Source: a virus
Strand: one strand, 5' to 3'
Virus record (IMG/VR): IMGVR_UViG_3300045412_000261
Location: 32,001-96,000 of that record
Length of the DNA stretch: 64,000 nucleotides
Shown here: one piece after another, positions 1 through 64,000 of the stretch
Numbering within the stretch: position 1 is the first letter of the stretch
Layout: every line of letters begins with the position of its first letter
Position numbers and translations under genes: made by a program
Notes under the pieces: generated by a model
Seen by the model: the letters and a program-made list of their open reading frames with translations, nothing else
The model's database searches: none
What the model was told of the DNA's origin: nothing

Positions 1-872
1 ATCGTAGATGCTTTGTAAGCACCGTATTTTTTAATAATTAACTTTCCTGGTATTTCATTCATTTTCTTATTAATCAGATGCATATTATCCTTAGACAAAT
101 TATCTAATGATATGTCTGTAATGTAGGCATCAATCCTTTTTGATATTTGAGTAGGATATAATTCCATAGTGTAATAAATCACGTTTACTCCTAATTCCAT
201 AGCGTGAGCAGCTAAAGATATTAACAGCCATGATTTACCTCCTTTCGGAGGACAGAGAACAACTCCGAGTTCGCCAAAAGATAATCCTCCTTTCATATAA
301 GAATTAATAACAGGCCATGGAGTAGATATTGGATTTCTATCATCTTCCATGTATCTGTTTTCTAATGTCTTTTCATACATATAACCTAAATCTAATTCAG
401 ATCCGGCATTATGTGCCTTATTAATGACAGAGAAAGCAGCATCAAAATCATTTCTTTTAACTAAATCGACTGCGTTTCTTAAGGCTTTGACATATTCTCT
501 ATTCCTACAGAATTCGACAATCTTATCTTTAACATGTTGTAAATCTTTAGAATCAGCAAAATCTAAAGAGCTTTTAAGAAACATATAAATACTCTGCGCA
601 AAAATTTTATTTCTTTCCGCCTGAGAATCACTATCTTCTTTATTAGCTAATTCTTTGATGTTTATCTTTAAAACATCTATTGTAGGTTGAATTTTGTATG
701 TCTCATAATAGTCATACATTCTCTCTACTACCCAAGACATAGCCTCATTCTCGAAATAATTAGGATCAAGAATGTCAATAATACGAGTGAAGAAATTCTC
801 GTCATTAAGTAAATTGTACAAAACCTTCTTTTGAAAATCCGTACCAAAAGAATTTAATAAATTGGAAGTCAT
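1..872 (-). CDS. Replicative DNA helicase, DnaB/T4 gp41-like (runs off the window start, partial)
   Basis: Not in the ORF track; read manually from the ATG at 872 (MTSNLLNSFGTDFQKKVLYNLL...). Contains GGLSFGELGVVLCPPKGGKSW (Walker A) and VIYYTMEL, typical of the DnaB family. Confidence 0.88.
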   Translation of the reverse strand, partial: MTSNLLNSFGTDFQKKVLYNLLNDENFFTRIIDILDPNYFENEAMSWVVERMYDYYETYKIQPTIDVLKINIKELANKEDSDSQAERNKIFAQSIYMFLKSSLDFADSKDLQHVKDKIVEFCRNREYVKALRNAVDLVKRNDFDAAFSVINKAHNAGSELDLGYMYEKTLENRYMEDDRNPISTPWPVINSYMKGGLSFGELGVVLCPPKGGKSWLLISLAAHAMELGVNVIYYTMELYPTQISKRIDAYITDISLDNLSKDNMHLINKKMNEIPGKLIIKKYGAYKAST

Positions 873-875
873 TGT

Positions 876-1898
876 TTATGATTTTAATCTGTTTACAAAA
901 TTTCTATGCCATGAATCAAAATCGTTAATTCTAGAGAATAGACCATCAAAAGTGAACATCTGCATGAATTCATAGTCATAACTAACAGGAGCAAATTCTT
1001 GTAATAATCTTCTTATTGCGCTTTTTGTATGATAAGAAACATCGACATTGTGTAATTGAATTAACTTGTAATTTAATTCTAATTTATCAAAGTCAGAAAT
1101 GAGATTATCGAGACCTTTATATTTTTTTCCCTCCGAAATTAAATCTTTGGCTCTATTATAAAAAAAGTCTAAATCATCTATTTTAGTATTTCTTATTTCT
1201 GGAAAAAATTTAATTATGTTTTTTTCTCCAATAGAACCGAAGCTAGGAATATTATCACTCCTGTCTCCTACAAAAGCCTTGTAATATACGAAGTTTTCCG
1301 GGATAATTCCAAATTCTTCGACAACTTTTTTTGGAGAATACATAATTCTTTTTGTTGGATTATAAACTTGAATAGTTTCCGATACTAATTGAAGATAATC
1401 CTTATCAGATGACATTATAAATTTATATTTATAATCTTCTAATTCACTTGAATTTACAAGTATAGAAATAACATCATCTGCTTCAACTCCATCCATAATC
1501 AATTGAACTACTGGCAAATTATTCAAGTACTCAATTAATCTTCTTATTTGCCTTTCGGATTCTTTATCTGTACTTTCAGTGCTATTTTCTGTAAGTCTAT
1601 TTAATTTAAGACCTTTATGCTTTCCAGATTTATATCCTTTATACATTTTTTTCCTTCTTACAGATCCTCCCTGACCATCAAACACGACAATAACTTTATT
1701 TATATTATAGGTTTTTACAAAAGAAAACATAGTTTCTAAGAATCCAAACACTCCTCCTATTGTATTACCGTCTGTATTTAACGTAGGATATGCACAAAAA
1801 CATCTGACAAATAAATTAGTTCCGTCTATTATAAGAGCTGTTTTTTCATTAGACATATACCTATGATTACCTAATAATTTTGATAAGTCAATAGTCAT
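876..1898 (-). CDS. 5'-3' exonuclease / RNase H (PolA N-terminal domain, T4 rnh-like)
   Basis: Motifs LIIDGTNLF, VFDG, RKKMYKGYK, GVEADDVI, SSDKDYLQL and GDRSDNIP, characteristic of the FEN/5'-3' exonuclease family. Confidence 0.92.
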   Translation of the reverse strand: MTIDLSKLLGNHRYMSNEKTALIIDGTNLFVRCFCAYPTLNTDGNTIGGVFGFLETMFSFVKTYNINKVIVVFDGQGGSVRRKKMYKGYKSGKHKGLKLNRLTENSTESTDKESERQIRRLIEYLNNLPVVQLIMDGVEADDVISILVNSSELEDYKYKFIMSSDKDYLQLVSETIQVYNPTKRIMYSPKKVVEEFGIIPENFVYYKAFVGDRSDNIPSFGSIGEKNIIKFFPEIRNTKIDDLDFFYNRAKDLISEGKKYKGLDNLISDFDKLELNYKLIQLHNVDVSYHTKSAIRRLLQEFAPVSYDYEFMQMFTFDGLFSRINDFDSWHRNFVNRLKS

Positions 1899-3066
1899 CT
1901 TCTGTATCTTCTATGTGAATGAATGAAGTAGAATTTCCCTCGTCGACATCATCTCTTTTAATATAGGTTGTGATATAGTAATCTGAAATATTAGATAATA
2001 TATCTTTTCGTATTTCCTCTCTAGAGAATAGCTTATCGTAAAAATCTTTTCTTTGAAATCTAATTTCTTCAATTATCTCTCCTGTTTCTCTATTGCAATA
2101 TTTATAAGTGTACCATGCTCCTGAAGAAGTAGCTATCCCTTTGTCCTTTAAAAAATCCATAATAGAACTTACATCATCAATTCCTGAATTGTACATGATG
2201 TTGAATGCAGCTTTTCGGTGTGGGGGGCCTATTCTATTTTTTATTATTTCTGCTTCTGTGGTAATACCTAAAGGAAGATCTTTTTCAGGTCCTTGAATTT
2301 TGCCTTTCTTAACTAGCTTAACTCTTACCGAAGAATGGAAGCCAATCGCCTTTCCACCGGATGTAGTATAAGAATCCCCCATTCCAGGTCGAGCTTGTAA
2401 ATTCTGTCTCAATTGATTAGTAAAAATCAAAAGAATTTTTTCCCTGCCTAATAAGTTTGTCAATTTACGCATAGCCTTAGAAATGATGATTGCTTTCTGA
2501 GTAGCCCATCCATCTTTTTCATAATTGCCTTCTATTTCGTCTTTTGTAGATGCTCCCATTACCGAGTCTACCACAATAGTAACAATGACATCTTTATTAG
2601 ATGCTCTCATTTGTTCTATAATAGTCTCAACTGAATTAAATACATCTTCAATTACTTCATGTTGAACATAAACAAAATTCTTTTTTAAATCAACTCCGAT
2701 TGCATTTAGAAATTCTTTACTAACTGCACTTTCAGTATCTATGATAATGCCGATACCTCCTTTTTTTTGTGTCTCTTTTATAGCATGGGCAGCTAATAAA
2801 GACTTACCAGATTGTTCTAGACCTATTAACTCTACAATTTTACCGACGGGGTATCCTCCATTTTCTCTGTTTGAAATAGCCATATCTAATGTTGTGCATC
2901 CAGTGGATACAAAGTCACTGACATTTGTAGGTGCTAATGTGGAATCTTCTAGCTTATAAGCTACTGTTCCGATATCTTTTTTGTACTTAGCATTTATCGC
3001 ATCTATCAAAGATGATGCAAAAGATGTGTCAGTCCTCTCTTGGGAGGATTCCCTTTTCTTTGCCAT
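1888..3066 (-). CDS. uvsX: RecA/UvsX recombinase
   Basis: STGCTTLD, GGYPVGKIVELIGLEQSGKS (Walker A), IDTE, VVDSV, IFTNQLR, TSGGKAIGFHSSVRV, KNRIGPP, SGAWY. Confidence 0.93.
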   Translation of the reverse strand: MAKKRESSQERTDTSFASSLIDAINAKYKKDIGTVAYKLEDSTLAPTNVSDFVSTGCTTLDMAISNRENGGYPVGKIVELIGLEQSGKSLLAAHAIKETQKKGGIGIIIDTESAVSKEFLNAIGVDLKKNFVYVQHEVIEDVFNSVETIIEQMRASNKDVIVTIVVDSVMGASTKDEIEGNYEKDGWATQKAIIISKAMRKLTNLLGREKILLIFTNQLRQNLQARPGMGDSYTTSGGKAIGFHSSVRVKLVKKGKIQGPEKDLPLGITTEAEIIKNRIGPPHRKAAFNIMYNSGIDDVSSIMDFLKDKGIATSSGAWYTYKYCNRETGEIIEEIRFQRKDFYDKLFSREEIRKDILSNISDYYITTYIKRDDVDEGNSTSFIHIEDTEDDY

Positions 3067-3079
3067 AATTTAACGTTTT

Positions 3080-3949
3080 TTATATAGAGTCTAAAAATTT
3101 AGAAAAATCATCTTCAAGTGACTTGGTAGCTACAGGTTTTTCAACCGGTCTTGTTCTAACTTCTTCTGTAATGTCTTGGGCTTTTGCTCCGCCTCGTACA
3201 ATTTCATTAGATTCAGGAGCTTTACTTTTTGCGAAGAGAGAACCTGCTAACGAAGTAACCATTTTTTCAATCTCTTCTTTTGTATGAGTGATGTACAAAT
3301 CTTCTATATTTCCTATTTCCTCATACTGTCTCTTAAAATCTTCAATAGCATACCCTTCTTCAGCCCTTTCTATCAAATTAGTCGGGCTTCTCTTGGCTGT
3401 AATTTCAACGCCACCTCCAGAGGCTTTTGTGAGAACTAAATCAGTACCTCTTTTTAAATCAAAGATTTTTGATGACTCTTCACCTTCTTCCTCAAAAATA
3501 GTGTTCATAATATTAAATATTTTCTCATAGGTTTTAGTGTTAACCGGCCAAACCTTAATACCAGAAGATTCCTTGCCTCTGATTAGAATAGGAATGTAAT
3601 AGTATTTTTGAGGAGTAAAATACTTAATAAATTGCTTGTTGTTTTCGTAATCCTCTCTGTATAACTTATTTGCAAAAATCTCAGCCGGATCTTCTTGCTG
3701 AAAAGTTTTAGGAGATGCGAATTCGTAATTGGCTAGTCCTATTTTTGTAACAAAGTCTCGACCATGAAGATACGCCACATAAAAAGGCCACTCCGGGTCT
3801 TTTTTATTGGGTACAATCCGAATAGTAGAAGTTCCAGATGTAGGTCTCCAAATGTAATCAAAAATGTTTTTACCTTTCTTCCTGCCGTTTGTACTAGCGG
3901 TAGAAAGTCTGTTCGCTTCTTGTTTGAAACGTTCTGCAAAATTACTCAT
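3080..3949 (-). CDS. Single-stranded DNA-binding protein, T4 gp32-like
   Basis: WRPT...IRIVP...PF, SPKTF..DP, FDLKRGTDL and an acidic C-terminal tail (LEDDFSKFLDSI); adjacent to uvsX. Confidence 0.75.
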   Translation of the reverse strand: MSNFAERFKQEANRLSTASTNGRKKGKNIFDYIWRPTSGTSTIRIVPNKKDPEWPFYVAYLHGRDFVTKIGLANYEFASPKTFQQEDPAEIFANKLYREDYENNKQFIKYFTPQKYYYIPILIRGKESSGIKVWPVNTKTYEKIFNIMNTIFEEEGEESSKIFDLKRGTDLVLTKASGGGVEITAKRSPTNLIERAEEGYAIEDFKRQYEEIGNIEDLYITHTKEEIEKMVTSLAGSLFAKSKAPESNEIVRGGAKAQDITEEVRTRPVEKPVATKSLEDDFSKFLDSI

Positions 3950-3960
3950 AACTGTATAAA

Positions 3961-4371
3961 TTAGATGTTAGAAATATTCTTTTTGTATAGAAACTTTAAG
4001 TCAATTATTCTTAGACCATCAGATCCAGTAACTATCAAGCAATTTTCATAAGCATACCAATCAATTTTGTAATTAACATCAAGTTTGCCATTATTAGATT
4101 GCTCTATAAGTATGTTAAGACCATTTAGCGTAAACAAGGTACCTGTTTCTTTATTTCTATGTAATATTAAAGTGGAAGGAAGTAAGGTAAAATCTTCCTC
4201 TCTAATAACATTGTAACTTAAAATTAGTTCATCATTATCGGATGCATTTCTAAAAACAAATACACTATCATTTGTTATGTCATAAGTGTTCTTAATCGTC
4301 TTTAATGTACTTTCTATAAAATGGGGATGACAAAAAGTACATAGTAGTTTTGTAGGTTTTCTCTCAATCAT
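3961..4371 (-). CDS. Hypothetical phage protein
   Basis: 136-aa ORF coupled to its neighbours (LLCTF, LHRNKETGTLFTLNGLN); no function recognised. Confidence 0.6.
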   Translation of the reverse strand: MIERKPTKLLCTFCHPHFIESTLKTIKNTYDITNDSVFVFRNASDNDELILSYNVIREEDFTLLPSTLILHRNKETGTLFTLNGLNILIEQSNNGKLDVNYKIDWYAYENCLIVTGSDGLRIIDLKFLYKKNISNI

Positions 4372-5702
4372 GCTTTCACGTTTTCCAAATCAAAAGATTT
4401 CATGTTATAATAGTTTTTTCCGATTTTTACAGATGAGCTAAACCCAAAATCGTTAATTATCTTTTGTATTTCTTTCAATGTTTCCAATCCATCTTCTCTG
4501 TCGAAATCCAATAAGAAAGAATCATAAACATACAATACGATTTGTGTTTTTTTCGACTGCAAATATACAATAATCTTTTTAATAATCTCAAAAAAATGTT
4601 CAACTTCCATCAATTGTATAACATAAGAAAATAATTTTCCTTTGGTATAAGAATAATCGTCCTTTAGATTTGATAATTTTAAAGTTCTAACGCAATAAGG
4701 TACTGTAATCTCATTATCTTGAACCATTTGATTATATATCAAATCTCTATATTTATACAATGCATCAAAGAACGGAATTTTTTTAGCTTCCCCTCTCTCA
4801 GAATAAATATTAGTGAAAGTTATTTTTTTAGCTTCATCATATTCTTGCGGGGATATATTATTCTTTTTATAATAAATCTTTGCTAGATATACATGAACAT
4901 CTTCTTCTTCTAATTTATACCCAATAGCTTTAGCAATTAAATATAAATGAAATGACTTAATATCAAATTCAACTAACATGCCTCTATCATGCCTAGAAAC
5001 GAATCCTAAGCGATGTTTTTCATCTTTTGGTATTGCACTAAGGTTAATCCCATTAGATGTTCCTACAGGCCTTCCTGTGGCATTGTAGAGTGTATATTTA
5101 GGATGTAATAAAGATGTCGTTAATTTTTTATTGTAAACTTCATTTATTTGAGGGATATCAATGCAAATTCCATTATCTCTAATATGATTTAAAGATGATA
5201 GAATAGATGTATATTTTTCAATGACAGATGATTTCTTATCTAATGTTTTTAAAAATGAAAGTTGATTATTAAAACATCTTAAGAACATGTAATATGGAAT
5301 GTAGATGTTATAAGATGTAGATGGATAATAAAATCTCTTGAACTTAGATGTAAATGAATATAAATCTTCTAAGTAATTTGTATCTCCTTTATTTAGCCAA
5401 TATAATAATGGAAATTCTGTTGAAAATTTGCTGGGAAAATAATAATCAAAGATGTATTTAGATGACGCTATTACATAATTAAATGATAATAATGTTTGTA
5501 ATGTTTTTAATGATATGTTTGATTTGAATTCTTCATGTTCTAATGCTATAGAATATGACTCATTTGATTTATAGTCATGTATAAATAATATGGATAGCCC
5601 CTCCGAAAAATTAGACATATCTTTCGGAACAGGAAATACAAAAGAGCCGGAAAAATTAGTTTGGATCTTACTTAGTTGATCCTCGTTCTCAATAACCATC
5701 AT
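4368..5702 (-). CDS. Short family A DNA polymerase (polymerase domain, divergent)
   Basis: TGRP..NLSAIPK, motif A EFDIKSFHL, motif B EAKKITFTNIY, motif C LYVYDSFLLD. Confidence 0.78.
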   Translation of the reverse strand: MMVIENEDQLSKIQTNFSGSFVFPVPKDMSNFSEGLSILFIHDYKSNESYSIALEHEEFKSNISLKTLQTLLSFNYVIASSKYIFDYYFPSKFSTEFPLLYWLNKGDTNYLEDLYSFTSKFKRFYYPSTSYNIYIPYYMFLRCFNNQLSFLKTLDKKSSVIEKYTSILSSLNHIRDNGICIDIPQINEVYNKKLTTSLLHPKYTLYNATGRPVGTSNGINLSAIPKDEKHRLGFVSRHDRGMLVEFDIKSFHLYLIAKAIGYKLEEEDVHVYLAKIYYKKNNISPQEYDEAKKITFTNIYSERGEAKKIPFFDALYKYRDLIYNQMVQDNEITVPYCVRTLKLSNLKDDYSYTKGKLFSYVIQLMEVEHFFEIIKKIIVYLQSKKTQIVLYVYDSFLLDFDREDGLETLKEIQKIINDFGFSSSVKIGKNYYNMKSFDLENVKA

Positions 5703-6207
5703 CTATATAAAACTCATTATAATTTACAATAAACCTCTTAAGTCCTGGAAAAGTTCTATCAGCATTCAAAACTTCATTTCTATTTAGTTGCGCTACTTTA
5801 ACTTTGTCTCCTCTGACTTTCCAATAGATTTCTGCAAATATAAGTCTATTTCTGTTATCCTGCAAGTTTTTAGACGAAAAAAAATCTTCTTTGCTAATTT
5901 CTGTTATGGATGTTACTGGTTTTATTCTTTTTTGGTAGAAATAACGCTTGAAATATAAGCCTTCTTCTTCTATTTGCTCTCTTGTAGGTGTATATGGATT
6001 TATATTTACATACTCCACCATAGGCTCCGAACCAATTGAAGAATAAACTCTTCTTTTAAATTCGTATTCCAAAAATAATCTTTTTCTAGTATCTTTTTCA
6101 TTTATACCGGCGTAGGGTATTCTATTGGTATAGAAATAATATCCTTTGTACGGTTTATTATCTTCATCCCATAAAAAATTACCTTCCGTATAAAAAAAAT
6201 TAGCCAT
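5689..6207 (-). CDS. Hypothetical protein
   Basis: 172-aa ORF in the operon; no recognised motif. Confidence 0.55.
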   Translation of the reverse strand: MANFFYTEGNFLWDEDNKPYKGYYFYTNRIPYAGINEKDTRKRLFLEYEFKRRVYSSIGSEPMVEYVNINPYTPTREQIEEEGLYFKRYFYQKRIKPVTSITEISKEDFFSSKNLQDNRNRLIFAEIYWKVRGDKVKVAQLNRNEVLNADRTFPGLKRFIVNYNEFYIDDGY

Positions 6208-6219
6208 GATTATTTTATT

Positions 6220-8238
6220 TTACGCTCCTAAAGTAGGCGTTCTCGGAGGTACAACCGTACAAATAGATTCCAATTCAGTTTGCCAATCTTGATTTTCTAC
6301 TACATGATGCACTCTAGTAACTACAAAAGCAATATTTCTCTCTGTGGTAAAACTTTTAGGAACTGTATTACTATTTATATGATGTCCTATTCTCCATCCT
6401 CCTACCCCATCCATTTTGACATTCATTTTCATTAACCACAAATACTGATTATTTTTTCGCAAAGATTCCGTAGTTTGAGCTCGAAGGCATGTTGCTAATA
6501 AATTTCTAGCTGCATCACAAGTTTCTTCACTATATTTTGTTTTAGGCATTAAATCATTATAGTAATTATTTAACAGTTTATTTGCTATATTTTCTAATGC
6601 TTGTTGTCCCGCAGAGAATCCATCATCACAATTACCCTCACTAACTGCGTGCGCTGTCCTAGATGTATTGAATATTGTTTTAACCAAAGATGCATGTAAA
6701 TCAGTAGAGGGCAATTCGGCAGATATTTGTAGTTCTCTAGTTGAACCATCTCCATTCAATGTATTAAATTTCCATATATCAAATTTTTCTTCCACAAAAG
6801 TAGAGGGTACTATTCTTAAAACTCTATGTTCTGTCAAATTATCTGAATCTTGGTCTCCATCATCTTGTACTAAATCTAGCTGAATAAAACCTCCAGTACA
6901 TTGACTAATAACAGTAAATAAGTTTTTTAAAAATCTATCTATTCTTATATAAGCTTCATCTATAAAATGATTATTTATGTTAGTTCCGGGATCTCCTTTT
7001 CTTGTATTATGCATATTTGCTTTAATAGCATCGTAAATAGTATTTCTATGTAAAAGTATTTTTCTGTAATCAATATATGTTCCATAATGAGATTTCACAC
7101 CGTTAAAATATCCTTTAACATCTTCATAATTCTTTCCTTCTGCTCTATTATTTTTATTTGTATAATTCCCCGCTCCGCCTCCTAATATCAATAATTTTTT
7201 AGGGTCACAAGATCTAACTACATTTCCGGCCAAAGTAGAACATCTAGGTTTTATTGGAAATCCCACATATACATCCTTAACTTGTGATTTTTCTACAGTT
7301 TGATTTCTGGAGAATGGATATAAAGCGAATTCATTTACTATACGATCGACGATATATTGTAATGTAAAATACTCATCTGTCTTTGTTTGAGCTGAAGGTA
7401 TATCTTCTGGATCTGGATTTAGAACAGTTCCTTCTATGGGTTGATATACGATTATATCATTTTTTCTAGGATTTATAAAATTTAAAAATGGTATACCAAA
7501 TTGAACTGATTTATCATAGGGATTTTTCTGATCGTATCCAATAATATCTCCATCTGCAATAGTATCCGTTAAAAAAGCACCTGATTTTTGAGCATCGAAA
7601 AGCATTAATTCATAATATCCTGATACATTTCCTTCTTCAACCCCGTTACTAAAAGATTTATTATTTTTGTATTTTAAATCATTTCTTTCCCATAATCCAG
7701 ATAAACCAATGTCTAATGTTGAAAATACTTCTCCAGGGCCTATAGCCTCAAAAGATAATTGATAATAATTTTCATTTGTAGTTTGCCATGTTCCATAAGC
7801 TATGTAGCATCCTGAAACGGTATATGAGGGACAATTATCAAAAGGAGCGGTATATCCTATAGTTATTGTTAATTTATTTTTAGGATCATTTATACAGAAT
7901 ATTTCAGAATATGTTAAAAAATCAGATAAACTATATACTTCTATAGTTCCTCTAATTCTCATTGATAAATTAACAAGAGATGCGTCATTTCCTATTCTTT
8001 CTATTTCCGCTCTTATTAAGTTAGGTTTTGGTTTTAGAGTAGATTTATTATACGTTTGTTCGAAGGTATCTTCTCTTGTTGAAATAGTAATACCTTGTTT
8101 TTTTATTATACAAAATGCTGTATTTCTAGTTTTAGGTTTGTAATAATTTGTTGTATTACCTTCAGAATATAATCCCGCTCTACTGCCGAGGACGTTTTTT
8201 ATAGTTTCTGGTATAGGTCTTCTAAAAGGAGGTGCCAT
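6220..8238 (-). CDS. Putative baseplate hub protein (gp27/VgrG-N-like)
   Basis: Position after the tape measure, tube-initiator and LysM genes. The C-terminus VKMDGVGGWRIG...FVVTRVHHVVENQDWQTELE resembles contractile-tail hub proteins. Confidence 0.55.
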   Translation of the reverse strand: MAPPFRRPIPETIKNVLGSRAGLYSEGNTTNYYKPKTRNTAFCIIKKQGITISTREDTFEQTYNKSTLKPKPNLIRAEIERIGNDASLVNLSMRIRGTIEVYSLSDFLTYSEIFCINDPKNKLTITIGYTAPFDNCPSYTVSGCYIAYGTWQTTNENYYQLSFEAIGPGEVFSTLDIGLSGLWERNDLKYKNNKSFSNGVEEGNVSGYYELMLFDAQKSGAFLTDTIADGDIIGYDQKNPYDKSVQFGIPFLNFINPRKNDIIVYQPIEGTVLNPDPEDIPSAQTKTDEYFTLQYIVDRIVNEFALYPFSRNQTVEKSQVKDVYVGFPIKPRCSTLAGNVVRSCDPKKLLILGGGAGNYTNKNNRAEGKNYEDVKGYFNGVKSHYGTYIDYRKILLHRNTIYDAIKANMHNTRKGDPGTNINNHFIDEAYIRIDRFLKNLFTVISQCTGGFIQLDLVQDDGDQDSDNLTEHRVLRIVPSTFVEEKFDIWKFNTLNGDGSTRELQISAELPSTDLHASLVKTIFNTSRTAHAVSEGNCDDGFSAGQQALENIANKLLNNYYNDLMPKTKYSEETCDAARNLLATCLRAQTTESLRKNNQYLWLMKMNVKMDGVGGWRIGHHINSNTVPKSFTTERNIAFVVTRVHHVVENQDWQTELESICTVVPPRTPTLGA

Positions 8239-8539
8239 TTATCGATTCGTCTTTTAATTGTTCTAATTCTAATGTATCCAACGGATATGGAATTCTTAAT
8301 CTTATTCCTACAGGAGGTACTATAGTTCCCTTACCTATGTCATTTTCGTTCGCTATAATCCACCAATATCTAGGATCTCCATAATAGTCATTAGCTAATA
8401 AATCAAGTCTATCTCCTGCTCTTGCGTATATATAAAAATCACTTGTTTTTGGAGGTATTTTATAGTAATATGTAGTACTGAATCTTCTAGCTCCTGATTC
8501 TTCTTTTATTACAGTAGTAAGCTGTTGATATCTATTCAT
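8222..8539 (-). CDS. LysM-like baseplate protein (gp53 / P2 gpX-like)
   Basis: GDRLDLLANDYYGDPRYWWIIANEN...GIRLRIP is the typical tail-X/LysM signature. Confidence 0.8.
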   Translation of the reverse strand: MNRYQQLTTVIKEESGARRFSTTYYYKIPPKTSDFYIYARAGDRLDLLANDYYGDPRYWWIIANENDIGKGTIVPPVGIRLRIPYPLDTLELEQLKDESINGTSF

Positions 8540-9384
8540 TATCCAAAAAAGTTTGATGCTACTTGAGGTTTTCTTTTTCCTATATACCCTATTTCCATTG
8601 AAACATTTGTAATCATTGGAAGTTCTTTTTCTTCATCCCATACTATAGAAGCATTGTCCCATTCAAATGTTAAACCTTTAATATAACCCATTTCATTGGT
8701 ATATAGTTTTCCTATATTAAATCTAACGTAAGATCCTACATAAGGCCCTCTATAAACAGGTAAAGAAAGTTTAGATAATTCATTAAGTTTTACTAATGTA
8801 GTGTCTATACTAATTCCAGAGGTAATTTCAGGATATGTTATATTAGCTTGTCGAGTAGATAAGGAAGATACTTTAGAATAATCCGTTAAATTTGTAGCTA
8901 CGTCTCTTGTAGTATATTCAGTGCCTGAAGATCTTTGAATAGCGCCTCCTATAATTTTATCAGATAATTTGTTTACAGAAGGGTCCGATAGAATCCTAGA
9001 AGACTCAATACCCGGTAATCGTCTATTAGATGAATTAGAAACTAAAGTTGTATCTAGTTGTTCTTCAAATAAATTTCGTCTAGGATTAGTCTCGCTCTCT
9101 ACTGCGACTGCGAAAGATAAAGATATAGTCCTAGTAAAACTCCGATATAATATTTTTGGATCCGCTCTTCCTATATCAAGCCTTTCATCCCATTCAGGAG
9201 ATGATGAATCAGATATATTATTAATATACGCTAATAAATCTATTACAGGCCCTTCCCCTAAATTTCCAGCAGATATTCTTTGGAATGAAAATTTAAAAGG
9301 TTTTTGTCTATCCCTAATACTTAAACTTCCTTGTCCAGCGAGTGTATTAGTAATAGCTTTAAAATCTAAATTATTTGATGGCAT
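8539..9384 (-). CDS. Putative tail-tube initiator / baseplate protein
   Basis: AYINNISDSSSPEW...IGRADPKILYRSFTRTISLSF and GYIKGLTFEWD..W..ELPM; lies between the tape measure and LysM genes. Confidence 0.55.
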   Translation of the reverse strand: MPSNNLDFKAITNTLAGQGSLSIRDRQKPFKFSFQRISAGNLGEGPVIDLLAYINNISDSSSPEWDERLDIGRADPKILYRSFTRTISLSFAVAVESETNPRRNLFEEQLDTTLVSNSSNRRLPGIESSRILSDPSVNKLSDKIIGGAIQRSSGTEYTTRDVATNLTDYSKVSSLSTRQANITYPEITSGISIDTTLVKLNELSKLSLPVYRGPYVGSYVRFNIGKLYTNEMGYIKGLTFEWDNASIVWDEEKELPMITNVSMEIGYIGKRKPQVASNFFG

Positions 9385-9393
9385 GGTTATTTT

Positions 9394-12300
9394 TTATGGT
9401 GAACTTTCTTTTCTAATATAATTTTTAGTCTGTCTTCTTCCTTCATCAGTAAAGAAAGCAACAGCAGGTTGATTTATTTTTTCTCTAATTGATTCTAATA
9501 TTTTTAATTGTTGTTGCATTAATTCTTTATGAGCTTTTTCCTTTTCTATATTTTTTTCTTTTACTGAATTCATTAATGCTGTAGCTTCTAAACTTTTACT
9601 TACGCTATTAACCATTACTGATTCTCTAGCCATGCTTGTCGTACCATAATTAGGAGTGATTCCGGATAATCTAGTTGACATTGATTTAAAAGTTGTGGGA
9701 GTCATATCAACCATAGAAGTTTCTACAGGAGTTCCCGTAGCTTTAGGTTTATTTAAAGAAGTTGAAATACCCCCGCCACCACTCATTCCATTCATTCCAG
9801 CGTACATAAATGGCTGTGCTGTAAAAGAACTTGATTTATTTTTATCGAAATGAGAATCTATTATTTTAGTTGTAGCAAGATATCCCGCCGTGCCTCCAAT
9901 TAAACCTCCGATAGCAGCTCCTATAGGACCTAGAAAAGCGCCCATAGCGGCTCCACTAACAGCTCCGCCAGCAATGGCTCCTAATGCTCCCCCTACAGAA
10001 GTTGTTGCTGCTTGTTTAGTAGATTGCCCTTCTTTTTTCCTTTGCGCATAATCAAAAACTGCGCTAGCGGCAGCCATAACACCTCCTATTTTAGCAATAG
10101 AACTAGGCTTTATATTCTTTATAAAAGACTTCACTTTAGAAAACCTTGATGAACCCGTTTTACCCGTGACATTAGCTCCACTAGCGTTATCTAGTATAGT
10201 GGATGCTACACTTCCAGTGCCTCCTCCAATAGTTCCTCCTACAATCTTAACATACATGGGATTAGATTTAGAACCAAGAGTACCTGATATTGCGTCCAAA
10301 CCTCCTCTAGCTTTTCCTACTGCTTCTCCAATTTTACCTCCAATTTTACCTCTTATAGTTTTGAGCAGCAATCCTCCCATTACACTACTCATAGCTATTG
10401 CCATACTTGCGTCTAATCCTGGGGTATTAGAAGTTCCATCTTGTTTTTCTTGAGTGCCAGTAAATTTACTATATACTTTTCCGGGAAATCCTGCTACAGC
10501 TTTTATACCTCCAGCAACAATATTGATAGCCCAAGCCATATAATCAATGATAGGAACAATAGCTTCTAATATAGGTAATAAAGATGATTTAAATGCTACG
10601 CTTACTTTTTCTATTGCCGTATTGAATCTTTCGGCAGCCATTACTTTCTTAGTTTCTATCTTATACAATTCTACATCTTTTCCCGCCACTTTATCTAAAT
10701 AATCGCTATTTCTCATTGCAGCGTCTAAAGATTCGGCATCTTTTAATCCAATCTTTTCTCTTAAATACAAACTTTTTTCTAATTCAGATACTTCCATTCC
10801 AACAGCATTTGCCATGAGTTGTCTCTTAGCAAAATCCATGTTTTGAAATTCATCATAACCTCCCATTGTATCCATCATTTGTGTCATAGCTCCGGCAATG
10901 TCATCTTGTAAAAGCAATTCTCTAGCTTTTCCAATATTAACATGTCTTCCTAATGCTACTGATGCTTCAACTTCTGCTACGATGCTTTGCTCAAATGACA
11001 ATAAATGTTGTGTCATTTTAGCCGCTTTTTGAAAATTTAATCCTAATGCTTTTACTTGCAGATTAGTTTCTATTAAATTTCTATGAGCTGATTTAGAATG
11101 TTTATTGATGTTAGAAAAATATTTTGATGCAAATTCAGCATTTTGAGCTATATCATCTACTATTGATTGAGGAGAAAATCCTTTTTTATCTGCGAGCTCT
11201 AGTGCAGCAGCCATAAGATTACTAGCCTCTTTGTCGCTTCCTCCTTTCATTCTTAAATTTTCATAGAATGCACCGGCTGATTCCACAGACAATCCTATGT
11301 TTTTTGCATTATCGGCTACACTAGCTAATGCTTTATCATTTGTTTGTAATAATATGCCTGAATCTCCTAAAATGCCTTTTTGAACATCTCTGACATCTCT
11401 AAGACTGGCGTACATGTTATCATATTGAGTTTGAGCATTCATTGCATTCTTAAACATATCGTAAGATTGCATATTGGATGTTCCTAACTCTGCTGATATT
11501 TCTTTTATTTTACTATTTAACCTATTTGCTGCTCCTAATATTCCTATAAATGCAGTTGTTAATCCTGCCATGATTACAGTAAAAGGAGAGACTTTGAACA
11601 TTGCACTAATTGATGCCATCATCCCTTTGAAAGAACTTCCCGTTTTGGCGTAAACTTCATCAAATTTCTCATATCCCGCTTTCAAGGTATCTAAAGCTGT
11701 TTTTTTAGCTTTTGCTTGAGCGCTGTTAAAGATTGGGAAGAATGAATTCAACTTATCATACAAGAAAGTTACTTCTTGTTTACTATCTTTGTATATCCCC
11801 TGCAACCTTTTCCTAAATGGGTCTGACAGTAGGTCATTGCTTTTTTGTCTTTTTGCATCTTTTTCTTCTTTTCTTTTTCTTTTTTCCTCCTCTTTAGCTG
11901 CTTTTTCTATACTTTCTGGTGAGTTAGGATCTGCTACTCTCTTTTTTTCTTTTTCAGCATCTTTTTTCTTTTTATTCGCTTCTGTCTGTGCTTTTTTTAT
12001 CCTAGCTTCTTGCATTTTAGCTAAATTCTCATTGCTTTCTCTACTTTTTCTTAATTCTTCTGCTAATTTATCCATATCTCCTTTTCCTCCACCTCCGGGA
12101 AGACCCCCTAGTTCATCTTTAAGTAACTTTAAAACTGATGGATCTATTGCAACTAATGTTACATTAAACGAAGGAGAAGCGGAATAATAGTCTAATGCTT
12201 TTTTCATTGCTTCATAAACTGTATTTCCTATCCTATCTATTGTCGAATCACTGAATTCTGATGGTTTACTCATCGGAGAATTAGAAAATTGACTAAAAGC

Positions 12301-13593
12301 TCTAGAGGCTCCCTTGAATACCGCCTCTTCGATTATTTTAAGCATTTCATCTGATACCTCTCCGGGAGAAGCTGTTTTTCCTATATTTATTTCTGGTGCA
12401 GTATTTATCGGTGAGGAGCTGCCTGTACCTCTACCACCGCCTTTACTACCACCACCTGGTGTAATTTCTCTTCTACTTTTTCCACCTCCACCACTTCCGA
12501 CTTTTTCCGAGGATGATGCAACTACGTCGGGAACCGTATTGGGAACAACTTCTGCGGGTGATGATGCAACTACGTCGGGAACCGTATTGGGAACAACTTC
12601 TGCGGGTGATGATGCAACTACGTCGGGAACCGTATTGGGAACAACTTCTGCGGGTGATGATGCAACTACGTCGGGAACCGTATTGGGAACAACTTCTGCT
12701 AGTGATGACAATTTTTTATTTAGATAATAATCTGATAACTTTTGAGCACTCATTTTAGTGATTTGGCTCGTGCTTAAACCTGTAAATTTTTCTATATCTT
12801 TAGATAAAGGAGCTGGATTTCCACCGGCATCTATAGATGTTTGAGAACCGTGAGAATATGTAATCATTTGTCCAGCTACATCTATCGGTAAAGTATCAGG
12901 AATTGGACTTTGATTTATAAAAGTTGATATTAAATTAGCTCTTGCTTCACGCCTTTCCTTATCTATGGCAGTCTTTGATTTATAAGTACCAAGTGCATGA
13001 GATTTTAAAAGACTGCTTAAACTACTTTGAGATTTACTATCTAATTTATTTCTTGCTTCGTTTATAGAACTTACATTTTCTCCTAGTTTTTCAATAATTA
13101 CATTTCTATTATTTTCTAAGTATTTATGATCTTCCTGATTTATTATATTTCCTTGTAAATCTCTTTGTATAAGAGTATATTGCCCTGATCTATATCTAGA
13201 CAATATATATTGACTATTAACAAAAATAATATTTATATTTTCTAAAATCTTGTTTACTCTTTCCTCTACACTAGAAGGATCATTCTCCACTGCTAATGCT
13301 AATGCGTCTAACGAAGATTTAATCTTATTATTGGCAGTACCCAATAATATATCGAGATTATCCTTTGCCTTTTTGTATTTATCTACCTCTTTTTTTCTAG
13401 CATCATATAAAACTTGTAATTTATTTCTTTTTGCTTCAATTCTAGGACCTGTTTTGGCATCTGCTATTAATTTATCTAATTCTGCTAAATCTTCTTTTGT
13501 TATTATAGCTAATTTCTCCTCTGCATTAGTTAAATGAGTTTTTAAACTTTTTAAAGTTTCGTTTAATGCTTTTATAATACTGCTTAAAGTCAT
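9394..13593 (-). CDS. Tape measure protein
   Basis: 1399 aa, helical and Ala/Lys-rich, with a Gly/Ala hydrophobic C-terminal segment (GALGAIAGGAVSGAAMGAFLGPIGAAIGGLIG); downstream of the tail tube and chaperone genes. Confidence 0.8.
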   Translation of the reverse strand: MTLSSIIKALNETLKSLKTHLTNAEEKLAIITKEDLAELDKLIADAKTGPRIEAKRNKLQVLYDARKKEVDKYKKAKDNLDILLGTANNKIKSSLDALALAVENDPSSVEERVNKILENINIIFVNSQYILSRYRSGQYTLIQRDLQGNIINQEDHKYLENNRNVIIEKLGENVSSINEARNKLDSKSQSSLSSLLKSHALGTYKSKTAIDKERREARANLISTFINQSPIPDTLPIDVAGQMITYSHGSQTSIDAGGNPAPLSKDIEKFTGLSTSQITKMSAQKLSDYYLNKKLSSLAEVVPNTVPDVVASSPAEVVPNTVPDVVASSPAEVVPNTVPDVVASSPAEVVPNTVPDVVASSSEKVGSGGGGKSRREITPGGGSKGGGRGTGSSSPINTAPEINIGKTASPGEVSDEMLKIIEEAVFKGASRAFSQFSNSPMSKPSEFSDSTIDRIGNTVYEAMKKALDYYSASPSFNVTLVAIDPSVLKLLKDELGGLPGGGGKGDMDKLAEELRKSRESNENLAKMQEARIKKAQTEANKKKKDAEKEKKRVADPNSPESIEKAAKEEEKRKRKEEKDAKRQKSNDLLSDPFRKRLQGIYKDSKQEVTFLYDKLNSFFPIFNSAQAKAKKTALDTLKAGYEKFDEVYAKTGSSFKGMMASISAMFKVSPFTVIMAGLTTAFIGILGAANRLNSKIKEISAELGTSNMQSYDMFKNAMNAQTQYDNMYASLRDVRDVQKGILGDSGILLQTNDKALASVADNAKNIGLSVESAGAFYENLRMKGGSDKEASNLMAAALELADKKGFSPQSIVDDIAQNAEFASKYFSNINKHSKSAHRNLIETNLQVKALGLNFQKAAKMTQHLLSFEQSIVAEVEASVALGRHVNIGKARELLLQDDIAGAMTQMMDTMGGYDEFQNMDFAKRQLMANAVGMEVSELEKSLYLREKIGLKDAESLDAAMRNSDYLDKVAGKDVELYKIETKKVMAAERFNTAIEKVSVAFKSSLLPILEAIVPIIDYMAWAINIVAGGIKAVAGFPGKVYSKFTGTQEKQDGTSNTPGLDASMAIAMSSVMGGLLLKTIRGKIGGKIGEAVGKARGGLDAISGTLGSKSNPMYVKIVGGTIGGGTGSVASTILDNASGANVTGKTGSSRFSKVKSFIKNIKPSSIAKIGGVMAAASAVFDYAQRKKEGQSTKQAATTSVGGALGAIAGGAVSGAAMGAFLGPIGAAIGGLIGGTAGYLATTKIIDSHFDKNKSSSFTAQPFMYAGMNGMSGGGGISTSLNKPKATGTPVETSMVDMTPTTFKSMSTRLSGITPNYGTTSMARESVMVNSVSKSLEATALMNSVKEKNIEKEKAHKELMQQQLKILESIREKINQPAVAFFTDEGRRQTKNYIRKESSP
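12512..12699. repeat. Perfect 48-bp tandem repeat, about 4 copies, in frame in the tape measure gene (AEVVPNTVPDVVASSP)
   Basis: Unit GATGATGCAACTACGTCGGGAACCGTATTGGGAACAACTTCTGCGGGT starts at 12512, 12560, 12608 and 12656. Confidence 0.95.
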
Positions 13594-13619
13594 TATATTT
13601 CAATTATTTATAGTATGAA

Positions 13620-13877
13620 TTATTTATACTTTTTAAAATGTTTATTATTGGAATCAGCATCATGTTTTAATGATTGTAAACGTTGTAATCTTTGAGCTCT
13701 TAATTTTTTTAATTTCTCATCTTCTTTTGCAGCATTATACATTCTACCTACCATCTTTAATTGTGCAGGAATGGCTAATAATGAAAAAAGGGAGGAGAGA
13801 ATCCCCTCCCGAATTTCTTTCATTCTACTATCTTGATTTTTTGGATGCTTTTTTATTGGCTTCATTTCGTTCTTCAT
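13620..13877 (-). CDS. Small basic hypothetical protein
   Basis: 85-aa ORF between the chaperone and tape measure genes; the true start may be a later Met. Confidence 0.45.
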   Translation of the reverse strand: MKNEMKPIKKHPKNQDSRMKEIREGILSSLFSLLAIPAQLKMVGRMYNAAKEDEKLKKLRAQRLQRLQSLKHDADSNNKHFKKYK

Positions 13878-14034
13878 ACGCTTGTTGTAATCTATTGTAA
13901 AAGAATTTTCTAATAAATATAGGCATGTCCATCAAATCATTGTATGTAAATCCTTTTCCATAATGAATTAATTGAAAAATTTCTTCATATATGTACTGCC
14001 TATCTCTCGAGGTCAGGCCAAAAAAATCTTTCAT
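13828..14034 (-). CDS. Small tail/baseplate assembly protein (gp51-like), possibly the frameshifted extension of the upstream gene
   Basis: YEEIFQLIHYGKGFTYNDLMDMPIFIRKFFY resembles the small ORFs that follow T4-like gp26; overlaps the upstream gene across a T7 run. Confidence 0.6.
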   Translation of the reverse strand: MKDFFGLTSRDRQYIYEEIFQLIHYGKGFTYNDLMDMPIFIRKFFYNRLQQAYEERNEANKKASKKSR

Positions 14035-14845
14035 CGAAAACCATTGGAGCGCGAAATGGCTCCCCGGTATACCGGTCTATTACTTCTACGTTAAAATCAA
14101 CATCAGGTTGAATTTTACTAATAAATGATCTAATGGCTCTGCTGTCTGCTGCTAATAAATCAGTGTCAATATAATGTCTAATTGCTACTAAATCCATATT
14201 TCCATCAAGCGCTACAATCATGTATTTTAATCTTAATGTTAAAAGACCTGGATCCTTTCCTACTTTTTCATAAGATTTAACAATAGCGTCTATTTCTTTA
14301 TCTTCTTTCCCTGTTAACAATTTAACATGTGCTTCTTTTTTTGATTTAGGAAGGATGAGTTTAAATAAATTACTATTCTTTGTAACTAGTACGGACTCGT
14401 CAATCGGCTTGGGTTTTAAGTCGCTCAAGTTAATTGTCGTATCTTGCGTATTACCTGATGGAGTAGTTACTTGGATAACATATTCATCGCCATAAGCTGC
14501 AATTCTAGACGCAATCATAATAGCATTCTTATCTCCAACTAACAAATCATCCCAATCAATCTCTGATACAAGCAAGTTTCTAAACATCCTCTCAATGGCT
14601 GTTCCTTGCATTATATAATTCTGATTGGTTAAAATATCCTCATCTTTGGCAGTCATGTATCTTAATTCTACTTGACCAGATGATAACGGATTATCTTTAG
14701 GATAAAAAAGACCTCTGGATGGTAAATCTACAATTAAGGTAGTTTGATTAGTTCCTTGAGGGACAGTTGGAATAACCGGGGTAGGAATTTCCATGCCGTC
14801 TTCACTAGGACTTTGATTAAATGTAACTTCTCTGTCTGGTTTCAT
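14000..14845 (-). CDS. Baseplate hub assembly / tail assembly chaperone, T4 gp26-like
   Basis: VDLPSRGLFY, ELRYMTAKDEDILT, LLVGDKNAIMIASRIAAYG, C-terminal FFWPD. Confidence 0.75.
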   Translation of the reverse strand: MKPDREVTFNQSPSEDGMEIPTPVIPTVPQGTNQTTLIVDLPSRGLFYPKDNPLSSGQVELRYMTAKDEDILTNQNYIMQGTAIERMFRNLLVSEIDWDDLLVGDKNAIMIASRIAAYGDEYVIQVTTPSGNTQDTTINLSDLKPKPIDESVLVTKNSNLFKLILPKSKKEAHVKLLTGKEDKEIDAIVKSYEKVGKDPGLLTLRLKYMIVALDGNMDLVAIRHYIDTDLLAADSRAIRSFISKIQPDVDFNVEVIDRYTGEPFRAPMVFDERFFWPDLER

Positions 14846-14883
14846 AATATTTATGGTTATTTAATTTTATTTTTTAAATGTTT

Positions 14884-15654
14884 TTATCTTGCAAAAACTC
14901 TGATGGATGGAGCTTTTGCAGTAAGAGAATTTACAGAACTAGGTAAAGAATTTCTGTTAATTTCATTAAAAGTTTCTCCATTATTGTACGGAATAATCTT
15001 TTTAGCGTTAGCATCTTTTATTAACGCATAATCATACGTAATTGTTACAGATACTGTAGATAAAGAATCGTCTGACATATCTAATTCTCCCCATTTAACT
15101 GCTGACACATAAGCCCCATGTATTTCCCATCTCTCCGATTGCACATTAGTTCTAGGCATTAATGTTTCTAAAATTAATGTTTTTTTGTAGGTTTCTAAAG
15201 CATATTCTTCACCTTTTACATAATTAGAATGTGTATTCATTATCCATTCATATACTAAAACGGAGGAATCATTCTTTACGTCTTCTGAACTTGACAGAGG
15301 GTCAACCAATGGATTATTTGAAGCTCTAGGAGAAAATCTATGAGCTGCAACAGGATCATATAACACTATTTCTATAGGGTCCCAAGTTATTTTACCTTTA
15401 AAGTTAGTTTTTGTATTTATATATTGTAACTCTATATTTTCATAGTTAAATCCTGGTTTAGTTACGGACTTTACTAGATATGTTGGTATGTATATTCCTT
15501 GAACATCTAAATAAAGTACAAATCTATTTTTTAATTTAGGTTCAAAATAAGCGAAAGGTCTATATTGAGTATATTCGGACGCTCCAGTCATTATCATTTC
15601 GGTATTTGATAAGACTTCTTTTTTATCTCTAAATATGGGCGTAGATTTAGCCAT
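14884..15654 (-). CDS. Tail tube protein paralog 3 (gp19-like)
   Basis: FEPKLKNRF, YINTKTNFKGKITWDPIEIVLYDP, WEIHGAYVSAVKWGELD...TITYDYA. Confidence 0.8.
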   Translation of the reverse strand: MAKSTPIFRDKKEVLSNTEMIMTGASEYTQYRPFAYFEPKLKNRFVLYLDVQGIYIPTYLVKSVTKPGFNYENIELQYINTKTNFKGKITWDPIEIVLYDPVAAHRFSPRASNNPLVDPLSSSEDVKNDSSVLVYEWIMNTHSNYVKGEEYALETYKKTLILETLMPRTNVQSERWEIHGAYVSAVKWGELDMSDDSLSTVSVTITYDYALIKDANAKKIIPYNNGETFNEINRNSLPSSVNSLTAKAPSIRVFAR

Positions 15655-15660
15655 TTTTCT

Positions 15661-15672
15661 TTATAATAAATA
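15661..15672 (-). promoter_or_regulatory. TATTTATTATAA motif, candidate late promoter
   Basis: Exact copy of the recurring intergenic motif, 6 nt upstream of the ATG at 15654. Confidence 0.55.
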
Positions 15673-15707
15673 TGTCAGAAACGTAAAATTAATACAACAA
15701 TCAAAAA

Positions 15708-16409
15708 CTAGTTTCTCCCTCCGTTGCCTCCGAATAATCCACCTATTGCGCTTATTGCTGCATTGGATGCTGCCTGCGCTGCACCTTTTCCTATATTTAT
15801 GGCCGCGTCTTTTAATTGACTTCCTAAATTCGCCCCTCCTCCATCTAATCCAGGACCCTCCACATCTGGAAGTTTAACTTTACTCCCTCTTACCATAGCG
15901 TAATCGTACACTATTGTTCCCTCCATTAATAATAAATCATCACTAGACATATCAAATTCACCCCATTTAACAGAATCAAAAAATGCTCCCACTAATATGA
16001 AAGAATCCATGACATCTCCATGGGGTGATAAGGATCTTAGGTATAATGTTCTTTTATACTCATGTATAAAGCCATCTTCTCCAGGAGTTAATAAATTAAA
16101 AGATCCTCCTGTTGTGCCTGAATTATGGTGGTAATTGTTAATGTAATCGTGTAACATTTTAGCGCCATTATCTTCTATAGGGTCATAGAAACGTACTGTT
16201 ATAGGTTGCCATCTTGACTTACCCTTTACATGGAATTCAGTGTTAATATAATCTACCGTAACGTGATTATTTTCTAAAGTAGGTCTTTCGGCTGATTTTA
16301 TAGCATAAGTAGGGAAAAAAGGGCCGAAAGGATCCGCTTGCATATATAACTCAAAGCGCATTTGTTGCTTTGGGTTGAAATATTTAAAAGGTTTATGTGT
16401 AAATGCCAT
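15708..16409 (-). CDS. Tail tube protein paralog 2 (gp19-like)
   Basis: FNPKQQMRF, VKGKSRWQPITVRFYDPI, WGEFDMSSDD...YDYA; closely similar to 16468..17040, with a Gly/Ala C-terminal extension. Confidence 0.85.
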   Translation of the reverse strand: MAFTHKPFKYFNPKQQMRFELYMQADPFGPFFPTYAIKSAERPTLENNHVTVDYINTEFHVKGKSRWQPITVRFYDPIEDNGAKMLHDYINNYHHNSGTTGGSFNLLTPGEDGFIHEYKRTLYLRSLSPHGDVMDSFILVGAFFDSVKWGEFDMSSDDLLLMEGTIVYDYAMVRGSKVKLPDVEGPGLDGGGANLGSQLKDAAINIGKGAAQAASNAAISAIGGLFGGNGGRN

Positions 16410-16423
16410 GTATATTATATAAG

Positions 16424-16451
16424 CACAGGAGGAAATTGATTTCCCCCTGTG
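16424..16451 (-). terminator. Stem-loop between tube genes 1 and 2 (weak terminator or mRNA-stabilising hairpin)
   Basis: Minus strand CACAGGGGGAAAT-CA-ATTTCCTCCTGTG forms a 13-bp inverted repeat with one G:U pair, followed by only a weak U-tract. Confidence 0.55.
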
Positions 16452-16467
16452 ATTTTATTAATCAGTT

Positions 16468-17040
16468 TTATGCGTCTACTTTACCTGTAACAACTACTTT
16501 ATTTTTAACAGGTTCCATAACTGCGTAATCATAAGTAATCGTTAAATCTAACATATTCAAGTCATCTGAAGACAAATCCATGTTACCCCATTTAGCATCT
16601 GCTACAAAAGAGCCATATAATGTGAATGTGTCTGCTACATCTCCATGAGGAGTAAGAGCTTGAAATGTTAAAGTCCTTTTATACTCGTGAATAAATCCAT
16701 CCTCGCCAGGAGTTAACAAACCAGGCGCTCTTCCAGCAGGAAGTTGGATTAATCCTGAATTGTGATGAAATAAACTTATCCAATCATGTAATAATTTAGC
16801 ACCATTAACTTCAATAGGATCATACAAAGTTACAGAAATATCCTGCCACCTGGATTTACCTTTTACTTTAAACTCTGTATTTACATAATCTACAGTTACA
16901 GGATTTTGATCTATAGAAGGTCTGTCTGCTGTTTTAACCATATAAGTAGGGATAGGTACTCCGACGTTAGTCAGGTAGAGTACATATCTCATCTGCTGTT
17001 TAGGGTTAAAATATTCAAATGGTTTATATTCGAATGCCAT
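16468..17040 (-). CDS. Major tail tube protein (gp19-like)
   Basis: Directly follows the sheath gene; FNPKQQMRY, KGKSRWQDISVTLYDPI, WGNMDLSSDD..LTITYDYA. Confidence 0.88.
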   Translation of the reverse strand: MAFEYKPFEYFNPKQQMRYVLYLTNVGVPIPTYMVKTADRPSIDQNPVTVDYVNTEFKVKGKSRWQDISVTLYDPIEVNGAKLLHDWISLFHHNSGLIQLPAGRAPGLLTPGEDGFIHEYKRTLTFQALTPHGDVADTFTLYGSFVADAKWGNMDLSSDDLNMLDLTITYDYAVMEPVKNKVVVTGKVDA

Positions 17041-17060
17041 TTTATATTATTTTATTTTGT

Positions 17061-18923
17061 TTATTCTGTATCACCAGGGAAAGAAGCTCCCGTAGGTAAT
17101 ACAAAGAAATCTAAGATTATGAATTCCGCAGTTCTAGTCGGTTTTAAATAAATAGCACCTCTTAGCTCATTTCTGTCAAGAACGTCAGGAGTATTATTGG
17201 ATTCATCCATAATTACTCTAAAATCATATAAACCTTGATTCCTTCTAACGCTTTCTAAATAAGGCTCAACAATACTTAAGAATCTAAGTCTTGTCTCTTT
17301 CGTATTTTGTTCAAATACTAAATACCTAGAAGATGATGCAATGAATTTTTTAGAAGCAATTAATAATCTCCTTACGTTAATCCTATCAAGTGCAGATCTT
17401 TTCTTTTGTAAAGTTTTCTGTCCCCATACAACTACTCCTTCTCTTGGATAAGTAGCAATAGGATTAATATTGTATGTGTAAAGTCTATCTCTGTCCGCTA
17501 ATGTTAATTTACGCTCTGCCTGTAAAGCTACATCAATTGCACCTCTATTTAAACCAGCAGGAGCATACCAAGGGAATTGTACATAGTCGTTGAATGCAAT
17601 AACTCCAGATACTACCGTAGAAGGTGGGACCCATACGTTTCTTCCTAAGTCAGCATCAGCTATTTGAACCCATGGATAGTAGTAAGCAGCATAAGAAGTA
17701 TTTCTTGCTAAAGCTGCATTTATAGCTTGTCCAATAGTGTCGCCATATTTAGTAGGATCAATTACCATGAAAATATCTCCTCTATTTTCAACCATGGCAA
17801 TTGCTTTTGTTATAATTTCTCCATGTTGTTCTCCTACGCCATCAATAATTCCGGGCATAAGTAGCATGTTGATATCATATTCATCAGCATTAGCTAGAAT
17901 GTCAATAGCATCTTTATACGCAGTTGAACCAGAAGCTCCTCCCGCTAAATCATCTAAATTGAATCCTTGGCTATTTTGTCCGTTAATTTTATCAAAGAAT
18001 GTTCTAGGATGTTTTACATATCCATCAGAACCCCCAGAAAAAGTACCGGATACAGCAGCAGGTAAACTACTAGAGAAAGCAGGAACTCTGATTTGTCCGT
18101 TTTCATTTAGGTAGTTATAGTTTTCTTTAAATACATCTACTCGGATATATCTTGATCTGTTAGGGAAAGATCCACTTAATTGTAAGAAAGGGATGCCATC
18201 AGAATCATATCTTAGAGTATAAAGTTGGTCCCCGATAACTCTACCAATATAGTTGGTATCGTTAGGGTCCAAAGTTAAATCATTATACTGCTCTACAATT
18301 ACTTTTCTATTGTGTCTATCATCTCCTCTCCTTATGTATAAATCGAAAGTACCTAAATCAGTATTAACATCTCTTACTTCCCATCTCAAATTTTCTCTGT
18401 TACCTATGTTTAGTACACCTCCTGTAGTATCATCCGCAGGACTTCCAATACCGTTATTAGAAGCAATAGAGGTTAAAGAGGAGTTACCAAAATTACCAGG
18501 AGAAACTAAGGTTAATTTAAAAGTTTGTTGGCCAGCTGAAAAGTAAGATCCTGTTAAATTAGACTTTATTCCCGCAGGAGCAGATGCATAAGCTCCTCTA
18601 GTTACTACATTTGAACTAGCATATTCATAATCACCGGCAAGAACTCTTACTACGGTTAAATTTTCTGCATATCTCAAATATTCTTGTGCTACATAGTCCG
18701 TTAAGAACTTGTATTGTCTTTCAGATGTACCAGAACCTGAACTAAAAGGTCCTCCGAAAGCTCTTAAGTATTCCTCATAAGAGGAAATGGTGGTAGGAAC
18801 GAATGCAGGACCTTTTAATGTAGGGCCAACAACCGCTGCTCCAATGGCTTGTATTTCTAAGGGGAGAAAACTCAGGTCTTTTTCTCTAGTAAATACGCCA
18901 GGACTGACTATTCTTTCTGCCAT
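17061..18923 (-). CDS. Tail sheath protein (gp18-like)
   Basis: SPGVFTREKDLS, WYAPAGLNRG, INPIATYP..GVVVWGQKTLQ..SALDRINVRRLL, FEQN, PTRTAEFIILDF. Confidence 0.96.
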   Translation of the reverse strand: MAERIVSPGVFTREKDLSFLPLEIQAIGAAVVGPTLKGPAFVPTTISSYEEYLRAFGGPFSSGSGTSERQYKFLTDYVAQEYLRYAENLTVVRVLAGDYEYASSNVVTRGAYASAPAGIKSNLTGSYFSAGQQTFKLTLVSPGNFGNSSLTSIASNNGIGSPADDTTGGVLNIGNRENLRWEVRDVNTDLGTFDLYIRRGDDRHNRKVIVEQYNDLTLDPNDTNYIGRVIGDQLYTLRYDSDGIPFLQLSGSFPNRSRYIRVDVFKENYNYLNENGQIRVPAFSSSLPAAVSGTFSGGSDGYVKHPRTFFDKINGQNSQGFNLDDLAGGASGSTAYKDAIDILANADEYDINMLLMPGIIDGVGEQHGEIITKAIAMVENRGDIFMVIDPTKYGDTIGQAINAALARNTSYAAYYYPWVQIADADLGRNVWVPPSTVVSGVIAFNDYVQFPWYAPAGLNRGAIDVALQAERKLTLADRDRLYTYNINPIATYPREGVVVWGQKTLQKKRSALDRINVRRLLIASKKFIASSSRYLVFEQNTKETRLRFLSIVEPYLESVRRNQGLYDFRVIMDESNNTPDVLDRNELRGAIYLKPTRTAEFIILDFFVLPTGASFPGDTE

Positions 18924-18977
18924 TTTTTTGTTTTTGTCAATTAAATATTATATAAAGAATTATTAATAAATTCTCAT

Positions 18978-18989
18978 TTGTTATAAATA
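18978..18989 (-). promoter_or_regulatory. TATTTATAACAA, variant of the candidate late promoter upstream of the sheath gene
   Basis: Intergenic, about 55 nt upstream of the sheath ATG. Confidence 0.4.
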
Positions 18990-19025
18990 TGTTTTAAAAA
19001 TCTCAAACATTAAAAAAACATAAAA

Positions 19026-19802
19026 TTAGAATAATCTTTCTGACATGTTTACTTTTTTTATTGCAAATGATTTTTCAATTGATGTTTTTCTTTCTACAAA
19101 TGCCGGCATAAGAGTAGCTAATACCCTTAATCTTGTAGATGCTTTTACAATTCTCTCTTGCTTTGATATATTAACAGTTGAAAACGAAAAATCTTCTATA
19201 TTGGTGACAAATTGATAATCATTACCCCAAACAAAATTATTGACCGGAATAAACATCTCGACTACTTTATTCAACTGCTCATTAAAATCTGTCCAAATAT
19301 TTAAATCATAATATACATAATAATATTCAGGTATAAGAGATACATATATTTCTTTTTTTGGTGATTCTAAATCACCTCTATTAGCAAAAGCATATCTATC
19401 TGCTGTTTGTGTATATCCCTGCCTATAATAAACTCTGCTAGAAACTCTGTTATTTACATCTAATTTAGCAAAATCCTTATATTCTTCCATTCTTACCCTA
19501 GATAATGTAATAACAGGGCATAGAAGTTTATTTTTTTCATCTCGCATAAAACCATTTGATTGAATTTGAGACCATAATTCTCCGCTTCCATACATCACAG
19601 GAACATCTATCATTCTGTCTCTGTCTTGAACTTCAGGTTTGATAGAATGTCTAATGTAATGAAGTATAGAATAATCTACATCATATATTGTAATTTCAGG
19701 AATTTTAATGTAATCATCATCCTGCCTATTTTGCTCCGCCCTATTTACTTGATTTCTATATAATTGCTTATATACAGTAGGATTTATCGTAGATTTAGCC
19801 AT
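19026..19802 (-). CDS. Tail completion / sheath stabiliser (gp15-like)
   Basis: VPVMYGSGELW, PVITLSR, YDLNIWTDFNEQLNKVVE; lies between the neck and sheath genes. Confidence 0.7.
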   Translation of the reverse strand: MAKSTINPTVYKQLYRNQVNRAEQNRQDDDYIKIPEITIYDVDYSILHYIRHSIKPEVQDRDRMIDVPVMYGSGELWSQIQSNGFMRDEKNKLLCPVITLSRVRMEEYKDFAKLDVNNRVSSRVYYRQGYTQTADRYAFANRGDLESPKKEIYVSLIPEYYYVYYDLNIWTDFNEQLNKVVEMFIPVNNFVWGNDYQFVTNIEDFSFSTVNISKQERIVKASTRLRVLATLMPAFVERKTSIEKSFAIKKVNMSERLF

Positions 19803-19803
19803 T

Positions 19804-20340
19804 TTAATATTTATTTAGTTCATCATACGCATCATTAATTCCAGACCTGTAATCAGTAGTTGTAAGATTTGTTTTCCTACTTAAATGTGCTTGTGCTATA
19901 ACAGATATATTATAACCAAACTCAGATTCTTCTCCTAATACGTGAGGTATATATGTTTCGGGATTTCTACCAAACCAAGCATTATCAGAGAATACATTAT
20001 TCAGTTCATAAAAATCCATATCAAAAAAAACATAATCTCCAGGTTCTATAACTAAATCTCGTTCTAATAAATCATCTCTCAAAAAATAAAATGTAGCGTC
20101 TCTTTCAAAATCTAATCCAAAATCAGTATCTATAGTTTCTTTTGTTCCTCTTTTTACTATGCAATTTAATCTAGTAGCGTTATAGAAAACTTTACTAGGG
20201 GCTTCTCTATATATGTTTTCTCTAGTATCCTCTCTAGATAATTTATAAAGTTCGACCTCTAAGGCCATTACTTTATTTACTCTTTCCCTATTTATACTCC
20301 TAACTAAAGAAGCGTCTCTACCACTACCAAATAGCGCCAT
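19804..20340 (-). CDS. Neck / head closure protein (gp14-like)
   Basis: NIYREA, FGLD..RDATFYF, PGDYV; synteny with gp13 and gp15. Confidence 0.65.
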   Translation of the reverse strand: MALFGSGRDASLVRSINRERVNKVMALEVELYKLSREDTRENIYREAPSKVFYNATRLNCIVKRGTKETIDTDFGLDFERDATFYFLRDDLLERDLVIEPGDYVFFDMDFYELNNVFSDNAWFGRNPETYIPHVLGEESEFGYNISVIAQAHLSRKTNLTTTDYRSGINDAYDELNKY

Positions 20341-21500
20341 TATCCTATGTATATTTTAAGTGGAATAACTCCTAAAAATTTCTCATGAGCTTCAGATTCT
20401 GCCATTTTTCTCTCTAATTGCGATTGACGACTAAATTGATCTAGCTCTATTCTAAGTACATCTATTAACTTTTGCTTTTCCTCATTTACCGAATACATTA
20501 AATCTTCGGTATTTAATACAATTTCGTCCTCTAATCCCGGAAGTGTCTTATATTTTCCTCTAACATAAGCTAACATTTCTTTTGATAAAACTAATGTGTA
20601 TTTTCTTATCCATTGTTTACCTATGTCATTTATACTCGAGTAAGGCAAGGTAAAATAAGGTATAGTAGCATGGCTATTTATTTTACCAGTGCCTCCCCTA
20701 TTTGCATTTTTATATTCTGAATCTAAAGTGTACTCAAACCAAATTTTATATTCTTTTGCAGGAGTTGGGAATATTCTAATTCTATTATTTATTATCTCAA
20801 AGCCATACGCTGATTTCCTTATCTGATCATTAAATTCTATGGCCTGCATTCTAAGAATGTCGTGATGTAAAGGCATTAATAAGAAATTCACTCCAGGGCT
20901 ATAATTACCGAATCCAAATTGATCTAGCAAATTTTGAGTACCTAAGCCTGTACCTACGAATGGATCAAAATATTTAACAATAGCAGGTGGAGCATTATGG
21001 AACATTTTTCTTATTACGAACTTGTCTGTAGCGGGATTCCCAGATTCTAATGATACTCTATTTGAATCTAATAAACTATAAACTTGTTTTCCTTCTTTTA
21101 CGAGTATAGAACCAGTATAAAAAGTTGTTTTACCTCCCACTCCGACTTCTGTTCCGTATTCAGAAGCTATTTCTAAAACTCCGGCTATTGAGTTGGTAAC
21201 TAACTCTTTTTCTAATCTAAGAGATCCGGTATTGAATCCCATTAAACCTAATATATTATCTTTTGCAGAATGAGCGTTGACTTGATTACTATATTCGGAA
21301 ATAGCCTCTTCGAAAGCAGTATAAAAATTGATATCTTGTAATTCGACATCAGTAAGCGGGTATCCCAATCTCCTAGCACACCATACAGCAACTTTAGGAG
21401 CATCTTTTTGAAAATTGGTATCTCTGTCAAATATTCCGAAAGGCGTAGATCCAGATACTGCGCTACCACTTCCAGGCCAAATAGGTATATGAACTGTCAT
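20340..21500 (-). CDS. Neck protein (gp13-like)
   Basis: RRLGYPLTDVEL, WIRKYTLVLSKEMLAYVRGKY, C-terminal PLKIYIG. Confidence 0.8.
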   Translation of the reverse strand: MTVHIPIWPGSGSAVSGSTPFGIFDRDTNFQKDAPKVAVWCARRLGYPLTDVELQDINFYTAFEEAISEYSNQVNAHSAKDNILGLMGFNTGSLRLEKELVTNSIAGVLEIASEYGTEVGVGGKTTFYTGSILVKEGKQVYSLLDSNRVSLESGNPATDKFVIRKMFHNAPPAIVKYFDPFVGTGLGTQNLLDQFGFGNYSPGVNFLLMPLHHDILRMQAIEFNDQIRKSAYGFEIINNRIRIFPTPAKEYKIWFEYTLDSEYKNANRGGTGKINSHATIPYFTLPYSSINDIGKQWIRKYTLVLSKEMLAYVRGKYKTLPGLEDEIVLNTEDLMYSVNEEKQKLIDVLRIELDQFSRQSQLERKMAESEAHEKFLGVIPLKIYIG

Positions 21501-21507
21501 CTGCTTT

Positions 21508-21519
21508 TTACAATAAATA
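21508..21519 (-). promoter_or_regulatory. TATTTATTGTAA motif, candidate late promoter
   Basis: One mismatch to the consensus; 7 nt upstream of the neck gene ATG. Confidence 0.5.
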
Positions 21520-21546
21520 GTATTAAATCAGTCTTTTATTGCAATT

Positions 21547-23829
21547 TTAATACACTTGTCTTATAAAGGATACTAGTACATATCTAACTCCGGATATCAC
21601 AGGTCTAGCTCCATGTCTATGTGTTATTTGTCCAGGATGGATTGTTAATTCACCTATTTCTCCTTTAACTAACTTCTTTTGTTTTGAGAACCAAGTACCT
21701 CCTCCTTCGTATGCATCGTTTAGCGTTAACACAGTAGAAAATGCAGAATCGTCATGGTGTAAAGATAAATGTCCTTGATTTTCCGGTGTGTATTTTATAA
21801 TAAAGTTTTCCGAACTAAATTTTTTCCATTTATCTCCAGTAAGTACAAAATTAGATTTTACGAGGGGATATATGTAAGTATTTAAAAACATGTCATAAGC
21901 ATCATGTAATTGAAATTCATTGATTAACATGTCATGCGTTGGATAATAATAATGTCTATCTTTTGTCCATTTTCCGCACTCTTCTGCTAATCTTATAACT
22001 TCATTGCAAAATTCTTTTTTAAATGCGTGTAAATGTAAGACATCAGGTATAGGTTCGTCTACAATTAAATCATATTCTTTATTCTTTAATGCAGGATTGA
22101 TGTACATTGAAGACCATTTGTCTATGTCTTTTATTAGATAGATATTAGATGCAAATGAATTATTAGATGTTTTACTTGTTTTGGAATTACTTGTTTGACT
22201 TACTATACATTCTTTTAGACTGTATGCATTTATGTCTTTCCATATAAAATTTAAATCATTTCTTTCATTGTTATTTGAATATGTAGATGCTAAGAAATCA
22301 TCTAATGGTAAGATGTATTTTTCAAAGTTCTGTTCTAATATTCTTTCTATACCTAATTTTGATAACATGTAGGCATGAGATAACCATGAGTATCCCGGGG
22401 ATGTGTATATGGAGTTTGGTATGTCTTTGTCCCCGCCTAATTTTTGCCTACCGAGATATAAAAGACCCCAATCATATAAATCAATTTTTTCCGCGGGGAA
22501 CTCTACATCTACTTTAAAATCATCCTCCAAAATTAAAATAGATCCATAATTTTTCTTTTTAGCATCTTTCCATATAGATAAATGAGATAAAGCACATCCA
22601 ATCTCCCCGGGTAGTATATTCCGGTTATAATATGAATTACTGTGATTATTTATTTTCCAATCCTTATATAAAGACCAATCAAAATCTACTTTAGGATTTC
22701 TACCATCTACGGCCTTAAACAAATGAAATTCACCTGGTATAATACCTAACTTATTAAATTCGGAGGTGTATTTACTAATAGCTTCATCAGATACGTCAAA
22801 AGTAATTACATAGACAGCATCTATCTTTAATTTATTTTCCATGACATTATTATTTATAAAATTTTTAGCAATATTTAAAGGATTAAAAGCATCATATACA
22901 TTTAATTTAGATGTATTAGGATTAGTAAGCATTCTAAAATTATCATTCGACAATACACATGACAACCATGAATCAAAATCAATATAATCAAATATAGTCT
23001 CTTTCAATCCCGCTCTTAATCTTGTTATAGGAATCAATCCCAACATCTGCATTTCTACAGCTGACACACAAAATGTTTCATCGTAATTCGAAGGATATAA
23101 CCAATATTTTTTATTACTAGCAAAAGATATCAAATCACTCTTTTTCATGCAACCATAATAATATACATTTTTATACGTTGTAGTAACATGAGAGAAATGA
23201 CTATTATAAAACTCTTCTCCGTATTTAGGTGTAAGGATATACAGACATGATTGAGGTCTGTGATATAAAATCTGCCTCCAATGTGTTAAAATTTCTCTTA
23301 ATCCTCTTTCTGCATGTGATATATAAATGTAAGAATCTTGAATTTTAAATTTATCCGACTTTTCTATATGTTTTACCGCATTATATAAAACAATAGATGG
23401 AATGTTGGGAAAATGATTATCAAATTCTTTTTTATGATAATTAGATACGCAAATAACACTTTTAAACTTAGGATGATTAAATACCCTATCTTGTAATTCT
23501 GGTATATTATTTCCTTTGTAAAAATTATAGAAAAAAGGATCTGTGTTATGTATCCAAAAATAAGACTCATCGTAGCTAGTATCTGATATTAAGTCGATAT
23601 AATGCGTGTAATTTAGAGAAATTAATATGTCTGCTTGTAAATTATAGTCTTTTGTGTAAATAACTCCATTTAAGGCGTTCTCACGAACGATATCCCCTGT
23701 TATGAATACAGTATGCCCTAGGGACGATAAAGCCTCGGAGAAGTAACGTAAAGCCCATTCAGTGCCGGCGAAGTCATCTCCGCTGGCGTTAAAATTTGAG
23801 TAGTATCCAATATAAAACTTAATTGTCAT
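21547..23829 (-). CDS. Tri-domain protein: GT4-like glycosyltransferase + GT25 (collagen galactosyltransferase-like) + PLOD-type 2OG-Fe(II) lysyl hydroxylase
   Basis: aa 1-325: GTEWAL..LGHTV, VICVSNYHK, YPSNYDETFCVSAVE. aa 330-555: AVDGR, GEIGCALSH..IWK, ILEDD, WGLLYLGR, YSWLSHAYMLS, LPLDDFL. aa 565-760: EPIPDV..FCNEVI, YPTHD, FIIKYTPENQGHLSLHHDDS, YEGGGTWF, HPGQITHRHG..GVRYVLVSFI. Confidence 0.88.
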   Translation of the reverse strand: MTIKFYIGYYSNFNASGDDFAGTEWALRYFSEALSSLGHTVFITGDIVRENALNGVIYTKDYNLQADILISLNYTHYIDLISDTSYDESYFWIHNTDPFFYNFYKGNNIPELQDRVFNHPKFKSVICVSNYHKKEFDNHFPNIPSIVLYNAVKHIEKSDKFKIQDSYIYISHAERGLREILTHWRQILYHRPQSCLYILTPKYGEEFYNSHFSHVTTTYKNVYYYGCMKKSDLISFASNKKYWLYPSNYDETFCVSAVEMQMLGLIPITRLRAGLKETIFDYIDFDSWLSCVLSNDNFRMLTNPNTSKLNVYDAFNPLNIAKNFINNNVMENKLKIDAVYVITFDVSDEAISKYTSEFNKLGIIPGEFHLFKAVDGRNPKVDFDWSLYKDWKINNHSNSYYNRNILPGEIGCALSHLSIWKDAKKKNYGSILILEDDFKVDVEFPAEKIDLYDWGLLYLGRQKLGGDKDIPNSIYTSPGYSWLSHAYMLSKLGIERILEQNFEKYILPLDDFLASTYSNNNERNDLNFIWKDINAYSLKECIVSQTSNSKTSKTSNNSFASNIYLIKDIDKWSSMYINPALKNKEYDLIVDEPIPDVLHLHAFKKEFCNEVIRLAEECGKWTKDRHYYYPTHDMLINEFQLHDAYDMFLNTYIYPLVKSNFVLTGDKWKKFSSENFIIKYTPENQGHLSLHHDDSAFSTVLTLNDAYEGGGTWFSKQKKLVKGEIGELTIHPGQITHRHGARPVISGVRYVLVSFIRQVY

Positions 23830-23836
23830 ATATACT

Positions 23837-24502
23837 TCAAAATGAATTAGGGTATAAATACTTGAATATATCGTCTAATGCTTCATGTCTATGGTTTGTA
23901 GAAAGAGTAACACAATTTACATACTTACTTTGATTTATTATAGGCACAAATTTAATTGCTGATTGATCTCTATTCCTTAAATCTATTTGATTCTCATCTC
24001 CTGTAAAAATCATAATTGTATTTTTACCTAGACGGCTTATACACATAGATAATTGTTCTTTGGTTAAATTTTGAAATTCATCTATAATACAAACAGCGTC
24101 ATCAAAAGTTCTACCTCTAAAGTGTGCTAAAGAGACTAATTCTACAGATTTATCAGAGTATAGCCTTTCCACAGCAGATTGTTTTGCATAGGCTTTAGAT
24201 ATATTGTCTTTAATAGGGACTATCCATGGTTCTAACTTCTCTTCAAAAGTTCCTGGTAGAAATCCCATTTCTTCCGTAGCTACCATAGGTCTTGTGATAA
24301 CTATTCTATTTATTTCTTTTCTAAAAAACTTATCTAATGCTATTTGAGTCGCTAACAATGTTTTTCCACTTCCTGGTTTTCCAAAAACAAAATTAACTGG
24401 ATGAGTTAAAATTTTTTCTTTTGCTTCTTTTTGATCGTTAGATAATTGAATGTCAAACTTTACCGGATTTTTAGGTACCCTCTTTTCTGTGTTTTCGGCC
24501 AT
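23837..24502 (-). CDS. phoH: PhoH-like ATPase
   Basis: GKPGSGKTLLA, RIVITRP, GFLPG, FRGRTFDDAVCIIDEFQN, GDENQIDL. Confidence 0.93.
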   Translation of the reverse strand: MAENTEKRVPKNPVKFDIQLSNDQKEAKEKILTHPVNFVFGKPGSGKTLLATQIALDKFFRKEINRIVITRPMVATEEMGFLPGTFEEKLEPWIVPIKDNISKAYAKQSAVERLYSDKSVELVSLAHFRGRTFDDAVCIIDEFQNLTKEQLSMCISRLGKNTIMIFTGDENQIDLRNRDQSAIKFVPIINQSKYVNCVTLSTNHRHEALDDIFKYLYPNSF

Positions 24503-24507
24503 TTAGT

Positions 24508-24519
24508 TTATAATAAATA
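24508..24519 (-). promoter_or_regulatory. TATTTATTATAA motif upstream of phoH and the GT/PLOD gene
   Basis: Exact copy of the motif, 5 nt upstream of the ATG at 24502. Confidence 0.55.
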
Positions 24520-24530
24520 CGTTTTATTAA

Positions 24531-24797
24531 TTAGTATTTGCTAATGTATTGACCGTCTTTTTTTACAGCCGGAGATCTTTTTAATTTAATGTAGGGATCA
24601 TCAATTGTTTTGTGAATATAAACATAATTAATATTCGATAAAAATTTTTCAAGTAATGCTTTTTCACTTGATAAAACATTTATTTTTTGATTTATGTAGA
24701 CCTCTTTGTCCGGATTTTCTATTAATGCTTTTTCTAAATCCTTGATTTTTTCATCAATTTTTTTTAAATCTTTAATTTTTCTGTTTACGTTAGTCAT
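24531..24797 (-). CDS. Small hypothetical protein
   Basis: 88-aa Lys-rich coiled-coil-like ORF. Confidence 0.45.
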   Translation of the reverse strand: MTNVNRKIKDLKKIDEKIKDLEKALIENPDKEVYINQKINVLSSEKALLEKFLSNINYVYIHKTIDDPYIKLKRSPAVKKDGQYISKY

Positions 24798-24842
24798 ATT
24801 TTTTATTTTTTAAAACATTTTAGATACGTAATAAGTTTAACG

Positions 24843-24876
24843 AAAATAAAAAAGCGGAGCTTTTTTGAAGCCCCGC
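24843..24876 (-). terminator. Rho-independent terminator after the major capsid gene
   Basis: Minus strand GCGGGGCTT-CAAAA-AAGCTCCGC followed by TTTTTTATTTT, about 30 nt past the capsid stop codon. Confidence 0.85.
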
Positions 24877-24907
24877 CATATACAAAATAATTATGATAAT
24901 TTATAGA

Positions 24908-26551
24908 TTACAGAGTATCTAATCCATGAACATAAATCTTTCCATAGTATTCAGGACGAACCATTTTCTTAGCATATCTTGTCATGATACCTTTTCTTGG
25001 AGTGAAGTTTTCTGGATCATATACTAGAGGAGTCATAATCAACGGAATGTATGGTGCGTAAACAGCTCCTGTTTCTAAAAATTGAGCGCCTCTATATCCC
25101 ATTAACAACAAGTTCTCTGTCATATATGGATTCTTATATACAGTAAATCTGCTATTTAACAAACCTACTTTTTGAACACCCATTGCAAATTTAGCCTGAT
25201 CACCATTAGTGTCAGCTGCATATCCAGGGATTGATTCTAAAATAGTTGCAATAGTCGGAGAAGTAACAATAAAGTTAGCACCTCCTCTCATGGTCAATCG
25301 GTGAATCTCATTGGATACTTTCTGCATTTTAGTTCCAATTGTTTGGAACCAAGTACCTTGGTTGTAGAATTGACCAGTTGTTGCAGCGTTAGTAAATGAA
25401 GATGAACCAGGATCATAGGCAAATCCAATTCTAGCAGACCACCTTTCTACCGTTTGAGCTTCTGATACTAACATATCTAAAATTTCCAAATCAATTTCCT
25501 GAGAAATATATTCAGAAAGCATAGATGTTAATTCAGCCTCGGCATCAATAGAGTGATATGCATTAAGGTCTTGCGCGAATTCTGGGGTCCATTTAGCTTT
25601 TAGCTTACGTGTTTTAGACGTAATAGCCTCAGAGCGCATTTCCAAATTGATTTCTGGAATTGGTAACTCTTGGTCGGCACCTCCCGCTTGTGTTTTACCT
25701 TCCTCAAAGTCACCTCTCGTAAGGTCAGTAGGTTGTTTGTGGTAATTTACTTTTACGTTAGAGATTGTAGTAGATCCAGAAACAATAAATACAATTCTGC
25801 TATTAGTCAAGTCATAAGACGTAAACTGCTGGAATGTGTCATTGATATTAGTTCCGGTTACAGTAAATGCTCTAACACCTAGTGGATCAAATCCTGAAAG
25901 TGAATCTGTAGAGATGTAAACTTTACGTAACTTCGTATTGCTCTTATAAGAAGCAGAGAAGTTAGTATCGTAATTTATATCAGAAGTCATATTTACAGAG
26001 CCAGTAAAGAATTTAGTGCTATTGATTCTGCTCAAACTTCCTGTAAAAGAAAGAGTAGAACTAGAATAATCATTAATAGAATAGCTAAATCTTCCTGCAC
26101 CATATAAACCTTGAGTACCTGCTGTACCTCCTTTATCAGCATCTGTGATACCAAATACAGAGTCTTTCTGAGAGTTCTTACCTTGATTTGCAAAGAAACC
26201 CGGTTGAGAAGTTCCATATTTAAAATCTAGAAAGAATACAAGTCCAGAAGGTAAATTCATTGGCTGAATACTAACAAAATCTTTAGCTGCAATTGAAGAA
26301 AATATTCTTCGTACTAAAGGTAATGCTACACCTGCCCATTCTTCTGAATTTGATGCAGTACCAGTTCTATTGGCTTCTGTTACGATTTGACGAGCTTGAT
26401 TTTCAAGGAGAACAGCTAAATGTGGCTTTTCTCTTTTTTCATCTAGCCCTTCAAGTAAGCCAGTGGGTTCCCACTTGGCTATGTATTTCATCGCTTCCGC
26501 CTTTTGTGTTCTGTTATAGTCATGAGGAAGCATGTGGTCTAAATTTTCCAT
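24908..26551 (-). CDS. Major capsid protein (T4 gp23-like)
   Basis: LLENQ, LPLVRR, VSIQPMNLPSGLVFFL, KTRKLKAKWTPEFAQDLNAYHSIDAEAEL, YAPYIPL, FTPRKGIMTRY. Confidence 0.97.
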   Translation of the reverse strand: MENLDHMLPHDYNRTQKAEAMKYIAKWEPTGLLEGLDEKREKPHLAVLLENQARQIVTEANRTGTASNSEEWAGVALPLVRRIFSSIAAKDFVSIQPMNLPSGLVFFLDFKYGTSQPGFFANQGKNSQKDSVFGITDADKGGTAGTQGLYGAGRFSYSINDYSSSTLSFTGSLSRINSTKFFTGSVNMTSDINYDTNFSASYKSNTKLRKVYISTDSLSGFDPLGVRAFTVTGTNINDTFQQFTSYDLTNSRIVFIVSGSTTISNVKVNYHKQPTDLTRGDFEEGKTQAGGADQELPIPEINLEMRSEAITSKTRKLKAKWTPEFAQDLNAYHSIDAEAELTSMLSEYISQEIDLEILDMLVSEAQTVERWSARIGFAYDPGSSSFTNAATTGQFYNQGTWFQTIGTKMQKVSNEIHRLTMRGGANFIVTSPTIATILESIPGYAADTNGDQAKFAMGVQKVGLLNSRFTVYKNPYMTENLLLMGYRGAQFLETGAVYAPYIPLIMTPLVYDPENFTPRKGIMTRYAKKMVRPEYYGKIYVHGLDTL

Positions 26552-26555
26552 ATTT

Positions 26556-27479
26556 TTACTTTATTATACCTGCAAGTTCTTGTAATCTTGCACGTAGATT
26601 GTTTGATTCGTTTACAATATTTGATTTAGTAGCAGCAGATGGAGCTGTGCTATTAGTTGGTTTTGAAGCAAAAGATTCAGTGATGTTCTTAGACTTTTTA
26701 CCTTTGTTTGCATCTACACCCTCATGTACCTTAGCATAAGTAGAATACAATAATTTAGCTTCTCTGATTGTGACTACACGCTCAAAGTTTTCTAAAATAT
26801 CTTTCTTCTGATTTTCTGATAAAGCATAGTTGCGGAAAAGTTTAGAAGTATAAAGTAGTTTAGAATTTAACAAGTTAACTTCTTGAAGCATTCCTTTGAG
26901 TTGATTGACAACTTCATAAGCCTCTTCTAGTTCTTTTTTTAATTCTGATACTTTTTCTTTATCATCATCATCTTCTTTTTCATCTTCTTCTTTATCCCCG
27001 ATAGCTTCAGAGAACATAGATTCCAAAGCTGTTAAAACTTCATTACGACTAAAATACTTAGGTCCTTGAGGATCTTCGGTATCGCTGTCATACTTGTCCA
27101 TTTTGTTGTCTCCAGATCCAATGTTAGAAGATTTTAACTCCTCCTCTAGTTCAGCTAGGATTTCTTCTAAACTAGCAGATTCATTTTTTTCATCTTCATC
27201 ATCATTTTCGTAAGCCTCATTTTTTTCTTCGTCATCATCATCATTTTCTTCAGCTTCCATATATGGCTTTTTGTTTTTGTCATCCATCTTTTTAGGAAAT
27301 GCCTCTTTCATTTCTTTTTTCCCTCTTTCTACTTCTTCTTCGTCGTCTTCATGCTTATTTTCAAGAAGCGGAGAAACTTTTGATAAAATTGACTCTTCAA
27401 GAGTTGCTTTTGCGTTTTGCATTGCTGTTTCTTTTATAGCTTTTGCATCGGCAATTGCAGATTTTAATAAATCGTTCAT
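26556..27479 (-). CDS. Prohead core / scaffold protein (gp22-like)
   Basis: Acidic coiled coil; AIADAKAIKETA..NAK, EVNLLNSKLLY, C-terminal RLQELAGI; immediately upstream of the capsid gene. Confidence 0.8.
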   Translation of the reverse strand: MNDLLKSAIADAKAIKETAMQNAKATLEESILSKVSPLLENKHEDDEEEVERGKKEMKEAFPKKMDDKNKKPYMEAEENDDDDEEKNEAYENDDEDEKNESASLEEILAELEEELKSSNIGSGDNKMDKYDSDTEDPQGPKYFSRNEVLTALESMFSEAIGDKEEDEKEDDDDKEKVSELKKELEEAYEVVNQLKGMLQEVNLLNSKLLYTSKLFRNYALSENQKKDILENFERVVTIREAKLLYSTYAKVHEGVDANKGKKSKNITESFASKPTNSTAPSAATKSNIVNESNNLRARLQELAGIIK

Positions 27480-27558
27480 GTTACTATTTTGATTGTAAGA
27501 TTATTGTTAATCTTAAATACATTTTTAATTATTTAATCTTATATTAAACAAGATATTA

Positions 27559-27571
27559 TTATCAATAAATA
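27559..27571 (-). promoter_or_regulatory. TATTTATTGATAA, variant of the candidate late promoter upstream of scaffold-capsid
   Basis: Lies in the 138-bp intergenic region, about 80 nt upstream of the ATG at 27479. Confidence 0.45.
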
Positions 27572-27617
27572 TTATACATTTTTCTTAAAATGCTATTTTT
27601 TAATAAATTTCTTACTT

Positions 27618-28931
27618 TTATCCGAAATATGAGTATAATAATTCCCTATCGGCGTAACCTAATACTTGTTTACCGCTTTCGTGATTCTTCTTTATTTCTA
27701 ACAATTTACTTACATAAGTTCTAGCTTGTTTTGATGGAGCTCTAGATATAAGTAAGGTTAATCTTTGTACCGTTGATGTATATATTTCAGCTTTTCTACC
27801 TTTACCATAAATTCTTTTTGTATCAAAGGAAGCAATAGCTACAATAGATGCCATCCACTTATCTCCTGTACTGTTATAGGAAGGTCTCTTATAGTTAAAA
27901 ACATCACCAGTAAATTCTATACTTTTTATATTTGCTACATATAAGAATCTCCATCCTGGTCTATCTTGGGGATTGTTTGTATCTCCTTTTTTCAACCAAG
28001 CTCTTAATGCTAATCCTTTAGTAGCAGTTCTTTTGGATTGCCCTAGCGCTACGGGCTCTATCAATCGAATCCCTGTAGCTAATTCTTCTGTATTTTTATC
28101 GCTAACATATTTTACTTTCAGCAATAAATTGTTTACTATTGCTATTTTTAAATCTTTTACTGTGTTTCCTGTTGGCTTAAATAATATTTTTGTATTTTCC
28201 TTAGCTTGTTTTTGTAATTTTATAATATCATTTATAACAGCTTCTTCACTTGCTTCTTCTTCTTTTTTTAGAACATCTGCTACTCCTTTATATTCTTCTA
28301 CGCCAACAGGAGCGCTACTTAAAGCTTCTCCTATATTATATTCTATAAATCTACTTTTATCTCCTTTATCTACTTGAGTCATATACCCAGCTCCGGATTC
28401 AGAACTCTTTACATATTGTTCTCTTGTACTTGAAACTAATTTAGTAAACTCGTCTTCTTTATATACTTTATCTATATCATAAGAGTATAAAAGTAAGTAT
28501 TTTTTTGCTACTAAACCGTTTTTTTCTGCTACTTTGTCTATTCTAGCTAAAAAAGTATCTCTATTTACACCTGCGGGGGTTATCTTTTTTCTAAATAATT
28601 TTCTAGTATCTACGTCAGATATTATTATAATTTTACTGCTTTTTATAATAGATTCTGCATTTTTATAAAAATTTTCTAAATTATTTACTACTTTTACACT
28701 TTTTTTTGAATCTATTTTTCTATTATTTTTTAGAGCGGTTCTAAATTCTTGGGTTATTATATTGGTTTCTTTTTCTAATAGTTTGCTTAATCTATCTTTC
28801 ATTTGCGTTTCTACAAATTTAGGATTCCTTTGCCTGATTATTTCGCCCTTTTCATTTTTTACTTCTTTAAAACTCTGGCTTAATTTTTTGTTAAATTCAA
28901 AATCGGAAGACAAAAATATTACGGATGGCAT
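27618..28931 (-). CDS. WYL-domain-containing protein
   Basis: C-terminal half: AIVNNLLLKVKY...GIRLIEPVALG...LRAW...PGWRFLYVANIKSIEFTGDVF..RPSYN. Confidence 0.65.
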   Translation of the reverse strand: MPSVIFLSSDFEFNKKLSQSFKEVKNEKGEIIRQRNPKFVETQMKDRLSKLLEKETNIITQEFRTALKNNRKIDSKKSVKVVNNLENFYKNAESIIKSSKIIIISDVDTRKLFRKKITPAGVNRDTFLARIDKVAEKNGLVAKKYLLLYSYDIDKVYKEDEFTKLVSSTREQYVKSSESGAGYMTQVDKGDKSRFIEYNIGEALSSAPVGVEEYKGVADVLKKEEEASEEAVINDIIKLQKQAKENTKILFKPTGNTVKDLKIAIVNNLLLKVKYVSDKNTEELATGIRLIEPVALGQSKRTATKGLALRAWLKKGDTNNPQDRPGWRFLYVANIKSIEFTGDVFNYKRPSYNSTGDKWMASIVAIASFDTKRIYGKGRKAEIYTSTVQRLTLLISRAPSKQARTYVSKLLEIKKNHESGKQVLGYADRELLYSYFG

Positions 28932-29545
28932 TATAATATTTTTGACATGTTTAAAATTTCATCAGCCAATATGTCAACATTTACAAAATAACTTTTAGAT
29001 TCTTTCATTACTACGGGTGACATAAAGGCTCCTTGAGTAGATGGATTAGATACAAAATCAAAAGCTACCATTTCGTAATCTTCTCCAACTTCATAGTAAG
29101 GAGATCCGTTTCTAAGCCCCGCCTCTCTTAAAGATCCAACTCCCCTAGAACTTATGCCTACGGTGTGTCCTTTATCAAAGTATTGTTTTAATAAGTTACC
29201 TTTAGGAGTCCAGTCCATAATTTCAGCAATACCGTATATGTCATCTTTATCCCACCAAATTTCTTTAATTACATGTGACGCTTCGGATAACCAGGTATCA
29301 GCTCTTTCCGGGTGGTCTAATTCTCCATAAGCTATTCCATCTTTTATTTTATCATTGTACTTACTAACTTGTTCATCCATCAATTTTTTAGGATACATTC
29401 GCTTATTGTGATTCACGGAGTTAGCTCGTTGTAATATTCCTTTAACTAGTAAACCTCCATTATTTCCTTTAGATTCTTTTATTACGCAACTAACAGGATT
29501 AAATATAGATACGGAGTCTATTAAGAGTACTCTATTTTGTGCCAT
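28931..29545 (-). CDS. Prohead maturation protease (gp21-like)
   Basis: GILQRA..NHNKRMYP, GELDHP, SHVI, TPKG, GISSRGVGSL, FDFVSNPSTQGAF. Confidence 0.95.
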   Translation of the reverse strand: MAQNRVLLIDSVSIFNPVSCVIKESKGNNGGLLVKGILQRANSVNHNKRMYPKKLMDEQVSKYNDKIKDGIAYGELDHPERADTWLSEASHVIKEIWWDKDDIYGIAEIMDWTPKGNLLKQYFDKGHTVGISSRGVGSLREAGLRNGSPYYEVGEDYEMVAFDFVSNPSTQGAFMSPVVMKESKSYFVNVDILADEILNMSKIL

Positions 29546-29906
29546 TATTTAGATTTTTTAAGAATTCGTCTATAAAATTAATTACGGATTCTTGTTTTAA
29601 GAATGGAGTGGTTTTCTGTTTTTCTTTGTCCCGCTCTATTTTATTAAAAGTTGTTTTCTTTATAAATTTGTATGGTTTTTCTTTTGTTTCCGGCTTTCTT
29701 CTTTTGAATACTAATGGAGTTCTAGGAGGACCCTCACCACCATCTAAATTACTTGTTACATTCATTTCATTTTTAACATCATCTTCATCATCTATAGGTA
29801 AGTATTTTGAAGAAGATTCGGCGGTGCCACCCACTTTAAAATTTTTGTCCAAAGACTCAAATAGGTATTTCATGAATGCTTCTTTATTATTTTTTATATT
29901 TTTCAT
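29532..29906 (-). CDS. Hypothetical head-region protein
   Basis: 124-aa ORF between the portal block and the protease gene. Confidence 0.5.
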   Translation of the reverse strand: MKNIKNNKEAFMKYLFESLDKNFKVGGTAESSSKYLPIDDEDDVKNEMNVTSNLDGGEGPPRTPLVFKRRKPETKEKPYKFIKKTTFNKIERDKEKQKTTPFLKQESVINFIDEFLKNLNNGTK

Positions 29907-30736
29907 TTACTTATAACATTTACAAAATCATAATATTTCATAATAACATGTATATGGTCTTCTGTAATAAATTTAACATTATTTATTTGATTTAACACAT
30001 CTACCATTTCATTTAGTTTATTTGCAGATGTCTGATTCTCTATATTAGGAATAATGTTATTAATAGATTCTTTTAATTTATTTATCTCAGATGTTATAAA
30101 TGATTTAAATTCATCTGATGATGTTTCCATGTTTATATAATTTCCTAACAATGTTTTCTGTTCATTTAACAATCCATTGTATTTGTCATTATATTTTTCA
30201 ACCATTATTTCAAATGCAGATAATCTAATGTCTTCTGATTCTGTTAGGTATTCAGATGATATGTTATTAGATGATTCTACATTGCATATACATTCTATTA
30301 GATTTTGTTTATTTGAAACCATTACTGGAGGATTGTCAGATTGGTTGTATTCAAATAATGTATAGATGCTAGCGTAATTCTGATAATTTTCTACTTTTAT
30401 GTTGAAGAAAGTATCCCCGCCGAAATATGATGTGATATCTTTATATAATTTGTATTTCTCTTTATTTAATTTTTCTAAGTCTAAAGAGTTTCTAGCTTCT
30501 TTTATAGATTCAATAAATTCATTTGCCAAGATTGGGCTTTTTACTTTATCTTTTGTCAACATCTGATATAAAGATAATTCCTTCCTGATTTCTGAATTGT
30601 TCGAAAAATGTTTTTTTATAATTGAGGATATTTCATTTATACCTTCTCCCTGTAATACATTGCTAGTCATTTTTTTCACTAGCATTTCAAAAATCAATCC
30701 CGTGTTCCGGTGTTTTTTGTGCTTTATTTTTTTCAT
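29903..30736 (-). CDS. Hypothetical head-region protein
   Basis: 277 aa (KIKHKKHRNTGLIFEMLV...FNIKVENYQNYASIYTLFE), between portal and protease. Confidence 0.6.
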   Translation of the reverse strand: MKKIKHKKHRNTGLIFEMLVKKMTSNVLQGEGINEISSIIKKHFSNNSEIRKELSLYQMLTKDKVKSPILANEFIESIKEARNSLDLEKLNKEKYKLYKDITSYFGGDTFFNIKVENYQNYASIYTLFEYNQSDNPPVMVSNKQNLIECICNVESSNNISSEYLTESEDIRLSAFEIMVEKYNDKYNGLLNEQKTLLGNYINMETSSDEFKSFITSEINKLKESINNIIPNIENQTSANKLNEMVDVLNQINNVKFITEDHIHVIMKYYDFVNVISK

Positions 30737-30803
30737 TTTTTATAGTTATGAATTTCTTATTGAAAGAAATTATTTTAAATAAATATTATAATGTTTACCT
30801 AAA

Positions 30804-32729
30804 TCACTCTAAATCTAATAAGTTATTTTCATTTAACAAATCTGAATCTATTACTTTTTCCTTTTCTTTAAATGATTTTTCTATAATCAGATTTTTATTT
30901 CCTATTTTACTATCAAATTGTCTTTTCAATGAATTGACTAATTTTGATTCTAAATTGACTGGATTTTCTCTTTTTCTAGCTATTAAAGGATTTTTTTCAC
31001 CTTCTAAATTAGATTTCATGTCCCTATCTCCCATAACGTCTCTACCATTAATCTTATCATCTTTTGTACCAAATGTACCTATTCTTTTAGGTCTTCCTCT
31101 ATTATCCTCTTTATCTACAAATTCTAATTCATCTCCATCATCAAATGTCATAGGGTTTATTTCATTTCCCTTAGATGCTAACTTTAACGTCATCATATCG
31201 TGAGGAGTGCCAAAACTTTGTCCAGATAGTTTAGGATCATTACCCTCTGTTTCTATTTGAGCATGTCTAAAGGATGTCATTAAATCTTCTATAATTAAAT
31301 CTTCCTCCGTCTGTCTTTCTGATTCCGATAATTTAAATAAATTCTCATGAATATATTTTCTAGAGAATAATTTAGAATCCTGCATAGTTAAGGCTAGATT
31401 CATTTTCTCTGTTAATATTTCTATTTTCTGTCTTTCATAAACTAAAGAAGGATTATTTAAAGATAATGAAAAATCTATCAATTCTTCATTTTTATATCCC
31501 TGAGTATATAAATGAATGATTGCAATTTTATTTAATTCTGATACAATTATTTTTTGAATTCTTTCTATAGTTCTAGCGAATCGAACATCTTCCGCTGCAA
31601 TCATAGATTTTCCTTCGGTATCTTTATCGTATCCTAAGAATGGTTTTGGTATTTTTAGGGCAGCCATCATTCTATTCCTAACATACTCAATATCATCCAT
31701 AAATCCTTGATTCCCTAATCCGGGTAAAGTGGATATTTCACTACTCGCATCTTTTCCTCTAACTGGTAAATAATAATCCTCCAACATGTTTTGAAGATTA
31801 AATTTTAAATTATAATCTCCTGTTCTCTCATCAACGTAAGGTGTTTTCTTCATTGATGATATAATAGTTGCCATGTAATTATCTACGTCAGTAGGAGGAA
31901 TACTACCAACATTAATTTTAAATACTCTTCTTTCCGGGGCTCTCATTATCCTATGGATTAACATAGCATCCTCCATTAAAGTAAGCATTTTAAAAATCTT
32001 TCTTGCTGGTTCTATCTGACTTCTACCATAAGGTAAAAAATTACTATCCGATAATAGTCTAAAATGAGCTACTTCATGATAATCTAATTCTTTATTTTTT
32101 CTTTCTTCATTTCTATAAATTATAGGGCTCATCTGTGTAGTATGCAATCCTTCGTATATAAATTTAACTTCATAAGGATTATGAGGGTTTGTGCCTTCTG
32201 TTCTCCTAACCTCGTAGGCGGAAAGAGGTATAACATTTTTAATTCCTAATCCTTCTTCTATATCCAAATACAAATAAAAATCTCCATACTTACACAAAGA
32301 TCTAGTCCAGCTCCAAAGATTATACTCTATGTTTAGTATGTCATAAAATAGATTATAAAGAATTTTTTTAATATTTTCGTTTGGAGTATTTATGTTTAGT
32401 AAATCTCCTTCCACGGACATTACGGTGCTTTCGTCTGCATAAATATCTAAGGCCGACGCAATAATAGGATCTGTGTCCATCGCTTCGTAATCTGTAAATA
32501 TTTGAAGCTTAGAGGAATGGAAGTTTATAGTATTGTTATTCGGAGAGTATCCGTACTGTCTAGTAGTATGTAGACCTGAAAATCTATCTACATAAGCTGT
32601 TTTTTCCTTTGCTCCAGCTCCTTGTAATCTAGAGGTGTCTATGACTTTTATACGATCTTTTCCTATCCTTCTAACTATGACTTGTGTAGAGAATAGTCTC
32701 TTTAGTTTTGCTTGTATTGAATTGTCCAT
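30804..32729 (-). CDS. Portal protein (gp20-like)
   Basis: DYEAMDTDPIIASALDIYADE, LMEDAMLIHRIMRAPERRVFKINVG, EDYYLPVRG, ISTLPG, ALKIPK, EDVRFARTIERIQ. Confidence 0.96.
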   Translation of the reverse strand: MDNSIQAKLKRLFSTQVIVRRIGKDRIKVIDTSRLQGAGAKEKTAYVDRFSGLHTTRQYGYSPNNNTINFHSSKLQIFTDYEAMDTDPIIASALDIYADESTVMSVEGDLLNINTPNENIKKILYNLFYDILNIEYNLWSWTRSLCKYGDFYLYLDIEEGLGIKNVIPLSAYEVRRTEGTNPHNPYEVKFIYEGLHTTQMSPIIYRNEERKNKELDYHEVAHFRLLSDSNFLPYGRSQIEPARKIFKMLTLMEDAMLIHRIMRAPERRVFKINVGSIPPTDVDNYMATIISSMKKTPYVDERTGDYNLKFNLQNMLEDYYLPVRGKDASSEISTLPGLGNQGFMDDIEYVRNRMMAALKIPKPFLGYDKDTEGKSMIAAEDVRFARTIERIQKIIVSELNKIAIIHLYTQGYKNEELIDFSLSLNNPSLVYERQKIEILTEKMNLALTMQDSKLFSRKYIHENLFKLSESERQTEEDLIIEDLMTSFRHAQIETEGNDPKLSGQSFGTPHDMMTLKLASKGNEINPMTFDDGDELEFVDKEDNRGRPKRIGTFGTKDDKINGRDVMGDRDMKSNLEGEKNPLIARKRENPVNLESKLVNSLKRQFDSKIGNKNLIIEKSFKEKEKVIDSDLLNENNLLDLE

Positions 32730-32733
32730 TTTT

Positions 32734-34314
32734 TTATTTTATAAGCCAAGTTAAACTTTCTGATTCATTACTTCTAGTTTTCATAGACCATGAATCGTGT
32801 ACTTTGTTAGAATTACTTGGAGTGTATATAGTTTTTGTTGTGTTATTTAGTAAAGTCCGAGAAAAACTTAAACCTAAAGTTTTCATTTTCAAAGAAGTAT
32901 CTCGAACCCAAAGACCGATAGCAAAAGACATAACTAAATCATCATTGTATCCATCTCTAGCTTCTGCTTTGTGGTCTTTCCAAACAAATGTAAATAATTC
33001 CTGTATTAATCTCTTACTATATACTATCGGCGATTTTTCTCTAAAATATGTCTCTAATTTAGAAATCATTACAGGCCTTGTTTTAGTAGATGTCGTAAAT
33101 CCGGGAACCATGTTATCTTTAAGTAAATAGTCTTGATTTATATTAACATGCACATCTGGGTCTACAAAAGGATCATTGCGAAAAGTATAGTATAAATTTT
33201 GGTATCCTAAGTCCAAAATAGTTTGTAACACTGCCCATCCAACATAAGCATTTTCAATAGCAAGTAAAGCACCGTTATATTCAGAGGCTATACTCATCAA
33301 CAAATGCCCAAATTCGGTGGTGCCAATCATACTCTTAAATTCTGCAACTTGTTCTAAAGTCTCTATATTTAAAACATGAAATGCAGAAAAATCAGAAGAA
33401 TCTCCCCTAGATACATCCGCACATACAACATAAGTACAATCACTCTCAGGGTACTTCCATATCCACAAATCTCCTGCTTCTCCTCTTTTTTCAATAGGAT
33501 CTTTTACACAATTATTTTCATACCAGACTAATATACTACCGTCAACTACGGTATGTCCGGATGTTAAAAAGTCTCCATCACATTCTTGAGCTGCCGCTTT
33601 TTCTCCTAATAAAATGTCTTGTTCTTTTCTCCATTTCCAATCTCTCTCCGGATGAACAGTCCACGGTAAAAATATAGAAGTAAAATCTCCCCCATTTAAT
33701 GATTCTTGCCAAATTCTATGAAATAAATTACCAACTCCATTTGGTGTAGACAGCAAAATACAACTACCTCCTGTAGCTAATGTAGATTGTGCAGCTGTCC
33801 ATATTTCTTCTGAATTAGTAATGTGTGCTGCTTCATCTATAACTAATAAAGACAATGCCTCCGATCTCGCTGAATCTGGGCTAGATGATACTGCTTTTAC
33901 ACTAGACCCATTATTTTTAAATCTGAGCATCATTTTATTATCTTCTAAGGTTTCTTGTTTTAACCATGATGGTAAAAAATCATGCATCAATCTAATTTTA
34001 AGAACTAAATTTTTTGCTATATCTTGTTTAGTTGCAATAATAAGAACTTTATATCCATTATTAAATATCATATTATGCAAAATGAATGCAGCTGATAATG
34101 TAGAAATTCCTAACTGCCTACCCTTATTTATAATAATGTACCTTTCTTTGTACATCTTTTCTAATGTAGTCTCTTGAAATGGATAAAGACCAAATAAAAT
34201 TCTACCTTTCTTTGGATGTTCTATCTTACAATATTTTTTAGTAAAATATATTGGATCTTTTGCACATTTTTTATATTCTTGAGCTATCGCTAATTTTACT
34301 TTATTCGTTGACAT
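32734..34314 (-). CDS. Terminase large subunit (gp17-like)
   Basis: LYPFQ, KGRQLGIST, LVIDEAAHI, LSTPNGVGN, CADVSRG..DFSAF, DDLVMS. Confidence 0.96.
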   Translation of the reverse strand: MSTNKVKLAIAQEYKKCAKDPIYFTKKYCKIEHPKKGRILFGLYPFQETTLEKMYKERYIIINKGRQLGISTLSAAFILHNMIFNNGYKVLIIATKQDIAKNLVLKIRLMHDFLPSWLKQETLEDNKMMLRFKNNGSSVKAVSSSPDSARSEALSLLVIDEAAHITNSEEIWTAAQSTLATGGSCILLSTPNGVGNLFHRIWQESLNGGDFTSIFLPWTVHPERDWKWRKEQDILLGEKAAAQECDGDFLTSGHTVVDGSILVWYENNCVKDPIEKRGEAGDLWIWKYPESDCTYVVCADVSRGDSSDFSAFHVLNIETLEQVAEFKSMIGTTEFGHLLMSIASEYNGALLAIENAYVGWAVLQTILDLGYQNLYYTFRNDPFVDPDVHVNINQDYLLKDNMVPGFTTSTKTRPVMISKLETYFREKSPIVYSKRLIQELFTFVWKDHKAEARDGYNDDLVMSFAIGLWVRDTSLKMKTLGLSFSRTLLNNTTKTIYTPSNSNKVHDSWSMKTRSNESESLTWLIK

Positions 34315-34933
34315 CTATATTTAAATCTTTTTCATTTATATTATATGTTTCCATAATTTCATTTTTTAAATCATTAAAATCTGATTTAATCTTTTCTAAA
34401 AATGATTCTTTATTTTCGATTGACCATTTTTCAATAGATCCATCCGCATTAGAATATCCCATGTTATCAAATGATCTTAATAAAACTTCTACTTCTTTGG
34501 CTGCTTCTTTTAAAAATGAAATGGCATTCTCTTTCTTTTTATCATGAACGTAAGAATCAAATTTTCCATTTAATTTCAATTCTGCTTCGTATTTTATTGT
34601 ACATTCCAAACATCTTCCTGTTTTTTTTCCTAATTTTATATCTGCTTGACCAAATACTTTACCTTCACATGTATCTAAGCAATTTGGAAATTTCTGTATT
34701 TCATCTAATTTTTTTAAGATTTCTCTAACTCCTTTTGCTCTTTTTACTTTATATCCATCTCTTTGTTCCCATTCTGTAACATCCCCCATTGGTGATACTT
34801 CTTCCCAAATATCTCCAACTTTTCTTATTTGTGAATCTTCTACTTTTCTATATCCAATCGTCGTTCTTTTTTGAGATTTATGTTCCCCAACTAGAAGTTT
34901 TTTTACAGCTTCTATATTTTTTAATTTACTCAT
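34301..34933 (-). CDS. Hypothetical protein upstream of TerL
   Basis: 210 aa with [19 protein letters not shown] and Cys pairs (CLDTC, CLEC). Confidence 0.55.
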
Positions 34934-37900
34934 GATTTTCTCCTTTTTCTAGTTTTGTAACTCTTTTATTTAAATCTTTTACCAAATCATATAGCTCTTG
35001 AATAGCTTTTAAATTATACACCGATAGTTTATCATAGTTAACAGCTAGTACTCCTTTTTGTCCCTCTATCTTAAACTCTTTTAATAATCCTGTTTTAAGG
35101 CCATCGGTTATATCTTGAGCTATAATACCTACTTCTTTATCGTTTACATTAGAAGGAACTCTATGAGATGTTGAATTTTTGTTAACTTCTAATATGACTC
35201 CTTTTAATTCATCCGTGTTCCAATTATAATTAACAGGTTTTATGCTATATAGTTGTTCTAGCACAGGATCTATTTCTTCTATATCCTTTTTTAGCCTTCT
35301 ATCCGAGAATGCTGCAAATGGTCCGCCTATGCCTCTCTCTCCTTTTTGTCCCTTTTGTCCTGTAGGACCGGTAGGACCGGTAGGACCCGTTGGACCGGCA
35401 GGACCCGGAGGGCCGGCAGGACCCGTAGGTCCCGGGGAGCCCGGTAGACCCGTGGGGCCGGTGTTTCCTGTTGGTCCGGTAAGTCCGGTAGGACCTGTTG
35501 GTCCGGTAGGGCCTAAATCTCCTTTAGATCCCTTAGCCCCAACTCCGGCTAATCCTGGGAATCCTATTTCACCCTTTTGTCCCTTAGGTCCGGGGCTTCC
35601 CGTATTTCCTTTAGGGCCTGGAATATTGCTAGGATTTCCGGCTGATCCCTTTGGTCCCGGCCCTCCAGGAGGACCTATTTCACCCTTTTGTCCCTTAGGT
35701 CCGGGGCTTCCCGTATTTCCTTTAGGGCCTGGAATATTGCTAGGATTTCCGGCTGATCCCTTTGGTCCCGGCCCTCCAGAAGGACCTATTTCACCCTTTT
35801 GTCCTTTAGACCCTGTATTTCCTGTGTTTCCTTTAGGGCCTGTTAGGCCAATATCTCCCTTACTTCCTTTATATCCTTTATACCCAATTTCACCTTTGCT
35901 TCCCTTGCTACCTGTAGGACCGGGAATAAAACTAGGATTTCCTTGAGGTCCTATGTCGCCTTTGTCACCCTTACTTCCGGAAAATCCGATTGAACCTATG
36001 TCTCCTTTATTGCCCTTGTCTCCTTTATATCCTTTATATCCAATTTCTCCTTTACTTCCTTTGAAATCACCTTTACTTCCTTTATCACCCTTACTTCCTT
36101 TATCACCTTTACTTCCGGATGGTCCTGGAGGACCTATTTTAGAACTTGGTATAGGAGATGGACTAGGTGACGGTGCAAAAACCCCTATACTCTCCGGAGA
36201 TGACATATTATGTACTAATATGTCTTCAACAAAAAAGTTTTGATTTTTCTCTACACTTAAATTGTATACAGTGCTTGATGTTGCGTATGAAAAAATAGTG
36301 GATATCTTTTCATAAGACAATGTTTTATAATTAAATAGTTCATCATTTATCGATAAATCCTTAGCTTTTTTCCAATATTTGTCATACCATCCTTTAACAT
36401 AAAAGGGATGCTCTTCGGTGCATTGTATGTCATTATTTATTACGTATAAATAATTTGCTTTTCCTACATGTTTGTATATTATTGTATCTTCTTGTAAGAT
36501 TTTGTTATCTATATCATAAGACATGATTGATTGTCCTATTGTAACTTCCTCTATTGTTATATAGCTATTATTTGCTGTTAATATCTTAGTAGATGGTATA
36601 AAGCAAGTAGGGCCTATAGATCCTGAAAATCCTTTGTCTCCTTTATCACCTTTACTTCCAGAAGGGCCAATAGAACCCGAAGGGCCGATAGGACCTGGAA
36701 TAAAACTAGGATTTCCTTGCGGTCCTAATTCTCCCTTTTGTCCCTTAGATCCAATATTTCCCTTAGATCCAATATTTCCCTTAGGTCCAATATTTCCCTT
36801 AGGTCCAGTATTACCTGTATTTCCCTTAGGACCGGGGATAAAACTAGGATTTCCTTGCGGTCCTGTATTGCCTTTATCACCTTTACTTCCAGAAGGGCCA
36901 ATAGAACCCGAAGGGCCGATAGGACCTGGAATAAAACTAGGATTTCCTTGCGGTCCTAATTCTCCCTTTTGTCCCTTAGATCCAATATTTCCCTTAGATC
37001 CAATATTTCCCTTAGGTCCAATATTTCCCTTAGGTCCAGTATTACCTGTATTTCCCTTAGGACCGGGGATAAAACTAGGATTTCCTTGCGGTCCTGTATT
37101 GCCTTTATCACCTTTACTTCCAGAAGGACCGGTAAATCCTAAGTTTCCTTTTTGTCCCTTAAGTCCTATAGATCCTTTATCTCCCTTACTTCCCGACGCT
37201 CCTATGGGACCTTTTTCCCCTCCACCGGCGATAGATACAAAACCTTTAAAACATTCTCCAAAAGTTATTTGAATTGTATTTTCATCTATTGCCGTGTAAT
37301 TTTCAGGTATAACTGAATTCCCGTCATATGAATATATAGTAAAAACAGGATATTCGATTCCTGTTCCGTGATTAACTGTAATAACATTACAACTATTCAG
37401 AGAACCTGTAAATACAGTGTTTCCAATTTCTCCTTTAGATCCGCTATTACCCTTTAACCCTGGATTTCCTTTAGGGCCTATATCTCCCTTATCTCCTTTT
37501 GTTGAAGAACTTGCTATTAATGCTTGAAATGCAGGACTACTGTTAAATGTATTTATTAAAAGTTGTTCATCAATAGTAACGTCAATATTAACTTTTACTC
37601 CATAAACTGTCGTGGAAAAATTAGCAGAGACTCCAATAACATTTAAATACTCTATTTCAAAAATATACTCAGTGTCTATTTTAGCTATTGGTAAATTATC
37701 TAAGGGAATATCTAAACAAAATTCATTAGGAGTTCCTCCATCAGATGCACTTGGGAAGATATCAATATCAGAGACATTCCATTGTCCTGCATTAATAATA
37801 AAGTTAGGTTTTATATTATCTTCTGAAGTAGCTTTAAATGTAAAAGTCTTTTTAATTTCAGACTTGTTATTACCTCCTATTATAGATCCTAAAAAAGTTC

Positions 37901-39536
37901 CAAATGAATTCCTTTCAGCTGTACTAGAAAGAGATGATGCATTTACTTGATTTACAGATAATGGAGATTTTTCTATATCAGGTCCTTGAATATAAATGTC
38001 AAGCTGCGGTGTCTTTCCATTAGCATCTTTTTCAGAAAATGCGGATATTTGTACGGTATATTCAGTATTAGGAACAGATTTAGATAAAAAAGAATCCTTT
38101 ATCGTTATATTTACTACCTCATTTTCTTGTTTATTGTGCTGTACGCCTAAGGCATTTACTAAATTTCCACTATTTGCGGAAGTAGTTATTCCTCCTGTTC
38201 CTATGTTCTCATATGAGGAATTCTGTTTTCTAAACTTATTTATATCAAAATAACTAGATATATCAGAATTATCTTTTATATCCCCCAATTTCTTATTTTC
38301 TATTCCTCCATTAGCAGAGAATGTATAAGAAGATGGATCAGTTAATTTACTAGTTTTTGGGATTTTAAATTCTCCTAAACTAACAGGACTTCCTACACCT
38401 CCTGCTGCTTTAGCCGAAACTTTTACTCTATCAACATCTCCCGAAATGGGTTTTGCATTTTTTACACATATTTTAGCATATCCTGTTTTCTTTTGTCCAT
38501 CGCTTGTATCCGGACTCTTGAAATAGTCTATACATATATTTGATGCTTCAAATTTAGTTATGTAAATTTCTGCGGATTCTTTTTTCTTATTTACGTATGA
38601 TTGCCTATAAAAAAATTGCTTATCTACTTTTATTTGAGTACTACTAATCACTTCTACAATAGTCGCAGTATAAGAAGGGACTGTAGGAGAATATCCAGAA
38701 GGTAAATCTCCGGGTAAATATTTAGAAATGTCAGGGGTTAAGGAAATGGTTCCTTTTTCCATTTCTTTCTTAAAGGGAGCTCCTGTATTGGCTACTATGG
38801 TGCTAAGATTATTAGCATCTGTTGTTATAGAAACGTTTCCAGAGTTAGCTAAACTTCCGGATGTATTTACCGTAGGGGTAGATTCTATAGGCACTCCCTC
38901 AAATAATTCCGGTATATTAGAGGAATAATTGGATGAATATTGAGATGGTGGAGCAGATGAAACAAAAGATAAACTAACAGCGTGGCAGCTTCCTGTAGCC
39001 CTACTTCCGGAAAAATTTTGAAAAGCTCTTGTTTCAGGAGTCAAATCAACTTTAGGAGGTATTGTATATTTAATATCCCCTATTGTTTTTTTCTTTGTAT
39101 TTACGAGTAAGCTACCAACCCATATGATATTAGGAGAAGATAAATTTGTTAATTTTTTACTTCTTAATACGTCATAATTGGCTGTACCTGCTATGTAAAT
39201 TTCACATTTTCCTATGGGTACGTTATCTCCTATATTAACAGTTACAATAGCAGAACCATTGGCATTTGCGGCATTCTTTATTTCGTGAGGGATTAAATTA
39301 CCTTCTGAATCATAAACTTCAACAAAAACTTGAGTTCCTTTTACTAAATTTTGCGTGGGGTTAATTCCAATCTCATTAGCTCCTTTTAAAAATTCACTAG
39401 GTAATGATAATCCAAAATAATTAGAACTTAAAGCATCACCATCAAACAAAGTAAACTCATTTATATAGCTCTTTATTCCAGAACTAGTCAATCTTTTATT
39501 TTCTTCAGATGATGGTGATGTTAATCCAAAAGCCAT
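34926..39536 (-). CDS. Collagen-like tail fibre with an internal Hint domain and C-terminal peptidase S74 (intramolecular chaperone)
   Basis: About 680-aa beta-rich N-terminus, two long Gly-X-Y tracts, Hint domain CFIPSTKI...ILVHN, and C-terminal [10 protein letters not shown]...KPVNYNW...GIIAQD...VNYDKL...AIQEL. Confidence 0.88.
35563..35804. repeat. 111-bp (37-codon) near-perfect tandem duplication in the collagen tract
   Basis: Unit starting CCTATTTCACCCTTTTGTCC recurs at 35563, 35674 and 35785. Confidence 0.9.
36207..36605 (-). other. Hint (intein/BIL-like) domain, 133 aa, no homing endonuclease
   Basis: Starts at Cys (CFIPSTKI), block B CTEEHPF, block [23 protein letters not shown]; the +1 residue is Met. 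Confidence 0.9.
36640..37127. repeat. 231-bp (77-codon) perfect tandem duplication in the collagen tract
   Basis: Unit starting CCTTTATCACCTTTACTTCCAGAAGG recurs at 36640, 36871 and 37102. Confidence 0.92.
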
Positions 39537-39539
39537 TTA

Positions 39540-42500
39540 TTATGATATTAATTGAGAATGTCCGTTTTCCTTTACAATAAATAGTTCTTTTGATACATAA
39601 TCTTTAACTACATCTAAATGTGATATGCATAATATAAATCTAAAATATGATGTGAGCTCTTCTAAGAATAATCCTACATTAGCTATATTGTCAGAATCTA
39701 ATACACCAAATCCTTCATCTATAAAAAAGAAATCAGGTTTTGGAAGTACAGTAACATGATTTAATGCTGCTCTAATGGCTAAAGATGATATAAATTTCTC
39801 CATGCCAGAAGCTAATGAAAGAGGCCATTTAGGTCCATTTATGTAGCATATATAAACTTCTAATGTTTTATCAGATAACTCAAATTGAACATTGAATGCT
39901 GCTACATTTTTTAAAGCATCATTTACTACATTTTCTAAAACAGGTAAATAGTTTTTAATAATGAAAAGAGGAATTCCATCTCTTCTAGTCGCTTTCTCAA
40001 AAACAAAGTAATTATTATAAGTCAAAGTGTCATCTTTGAACTTTTTCATTTTTAATTTTATGTCTTTAATTTTTGATTCGTTGCTAGTTACTGTAGATTT
40101 ATGTCCACCTATAGTATAAGCTAATTGATATATAGCGTCATCTATTGATTTTTTTTCATCTAGTAACTTAGTTATTTCACTTTCTATTTCAGAGTTCTTT
40201 TGCTTTATATCTTTATATGACTCCTGTTCTTTTAATTTCTCGGAATAATCTAAAATTAAGTTTTTTGAGATTTGTATTTTCTCTTTTATAATATTTGCTT
40301 GATTTTCTATATTGTCCAAATTAGATTTTAGTTTATCTGCTTCGACTTTCTTGTCCTTGTATTTTTTATATAAGGAATCCGATATTTCTAAGTGCTCTAT
40401 ATGTTCTGCTACTTCTTTTTTATTTTGTTTTAGTTTATCTAGTTTTTCAGACAATCCAGGTAATTCTTTTTTAGCCTTTTCCCCATCTAATGCATACTTG
40501 TTGTTTTTTACACAATATACACAGTTAGGATCGTGCTCATAATCTTGTAGATGTTCAATTAATTTATTACTAGATTTTATTTCAGATTCCGTTACAGCTA
40601 TGTCTCTGTCAAGATCAGATAGTTTTTTTCTCACTTCAACTAGATTAGAAGATACATCAACTCTTTCTCCTATATCTTCTAACTCAGATAAATGAGATTT
40701 AAGGGCATTTCTAGCTTCTATAAAAGACTTTCTCTTATCGTCTAAGGATGAACTAAGCATATCTTCATTTCGCCTCTCTGCGTCTATTTTTGTGGCATAA
40801 TCTATATTTTCTTTAGGGTGATGAATTAATTCTTTTCTTTTGTCCTCAATTTTTACATATAGTGCATTAGAATTCTTTTTATTTAGTTCTAAGCTATCTT
40901 CTACTTGAGATAATTTAGTTCTAATTTCTGCTATATTATTTTCACACTCCGTTAAAGATTCATTATACTTTTGCTTTTGGTGGTTCTCAATTTCATATTT
41001 CAATTGCTTCAGATGTTCCTTAGATGTATCATTTAGCTTTTCAAATATATCTATATCAAAATACTTGTATAATAAGTCTTTTTTATCTTTTTGAGTCTTA
41101 TCAATAAAATCAGATTTATTATGTTGATCATACATCGTTATAAGCATAAAATTCTCATAACTTCCTAAATACTTTCTAATAATATCATTCGTCTCATATC
41201 TTTGCTCTCCATTTAAAGAAGTTCCGTCTTCTTTATAAAAATTAACAAGTACTTTTACCTTTCCGTCTTTTCCTTTTTTACCATGTCTTTCTATAAAGTA
41301 AGATTCTCCGGAAACAGATAATTCTAATCTACAATAAAACTCGGTAGATGATGTATTCAGTACCTCCGATCCTAGGCTTGTCTTACTACATTTATCAAAA
41401 ATACAATAAGTCATAGCATCTAGTAATGTGGATTTACCAGAGGCATTTGGTGAAAATAATCCGACAAGTCCACCTAATTCTCCTAGATTGAATACATTAC
41501 CTTCTCCGTATGAAAACATGTTAGAAAATTCAAATCGTATAGGTTTCCAAGTCACGCCTATAAATTCAGAAGGTTCGTCTAATTCTAAAGATGCTGTTTT
41601 ATGTATATCTAAAAACTTATCTGCTTGATATTCCTGTTTTAATTCATTTTGCACATAGTTTTCTAGCATCGAATGTCTCCAATCAAAATCTCTTATAATG
41701 TTTTCTTTTTCTAATGATACTTCCCCTTTGCCTGTATCAACTATGAATTTCGTTATTTTAGGCTTCTTTATTCGGATAACATTATATTTTTTCTCTAATC
41801 CTAAACAAAATGAATCTATAAATTCTTGAGTACAATTTTCGGCAGTGATTGCTACATTAAGATTATAAGGTAAATCTCCAGGTATTTTTTCTACTAATTT
41901 ATCATTCTTTAATTTAAATGTATAATAACAATGAGAAGATGGAATTTTAATAAACTCACTTTTTTTCTTATTTAAATCCCATTCTATAATTCCATGTGTT
42001 AAATCTTCTCCGAAGTTCTGTTGTATCAAACTAGATGGATAAGCTGCTGTTCTTTCTAAATTGAGATATTGATGTTTATGAATGTCCCCTAATAAAATAT
42101 AATCATAATCTGCATGTTCTAATACATCTAAATAATTTCCTTCTAATAGATATCCGTATGCTGTTGCCGAATTTTTTACCGGTCCATGATACAATAATAT
42201 TTTTGTGTCTGCATCAAAAGATTTTGCGGGGATTACATTTTCAATTTTATCTTTAACATGTAATAAACTAAATGCTATTTGTTCATATTTATATACATTT
42301 GTTTCATTCAAGAAATGTATTGTAGGTAAATCTAAACTTTTTATAATGGGAGTTAATGCATCTAATCTTGTTCTATTATTTAGATTTAAGTCATGGTTTC
42401 CTAATATTACTATTGTAGGAAGCATGTTTGCTAATGTAGATAATAATGTAGATACCACTGAGAATAATTCTGGAGACATGTTTGTTTTTGAATGTACGAT

Positions 42501-42671
42501 ATCCCCGCCCAAAAATATAATAGAATTGGGAGTCATTCTTTTCTCAATGATTTTATACAATTTCTCAAACACTTCTATGTATTCTTCATGTCTTTGATAA
42601 TTATAAACATGAATATCTGAAATGTGAAAAATTTTATCGACTTTTCTTCCCGTGTCCTTTAATAGAATCAT
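39540..42671 (-). CDS. Fused Mre11/SbcD nuclease - Rad50/SbcC ATPase (gp47-gp46 fusion)
   Basis: N-terminal metallophosphoesterase (SDIH, GGDIVH, GNHD, LGDIHK), then Walker A SPNASGKST, a coiled coil with a CVYC hook, signature ASGMEKF, Walker B FIDEGFGVLD and ISH. Confidence 0.92.
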   Translation of the reverse strand: MILLKDTGRKVDKIFHISDIHVYNYQRHEEYIEVFEKLYKIIEKRMTPNSIIFLGGDIVHSKTNMSPELFSVVSTLLSTLANMLPTIVILGNHDLNLNNRTRLDALTPIIKSLDLPTIHFLNETNVYKYEQIAFSLLHVKDKIENVIPAKSFDADTKILLYHGPVKNSATAYGYLLEGNYLDVLEHADYDYILLGDIHKHQYLNLERTAAYPSSLIQQNFGEDLTHGIIEWDLNKKKSEFIKIPSSHCYYTFKLKNDKLVEKIPGDLPYNLNVAITAENCTQEFIDSFCLGLEKKYNVIRIKKPKITKFIVDTGKGEVSLEKENIIRDFDWRHSMLENYVQNELKQEYQADKFLDIHKTASLELDEPSEFIGVTWKPIRFEFSNMFSYGEGNVFNLGELGGLVGLFSPNASGKSTLLDAMTYCIFDKCSKTSLGSEVLNTSSTEFYCRLELSVSGESYFIERHGKKGKDGKVKVLVNFYKEDGTSLNGEQRYETNDIIRKYLGSYENFMLITMYDQHNKSDFIDKTQKDKKDLLYKYFDIDIFEKLNDTSKEHLKQLKYEIENHQKQKYNESLTECENNIAEIRTKLSQVEDSLELNKKNSNALYVKIEDKRKELIHHPKENIDYATKIDAERRNEDMLSSSLDDKRKSFIEARNALKSHLSELEDIGERVDVSSNLVEVRKKLSDLDRDIAVTESEIKSSNKLIEHLQDYEHDPNCVYCVKNNKYALDGEKAKKELPGLSEKLDKLKQNKKEVAEHIEHLEISDSLYKKYKDKKVEADKLKSNLDNIENQANIIKEKIQISKNLILDYSEKLKEQESYKDIKQKNSEIESEITKLLDEKKSIDDAIYQLAYTIGGHKSTVTSNESKIKDIKLKMKKFKDDTLTYNNYFVFEKATRRDGIPLFIIKNYLPVLENVVNDALKNVAAFNVQFELSDKTLEVYICYINGPKWPLSLASGMEKFISSLAIRAALNHVTVLPKPDFFFIDEGFGVLDSDNIANVGLFLEELTSYFRFILCISHLDVVKDYVSKELFIVKENGHSQLIS

Positions 42672-43576
42672 AGTAAATTTGTTATTGCTGAGTATTCATT
42701 AATTTCAACTGATCCGTTTATAGCGTCCCATGTTCCTACATATCCTAAATCGCTAGGGTCTTTTGTACCTAAGTCAACTAATTTAGTAGGTATTCCAATA
42801 GCTCCTAGTTCTATACAATATTTTATAGCTTGTTTCTTCTTATCCGGGTCAATAGCAATATAAACTAATGGAGTTTCTTCCATCAGTAATCTATATTTTA
42901 GTTTTTCTGATATTATACTTCCGGTCAAGTAAGTAACATTCCTTTTAACTGAAATGCTATCAAAAAAACCTTCGACAATAACAATAGGATATTTGAAATC
43001 TAAAAAGAATTCATTCACTATAATATCATTTATTTTAACAGAAGCTCCTAAATATTTGTACGGAGAAAGACCCGTAAAGTCTCTCCCCTCAAAAAAATTT
43101 AAATTTCCGTTTTTATCGTATGAAGGTAGTATAATTCTTCCTGCATATTTACCTGATAAGCAATAACCTACTTTATGTCTTATTATATCATGAGCAGTAA
43201 AAAACGGCTTATACTTTTTCAAAAAATCTAAAACAGTTTTGTTAGGTACTTTGTGCAATGACAAATATTCATCAGGCAATTTCAATAAATTAGTCGGAGT
43301 GTCTATTAGGCTATCATTTTTCATTTGATAGTATTCTAAGACATTCTTAAGTTGTTCAATCTGATTTTTTGCTGCTCCGCATTTATAGAAGAGGTTCACA
43401 ATGCTTCTTCCTTTAGTTTCGCAAATCCAACAATGATACTTTTGATTAGTTAAATTTACACTTAACTTCTTTTTATGATGGTTGCAAAAAGGACAATGGA
43501 ACACAATGTCTGATTTACCTGCTGATTCCGAAGAACCTAACACTTCTTCTAAAACTGATAATAATCTAAAACGCAT
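42668..43576 (-). CDS. DNA primase (Zn finger + Toprim)
   Basis: CPFCNHH...YHCWIC, GRIILP, FEGR, IVEGFFD, AIDPD, KDPSD. Confidence 0.88.
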   Translation of the reverse strand: MRFRLLSVLEEVLGSSESAGKSDIVFHCPFCNHHKKKLSVNLTNQKYHCWICETKGRSIVNLFYKCGAAKNQIEQLKNVLEYYQMKNDSLIDTPTNLLKLPDEYLSLHKVPNKTVLDFLKKYKPFFTAHDIIRHKVGYCLSGKYAGRIILPSYDKNGNLNFFEGRDFTGLSPYKYLGASVKINDIIVNEFFLDFKYPIVIVEGFFDSISVKRNVTYLTGSIISEKLKYRLLMEETPLVYIAIDPDKKKQAIKYCIELGAIGIPTKLVDLGTKDPSDLGYVGTWDAINGSVEINEYSAITNLL

Positions 43577-43582
43577 ATATAA

Positions 43583-44029
43583 TTACTTTTTTTCTTCAAA
43601 CCATTGTTTAGGTATGGAATAAGCTGCCCATTTTATATTGTGTTTATTACACCACTCTGCATATGTTGTTTTTGCTCCTTTAGAAAGTCTTACATGCGGA
43701 TCTTGAAATACAATCCTAATATCTAAATGTGGATTACATGTAAGTATATCCAACATCTTCTTACGTTCCTCTAAAGTCCATCTACCTTTAGCTTCTATAA
43801 TAATATTATTAGGTAACTCAAAATCTGCTAAATATGTTCTAGGAGTTTCTGGTTTTACATATTTTATTACTTTCTTCTCATAAAAATCTTTTGGGTTAAT
43901 TCCTAAAGAACCTGATATTTGTAATGCAATAGATTTTTCAAAATTAGACCTATATCCTTCTTTTTGAGCTAATCTAGTTTTAAAAGAATTGTTAAAAAAT
44001 CCTGCCATGTTAATAATCAAATTTAACAA
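43583..44029 (-). CDS. T7 endonuclease I-like Holliday junction resolvase
   Basis: YRSNFE, TYLADFELPNNIIIEAKGRW, HLDIRIVFQ, KTTYAEWCNKH; the true start may be the second Met (44008). Confidence 0.88.
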   Translation of the reverse strand: MLNLIINMAGFFNNSFKTRLAQKEGYRSNFEKSIALQISGSLGINPKDFYEKKVIKYVKPETPRTYLADFELPNNIIIEAKGRWTLEERKKMLDILTCNPHLDIRIVFQDPHVRLSKGAKTTYAEWCNKHNIKWAAYSIPKQWFEEKK

Positions 44030-45665
44030 TAATATTTAAATCAACGTCATCTCTTTTCTTTATTGCCTGTCCCATTTTGCCTACTGCAATTAATTCATTG
44101 TATTTGTTATATAAACCAATAGTAGTTATATAAGGAGATAAAGATCCGGTAAAATCATCTAAATACTCCGTACTCTTAACAGTTTTAGTAGAAGAAGGGT
44201 TCAATGTAAGATTAAAATCACCTTTCTTGATTCTACACAACATTTCAAATTCATACAAAGTTAAAGTATTTTTGTAATAAAGAAACCAATTATTAGATAA
44301 AATTTCATGATATTTTTTATCTATGCTAGTTATTACTAAATTGCCTGTTCTGTAAAAAATATTTCCTACTCTATTTGTCTGATAACATGATATAGATGAT
44401 GTATTATATAAGCTAGATACATTTTGAGATGTTGCTGCCTTATTATAAAATCTTAATTCATCAATAAGTCCTGTATATCCATTTCTTCCATCAAATGAAG
44501 ATGCTCCTATCATAATATCACTCACATTAACAGTTTCATCTTTAACATCTGCTCTTGATGAATTTAATGTTCCATCTACATATAATTGAATATTTGATCC
44601 TGTCTTAACTAAACATACATGATGAAAATTATTATCTAAAATGGAATTAGATGATGTTAACTGCAATGTAGAAAATCCATCAGATCTAGTAAAAGATAAT
44701 TTTCCTGGATGTGGGTGGGTGTGATTATGTACAGAAAAATCGTATGGATAATAATTTACTGGGTAATATTTAAAAGAGGATGATGAAAAAACATCTGTCA
44801 CTAATAAATTACCTTTGTTTATTCTTTTTAATCTACCAAATTCTTCTCTATATAGTATGGATTTTTTGTCAATTAGTGTGTTTTTATTGCTAGTTAATAC
44901 GCTTTGAGATACTGGTGCTTTTAGCCAAAAACTTATTGTAAAATTATCCGCTGATTCAAAACTAACGGTATCAAAATTTTTAGTATGGATATAACCGTCT
45001 CCAAAAAATTCCGCAGCTAATCCTGTTCTAGTTCCATTGATAGGAATACCACTTGAGTAAGCTACTTGATACGCTTTTGATTTTTCTTGCGGTTCTATTA
45101 CTTCACTCTCGTATCTTATATACAAAGTCTTCTTTCCTCCTCTACCGTATCTATATGCCTTATGCGCATCCTGAAATCCCCAATATCCACACAAATTATC
45201 AGGATTTAAAAAAGAACTTGTATTTATACTTCGGTCATATAAATTATTGTGTCCATCATCTACTAAATGTAGATTATTATTTAATCCTTTTAAATATAAA
45301 GTTGTTTCTTTTACTTTATCTCCAAAATTTAAAGATGGTATTGATATTAGACTAGCAGTTAAAAAAAGATTTTTTGATGTTTTATTTCTATCCCATCCCT
45401 CTAATGAATTAGTCCATGTAAATCCTTTTTTATAGTATAAATGATTGAGAGACTTATAAACAATGTATTTATAAGACCCATCCGAATTTTTAGGATATGT
45501 TATATCTTTTGAAGAACTTATATGAATAGGTCCATTATAATAAAGTCCTTGTTGTACTTTATAACCTTGTTTAGAATAACTTCCGGTAAGAATATAATAC
45601 TCTTTATTCACCTCAAAAGGCGCAATATTAAAATCCTCACCTCTTATTGGCGCAAATGTACTCAT
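44010..45665 (-). CDS. Virion protein with a LamG/concanavalin A-like domain
   Basis: FTISFWLK, FHHVCLVK..IQLYVDG, IGA..GLIDELRFYNKA; shares the C-terminal YITTIGLYN..ELIAVGK motif with the next two genes. Confidence 0.78.
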   Translation of the reverse strand: MSTFAPIRGEDFNIAPFEVNKEYYILTGSYSKQGYKVQQGLYYNGPIHISSSKDITYPKNSDGSYKYIVYKSLNHLYYKKGFTWTNSLEGWDRNKTSKNLFLTASLISIPSLNFGDKVKETTLYLKGLNNNLHLVDDGHNNLYDRSINTSSFLNPDNLCGYWGFQDAHKAYRYGRGGKKTLYIRYESEVIEPQEKSKAYQVAYSSGIPINGTRTGLAAEFFGDGYIHTKNFDTVSFESADNFTISFWLKAPVSQSVLTSNKNTLIDKKSILYREEFGRLKRINKGNLLVTDVFSSSSFKYYPVNYYPYDFSVHNHTHPHPGKLSFTRSDGFSTLQLTSSNSILDNNFHHVCLVKTGSNIQLYVDGTLNSSRADVKDETVNVSDIMIGASSFDGRNGYTGLIDELRFYNKAATSQNVSSLYNTSSISCYQTNRVGNIFYRTGNLVITSIDKKYHEILSNNWFLYYKNTLTLYEFEMLCRIKKGDFNLTLNPSSTKTVKSTEYLDDFTGSLSPYITTIGLYNKYNELIAVGKMGQAIKKRDDVDLNIIVKFDY

Positions 45666-45666
45666 A

Positions 45667-48600
45667 TTAATACTTGAGTTTTACAGTAAAGATAGACTCC
45701 TCTGTAAAGTTTTTTAGTATAGGTTTAGTTAATTTACCTACAGCAACAAGTTCTCTTTGAGCATTATATAGACCTACGGTAGTAATATAAACTTGAGGAT
45801 TATTTACAAAATTTTCGTATATTTCCCCGTTTGTTTCGTTAAGTCTTTTAGCAAGCTCCTGTCCTTCCGGAGAATTAGGATCCAATGGCATAGATAAATC
45901 TCCTGGATTCGTTGGATTTTCTTTCTTGTTGTAAATAAAATAGCTGCTATTATTTGTAAAATTAAATTCTCTATTATTAATTCTTATAAAATAGTAATCA
46001 TTATATTCTCTAATTATCCTTCTAGCTTTCATTCCTAAATAATCTCCACTAATATCTTGAATTAGTGCAGATCCTGAGAATGATTTATATAATTTAATAC
46101 CATTATATCCTTCTATTTCTGATGCCTTTGATGTTGCAAAAGAAGCAGATAAATCTAATTTATTACCGTCTAAAATAGCTATGCCTAAAGAAGGGATTAA
46201 TTTACCGTAATAATGAGGATTAGATTCATTATAAACTCCTGTCTCTAAAGTTCCGGATACTATGTTATATGAATACCCTACATCTGTATAATCTGGGTTT
46301 ATATTTATTTTTGAATCGTCAATCAATCTTAAAACTTTATTGTTTCCGGCTAACTTTACATTTGATCCCGTATGAGTAGATATAGTTCCTCCTCCGGCTA
46401 AGAATTGAGAGCCTGATAGATGAGCAATATTGAGTTCTAAAACTCCTGCATCTAATCTATCTTTTAATCTTTTAGACTGATAATTAATAACATAAATACT
46501 ATCCGTTTCTTTTCCGGTAAGATTAAATTTAATATCTCTTTTTCCTAATACTAGATTTCTGTATTGTGCATAGATGGCTTTTGTTGGTGTAATGTTTATT
46601 TTATTACCTTCATCTAAAGATCCCGAACCGCCACTATGTCCATAAGCTATACTAAATTGAATAGAAGCTGTTAAGGACGTTTTTGGATTTTCATCATATA
46701 CATGTGTATAATATCTGCTGTAATTTTCAGAAGTACTTCCTGTAAAGAATGTAACTAAATTTCTTACATTGTTTGAGAATAGCCCTTCTGTTATATCAAA
46801 CACATATTTTCTATTATCTATTTGATTTATTTGCTTCAACCATGAAGCTCTAGGTATAAATCTAGTAGTTGTTGGAGGTGGGGGCGGCGGAGGTGGGGGC
46901 GGGGGCGGGGATACTGGTCCTGGTCCGCTAGGTACTGGAGGTGGGGGCAGTGTTCCAGGGTCAATTGGTCCTGTAGGTCCAGTAGGTCCTGTAGGTTCGG
47001 TAGGTCCTGTAGGTCCAGTAGGGGGAGTTCCTGTAAATCTAGTATAAGTAACTCTTAAATAATTTCCGAACTCTCTCCGCCCAGGAGGTACATTATCTTC
47101 AACTCTGTTTAAAACAAAAGTAGCCTGGGGAGGTGTTTCCCACCCTGTAACAGGGCTAAAAGTTATTGTATTTACCGAAGTTGATTTACTAAAATATTGT
47201 TTATTACCTATTTCGTAAGTATAGGAAGATGCAGAAGGTCCGAGTTGAGATAAAGTAATGTCTGTAAATGAAGGGACAGATAGACGCGTTGTTTTATCAT
47301 TAGATATTGTTACAATAGGCTTCGGAAAACTAGATGCGTTTAATATACGACCATTTTCTACAAATTGAACTTGAATTCTTAAAGTACCATCTTCTGAATA
47401 AATAGAACTTCCTCCTGTTTCTGTTCCTCCCCCTGGAGTTCCACAACTAGGATCAGGTGGATTAGAATCAAATCTATAATTAAACCCAGGTAAGTTTTGA
47501 TAGTCTTTTAAAAAATCATCTAATGTTTTTTGAGTTAAAGCGGGTTGATTTCCATCATAATATAAAGCTCTTGAAACTCTTTTAACCATACCTCCTTCGC
47601 AGTATACAACGTATATTGTTTTAGTATCCGGGATACATATAGGATTTTCTGGTTCTTTATCTATGGCAAAAGTGTAATTGCCTCTAATTAAAAAATCTTT
47701 GCTGTTTAATTCTCTAGATTTAAACTCTTGTAATTTAGCATTAAAATTAGATTCGCTTCCGTCAAAAGGAATATATGATGATGCTACATCATAATTTTTT
47801 ATAATTCCGTCTTCACAATACTTAACATTTACTTTTCTAAAAACAGGAGGGGGTGGAGTCCCTGTTCCAGTTGCACAAACAGCTTTAACCGGTTTTACGT
47901 CATAACTAGTAGCGAGTCCTCTACCAAAGCCTAAATTTTTAGCTGTATTTTCATAATCTATTTTCTTTTTTTCTAATTCAGATTCATTGTTATATTGTAT
48001 TGTTACAGAACTTTCTACCGCCCCTGATTCAGTACAATATGTAACATATAAAATTTTAGATTTTGATAAACAAGAAGGTATGGAAACAGGCTGAGTATCT
48101 ACTATGGCGTTTGGATCTATTAATCTATACTCTCTTTGAATAGAAGCTATTTTATTATTTCTATCATCATTTGAACTGACAGATATTGTTCTTATTCCAA
48201 ATCTTGGTTGACCGCCTTCACAATATGCGTAATATAAATTTACATTTGAACTAGATGGAGGCGAGCTAGGAGGAGTAGATGAAGTTCCAGGTCCAGTAGG
48301 TCCTTGTGGCGGTGAAACTATAGGTACGCAAGAAGATGGAGATGCAGGAGATAAAGTTACGGATACTTCTGTGAAACCTAAATTTTCTAAAGATCTCTGT
48401 ATGCCCCGTATTTTAACGGATCTATCATTTAAATCTGTATATGTTATTGTATCTCGAGTAAATACTGGTGTTGTATTATTACAATAGGTTATGTATATTG
48501 TAGATGATGTTGAACGTGATATATCTTCTATACCACCAAGATTTCCAAAATCAGGAGTAAAACATGTTATAGGGGGAGCGGGTGAATTTATTCCTATAGT

Positions 48601-48909
48601 GTAAGGAATGTTCGCAGCTCTATAATTACTAGTAGCTTGATCAATAGCATTTTGTATAGCATTAGGATCATTTGTATTTATATTATAGGTAAAACTAATA
48701 TTATTTGAATTATTATTTATGCAATAACTTATATTAACGGTTAAACTAGTTGTGCTTGGAGTTTTGGTTATAGGATTATTTGGATCATAAAACCATTGGT
48801 CATAGTTATTTTGATAATTCTGCCTATCAAAAAAAGATAAACTATTTAAAAAAGTTTGTTGATCTTGTTCAGATAGGTAATAAAATACTGCGTAATCTAT
48901 AAAATCCAT
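45667..48909 (-). CDS. Virion structural protein with Cys-bracketed repeats, a Pro-rich linker and a conserved baseplate-type C-terminal domain
   Basis: Six YC...C modules and a GPT/poly-Pro linker; the C-terminal ~390 aa is paralogous to 48944..50041. Confidence 0.7.
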   Translation of the reverse strand: MDFIDYAVFYYLSEQDQQTFLNSLSFFDRQNYQNNYDQWFYDPNNPITKTPSTTSLTVNISYCINNNSNNISFTYNINTNDPNAIQNAIDQATSNYRAANIPYTIGINSPAPPITCFTPDFGNLGGIEDISRSTSSTIYITYCNNTTPVFTRDTITYTDLNDRSVKIRGIQRSLENLGFTEVSVTLSPASPSSCVPIVSPPQGPTGPGTSSTPPSSPPSSSNVNLYYAYCEGGQPRFGIRTISVSSNDDRNNKIASIQREYRLIDPNAIVDTQPVSIPSCLSKSKILYVTYCTESGAVESSVTIQYNNESELEKKKIDYENTAKNLGFGRGLATSYDVKPVKAVCATGTGTPPPPVFRKVNVKYCEDGIIKNYDVASSYIPFDGSESNFNAKLQEFKSRELNSKDFLIRGNYTFAIDKEPENPICIPDTKTIYVVYCEGGMVKRVSRALYYDGNQPALTQKTLDDFLKDYQNLPGFNYRFDSNPPDPSCGTPGGGTETGGSSIYSEDGTLRIQVQFVENGRILNASSFPKPIVTISNDKTTRLSVPSFTDITLSQLGPSASSYTYEIGNKQYFSKSTSVNTITFSPVTGWETPPQATFVLNRVEDNVPPGRREFGNYLRVTYTRFTGTPPTGPTGPTEPTGPTGPTGPIDPGTLPPPPVPSGPGPVSPPPPPPPPPPPPTTTRFIPRASWLKQINQIDNRKYVFDITEGLFSNNVRNLVTFFTGSTSENYSRYYTHVYDENPKTSLTASIQFSIAYGHSGGSGSLDEGNKINITPTKAIYAQYRNLVLGKRDIKFNLTGKETDSIYVINYQSKRLKDRLDAGVLELNIAHLSGSQFLAGGGTISTHTGSNVKLAGNNKVLRLIDDSKININPDYTDVGYSYNIVSGTLETGVYNESNPHYYGKLIPSLGIAILDGNKLDLSASFATSKASEIEGYNGIKLYKSFSGSALIQDISGDYLGMKARRIIREYNDYYFIRINNREFNFTNNSSYFIYNKKENPTNPGDLSMPLDPNSPEGQELAKRLNETNGEIYENFVNNPQVYITTVGLYNAQRELVAVGKLTKPILKNFTEESIFTVKLKY

Positions 48910-48943
48910 TTCACACTATGTTTTCGCTATTAAATATTGATTC

Positions 48944-50041
48944 TTAGAAATCTAATTTCACCTTCAAAAGAGCTTCTCTAGTGAAACTTTTTTGTAGAGG
49001 CTTTGACAGTTTAGCTACTGCAAGTAATTCATAAGAATCGGAATACATACCTACTGTTGTAATATACACTTTAGGATCATTTATAAAAGTAGGTTGAGCA
49101 AAATCTCCCTCCGACCCAGTTATGAAAGTTGGATTGTTACTAAAATTATATCTATCATTTCTGACTCTAACAAAATAATGGGTAGATTTTACTTTTTCAG
49201 AACTTCTAGCTTGGAATCCTAAATAATCCCCTGATAAATCTTGAAATTTAGCAGATCCAGACATAGACCTATATAATTTAAAAGCATTATCTCCGGCAAT
49301 TTCAGAACCAGAAACGGTACCAAACGAAGCTGATTTATCTAATGCTGCTCCATCCATTACAATAATGCCTAAATTTGGATACACTAAACCAAATTTTTTA
49401 GGACTGTTAGGGTTATGTATGCCAGATTCCAAAGATCCTGATACTAAATTATAAACTTTACCAGCGGTAGTTACAGAAGCGGGGTTAGATTTTGAATCGT
49501 CTATTAATCTTAAATATTTACTATTTCCAGCTAGTTTTACGTTTGAGCCAGTATGAGTAGCATTACTTCCAGGACCAGCAATAAATTGTGAGCCTGATAG
49601 ATGTGCTAAATTAATTTCTAGAGTTCCTACATCTAAGGATTCCCTTAATCTAGCTCTATTTACGTTAATTACATAAATACTATCAGAAGTTTTTCCGTTG
49701 ATTGTAAATTTCCTTTCTCCGGGATCTAAACATAATTGTTTATATTGTCCATAAATAGCTCTAGTTGGCGTATCATTTATTTGACCACCTTCATCAGCCG
49801 ATCCGGAACCATTGTATTGACCATAAGCAATACTAAATTGGGCTTCTGAACCTAATGCGTTTGAAGAGCTATTGAATATTTCATAATAATATCTCTTTTG
49901 TGTAGCCGTTTGTCCAGAAGATGTAAAAAAGGTAGTTAGGTTACCGTCATTATTAGAAAACAAGGCTCTAGTAATTACTTCCTCTTGGTTAGGTACAATA
50001 TCGGCTGTATTGAATGTAGTAAATATATCTGTGTTTGCCAT
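48944..50041 (-). CDS. Virion / baseplate structural protein
   Basis: QFSIAYG, PTRAIYGQY, FNFSNNPT-like segment, VYITTVGMY..ELLAVAKLSKP; paralog of its neighbours. Confidence 0.65.
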   Translation of the reverse strand: MANTDIFTTFNTADIVPNQEEVITRALFSNNDGNLTTFFTSSGQTATQKRYYYEIFNSSSNALGSEAQFSIAYGQYNGSGSADEGGQINDTPTRAIYGQYKQLCLDPGERKFTINGKTSDSIYVINVNRARLRESLDVGTLEINLAHLSGSQFIAGPGSNATHTGSNVKLAGNSKYLRLIDDSKSNPASVTTAGKVYNLVSGSLESGIHNPNSPKKFGLVYPNLGIIVMDGAALDKSASFGTVSGSEIAGDNAFKLYRSMSGSAKFQDLSGDYLGFQARSSEKVKSTHYFVRVRNDRYNFSNNPTFITGSEGDFAQPTFINDPKVYITTVGMYSDSYELLAVAKLSKPLQKSFTREALLKVKLDF

Positions 50042-50056
50042 TTTTTAATTTATTAT

Positions 50057-50740
50057 TTATTCAGTTATACCAGCTCCAGGAGTTGTTCCTGTAGTAATTC
50101 TATTCACTGTTATGCTAATTGACACTCTACCTCCTGTTTCATTTCCTACAATCGATAATGTAGCCTTCCTTTGATTTAAAGTAGAACCTTTTGCTTTTAA
50201 TGTGAAAGCAAGTCCTGTAACACTTATTGCTTGTGCTGCCTCTGTGTCTGTAATAATTCTTGGAGTAGACGGAGCTACATCCTGACCGTTATTTTGAGCA
50301 GGAGTTCTAGTAACACCAACAAAAGAAGCTACATCGCTATCAGATAAAGTTGCAGTATATCCAAAAGTAGTATTTCCGCCTTCAAAATTTATAGTTCTTG
50401 GGGAAATCGTAATTTCTTCTCCGTTAGTTAAAGTCACTGCTGTTTGACCTACGGATATAATAGGTATTCTAACTGTTCTTTTTGGTAGTGTGACTAACTT
50501 ATACTTCATCATTTGAGTTTCATCCACTACAGCTTCGGTTAGTGGCATGTTCTCTAAAGTAATGCCATAATATGCAGTACCTAATGGATGATCTGTGTTC
50601 CACAATGAATAGTCAATTTCATCATCAGCTAATGCAAAATGTGTAATTTGAAACTCATTTCTGCCTCTTGCGAGTAATTCCCGTCCTCTACGGGTTAAAA
50701 TAGCATCTACTGTTATTTGGTTATTATTTAGATATCCCAT
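50057..50740 (-). CDS. Virion structural protein (baseplate region)
   Basis: MGYLNN..TVDAILTRRGRELLA..FQITHFALADDEIDY; lies in the baseplate cluster. Confidence 0.6.
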   Translation of the reverse strand: MGYLNNNQITVDAILTRRGRELLARGRNEFQITHFALADDEIDYSLWNTDHPLGTAYYGITLENMPLTEAVVDETQMMKYKLVTLPKRTVRIPIISVGQTAVTLTNGEEITISPRTINFEGGNTTFGYTATLSDSDVASFVGVTRTPAQNNGQDVAPSTPRIITDTEAAQAISVTGLAFTLKAKGSTLNQRKATLSIVGNETGGRVSISITVNRITTGTTPGAGITE

Positions 50741-50750
50741 TTTGTTTGTT

Positions 50751-50762
50751 TTATAATAAATA
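50751..50762 (-). promoter_or_regulatory. TATTTATTATAA motif, candidate late promoter
   Basis: Exact copy, 10 nt upstream of the ATG at 50740. Confidence 0.55.
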
Positions 50763-50779
50763 CTTTGAAATATAATATT

Positions 50780-53700
50780 TTAAACTATTATTTGGTTTGC
50801 GCTAACTTCTCTGTATTCTACTACAGGTCCACCATCAATTGTATCTGTTGTGTCTACATTAAAATCTAATCCGGTTAATTTACAGCCAGTAAATCTAATT
50901 CTATTAGATACGGAGTCTTCGACATATTGATAATTAGCAGGTACTAAGGAAGATGAATAGTAATTTTTAGTGTTTATCAATGTTGCTAAATTTAAATTTT
51001 TTTGATATTGTGAGGAATAATTTACGGCGGTACTAGATGAATAATGATATACTACTTTCTTATATTTTAAATTAGATTTTTCAGATTGTATAATAGATTG
51101 AGTAACATATGAACTATTCCTATAAATGTTTCCAGCATCATTTATCACATATTCATTTTTATATAAATATTCTTTTAGCTGTAATTTAGTTAATGTAGAA
51201 TTAAAATTATGGAAACTAGATGAAAGAACATAATTATATGAATTATTATCATTGTAAAAATTATCAATATTAAAATTAGTAACTTTACCCACTATGTTTT
51301 CTATCTTATAAAATGAGGAATCCAATTTAAAATCATTAGATATTACATTTGTATTTCCATCATAAAAATTAATCTTTCTTCTATTTAATACTCTATTCTT
51401 ATATGTTCCATTTCTTTTAAATCTATATGCAATGTTTTCTTCTATAGATCCACTTCCATGTAACACATTGCCTATAAACGATAAATGTCTGTTTAAAGTT
51501 GCATATGATTCAATTAATTTTCTTTCATTATCAAAATAGTATAAGGATTCCATGTTTGATGTAATATCATTTTCTTCATTTGTATTAAGTAGATGTATAT
51601 TACCTTTTATATGTTCTAATGTTCCTAAATCTGAAATAGAGTATATGTTTGACATGTCTCTATTTATTTCTGAGATGTCAATTAGATTTTCATATTTATA
51701 TAAGTACGTGTCCCCGCCAAATTCATATAAATTACCTTTTTGATTTACTTTGTGAGATTCTAAATCTGAGAATACTAAAGAATAATCTCCATAGTAATTC
51801 AATGTAGATGTTATTTTTTCATGCTTAAAATCTGGAGTTATGGATATAGGTAATTCTGATTTATACTTCCTGTACTCTAATTCTAAATCAGGAGGCATTT
51901 CTGTATTTGTACTATATTTTATTTGTTCAAAATCAGGTGCTATATCAAATTCTAAAGATGACGTATATTTTTTATGTGATATTTCGACAGGAGGGGCATA
52001 GCTTATAGAACCTGTATACAAAATATATTCTCCTACCTGACTATCGGTTTTTATAATTGTTTTCTCATATTGTGGATTAGTTAGAGATGGATTTTTTCTA
52101 GCAACTTTAGCTCTCTCCAATACATTCTCTTCTAATAATATCCCTGCTATAAGATTTGCTCTAGCTGGAACTAATTGTTTTATCTGTTCAAATATGGAAT
52201 AATCATACAATGAAAATATCTCTATGTACTTGTTGTAATTATTTCTGTTTTTATATTTTTTCCAATAATTTTCCCTGTTTAGCCTAAGATTATTATACTC
52301 GTCTCTATATAAATCGGAAGGGTCTCCAATTAAATTATCTAAATCTATTCCTCCATATTGATTTGCTATATCTCTATTTACTTGGTCTGTAGGGCTAAAT
52401 ACTACAGCTAATTTATTTGAATCTACAGGGTCTGTATCAAAAGTATTTATTTGAACTCTTTTTTCCGAGGATAGTTGGTTTGTATAAAAAGATTCTTCTA
52501 TTCGTATTTTATCACTTTTAACTATACTCGCACCAATTGAAGGAGAATAGCTGTAGTAAATTTCTGAATATGGCTTGTATTGATTTTCTTGAGAACCTGT
52601 AAAACCTATAAAACTAGCTGTTGTATATTGTGATTTTACTCTATTTGGATGACTTGATGATACAAACTTATATGCAGAATGATTATATCTGAGAGCATCT
52701 ACGCCCATTGGGTAAAATCTATTTAACGTATCAAAAGAGGAAGTGTAAGAAGAACCATGATATGCAGCAGGGTTAAGTGTGTGTTCTTCAAATATTTTTT
52801 CAGAGTATATATCACTATAATCCTTATAAGCTTGTAAAAATCCTCTATATCTACTAGAATTTACTCCTGCAAATTGACTTCCCGTAGAACCCCCTAATAT
52901 TATATTATGAGGTATCAATAAGGAACTAGTTGATCCCCATGTAAATGATATATCAGCTGACGAAGTCACAATCATAGATCCAGAAAAACTAATCCAATTC
53001 TCAAAGTCACCACTAGATTTTTTCCACTCTATGTGTATAGAACCTGTTTTTTTAGTATTCGATATATTTCTATCTGTGTATATTCGAACATTCCAAGCAT
53101 CTCCGTCAAAAAAAGGATAGTACTTAGATTGTATTGTTTTTATTGTGAAAGAAGATGTTGAATTTGAAGTACTTTGAGCGCTTTTATATCTTAAATAGCC
53201 ATAAGCATAACTACCACTCCTTGATGAAGTAGAAAATGCTCTGTAACTTACTAGCTCTAAATTATTATATACTTTGTTACTATTTTTAGAATCCTCTATA
53301 GACCATAAACTCATACTAAGGCTAGATGAATTTGTTGTCCTAAACCTAAATTCAGATACACGAGGTGCGGAAACCTGATTTTCATTTGGAGGGATTGATT
53401 GTCCCCACGGAATTTTTACAAATTGATTTCCGTCAAATTTTAGTAAATACTGATATCTGTAACTTTTATGCGTCGGGTTGTACTTAGGAGGTCTTGCTCC
53501 ACCGTATTCCTTTATGCTAATTAATGTCTGAGGTATTCCATATATAGACAATAGCGTTTTTAAACTACGTTCTGTGCCCTTTGTTTTTAAAAGAGTCGGT
53601 ATGTTATTTACTATTCTTCTCCAAATCTGATGTGTGAGATATTCATGAGCCTGAGAAGCTAAAGTACCGGTTTCTAAAAAACTTCCTGTATTATCAGTAC

Positions 53701-55237
53701 CTAGTTTATATAGCCAAAGATTACTTAATTGATATCCATTATTTACTTCCCATCCTAATGATTTCGCATAAGTTTTTAAAAGCTCATTAGGAATTCCTCT
53801 TTTAGGATGTTCATCTCTTCTATGAATAGAAGTAAGTTCTTTAGTAAAAGCATATAAATTATCAAAGTGCTGTCCTATCATATCAAGAAAAACAAAATAT
53901 TCGGAGTTGTCCGGATTGTTTACGATATGACCAGGAGTAGCTTCATATAAGGTATTATAATTTCTACTATCGAATCTACTAGCTTTTGATAAAGAAGATG
54001 AATACCAATAATTGTATGCAGAAGATGTTATATGATAGTTATAATACTTATTGTTTGATATATACTTAGGAGCCGGGGTAATGCTTCCTGTTATGTCATA
54101 AGAAAAAATACTACCAGAAGAATAGTACAAATAATTCTCAAATTCATCAAAACTATTTTTAACCTGATAAGACCTTTTTATTATTTTGTTATAATCAGCA
54201 ATACCAAACAGACTCCCCGAACCATTGCTATTTTTTATCGCATTACTTTGGCTATTATAAAATTCTATTAACTGTAATTTATAATTATAATTCTTTAATC
54301 TTTCTTGAGCAGATCCATAAAATACAAAATTAGAAAAATCAGAATAGTCTATATTTAAAGGAACAGAAGCGGAGGATGATATAACTCTGTTTATTATAGT
54401 GTTGGCTGTTTCATACTTTGAATCCAATAAAGTATCCCAATAGTGATAAATATTTTCATCTTTTGAAGGCAATAAACTATTCCATGTACTATAATTAGTA
54501 GATTCTCCGCTAGTTGTATTTATCGAATAATTTGGAGTTAAAGTTCTAGGTTCACTAACTACTTCAGGGGATGTAACAGTAAATGAATCAAAATAATCTT
54601 CTGCTACTTTATAGCATATATGAAGTAGATTTCCTGTTTTTAAATTTTCTACAGGATTAAATAATTTAACATAAATTACATATTCATCTTCACAATCTAC
54701 TTTTATATTTATAATTGAATAAATTTTATTCTCCCCTAAATTTATTACAATATTATTAATAAATCCTAATGTTCTTAAATAAGATGCTTTTTCTTTAAAT
54801 AACTCTAATTTATTTATTATATCGGGATTATTTTTTAGGTAATTAGGCCTTATTGCTAATTTTAATTCTAACTCATCCGGACTTATTTCTTGAATATAAA
54901 AATATTGATTATCTATATCACCAAAAATATTATACAAAAAATTAAAACATAATTTATAAGTTCCTTCAAATATTTCAGAATCAAAAAATAATTTACATAC
55001 ATCAAAATTTATATCATCATAAGTAGAATCAAAATCATTTCTTACATTATAAGCAGATTTAACTAAATCATAGTTTGTATTATAAATGTGAGAATCTATT
55101 GAAAATGGATTTTTTATATCATCCACTATTCCTTTTGATATATCTAAACTCATAAATGGTTCATAATCAAATGATACTCCTTCAATTAATGATGATGAAT
55201 CCTTTATTTTATCTTTATTTATGAATCTATCTATCAT
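50780..55237 (-). CDS. Large baseplate wedge protein (gp7 / tail protein I-like)
   Basis: FLDMIGQHFD, LAKSLGW-like segment, LLKTKGTERSLKTLLSIYG, IKQLVPARANL; lies in the baseplate cluster. Confidence 0.6.
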   Translation of the reverse strand: MIDRFINKDKIKDSSSLIEGVSFDYEPFMSLDISKGIVDDIKNPFSIDSHIYNTNYDLVKSAYNVRNDFDSTYDDINFDVCKLFFDSEIFEGTYKLCFNFLYNIFGDIDNQYFYIQEISPDELELKLAIRPNYLKNNPDIINKLELFKEKASYLRTLGFINNIVINLGENKIYSIINIKVDCEDEYVIYVKLFNPVENLKTGNLLHICYKVAEDYFDSFTVTSPEVVSEPRTLTPNYSINTTSGESTNYSTWNSLLPSKDENIYHYWDTLLDSKYETANTIINRVISSSASVPLNIDYSDFSNFVFYGSAQERLKNYNYKLQLIEFYNSQSNAIKNSNGSGSLFGIADYNKIIKRSYQVKNSFDEFENYLYYSSGSIFSYDITGSITPAPKYISNNKYYNYHITSSAYNYWYSSSLSKASRFDSRNYNTLYEATPGHIVNNPDNSEYFVFLDMIGQHFDNLYAFTKELTSIHRRDEHPKRGIPNELLKTYAKSLGWEVNNGYQLSNLWLYKLGTDNTGSFLETGTLASQAHEYLTHQIWRRIVNNIPTLLKTKGTERSLKTLLSIYGIPQTLISIKEYGGARPPKYNPTHKSYRYQYLLKFDGNQFVKIPWGQSIPPNENQVSAPRVSEFRFRTTNSSSLSMSLWSIEDSKNSNKVYNNLELVSYRAFSTSSRSGSYAYGYLRYKSAQSTSNSTSSFTIKTIQSKYYPFFDGDAWNVRIYTDRNISNTKKTGSIHIEWKKSSGDFENWISFSGSMIVTSSADISFTWGSTSSLLIPHNIILGGSTGSQFAGVNSSRYRGFLQAYKDYSDIYSEKIFEEHTLNPAAYHGSSYTSSFDTLNRFYPMGVDALRYNHSAYKFVSSSHPNRVKSQYTTASFIGFTGSQENQYKPYSEIYYSYSPSIGASIVKSDKIRIEESFYTNQLSSEKRVQINTFDTDPVDSNKLAVVFSPTDQVNRDIANQYGGIDLDNLIGDPSDLYRDEYNNLRLNRENYWKKYKNRNNYNKYIEIFSLYDYSIFEQIKQLVPARANLIAGILLEENVLERAKVARKNPSLTNPQYEKTIIKTDSQVGEYILYTGSISYAPPVEISHKKYTSSLEFDIAPDFEQIKYSTNTEMPPDLELEYRKYKSELPISITPDFKHEKITSTLNYYGDYSLVFSDLESHKVNQKGNLYEFGGDTYLYKYENLIDISEINRDMSNIYSISDLGTLEHIKGNIHLLNTNEENDITSNMESLYYFDNERKLIESYATLNRHLSFIGNVLHGSGSIEENIAYRFKRNGTYKNRVLNRRKINFYDGNTNVISNDFKLDSSFYKIENIVGKVTNFNIDNFYNDNNSYNYVLSSSFHNFNSTLTKLQLKEYLYKNEYVINDAGNIYRNSSYVTQSIIQSEKSNLKYKKVVYHYSSSTAVNYSSQYQKNLNLATLINTKNYYSSSLVPANYQYVEDSVSNRIRFTGCKLTGLDFNVDTTDTIDGGPVVEYREVSANQIIV

Positions 55238-57378
55238 ATTTGATTATTGAATTGATTTTGATTATTTACAATATTTGAATAATCTGCAAACTCTATAGTA
55301 TTACCGGGAATCCCAGAACCGTAAACTCTATCTCCTGTTCTGTCAGACCCGCCGGTTCCTCCTGTATCTCCTCCTCCTGTACTTCCACCTGTTCCCCCAC
55401 CGGTATTACCTCCTGTTCCATTACCACCACCAGTATTACCTCCTGTTGTAGAACATTCTAAATTGCCTATTTCTATATTAACACTAGTTACTTTTCTACT
55501 TCCTAATTCTGTTTCATTGATAGTCATTGAGCCACCTCTATATTGATAAGTTTTATAGGAAGTCAGACCTGTAGTTAGTGTTGCTATTTGACCTACTATA
55601 TCTATTTTTTGATATGTGTAAATAACTTCTCCTTGTCCGTCACATGGATGTAACGCATATATAGTTACATCTTTTCCACCAGAAGGTCCGGAACCACCAC
55701 CGACTTGAAGACAACTAGTTATCCCTTCCGCTTTTCTAAGTGATGTAAATAAAGTAATTCCATTAACTGTCTTTAAAAATTCAGGATTTGATCCGTCCCA
55801 ATAATAAAAACCCTGATTAATAATATTGAAATATATTTGATTTCTTAATGGCTCAACAGAAGTATAGCCAGGACCTTTACTAGGATCACAAGAATAAACT
55901 TTCCAATATCTATTACCTGCTCCGGTACCAGTACCTGTTCCTGTGCCTACATTTATTGTAGTAGTGGTACTTGTGGTAGAAGTAGTACTTGTAGTAGAAG
56001 TAGTACTTGTAGTAGAAGTAGTACTTGTAGTATTTCCGGTACCTACATTTATTGTAGTTGTGCTTGTAGTAGATGTAGTACTTGTATTATCTTTTGGACA
56101 TTCAGGACAAATAGAATTAGTTCCGGATGCTCCAGTTGGTCCAGCAGGTCCTTGAGGGCCTAGCCCGCCAGGTTGACCATTCTGTCCGGGTTGTCCATTT
56201 TGCCCACTTGGTCCTGTTGGTCCTGTGTTACCAGGCTGTCCGATTGGTCCAATAGGTCCTGTTGGTCCAATAGGTCCAGCAGGTCCAGCAGGTCCGGGTT
56301 GCCCGTCCCTTCCATCTCTTCCATCTCTTCCAGCAGGTCCAGGTAATCCACTACCTCCACCAATTACATTCAATCCATCTTTACCATCTTTGCCAGGTCT
56401 TCCTTCAGAACCGCTAACAATTATAACAATAGGTTCCTTGTCTTCGCAGCAGTTGGACGGTATGTTGTTTATAATTGGAACAACAGGGTCAATAATGTTT
56501 CTTACTTTTTTCCTAACCGCAGGTGTCCATGATGAAGATAAATCAACACAATTTCCATTATTGTTAGTGTTTATAAAATAGTATGTATATCCTTCTAATG
56601 GTCTTGCTCCAACTTCTGCAATCTTAACAAAAGTTCCTAATGGGTAAGTAGATAATTCAGAGAAATCTACTCGTTCAATAGATATTACATCGTTATATGT
56701 TTTATTTCTCTCAAACATCATAACTTCCAATGTCTCGTTATTTGGAATAAGACATACAGAAATATCAGTCAATGCTTGTTCATTTGCTCCAATAAAATAG
56801 TTGAAATTTGCGTCGATTAATTTAGATATAACAAAGTCAGAAACAATTACTTTTTCAGGCCTAACAAAATAATACCCGGGGTCTACCGATAGACTTGTTC
56901 CTTGTAATTTATAGCTTATAGGAACGTATTTTATTCCTTTGAGATTTACTTTTAATTTTGGTTTGTTTGCTTTACTTATATCTTCGGAGGAGTATCTATT
57001 TTTATTCTGTCCTTCGATTTCAGGAATTCTTTCATTTATTGTTCCAAATATTACTTTTTCTACATTTCCCTCATATCTTCTAATAATCTTATAATTTATG
57101 TAATCATCATTTGAGTCAGATGTCAATATAACATTTTTAGGGATTGGAAGAGTTATTTCTAATTTATTATTTACATTTAATGCATCTCCAATTTTTATTA
57201 ATTCTTTAGATTCTGCCGTGGTAAATCTTCCAGACATATATTTCACAAACTCATCTACATGATATTGACCTTTATAGATGTCTCCATTTAAATAAGTAAA
57301 TTCACCATTAGATAAATTAGGACCTGTTCTTCTATTATTAGGGTCAGATACTCTATGTATGTCTTTCTTTTCCTCCAC
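55234..57378 (-). CDS. Second collagen-containing virion protein with a Thr/Ser-rich tract
   Basis: Gly-X-Y run (GRPGKDGKDG...GPAGPTGASG), (TTS)n tract, Cys-containing domains and a Gly/Thr tail. Confidence 0.75.
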   Translation of the reverse strand: MEEKKDIHRVSDPNNRRTGPNLSNGEFTYLNGDIYKGQYHVDEFVKYMSGRFTTAESKELIKIGDALNVNNKLEITLPIPKNVILTSDSNDDYINYKIIRRYEGNVEKVIFGTINERIPEIEGQNKNRYSSEDISKANKPKLKVNLKGIKYVPISYKLQGTSLSVDPGYYFVRPEKVIVSDFVISKLIDANFNYFIGANEQALTDISVCLIPNNETLEVMMFERNKTYNDVISIERVDFSELSTYPLGTFVKIAEVGARPLEGYTYYFINTNNNGNCVDLSSSWTPAVRKKVRNIIDPVVPIINNIPSNCCEDKEPIVIIVSGSEGRPGKDGKDGLNVIGGGSGLPGPAGRDGRDGRDGQPGPAGPAGPIGPTGPIGPIGQPGNTGPTGPSGQNGQPGQNGQPGGLGPQGPAGPTGASGTNSICPECPKDNTSTTSTTSTTTINVGTGNTTSTTSTTSTTSTTSTTSTTSTTTTINVGTGTGTGTGAGNRYWKVYSCDPSKGPGYTSVEPLRNQIYFNIINQGFYYWDGSNPEFLKTVNGITLFTSLRKAEGITSCLQVGGGSGPSGGKDVTIYALHPCDGQGEVIYTYQKIDIVGQIATLTTGLTSYKTYQYRGGSMTINETELGSRKVTSVNIEIGNLECSTTGGNTGGGNGTGGNTGGGTGGSTGGGDTGGTGGSDRTGDRVYGSGIPGNTIEFADYSNIVNNQNQFNNQI
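55958..56085. repeat. 9/18-bp degenerate tandem repeat encoding (TTS)n
   Basis: GTAGAAGTAGTACTTGTA units on the plus strand. Confidence 0.8.
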
Positions 57379-58502
57379 TATTTACTGACTTTAAAATATA
57401 TAGAATCATCAATTGTTTTTTCAATGTCTCCTCCATCCATTTTCACTTTAATTAAAACTTTATAATATCGATTTGGAAGAAATGTATTAAAATTTACTTT
57501 AAAATAATTTCCTTTACTATCACAGCTTATTACATTATTATCATCAAATGGGACAACATACATAGATGTTTGTTCATCTTGTATAGCATAGTAAGAAGAT
57601 GTTGGTAATCTTTTACTTGATATATAATTAGATGATGTAGAATATGTTTTAACTGGGATTCTATCTCTTACTAAGAATCTAAATTTTGTTTTATCTGTTG
57701 GGTAGTAAGATGCTTTTTTATTTTTTAAATGTATGATGAAGTCTTCATTAGGTACTTGAGTGAATGAAGATGTTCCGGAGAAGTCTGCATCATTCCATAC
57801 GATATCTATTCTTGGTATGAATATAGTGTGAGTTTCCCTGCCGAAAAATTTGATTGAGCCCATTTCTTCTGAACTCTTTTCATCAACATCACTTCTTTTT
57901 ATTATAAGTCCATTATTTTGAATAGAACCTGAAATCCATTTGTGAACAATGTTAGTTATGTCCATTCTAATATCAGGAATTTCTTGATCAAATGACTGTG
58001 ATGCAACATAACCACTTTGGTAGTACCAATTACCACCTCCTTTTTGAGTAACATAAGAACCTGTAGTTCCAGCAACAAAAGAACCAGTAGTCCATTTTTT
58101 ACCTGTATTGTTAAAATAACCATCTCTATATGTCCACGAGACTCCTTCTTTTATATAAGGTGCAGCAATAAAATATCCTTTTCCTTGATTCCACGATTGA
58201 CTCACTGGATAAGCATATAAAGAATATGATAAAGATAAATTTTCTGCTTGAGCGGAGAATAAATTAAGGTAATATTTACTAGATTTTTTTATAGTTCCAT
58301 TTTGAATTAATTTATTTATCTCAGCAGTATCTAGTTGCAATAATATTCTAGAATTGTAGTTATAATCCCAATAGATATTATCAGAATCTATTGTTTTTGC
58401 TGTTATTTTTTCCAACTCAATTATTTGATCTAAACCTGTATTCATATCAGGTTTTCTCTCATAAATAGTTGCGTCTCTTGTTGGATATACTGAATATTGC
58501 AT
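57378..58502 (-). CDS. Virion protein, DNRLRE-like domain
   Basis: DATIYE..NTGLDQIIE, SRILLQ, YPVSQSWNQGKG, DITNIVHKW..NNGLIIK, PRIDIVW. Confidence 0.55.
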   Translation of the reverse strand: MQYSVYPTRDATIYERKPDMNTGLDQIIELEKITAKTIDSDNIYWDYNYNSRILLQLDTAEINKLIQNGTIKKSSKYYLNLFSAQAENLSLSYSLYAYPVSQSWNQGKGYFIAAPYIKEGVSWTYRDGYFNNTGKKWTTGSFVAGTTGSYVTQKGGGNWYYQSGYVASQSFDQEIPDIRMDITNIVHKWISGSIQNNGLIIKRSDVDEKSSEEMGSIKFFGRETHTIFIPRIDIVWNDADFSGTSSFTQVPNEDFIIHLKNKKASYYPTDKTKFRFLVRDRIPVKTYSTSSNYISSKRLPTSSYYAIQDEQTSMYVVPFDDNNVISCDSKGNYFKVNFNTFLPNRYYKVLIKVKMDGGDIEKTIDDSIYFKVSK

Positions 58503-58503
58503 T

Positions 58504-60390
58504 TTATGATAGATTTACTACTCTTCCTAATATGTCTTTATTTTTAAATTTAACTTCAAAAATAGATGGGTCTAAAGCAGGATATAAAATATTATTTCTA
58601 GTCGCTGTAGCTATATCGTAATAATTTCCTGAATATCCCTCATCTTCTTTGTATTTATTATGTATATCAAAATTCAATATATTTTTTACACCGGGTACAT
58701 CCTTAATTAAACACATAACTTCACTTATATAAATAGGTTGACCTATCTGCATTTTATCATTAGAAAAATAATCTCTAAGATTTGATAAACATTGTAAAAG
58801 AACTTCATTTGAATTATAAGTAGGGGATGTCAATATTTCAAAACTTATTGCTATATTAATAATGAAAGCATCTCTAATATTTATAGCGTCTGTCAACATC
58901 CTATATTGAAGTAAATAATTTTTAAGATTCATTTTTACTGCCATGTTTAAAGGAGTAAAATTCTTATTATTATCATATCCTAATAAATATAAATTTAAAG
59001 ATAATGGATTTGGAACAAAATCAAATGTTCCATAGGCTCTAGTTTGTGCATCTCTTTCAATATGAGATTTAGCAATAGCTCCAAATTTAGGTGGCATAGT
59101 GTAACATCTTACCATATAGTCGTCTTTTGTCACCGCCCTATTTTGTGATGCAAAGTGATTTATAGCCTCCTCTCTTAAAACTTCTATGGGCTTGTCAGAA
59201 ATACCTCCTCTTGCTGGTTCTGGGTTATTTATAGCAAGAGATCCTATAGCTGCATTATATAGAGTAGAATCTAAAGCACCTAAAGGAGTAAGTACATTTA
59301 TTGATGATATAGTAGTTATAGAATTAGCCGGAACATTATCAGGAATTCCTCCTCCTATTGTATATCGAACAGTTAAAGTAGTATTTGATGGAGCACTACC
59401 ATAAGTCTTCGTGTACAAAAAGTTTTCAGGAGATATGCTTAAATCTACAATTCTTTCAAAATAGTTTAAACCAGATCCTACATTGAAAGGATTTGGTACA
59501 ATTTCTTCGTCTACTTCACTACTAACACCTCCTCCAAATTGTATTTCAGTTCTGTCATCTAATCTAAGTCTAGTAACAAATCTTTTTTCAGTTTGTAAAT
59601 ATGTCAATAAGTATGGAGCCGAGTCTCTATATTGAGATAAATTTTGATCATTATGCGGTAAATTCTGGACTGGAATAGGTATTGTGTCTTGAGCTAAATA
59701 AGGAACTTCGTACCATTTATTTCCGTCCGAATCTGTTATGCTTAGTATTTCTAATACATTAGTTTCTGGTAAAGTTATCTTATTGTAAGGTTTAGGTGTA
59801 GCAAACGTATATTCTCTAGATATAATAGTCCCAGAAACAGCTTTTACTTTTTTTCTAAACAAGTAGTTTTCAACTTCTCCTGTATTATCAATAGAATATA
59901 CAGATATTTCAGTAGGGTCTAATGAAGAACTATATCTAAAATCAATAGAATCTATAGCCCTAAAAGTTACAGCTTCGTCACTAGAAGCTATCATATTAGC
60001 ATCTATAGCTAATGCATATTTAAAATCAGGTTTATTATTAGGTCCAGTTCCAGTAGCAGGAACTATTTGATATATATCCAAATCTACAGATGCTCCTGTT
60101 ATAAGGGCAGGTTTAAAACCTAAAGAATTAGCTATATTATATAAATTAATTTTTTCTTGTACAGTAGATAAAAGAGATTCTCTTAATTGTATATCAGTGT
60201 AAAAAGATAGAACATCTCCAACATAAGATGCTAACTCTATAAACATCATACCCGGGGAGGCTTCATTGAAATCATTATAAGTATCTGGAAAATAGTTTTT
60301 AGAAAAATCTATAAGAGATTGCCTAAATTCTCCAAAATCTTTATTTACATATTTTACATCCTTGCTAATTAAATTACTTCTTTTACTCAT
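58504..60390 (-). CDS. Baseplate wedge protein (T4 gp6 / baseplate J-like)
   Basis: KDFGEFRQSLI, DFNEASPGMMFIELASYVGDVLSFY, EIQFGGG, YTIGGG, QNRAVTKDDY. Confidence 0.9.
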   Translation of the reverse strand: MSKRSNLISKDVKYVNKDFGEFRQSLIDFSKNYFPDTYNDFNEASPGMMFIELASYVGDVLSFYTDIQLRESLLSTVQEKINLYNIANSLGFKPALITGASVDLDIYQIVPATGTGPNNKPDFKYALAIDANMIASSDEAVTFRAIDSIDFRYSSSLDPTEISVYSIDNTGEVENYLFRKKVKAVSGTIISREYTFATPKPYNKITLPETNVLEILSITDSDGNKWYEVPYLAQDTIPIPVQNLPHNDQNLSQYRDSAPYLLTYLQTEKRFVTRLRLDDRTEIQFGGGVSSEVDEEIVPNPFNVGSGLNYFERIVDLSISPENFLYTKTYGSAPSNTTLTVRYTIGGGIPDNVPANSITTISSINVLTPLGALDSTLYNAAIGSLAINNPEPARGGISDKPIEVLREEAINHFASQNRAVTKDDYMVRCYTMPPKFGAIAKSHIERDAQTRAYGTFDFVPNPLSLNLYLLGYDNNKNFTPLNMAVKMNLKNYLLQYRMLTDAINIRDAFIINIAISFEILTSPTYNSNEVLLQCLSNLRDYFSNDKMQIGQPIYISEVMCLIKDVPGVKNILNFDIHNKYKEDEGYSGNYYDIATATRNNILYPALDPSIFEVKFKNKDILGRVVNLS

Positions 60391-60392
60391 TA

Positions 60393-60905
60393 TTATAGTA
60401 TTTGAGCTGCCAAATCATTATTGGAATTATATATTATTATGGTTCGATTAGCACCTCTTTCTGTTACGGAAAAATTTATTCTAACATTAACGGAATTTTC
60501 TGCTTCAGAATATCCGTAATTTTGATTCCCTCCAATAACAACATCTAGACTTATAAGTACTATATAAGGTAGCCAAAAACCGATATCCTCTTCTAAAGAT
60601 GTTTCTAAAAAACCTCTATTAAAAGAACTATTTTGCTCAAATACAAAATCTCTTAAGATAGTTCCAAAAGTAGGATGCATATATCTCTCTCCTTTTCTAG
60701 TCATTAGTAAATTTATTAAATTACTAATAGCTTGATCTTCTGTTGTATAAGATAATTGAAAAGCTCCAACATCTCTAGCGGGTTTTTTATTATAAGCTTC
60801 TAATGGACTTTTAACATAAGTATTTCGATTAAAAGGAAGTAGTATGCCTACTGCTTTATCTAATTTTACATCAGGTGGATATGCCTTATATATTATTCTA
60901 GCCAT
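60393..60905 (-). CDS. Baseplate wedge / sheath initiator (gp25-like)
   Basis: NLINLLMTRKGERYMHPTFGTILRDFVFE, WLPYI. Confidence 0.9.
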   Translation of the reverse strand: MARIIYKAYPPDVKLDKAVGILLPFNRNTYVKSPLEAYNKKPARDVGAFQLSYTTEDQAISNLINLLMTRKGERYMHPTFGTILRDFVFEQNSSFNRGFLETSLEEDIGFWLPYIVLISLDVVIGGNQNYGYSEAENSVNVRINFSVTERGANRTIIIYNSNNDLAAQIL

Positions 60906-61324
60906 TATTTTATTTTTTCCGCTTTCTTAAGCACAGGAGTATAATTTCTAGAAAGTAGCTTATTCATTAAATTACCTCCTTCCGATGAAGGTAATACTAC
61001 TTTTCCATCCATATCAATAACAGGTTCATTTAGATAAGAATTTGATACGTTCGTATTTTCTGTGGTAACAGAAGGGCCGTAATCCATTTCAGAACTATTA
61101 AAAGGAGAAGTACCTGAAAGTAAGGAATCTAAAGACTTATAAGTTTTTGACTTATCGTTTTCATTTTTATATATAGGGGTTGTAATCTTATTTGAATTTA
61201 TAGAAGTGCTAAAATTACTATATGATAATTTATTAAATTCATCCCTAATAATAGATCTTACTTCTTTTTTTAGTTCTTGGGATATCTCTTTTATTAAAAA
61301 TTTTATAAGTGAGTTCTTATCCAT
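60905..61324 (-). CDS. Hypothetical protein
   Basis: 139-aa ORF upstream of gp25. Confidence 0.55.
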   Translation of the reverse strand: MDKNSLIKFLIKEISQELKKEVRSIIRDEFNKLSYSNFSTSINSNKITTPIYKNENDKSKTYKSLDSLLSGTSPFNSSEMDYGPSVTTENTNVSNSYLNEPVIDMDGKVVLPSSEGGNLMNKLLSRNYTPVLKKAEKIK

Positions 61325-61326
61325 GT

Positions 61327-61338
61327 TTATAATAAATA
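61327..61338 (-). promoter_or_regulatory. TATTTATTATAA motif, candidate late promoter
   Basis: Exact copy, 2 nt upstream of the ATG at 61324. Confidence 0.5.
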
Positions 61339-61350
61339 TTTATTTTGTTA

Positions 61351-63303
61351 TCAATTTAAAAAATTAACTTGAACTATTTTACTAAGGTCAACTAATTCAT
61401 GAGATATATGAGCATAATTATCTTTATATAAATAAATTTCTAATTCTTTTCTTATGCAATCAGAATTAACTAATAATTTTTTCTCTACGAGCATAGAATC
61501 TTCTAATATAAATAAATTAGTATTAAGTAATTTGTTTATATCAGTATTGTATTTAAACTTATTCCCTACAATATACCAACCCGGCTTACAGTTTTCTCTT
61601 ATTATTAATATCAAATAAACTACATCTGAAATAATAGCTTGAGTTCTTTTACTTTTTATTATCGAGACTATTTTATAAAAATGACCATAACATCTTCCAT
61701 CAGGATATATGTAATTAATTGGTATGCTTATTAAATCTAATTCAGGATTATAGGGGATTCCAGGGTTTCCAGGTCCACCTGGTCCATTAGGCCCTCCAGG
61801 CCCTCCAGGTTGTCCTGGCGGATTACCTGCACTTGGTCCTTCCGAAGGTGAAGAATTACCTTCACCTTGTGGTGTTCCGGGTAAATTTGCAGGAGTACCA
61901 TCTGGTTCTGTAGCATTTCCACCAACTTCGGGAGTAGGATTTGTATTAGTATTACTAGCACCTCCTAGAGTTCCTGGTAGTTTTACATTAATTGAATTTA
62001 TATAAGAGTCGATAGATAAATCAGGTAAATTACTAGATGGATTACCTATTGAATTAGTTTCAGATTCAGAACCTCCGGGCATATCAGGAGAAGATGTTAT
62101 AGAGCCTCCCACTTTACCGTCCATTCCGGGTATGCTATTTGTGAAGCCCGTAGGAGCAACTCTTGATAATCCATCAGTACCTAATTTGTAATTTGCAGGT
62201 AGTGCAGGAGGTTGTGGAAATCCTTGTGGACATCCTCCTTGCCAAAAAGGACTTATCGTATATCTTTGAAGAGCTAATATGCTAGGAAGCCATTGAGAAA
62301 CTAAAGAGGGTCCAGCAGCTGTCGCTATTCCAGATATTCCGGCTACATTTTTTAATTGTTCCCATAACCCTTGAACAAAGTCAATAAGATCATCAAAATC
62401 AACATCATGTATATCTGTAGTTAATCTTATTTTAGATGCAGATAAATATAATGTTTTTTTAGCAATTAGCATCATATCATCTTTTTTTGCCTGCATAACA
62501 ATCCTATCCGCATTTGTAGCAGATTGAGCTTTACTAAAACTTGGAATACTAGATAAAGGAGCGGGACAAGCTCTTACAGAAACAAACCTAGATAATGCTT
62601 GATCAGAGGTCCAGTAAGTTGTGGAAAAATCATTTGCAGCATCCTCTATCGCATAAGATAATGAATCTTTTATTTGTCTATTTGGTATATCTTTAACTTC
62701 GTTTGGTAATGGTTTATTAGGACCTAAAGGTTTATTTGCCACTATCGTTATTGGATTCCCTGCCTTACCGGATTTCCATGTAGGTTGAACAGCATGTTGT
62801 GGATGATTTCCAGTTCCAATACCTAATCTAATTGAAGATCCTCCTCTCCCCGTAAAAGTTGTATCTCCTTCAAACGGTTGCATAAAATTAAAAGTGTAAG
62901 GCCTAGTAGGAAATGTATTACCGGGTTTTACAAATTCGGGTGCAGGTTTATTATCTTTAATTTTAGACCTATTAGTTACATGAGGGATTTGATTTATTAC
63001 CGGATCATTCGTGGTATTTATCGGGAGAGGAATATAATACATTACTTTATCCAAATTGGGAGCATCTGTACCATCATATCCAGTTAACTCAAATACAACT
63101 ACATGCTCTCCTTTTAATGGAATATTTCTAAAATTTGTAAATAAAGGTCTAGCATAATGAGCTCTAACATTACCTATTAATGATTCCGGATGCAATTTTA
63201 CTTTTACGGATCCTAGTGGAAGAATTCTACCTTTATCGTCTTTTTGATTTTTACCATACGCCTTAAAGGTCTCTATCACTTCCGCCGATACTAAATAGCC
63301 CAT
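61351..63303 (-). CDS. Putative baseplate central spike / gp5-like protein
   Basis: N-terminal OB-fold-like region (ARPL..IPLKGEHVVV), PFEGD..GRGGSSIRLG, beta-helix-like NADRIVMQAKKDDMMLIAKK, then a Pro/Gly linker. Confidence 0.6.
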   Translation of the reverse strand: MGYLVSAEVIETFKAYGKNQKDDKGRILPLGSVKVKLHPESLIGNVRAHYARPLFTNFRNIPLKGEHVVVFELTGYDGTDAPNLDKVMYYIPLPINTTNDPVINQIPHVTNRSKIKDNKPAPEFVKPGNTFPTRPYTFNFMQPFEGDTTFTGRGGSSIRLGIGTGNHPQHAVQPTWKSGKAGNPITIVANKPLGPNKPLPNEVKDIPNRQIKDSLSYAIEDAANDFSTTYWTSDQALSRFVSVRACPAPLSSIPSFSKAQSATNADRIVMQAKKDDMMLIAKKTLYLSASKIRLTTDIHDVDFDDLIDFVQGLWEQLKNVAGISGIATAAGPSLVSQWLPSILALQRYTISPFWQGGCPQGFPQPPALPANYKLGTDGLSRVAPTGFTNSIPGMDGKVGGSITSSPDMPGGSESETNSIGNPSSNLPDLSIDSYINSINVKLPGTLGGASNTNTNPTPEVGGNATEPDGTPANLPGTPQGEGNSSPSEGPSAGNPPGQPGGPGGPNGPGGPGNPGIPYNPELDLISIPINYIYPDGRCYGHFYKIVSIIKSKRTQAIISDVVYLILIIRENCKPGWYIVGNKFKYNTDINKLLNTNLFILEDSMLVEKKLLVNSDCIRKELEIYLYKDNYAHISHELVDLSKIVQVNFLN

Positions 63304-63715
63304 CTTGTAATTCTTTATCTATGCCTGTAAATTCTTTTAATAAGTCATCATCCCCTTTTTGTAACATCTTTAATTCCGTCAATTCTTTTTGTGTTTCTAG
63401 AGATAATTCTTGAAGTAAATGCTCTTTTTCCTCCTCAGTTAAATTAAAATCACCATTAGATATAGACGATGCTCTACTATGCATTCTTTGTACAATAGCT
63501 GCCATTTTTATAAGTTGGTCATCATTTTTAACCATAACATCAAAAAATTCTTTAACAACAGGTAAAACAACAACAGCATCATTTATACTTTGTACAACTC
63601 CATCTAATCCTTTTAGCGTCTTATCTAATTCTTTCCCTCTTTTCTTTGAGTTACTGTAAATCTCTTTTAATAGATTTGACATGCTAAAATCATCAAATAA
63701 TTTTATATCATCCAT
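63263..63715 (-). CDS. Hypothetical protein
   Basis: 150-aa helical ORF (LLKEIYSNS, VKNDDQLIKMAAIVQR). Confidence 0.6.
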   Translation of the reverse strand: MDDIKLFDDFSMSNLLKEIYSNSKKRGKELDKTLKGLDGVVQSINDAVVVLPVVKEFFDVMVKNDDQLIKMAAIVQRMHSRASSISNGDFNLTEEEKEHLLQELSLETQKELTELKMLQKGDDDLLKEFTGIDKELQDGLFSIGGSDRDL

Positions 63716-63716
63716 A

Positions 63717-64000
63717 TTATTTTTTCATGTATTTATTAAATTGTAAATCAAAATCATCTTTAAATATTTTTACTATTTTAGTGATTCTATTAGTATTAGT
63801 CATAGGGATGTTAGATCGTTCTCTTATTAATACATATAATGCTTTCTTATTAAATGCATATAAAGATTTTCGATGTTTAAAGATGTCTATAATAGAATCT
63901 GCAATAGATTTATCTAAATTGTTTTTAAATGTATGTCTAAATTTTTCATATAAATCATCTGTCCATAAATTCATAAAGTCATCTAAAGATTCTTTATAAT
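63717..64000 (-). CDS. C-terminus of a protein that starts beyond the window; possibly a phage sigma-factor-like protein
   Basis: The frame is open to the window edge (..YKESLDDFMNLW..). The C-terminal FNKKALYVLIRERS..ITKIV is HTH-like; the function is tentative. Confidence 0.4.
   Translation of the reverse strand, partial: YKESLDDFMNLWTDDLYEKFRHTFKNNLDKSIADSIIDIFKHRKSLYAFNKKALYVLIRERSNIPMTNTNRITKIVKIFKDDFDLQFNKYMKK

Follow-up and report, generated by a model that had tools for sequence, protein, structure and literature searches.

A phage-encoded GT4–GT25–lysyl hydroxylase fusion predicted to modify collagen-like fibres

The stretch of DNA analysed here (the window, 64,000 nt) contains a minus-strand open reading frame at positions 21547–23829, which encodes a 760-aa protein with an ATG start and zero internal stops. 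The original prediction placed the gene at exactly these coordinates, leaving its strand unstated, and all of the sequence motifs that it quoted are found in this ORF and align as claimed. Three predicted enzymatic domains are fused in the protein: a GT4-type glycosyltransferase, a GT25 glycosyltransferase and a lysyl hydroxylase (LH). Their positions, and those of two collagen-like genes, are as follows.

21547..23829 (stop codon included), minus strand: predicted trifunctional ORF, GT4–GT25–lysyl hydroxylase, 760 aa
22840..23829, minus strand: GT-B fold, GT4-type (retaining class) glycosyltransferase, residues 1–330 (profile, AF2, Foldseek)
23053–23079, minus strand: EX7E motif E251–E259 of the GT4 domain
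22186..22827, minus strand: GT25 domain, COLGALT1 type, GT-A fold, residues 335–548 (PF01755, profile, dN/dS)
22519–22527 and 22297–22302, minus strand: EDD435–437 and D510/D511 of the GT25 domain
22135..22185, minus strand: Ser/Thr/Asn-rich linker, residues 549–565, at the position of the COLGALT1 lid loop
21550..22134, minus strand: PLOD/L230-type lysyl hydroxylase (2OG/Fe(II) DSBH), residues 566–760 (profile, Foldseek, dN/dS)
21751–21759 and 21583–21615, minus strand: H691-H-D693 and H739...R749 of the lysyl hydroxylase domain
34926..39536, minus strand: collagen-like fibre with a C-terminal Peptidase_S74 chaperone, 1536 aa, candidate substrate (Gly-X-Lys in 57/150 triplets)
55234..57378, minus strand: collagen-like protein, 714 aa (30 triplets, Gly-X-Lys in none)

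The gene is carried by a ~143-kb T4-like myovirus. Genes for the sheath, tape measure, portal, TerL, major capsid protein and baseplate agree with the bacteriophage origin that had been proposed; a giant virus, another reading of the AT-rich window, was ruled out by PHROG matches to the sheath, tape measure, portal, TerL and baseplate genes. Megablast of INPHARED returned no near-identical phage DNA, and NCBIfam holds no model fitting the 760-aa protein. The enzyme gene is located in the late structural block, where it follows phoH by 7 nt and precedes a head-completion gene by 46 nt. No prolyl hydroxylase gene was found in the genome of the window phage, nor was a DUF6445 gene, the latter in a search that ran without a positive control.

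When the 760-aa protein was compared with the PDB (phmmer), its C-terminal domain matched LH3/PLOD3 at E 2e-22 (query 571–756) and mimivirus L230 at E 9e-19. A profile of the domain retrieves LH3 (E 7.8e-34) and L230 (E 2e-33), followed among the 2OG oxygenases by prolyl 4-hydroxylases at only E ~0.5; a prolyl or nucleic-acid hydroxylase was ruled out, as this profile matches only LH3 and L230. In Foldseek comparisons, the domain superimposes on 6ax6 and 9nev with a TM score of 0.84–0.88 and an rmsd of 1.8–2.3 Å over ~200 columns. The residues H691, D693 and H739 align with the iron triad of LH3 (H667, D669 and H719) and are invariant in sets of 28 and 23 homologues, while R749, ten residues past the distal histidine, aligns with the 2OG-binding R729 of LH3 and is invariant in the 28 homologues. 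Both the PLOD/LH3-like identity of the domain and its complete set of iron- and 2OG-binding residues, as originally proposed, are thereby upheld. The domain is predicted to act as an X-Lys-Gly hydroxylase, with the same predicted target motif as human LH3; the lysine enrichment at Y in the linked collagens (see below) backs this activity indirectly.

The middle domain had been likened to COLGALT1. It scores 60.1 bits against Pfam PF01755 (cut-off 24, E 3.6e-16), and the protein matches COLGALT1 at E 1e-13 (phmmer against the PDB). The GT25 family profile matches COLGALT1 at E 5.6e-33 and bacterial GT25 enzymes at 1e-6, a gap of ~27 orders of magnitude that rules out a bacterial LPS-type GT25. 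E435-D436-D437 aligns with the identically numbered E435-D436-D437 of human COLGALT1 (DxD metal/UDP motif), and D510/D511 (PLDDFL) align with D522/E523 (PVDEFL), the catalytic base and Hyl-amine anchor; D510 is invariant in one homologue set (A3) and nearly invariant in another (A1). These alignments and the PF01755 score bear out the assignment. Two residues of the COLGALT1 acceptor cleft, K470 and W495, are unconserved (Q and L in the window protein, with N as the family consensus at both), so the cleft of the phage enzyme, as read from the alignment, must differ in detail from that of COLGALT1. At the position equivalent to the COLGALT1 lid loop (S569/T571), the family has a conserved S/T-rich stretch (Q.SN..TS.TE) that HMMER leaves unaligned; the linker of the window protein, at this position, has a pLDDT <50 at residues 556–558.

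For the N-terminal domain, a GT-B/GT4-type enzyme was proposed and is corroborated by profile and structure comparisons: its family profile matches GT4 structures at E 4e-7, and Foldseek searches with the AF2 model (pLDDT 89.3) return as top matches only retaining GT4/GT5 enzymes (GlgA, the α-1,2-GlcT tll1591, PimA, BshA and MshA). The EX7E motif (E251-TFCVSAV-E259) lies in the C-terminal Rossmann domain, and both glutamates are invariant among homologues. The window protein stays below the cut-offs of two Pfam models, Glycos_transf_1 (20.1 bits vs 26.4) and Glyco_transf_4 (14.7 vs 28.5), and a relative in L057 just passes Pfam GT4-type models (26.5 and 27.2 bits). The dN/dS ratios (0.12–0.14 for the GT4 domain, 0.14–0.24 for GT25 and 0.02–0.03 for LH) indicate purifying selection on all three domains.

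Two Gly-X-Lys-rich fibres are encoded in the genome of the window phage (57/150 and 39/72 triplets), in which the X position is nearly free of lysine. The likely targets of the enzyme are the 1536-aa fibre listed above and a 1187-aa fibre encoded just beyond the window; the 714-aa collagen-like protein is probably not a substrate and offers an internal contrast. As the nearest collagen gene lies 11 kb from the enzyme gene in this phage, the argument from synteny is borrowed from distant relatives. At 55 of 61 distant viral loci (34–37% identity), a collagen ORF is found upstream of the enzyme on the same strand, with a median gap of 809 bp. These collagens are giant, and across their 18,145 triplets lysine occupies 40% of the Y positions and 0.2% of the X positions, whereas in 72 control phage collagens, taken from records that lack a PLOD-type LH domain, lysine stands at 4.1% of Y (Mann-Whitney p 1.5e-16, uncorrected for relatedness). 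A few control collagens reach 19–31% Lys at Y in records without an LH gene, most of which are incomplete. The two nearest cultured relatives of the window phage both lack the enzyme; one is collagen-free and the collagen of the other has 0 Lys in 202 triplets. The link between the enzyme and collagen is strong: its proximity to giant Gly-X-Lys collagen genes is conserved and lysine is in marked excess at Y, and both features recur in dozens of distinct phage lineages.

The window protein is no singular oddity: relatives occur on at least 318 IMG/VR contigs, and with a threshold of E ≤ 1e-30 the LH profile retrieves 179 clusters (50% identity). Among 129 representative proteins, whose architectures were sorted with local HMMs, 18 combine GT25 and LH without GT4. 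In the cultured cyanophages S-PRM1 and S-8S55, a GT25–LH protein is encoded three genes downstream of a collagen and Peptidase_S74 fibre with Lys at 23/59 and 24/55 Y positions, respectively; the S-PRM1 fibre is AXN58396.1. By Pfam, the S-PRM1 protein (AXN58392.1, annotated 'hypothetical') is GT25–PLOD_GT–LH, a domain order shown for S-PRM1 only; the S-8S55 protein (WLW37668.1, annotated '2OG-Fe(II) oxygenase') corresponds to it in the GT25 and LH parts, and the genes around the two are arranged in the same order. A second glycosyltransferase thus recurs with GT25–LH in non-homologous form, as a PLOD GT in S-PRM1 and as GT4 in the window protein. The original prediction spoke of a convergent pathway. 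This holds only for the GT4 domain, which alone takes the place of the PLOD GT domain of the cyanophage versions without being homologous to it; LH and GT25 are homologues of their animal and mimivirus counterparts.

In animals, lysine is converted to hydroxylysine (Hyl), then Gal-Hyl and then Glc-Gal-Hyl by LH3/PLOD3 with COLGALT1/GLT25D1. To our knowledge, hydroxylation and glycosylation of collagen lysines have so far been shown only in animals and mimivirus. The biochemical precedent for a viral enzyme is mimivirus L230, in which a GLT25D1-like GT domain lies N-terminal to LH and transfers Glc, not Gal, from UDP-Glc (PMC9614988). Searches of the full-text literature available without subscription turned up no account of a lysyl hydroxylase in phages.

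Our favoured reading, which we hold to be fairly probable, is that the window enzyme would take lysine to Hyl and on to glycosyl-Hyl on the phage's own collagen-like fibres, with three activities in one polypeptide. A cytoplasmic, late-expressed enzyme would modify these fibres ahead of triple-helix folding. Using Fe(II), 2-oxoglutarate and O2, the C-terminal domain would hydroxylate the Y-position lysine of Gly-X-Lys-Gly, after which GT25 (inverting GT-A, COLGALT1 type) would move a hexose, Gal or Glc, from a UDP-sugar onto the new hydroxyl; both activities we infer from homology. The GT4 domain (retaining GT-B class) would then add a further α-linked sugar. Its acceptor is most likely the first hexose, by analogy with the animal PLOD GT domain, and this is the weakest step of the scheme; we know of no GT4 members acting on hydroxylysine or collagen glycans. 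With all three domains fused, a single protein could work its way along the unfolded chain.

The order of the sugar transfers might be different. GT4 could glycosylate hydroxylysine directly, with GT25 extending this sugar or serving another Hyl subset, giving a product unlike Glc-α1,2-Gal-β-Hyl; we regard this as unlikely, though not negligible. A bacterial GT4–LH protein of 556 aa, without GT25, is encoded on chromosomes of Aliishimia, Granulosicoccaceae and Chromatiales, and the Aliishimia genome also has a (GAKGDT)n collagen gene, which suggests that GT4 may act directly on Hyl. The loss of the acceptor residues K470 and W495 from the phage GT25 is consistent with this, as is the use of Glc by the GT25-like domain of L230, which points to a plastic donor choice in the family. 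However, GT25 keeps both the catalytic base and the acidic anchor for the Hyl ε-amino group, the GT25–LH proteins without GT4 are common among the representatives and fit GT25 as the Hyl-directed transferase, and the cyanophages pair GT25–LH with a PLOD GT, the animal second-step enzyme.

That the target is something other than collagen-like fibres, be it lysines in further proteins of the virion or the host or, in the case of the glycosyltransferases, host LPS or capsule sugars, seems improbable to us. The Pfam name of GT25 points to LPS, the window gene lies beside phoH with no collagen gene adjoining, the MAG contig L083 is collagen-free within 6 kb upstream of the enzyme, and the two-domain form on a 161-kb contig is surrounded by replication and sugar-nucleotide genes. 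Set against these observations are the preference of the GT25 profile for COLGALT1, an LH profile that matches collagen lysyl hydroxylases only, and the recurrence of synteny and Lys-at-Y enrichment across phage lineages. The protein could also be only partially active, for instance as a hydroxylase, with one or both GT domains serving as scaffolds like the N-terminal GT-A of COLGALT1 or the LH3 accessory domain. In the animal enzymes, GT domains that lack catalytic activity are the norm (PMC12987934), and the Pfam scores of the GT4 domain are weak, but 28 homologues at 33–40% identity keep the EX7E motif, the EDD motif and the catalytic Asp with little or no variation, and dN/dS is 0.12–0.24 over both GT domains; we consider this reading very improbable.

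Beyond the window, we see evenly balanced grounds for and against a broader proposal: several unrelated tailed-phage lineages would build Hyl-linked glycans on giant collagen fibres inside bacteria, using LH and interchangeable GT25, PLOD-GT and GT4 domains. On this view, the viruses of bacteria would long have possessed the 'metazoan' pathway as a modular toolkit, with GT4–GT25–LH as a distinct solution to making a Hyl-disaccharide. Hydroxylation and glycosylation of collagen lysines are regarded as having been invented by animals, mimivirus L230 being the sole exception. Should the phage enzymes prove active, such chemistry would be widespread among marine and freshwater phages and would take place in the bacterial cytoplasm, and the domain shuffling would inform the origin of the animal pathway. 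It would also point to a hidden layer of fibre biology (e.g. stabilising the helix without hydroxyproline, resisting proteases or recognising the host) and supply compact, bacterial-compatible enzymes for modified recombinant collagen. The sister architecture in cultured cyanophages makes the idea directly testable.

Compared with known systems, the GT4 domain shares with other GT4 enzymes (MshA, PimA, BshA, BGluT and tll1591) the two-Rossmann GT-B fold, EX7E and a glycine-rich N-terminal loop, at an identity of just 11–15%. The LH domain of human LH3 is a homologue in which the Fe triad and the 2OG-binding Arg are the same, and the catalytic C-lobe of human COLGALT1 is homologous to the phage GT25, which keeps its DxD and catalytic Asp; the inactive N-lobe of COLGALT1 and the accessory domain of LH3 are missing from the phage protein. 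In animals the work is divided between two proteins of the ER, and the second sugar is added by the GT-A domain of LH3, in place of which the single chain of the phage carries a non-homologous GT-B. The cyanophage proteins are, like the window protein, phage-encoded, with related GT25 and LH domains (28–29% identity) and a Gly-X-Lys-rich fibre nearby. They differ in the second transferase, which in S-PRM1 is a PLOD-type GT-A between GT25 and LH and in the window protein the N-terminal GT4, and in the small 2OG-Fe(II) oxygenase genes just upstream in S-PRM1 and S-8S55, of which none were found in the window phage; the two of S-PRM1 match the prolyl-hydroxylase-like Pfam family 2OG-FeII_Oxy_3. 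L230 and the window protein are both viral, single-chain enzymes with a GT25-like domain N-terminal to a PLOD-type LH. Their LH domains (PDB 6ax6 for L230) share 27–29% identity with a TM score of 0.84–0.88, and both viruses encode Gly-X-Lys collagen-like proteins. L230, however, comes from a giant amoebal virus, is 895 aa long and lacks GT4, whereas the 760-aa window protein has an extra N-terminal GT-B/GT4, would work in the bacterial cytoplasm and is one of a family found on hundreds of tailed-phage contigs.

The enzyme is encoded by a single reading frame without interruption, at the coordinates given in the original prediction, and every motif quoted there is in its place. Its gene lies between two phage genes:

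21547–23829, minus strand: 760-aa enzyme ORF
23837–24502: phoH, flanking the enzyme gene
20340–21500: head-completion/adaptor gene, flanking the enzyme gene on the side opposite phoH

Pfam detects a GT25 domain above cut-off (residues 339–444, 60.1 bits), with matches below threshold to Glyco_transf_4 (93–152), Glycos_transf_1 (219–281) and OGFOD2-like (582–661). The full-length model (pLDDT 87.5, pTM 0.54) resolves three domains with confidence, connected through a short S/T-rich linker that is disordered, and matches LH3, COLGALT1 and mimivirus L230 (TM 0.84–0.88) as well as GT-B enzymes. For each domain, a family profile was built from homologues collected in this analysis.

Among PDB sequences, the last 190 residues of the enzyme align with human LH3/PLOD3 (E 2e-22, single-sequence search) and with L230 (E 9e-19). 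The profile of this lysyl hydroxylase (LH) domain finds LH3 (E 7.8e-34) and L230 (E 2e-33), while the next 2OG oxygenases, prolyl hydroxylases, reach only about 0.5, bearing out the proposed LH kinship. The active-site residues are intact: H691, D693, H739 and R749 align with the Fe triad and 2OG-binding Arg of LH3. Similarly, the middle of the enzyme finds the COLGALT1 catalytic lobe among PDB sequences (E 1e-13), and the GT25 profile aligns over the entire C-lobe of COLGALT1 with E 5.6e-33, versus 3e-8 for mimivirus R655 and 1e-6 for bacterial GT25, in agreement with the COLGALT1 type originally assigned. E435-D436-D437 aligns with the human DxD at D436/D437, and D510/D511 correspond to the human catalytic base D522 and hydroxylysine (Hyl)-amine anchor E523 (PMC12987934). 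In the alignment, the phage GT25 does not share K470 and W495, two acceptor-cleft residues of COLGALT1. On all other criteria tested, of sequence and of fold, the LH and GT25 domains belong to the L230/LH3/COLGALT1 families.

The proposed GT-B/GT4 nature of the N-terminal domain also holds. Its profile matches GT4 structures (MshA-like 7qsg at E 4e-7, also BGluT), and an AF2 model of residues 1–335 adopts a GT-B fold (pLDDT 89.3) whose best Foldseek matches are retaining GT4/GT5 enzymes only, one of them an alpha-1,2-glucosyltransferase. The EX7E motif (E251...E259) is invariant among homologues. The pathway had been called convergent, a term that applies to the GT4 domain only, given the family membership of the other two. 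The enzyme is under purifying selection, with dN/dS against five close relatives of 0.12–0.14 (GT4), 0.14–0.24 (GT25) and 0.02–0.03 (LH).

The virus record spans 142,581 bp (estimated 82% complete), of which the window covers bases 32001–96000 at 31.5% G+C, encoding sheath, tape measure, adaptor, major capsid protein, portal, TerL and baseplate proteins. The cultured phages closest by capsid protein, Microcystis phage Mel-JY01 (59.7%) and Flavobacterium phage immuto (54%), both lack the enzyme gene and have the uninterrupted order capsid, phoH, head completion, so here the gene is inserted into the late head-neck block, a late-operon position. Elsewhere in the record (136798–137811, minus strand, outside the window), a 337-aa SDR sugar-nucleotide epimerase/dehydratase adjoins a Dam-like methyltransferase gene; it falls under every NCBIfam equivalog cut-off (best dTDP-glucose dehydratase and GalE) and could supply the donor sugar.

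Three collagen-like proteins are encoded in this genome:

34926–39536, minus strand: 1536-aa fibre ending in a Peptidase_S74 chaperone; Gly-X-Lys in 57 of 150 triplets
just beyond the window: 1187-aa collagen-like protein; Gly-X-Lys in 39 of 72 triplets
55234–57378, minus strand: 714-aa collagen-like protein; no Gly-X-Lys triplets

The 1536-aa fibre has its collagen repeats interrupted by a Hint/intein-like domain (residues 989–1110, window 36207–36572, minus strand; Intein_splicing E 1.2e-7 and PT-HINT E 5e-5 in Pfam, both sub-cut-off). Directly upstream of the fibre gene, a 1043-aa ORF (39540–42671, minus strand) carries both a calcineurin-like phosphoesterase domain and AAA_23/SMC_N, and resembles a Mre11-Rad50 fusion nuclease (gp47-gp46-like).

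Full-length three-domain homologues (745–850 aa, 31–40% identity) are common in metagenomes, and at least 318 IMG/VR stretches encode relatives of the enzyme. Of 61 distant viral loci, 55 have a collagen ORF (up to 2,238 aa) on the same strand upstream of the enzyme, with a median of 809 bp between its end and the enzyme gene; the other six all have <1.8 kb of upstream sequence. Enzyme-linked collagens carry Lys at 40% of Y and 0.2% of X positions (18,145 triplets). The control set consisted of 80 IMG/VR loci selected only by a pattern of ten Gly triplets. The 72 whose whole record was searchable all lack a complete PLOD-type LH domain, and two give partial matches, to ~200-aa oxygenases. Control collagens have 4.1% Lys at Y (median 0), against a median of 32% in 40 distinct enzyme-linked collagens (Mann-Whitney p 1.5e-16, not corrected for relatedness). 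Since five controls have at least 20% Lys at Y, the association of the enzyme with Gly-X-Lys collagens is strong but not absolute. One of the two enzyme-less cultured relatives has no collagen gene, and Mel-JY01 encodes, at the start of its genome, a collagen-like Gly-Thr-Ser protein of 1016 aa in whose 202 triplets Lys is absent. In one distant phage, the portal gene is followed by those for a small protein, the collagen-S74 fibre, a laminin-G protein, a DUF6445 protein and then the enzyme. The laminin-G-like and DUF6445 proteins, seen between fibre and enzyme genes in ~60-kb phages (L057, a distant phage locus, 8299–10004), may also serve in modifying or binding the fibre; DUF6445 may be a cupin/2OG-oxygenase-like family.

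An LH-profile search of 1.84 billion representatives returned 179 proteins at E <= 1e-30. Among the best 129, LH stands alone in 64, followed by GT4-GT25-LH (23), GT25-LH (18), GT25-PLOD_GT-LH (15), GT4-LH and PLOD_GT-LH (four each) and PLOD_GT-GT25-LH (one). Databases label such proteins 'GR25 family glycosyltransferase involved in LPS biosynthesis', 'hypothetical protein' or '2OG-Fe(II) oxygenase'. In two cultured cyanophages, S-PRM1 and S-8S55, 614- and 621-aa proteins, annotated as hypothetical or generic oxygenase, are encoded three genes after a collagen-S74 fibre with Lys at 23 of 59 and 24 of 55 Y positions, respectively:

MH629685.1 4926–13767: S-PRM1 module; collagen-S74 fibre, small ORF, two small 2OG-Fe(II) oxygenase genes, GT25-PLOD_GT-LH
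OQ504983.1 8907–16680: S-8S55 module; same order with a GT25-LH protein (order from GenBank annotation)

By Pfam, the S-PRM1 protein runs GT25, PLOD GT domain (PF25342, E 9e-46), LH, and the two small oxygenases are prolyl-hydroxylase-like (2OG-FeII_Oxy_3). An 'NAD dependent epimerase' gene follows a few kb downstream of the cyanophage module. On a 161-kb JGI contig (L254 1–12348), a two-domain 431-aa GT25-LH, 48–49% identical to the GT25-LH part of this enzyme, lies within a replication gene block, near a stand-alone second GT25, Methyltransf_21, two sugar-nucleotide epimerase/dehydratases and a prolyl-hydroxylase-like gene.

For the enzyme itself, the LH domain would convert Y-position Lys of unfolded fibre chains into hydroxylysine, to which GT25 would transfer a hexose; the GLT25D1-like GT domain of L230 transfers Glc, not Gal (PMC9614988). 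GT4 would then add an alpha-linked sugar. Alternatively, GT4 might act directly on Hyl, as bacterial chromosomes of Aliishimia, Granulosicoccaceae and Chromatiales encode 556-aa GT4-LH proteins without GT25 (Aliishimia sp. OY782680.1, L084 9992–11662). Their surroundings in the scanned Aliishimia and Chromatiales loci are ordinary chromosomal genes, and a long (Gly-Ala-Lys-Gly-Asp-Thr)n collagen-like gene is found elsewhere on the Aliishimia chromosome, at about 1.496 Mb. On comparative grounds a disaccharide product is favoured, because the second transferase recurs in two non-homologous forms, the PLOD GT in cyanophages and GT4 here. The module in cultured cyanophages makes the hypothesis as a whole experimentally accessible.

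In the literature searched, we found no description of the GT4 fusion, the bacterial-virus setting or the conserved pairing with giant collagen fibres. The closest characterised enzyme is mimivirus L230, with the animal LH3/COLGALT1 pair second, from which the phage GT25 differs at K470 and W495.

Follow-up and report, generated by a model that had tools for sequence, protein, structure and literature searches.

The 64,000-nucleotide window analyzed here (positions 32,001 to 96,000 of IMG/VR virus record IMGVR_UViG_3300045412_000261), from an uncultured T4-like phage, encodes a long collagen-like fiber rich in lysine (Lys) and an enzyme with a predicted collagen lysyl hydroxylase domain. The question raised by this locus is whether the fiber is a substrate of that enzyme. 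In the reading favored here, held with a probability of roughly 0.7, the fiber, and probably a third collagen encoded outside the window, would be the substrate of the phage's own 760-amino-acid enzyme.

The fiber protein and the placement of its lysines

The fiber gene (34926..39536, minus strand) encodes a protein of 1536 amino acids (P0001) with Pfam matches to Collagen, Hint, and Peptidase_S74, and is the proposed lysyl hydroxylase substrate. The Collagen match has an E-value of 1.2e-56 and covers seven stretches. All parts of the fiber described below are likewise given on the minus strand.

Residues 1-680 (37497..39536) form a non-collagen N-terminal region that is presumed to attach the fiber to the virion. 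This region has no Pfam or PHROG match. A tblastn search with it against cultured phages returned one weak match (Mel-JY01, E-value 1e-4) and no close cultured relative of the fiber. Collagen run 1 (residues 681-707, 37416..37496) is composed of nine triplets and is followed in the translation by a globular insert of about 65 residues (residues 708-772, 37221..37415) without a Pfam family match. The third collagen protein repeats inserts similar to this one. Collagen block 2 (residues 773-977, 36606..37220) is rich in GPK, GSK, and GQK and contains five Gly-X-Y runs with SFIP breaks between them.

A Hint (intein-like) domain lies between blocks 2 and 3 (residues 978-1110, 36207..36605; Pfam span residues 993-1110). 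Its matches to Intein_splicing (E-value 1.2e-7) and PT-HINT (E-value 5e-5) are both under the curated Pfam cut-offs. Its first residue is Cys, and it ends in HN followed by Met. Collagen block 3 (residues 1135-1407, 35316..36134) contains the stretch [16 protein letters not shown], and its end is Lys-poor and GPT-rich. The C-terminal chaperone-of-endosialidase (Peptidase_S74) domain occupies 34929..35306. It matches PF13884 above the cut-off at residues 1411-1476 (E-value 1.3e-9), contains the motif SDRRLKKDI, and is presumed to nucleate trimerization and to cut itself off from the fiber.

Tabulation of the fiber identified 158 Gly-X-Y triplets in 12 runs. The repeats within these runs are uninterrupted and are adjoined by a trimerization domain, as in collagen-like proteins (PF01391). 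Lys occupies 59 of the Y positions (37%), followed by Thr (27), Ile (24), and Pro (18), and is absent from the X position. The most frequent Lys triplets are GSK (19), GPK (14), GDK (10), GQK (8), GYK (4), and GLK (2). All 59 Lys of the collagen runs are in Y with Gly as the next residue. Collagen lysyl hydroxylases require this X-Lys-Gly arrangement. Lys placement is not random, since 59 residues are in Y and none in X. Outside the collagen runs, Lys makes up 8% of the fiber protein.

Two tandem repeats are present within the collagen blocks. A 231-bp unit is repeated 2.1 times with 100% identity at 36640-37127 in block 2, and a 111-bp unit is repeated 2.5 times with 94% identity at 35563-35842 in block 3. 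Recent tandem duplication thus supplies part of the fiber's Lys count. By hand count, approximately 15 of the 59 Lys are lost when the duplicated copies are removed, and the proportion in Y stays near 37%.

A second collagen-like protein of 714 amino acids (55234..57378, minus strand) is encoded in the baseplate/tail-fiber module (Pfam Collagen, E-value 8.6e-9; PHROG tail fiber). It has 36-42 triplets, with 0-1 Lys in Y and two in X, and is a Lys-poor contrast inside the same genome. The third collagen has Lys in Y in 39 of 84 triplets (46%). The genome therefore encodes two collagens of the Y-Lys type and one that is almost without Lys.

These counts agree with a preliminary description of the window. 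It had reported a 1536-residue fiber with dozens of Lys triplets, and the fiber does contain the run [16 protein letters not shown]. The span that it assigned to the fiber collagen, 35330-37500, corresponds to residues of about 680-1402. It had also described the second collagen as mostly GPA, GPT, GRD, and GQP; the tabulated triplets are mainly GPA, GQP, GRD, GPI, and GPT.

The three-domain enzyme and its proposed action

The gene that the preliminary description called GT-PLOD was located at 21547..23829 on the minus strand. It encodes a protein of 760 amino acids (P0002), the proposed fiber modifier, with three domains that are also given on the minus strand.

The N-terminal domain (residues 1-329, 22843..23829) returned nothing in a sequence search of the PDB and was assigned by a fold search. 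Its AlphaFold2 model has a mean pLDDT of 89.5, and the best Foldseek matches are an alpha-1,2-glucosyltransferase, glycogen synthase, and PimA, the top ones being GT4/GT5 retaining enzymes. E251 and E259 are invariant across 15 homologues and have the E-x7-E spacing that defines GT4. With a GT-B fold and a conserved E-x7-E, the domain is of the GT4 retaining glycosyltransferase type.

The central domain (residues about 335-547, 22189..22827) is a GT25 domain (Pfam PF01755, E-value 3.6e-16) that resembles the GT2 domain of human COLGALT1 (E-value 5e-14). The phage LEDDF aligns with the human FEDDL, so that the Glu-Asp-Asp Mn2+ motif typical of the COLGALT type is present. This EDD motif of the COLGALT1 catalytic domain has been described (PMC12003778).

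The C-terminal domain (residues 570-756, 21562..22122) is a predicted PLOD/LH-type 2OG-Fe(II) dioxygenase. It matches human LH3 (E-value 2.2e-22) and mimivirus L230 (6ax6, E-value 8.6e-19), and PHROGs gives it misleading names. H691, D693, H739, and R749 align with LH3 H667, D669, H719, and R729. The Fe2+ triad H-x-D...H and the 2OG-binding Arg are intact, and are invariant or nearly so in homologues.

No signal peptide was found in the enzyme, and all of its predicted activities are on one polypeptide of 760 residues. Without a signal peptide, the enzyme would act in the bacterial cytoplasm and not in an ER. The record, which is 82% complete, was searched for two genes that neighbor the enzyme gene in other cassettes. 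The P4H-like 2OG-FeII_Oxy_3 gene was not found. The DUF6445 gene had no match in the record, and the same search had none in control genomes.

A sequence of events can be proposed from the domains of both proteins. Unfolded fiber chains would be modified late in infection in the host cytoplasm. The C-terminal PLOD-type domain, with Fe2+, 2-oxoglutarate, and O2, would convert Lys in X-Lys-Gly to hydroxylysine. The GT25 domain (inverting type, Mn2+, EDD motif) would put a first hexose on the new hydroxyl, and the GT4-type retaining domain may attach a second, alpha-linked sugar. The C-terminal S74 domain would then nucleate the assembly of the modified chains as a trimeric triple helix and cut itself off, leaving a glycosylated collagen stalk in the virion. 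The sugars and the order of these events are proposals, as are the possible benefits, which include stability, hydration, and shielding or adhesion. The roles suggested in the preliminary description (triple-helix stabilization, protease shielding, and host glycan mimicry or adhesion) are likewise proposals. A comparable hydroxylation is on record: PMC9546862 reports hydroxylysine after co-expression of mimivirus L230 and its collagen L71 in E. coli.

Pairing across phages and other readings of the lysine pattern

Relatives of the enzyme are encoded by at least 242 viral contigs. Eighty loci were fetched and sorted into 23 enzyme lineages at 70% identity. Collagens with Lys in Y are present in 18 of the 18 lineages with enough sequence, with the caveat that many of the viral records are fragmentary and that the lineages are only partly independent of one another. 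Lys fills a median of 18% of Y positions in the enzyme-linked collagens, compared with 1.2% in an unbiased set of 77 phage collagens (p = 5e-7). When the controls are restricted to those of similar GC, the p value is 4e-5. Lys in X occurs in 7 of 7370 enzyme-linked triplets versus 95 of 5033 in the controls.

Of the 16 testable lineages, 10 have a same-strand collagen ORF directly upstream of the enzyme gene, with its end 38-2170 bp away. The pairing is repeated in the cultured phages S-CAM9, S-PRM1, S-8S55, and CRP-6. Capsid relatives that lack the enzyme are either without a collagen or encode one that has no Lys. The predicted pairing is well supported by this comparison with many other phages. 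The earlier proposal that enzyme and substrate are co-encoded gains support from the lineages, the upstream collagens, and the four cultured phages. With a cognate hydroxylase in its genome and linkage of that enzyme to such collagens elsewhere, the fiber has the attributes expected of a lysyl hydroxylase substrate.

The converse does not hold. The preliminary description proposed to test whether GT-PLOD genes co-occur with GxK-rich collagens. They do when the enzyme is the starting point, but GXK runs do not predict the enzyme. It is present in 1 of 75 records with such runs and in none of the 21 near-complete ones. GXK richness is not diagnostic by itself, because many complete phage genomes that have no such enzyme contain Lys runs of the (GDK)n/(GEK)n kind. 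The fiber of a phage with an 87%-identical enzyme has just 13% Lys in Y, with Gln dominant, so high Lys density is neither required nor conserved.

Because GXK runs failed to predict the enzyme, the salt-bridge context of Y-position Lys was analyzed. In the enzyme-less (GDK)n/(GEK)n phages, about 90-92% of these Lys precede Gly-Asp/Glu. The median is 18% in enzyme-linked collagens versus 89% in unbiased controls, limited to those with at least five Lys in Y (p = 1.6e-5). A better signature of an enzyme-linked collagen is therefore that most of its Y-position Lys do not precede Gly-Asp/Glu. The fiber has a value of 41% (24 of 59) and the third collagen 33%, and the enzyme-linked range is 0-0.46. 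Worth mentioning is that five fragments with an enzyme-like Lys context encode small stand-alone 2OG oxygenases weakly similar to the hydroxylase core.

The same figures bear on a different account of the fiber, in which its Lys would be unmodified and serve solely to stabilize the triple helix through interchain Lys-Gly-Asp/Glu salt bridges, as in collagens without hydroxyproline, and the enzyme would act elsewhere. Asp and Glu make up 16% of the fiber's X positions, and the context value of 41% is 2.5 times that background, so electrostatic stabilization explains part of the pattern. The wide occurrence of (GDK)n/(GEK)n collagens without the enzyme (about 92% of Lys in salt-bridge context) and the proportion of 73% in the unbiased controls point the same way. 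However, 59% of the fiber's Y-position Lys are outside this context, and its value of 0.41 is within the enzyme-linked range and under nearly all controls (median 0.89). Salt bridges also leave unexplained why enzyme-adjacent collagens are Lys-rich relative to other phage collagens. The two roles are compatible with each other; adiponectin and the collectins are known to be hydroxylated and glycosylated at GXKG(E/D) motifs. As the sole function of these Lys, stabilization is considered improbable.

Somewhat less probable again is that the enzyme targets another protein, either the third collagen alone or a host or envelope target, with the fiber pattern unrelated. The third collagen is richer still in Y-position Lys, the enzyme gene is 11 kb from the fiber gene and not adjacent to it, and bacterial GT25 enzymes often act on lipopolysaccharide according to the Pfam description. 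Against a non-collagen target are the PLOD-type fusion and the conserved position of the enzyme gene beside collagen fiber genes, both in the lineages and in the cultured phages, which together indicate collagen fibers as the target class. The fiber shares the Lys signature of the enzyme-adjacent fibers, and nothing sets it apart from the third collagen as a candidate substrate.

The Lys richness as a by-product of an AT-rich genome (about 31% GC, AAA/AAG codons; window GC 0.28-0.36) and of the perfect 231-bp and near-perfect 111-bp duplications, which multiply Lys-bearing units, was rejected as highly implausible, being contradicted both by internal controls (the Lys-poor second collagen, zero Lys in X, 8% Lys in the non-collagen part versus 37% of Y positions, and the proportion retained without the duplicated copies) and by controls with GC of 0.42 or less, which are still Lys-poor (median 3%).

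Comparison with known systems

To our knowledge, glycosylation of collagen hydroxylysine is considered a feature of animals, and mimivirus is the one precedent among viruses. A literature search found no paper describing a lysyl hydroxylase/collagen fiber system in phages. The labels given to enzymes of this kind are hypothetical, LPS glycosyltransferase, or, erroneously, DNA endonuclease or ferrochelatase, and in the four cultured phages the annotation of the genes does not go beyond hypothetical protein or 2OG-Fe(II) oxygenase. On balance, tailed phages infecting marine and aquatic bacteria may well routinely build virion fibers of hydroxylysine-glycosylated collagen, using single-polypeptide enzymes that combine an animal-type lysyl hydroxylase and hydroxylysine glycosyltransferase with a further glycosyltransferase. 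If so, an "animal" modification would be common, and perhaps ancient, among phages, an entire class of phage fiber modification would have been overlooked so far, and the Lys pattern of a fiber could be read as a map of glycosylation sites. It would also be relevant to how collagen-modifying enzymes arose. The difference between salt-bridge and enzyme-linked Lys provides a sequence rule to predict modified phage collagens, and compact enzymes suited to the bacterial cytoplasm could help to make modified recombinant collagen.

Mimivirus, with L230 and the collagens L71 and R240, has a virus-encoded fusion of a PLOD-type hydroxylase with a GT25-like transferase, together with its own Lys-bearing collagens, as does the window phage, and the hydroxylase domains are homologous. 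According to PMC9614988, L230 is a collagen lysyl hydroxylase and hydroxylysine glucosyltransferase, the viral GT25-like domain may use glucose and not galactose, Lys is often in Y of the mimivirus collagens, and hydroxylysine was found in virions. The window virus differs in being a tailed phage with a bacterial host, whereas mimivirus is a giant virus of amoebae. Its domain order is GT4-GT25-LH, compared with GT25-like ... LH in L230, and the retaining GT4 domain is extra. The proposed substrate is a fiber that carries an S74 chaperone and an inserted Hint domain, unlike those of mimivirus.

In the animal pathway, Lys is converted to Hyl, Gal-Hyl, and then Glc-Gal-Hyl. LH3/PLOD3 and COLGALT1 (GLT25D1) are homologous to the phage hydroxylase and GT25 domains, respectively, with the Fe/2OG residues and the EDD motif kept, and the X-Lys-Gly acceptor context is common to both systems. 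The second sugar is added in animals by a GT-A domain of LH3, while the phage candidate is the unrelated GT-B/GT4 domain. The animal pathway is located in the ER; the phage enzyme is a single polypeptide for the bacterial cytoplasm.

Enzyme-less (GDK)n/(GEK)n tail fibers resemble the window fiber in having a Gly-X-Y stalk, Lys in Y, and often S74, a collagen plus S74 architecture described previously (PMC12220804). These collagens are short (median 28 triplets), approximately 90% of their Lys are in Lys-Gly-Asp/Glu, and no PLOD-type enzyme accompanies them. The window fiber is long and has varied Lys contexts, and the enzyme is present.

The closest cultured parallels are the gp222 to gp218 cassette of cyanophage S-CAM9, also present in S-PRM1 and S-8S55, and gp60/gp58 of Roseobacter phage CRP-6. 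The fiber gene in each lies beside that of a GT25-LH or LH protein, and Lys is in Y in 26-44% of the triplets and never in X. The S-CAM9 fiber ends in an S74-type motif, SDRRLKDNI. The cyanophages have two small 2OG oxygenases between the fiber and enzyme genes. The enzymes of these four phages are without the GT4 domain present in that of the window phage, whose fiber and enzyme genes are separated by 11 kb.

Collagen-like proteins of the genome

The fibre gene (34926..39536, -) encodes 1536 amino acids. Based on Pfam matches and triplet tabulation, residues 1-680 are a non-collagen region. These are followed by collagen (681-707), a globular insert of about 65 amino acids (708-772), collagen interrupted by SFIP breaks (773-977), a Hint domain (978-1110), a Pro/Ser linker (1111-1134), a further collagen block (1135-1407), and a Peptidase_S74 chaperone domain (1411-1476). 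Lysine occupies the Y position in 59 of the 158 tabulated Gly-X-Y triplets and the X position in none. Thr, Ile, and Pro are the next most frequent Y residues. The preliminary description had reported a fibre rich in Y-position lysine, which is confirmed by this count; the triplet types it named and a 13-letter lysine-bearing run are present in the translation. The second collagen (55234..57378, -), offered there as a lysine-poor contrast, indeed has only 0-1 Y-position lysines.

A third collagen of 1187 amino acids lies beyond the end of the window, at genome position 100846..104409 (+). Lysine is present at Y in 39 of its 84 triplets (46%) and absent from X. It contains several copies of the approximately 65-residue globular domain found once in the fibre, and its C-terminal region is Gly-rich; it received no family assignment.

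The collagen region of the fibre gene contains a 231-bp tandem unit (36640-37127, 2.1 copies, 100% identity) and a 111-bp tandem unit (35563-35842, 2.5 copies, 94% identity). These duplications raise the raw lysine count and leave its proportion unaffected. The length of the stalk is evidently changing through recent repeat expansion. The Hint (intein-like) domain (36207-36605, -) is 133 amino acids long, lies between two collagen blocks, and has Pfam scores below the curated cut-offs. It begins with Cys and ends with HN, and the residue that follows is Met rather than Cys, Ser, or Thr, which suggests self-cleavage rather than splicing.

The whole record is a 142,581-bp IMG/VR virus genome, estimated to be 82% complete, with a GC content of about 31% and nearly all genes on the minus strand. 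The source is an uncultured T4-like myovirus. A gp23-type capsid, gp20-type portal, TerL, sheath, tube, baseplate wedge, gp32, UvsX/RecA, and PhoH were recognized, and the capsid protein shares 54-60% identity with its counterparts in Flavobacterium phage 'immuto' and Microcystis phage Mel-JY01. An Mre11-like phosphoesterase and a Rad50/SbcC-like ATPase are fused in one 1043-residue ORF (39540-42671, -), whereas T4 has two separate proteins, gp47 and gp46.

The three-domain enzyme

The enzyme (21547..23829, -) is 760 amino acids in length. Residues 1-329 are assigned to a GT4-type GT-B domain by predicted structure and fold search (pLDDT 89.5). This prediction is of high confidence. Among solved structures, retaining GT4/GT5 enzymes came closest, an alpha-1,2-glucosyltransferase ranking first, and an E-x7-E pair (E251/E259) is invariant in 15 homologues. 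Residues ~335-547 match the GT25 family and align with the catalytic GT2 domain of human COLGALT1 (E 5e-14), with the phage LEDDF over the human FEDDL. In COLGALT1, the catalytic Mn2+ is bound by the Glu-Asp-Asp motif (PMC12003778). Residues 570-756 match the lysyl hydroxylase (LH) domains of human LH3 (E 2.2e-22) and mimivirus L230 (E 8.6e-19). H691, D693, H739, and R749 correspond in the alignment to the iron triad and the 2OG-binding arginine of LH3, and are invariant or nearly so among homologues.

No signal peptide is evident in the enzyme sequence, and the enzyme should therefore act in the host cytoplasm. Its gene is surrounded by late structural genes, with PhoH and capsid as neighbours. 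Among PHROGs, the families matching the LH domain carry the labels 'DNA endonuclease' and 'ferrochelatase'. Both labels look wrong, and such labels would conceal an LH enzyme in phage annotation.

Co-occurrence and lysine context

The family is common in uncultured viruses. A protein search with the enzyme returned 92 clusters, made up of three-domain, two-domain GT25-LH, and giant-virus versions, and relatives are encoded on at least 242 viral contigs. Every collagen-like ORF was tabulated in 80 fetched enzyme loci; for loci lacking a collagen within 10 kb, the whole record was searched and any collagen fetched. Lineages were defined as enzyme clusters at 70% identity (n = 23). A collagen is present in the same record in 18 of the 18 lineages with enough sequence, the remaining five being short fragments. 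Both records of at least 90% completeness encode giant collagens, of 2374 (Y-Lys 45%) and 1649 amino acids (Y-Lys 54%), which adjoin the enzyme gene across the contig ends. Upstream sequence reaches at least 4 kb in 16 lineages, and in 10 of these a same-strand collagen ORF ends 38-2170 bp upstream of the enzyme. Summed over all lineages, lysine is found at Y in 1495 and at X in 7 of 7370 triplets.

The pairing of collagen and enzyme recurs in cultured phages. Synechococcus phages S-CAM9, S-PRM1, and S-8S55 share the order annotated tail fibre (~1830 aa), small ORF, two 2OG oxygenases, and GT25-LH protein (~615 aa). Their collagen segments (e.g., GQKGEKGQKGEKGQKG) have 22-24 Y-position lysines in 55-59 triplets and none at X; the S-CAM9 translation, which was inspected, has the S74-type motif SDRRLKDNI at its end. 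Tail fibre gp60 of Roseobacter phage CRP-6 has lysine at Y in 26 of 99 triplets, and gp58, with a hydroxylase domain, is two genes downstream.

In locus L026 (IMG/VR 3300043442_000437), a 1904-residue collagen is followed by DUF6445 (L026:9450-10004), the GT4-GT25-LH enzyme, and a P4H-like 2OG-FeII_Oxy_3 oxygenase (L026:12331-12930). These flanking genes suggest a larger collagen-modification cassette in other phage lineages, which may include prolyl hydroxylation. Neither the P4H-like gene nor DUF6445 was found in the window's genome record (82% complete), and DUF6445 had no match in any control genome searched.

Unbiased control collagens were sampled from viral sequences with a pattern in which nothing but the Gly codons of 12 successive triplets was fixed. 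In these 77 loci, median Y-Lys is 1.2% and mean Y-Lys 5.8%, with a single locus above 30%, and lysine is at X in 95 of 5033 triplets. A hydroxylase-like match, at most weak, is present in only 2 of 71 searchable control records. Y-Lys is higher in enzyme-linked collagens (Mann-Whitney p 5e-7), also against controls of GC <=0.42 (p 4e-5), these p values being indicative only because many viral records are fragments and lineages share ancestry. Of the enzyme-less capsid relatives, immuto and LR756508 have no collagen, and Mel-JY01 has a GTS/GSS collagen with 0 lysines in ~180 triplets. Two of the few lysine-rich controls, L112 and L120, are giant-virus bins; L112 has no Y-position lysine followed by Gly-Asp/Glu, which would fit an L230-type system there.

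The converse does not hold. A search for five consecutive GXK triplets returned 77 collagen-like ORFs, but only 1 of 75 such records and 0 of 21 near-complete genomes contained a hydroxylase; GXK runs alone are therefore no predictor of the enzyme. The GXK collagens without the enzyme are short, with a median length of 28 triplets. Almost all belong to the (GDK)n or (GEK)n type, and Gly-Asp/Glu follows a median of 92% of the Y-position lysines in this set. In collagen peptides, this is the context of stabilizing interchain Lys-Asp/Glu pairs. The median fraction in this context is 0.89 in unbiased controls with at least five Y-position lysines (n = 15) and 0.18 in enzyme-linked lineages (n = 18; range 0-0.46, with one lineage of only 5 lysines at 0.8; p 1.6e-5, likewise indicative only). 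The window fibre has 0.41, the third collagen 0.33, and the cultured-phage fibres 0.27-0.35. Thus, two classes of lysine-bearing phage collagen emerge, and the window fibre falls into the enzyme-linked one. Salt bridges could also be formed by a substantial minority of its lysines. Five viral fragments with lysine-rich collagens of varied context (L280, L289, L298, L305, and L326) have a stand-alone ~200-residue 2OG oxygenase near the collagen gene. Its similarity to the hydroxylase core is weak (E 1e-5 to 1e-10), and these proteins may be split or alternative hydroxylases.

Some observations stand against the fibre as the enzyme's substrate. The two genes are 11 kb apart here, and the fibre of a phage with an 87% identical enzyme has only 13% Y-Lys (26/196), with Gln dominant. 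The latter indicates that lysine density is fast-evolving and no fixed requirement. In certain other enzyme-linked collagens, Y-Lys is as low as 6-9%, which nevertheless amounts to tens of sites, none of them outside Y. The proposal that the fibre is a substrate of the phage's own enzyme is supported by the comparative test that the preliminary description suggested; GXK richness as such, on which it was first based, is not the signature. On these comparisons, the informative signature is lysine confined to Y, mostly in a non-salt-bridge context.

Comparison with known systems

Mimivirus L230 hydroxylates lysines of viral collagen-like proteins and then glucosylates the product (PMC9614988; PMC9546862). 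Lysine is often in the Y position of mimivirus collagens, and the virions contain hydroxylysine (PMC9614988), which was also obtained by co-expressing L230 and L71 in E. coli (PMC9546862). According to a 2022 review, prokaryotic collagens mostly lack hydroxylation or glycosylation; phage collagens are regarded there as short proteins (PMC8968730). Modification of bacterial collagen-like proteins by other dioxygenase families was predicted by Iyer et al. (2010), whose paper does not describe a phage PLOD-type system (PMC2938197). A full-text literature search found no paper pairing a phage PLOD/GT25 enzyme with a collagen fibre. The collagen lysine-modification chemistry, predicted from genes in the window phage, is known from animals and mimivirus. 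Unlike those systems, this one belongs to a tailed phage and would combine a new GT4-GT25-LH fusion with an S74-capped fibre as its proposed substrate.
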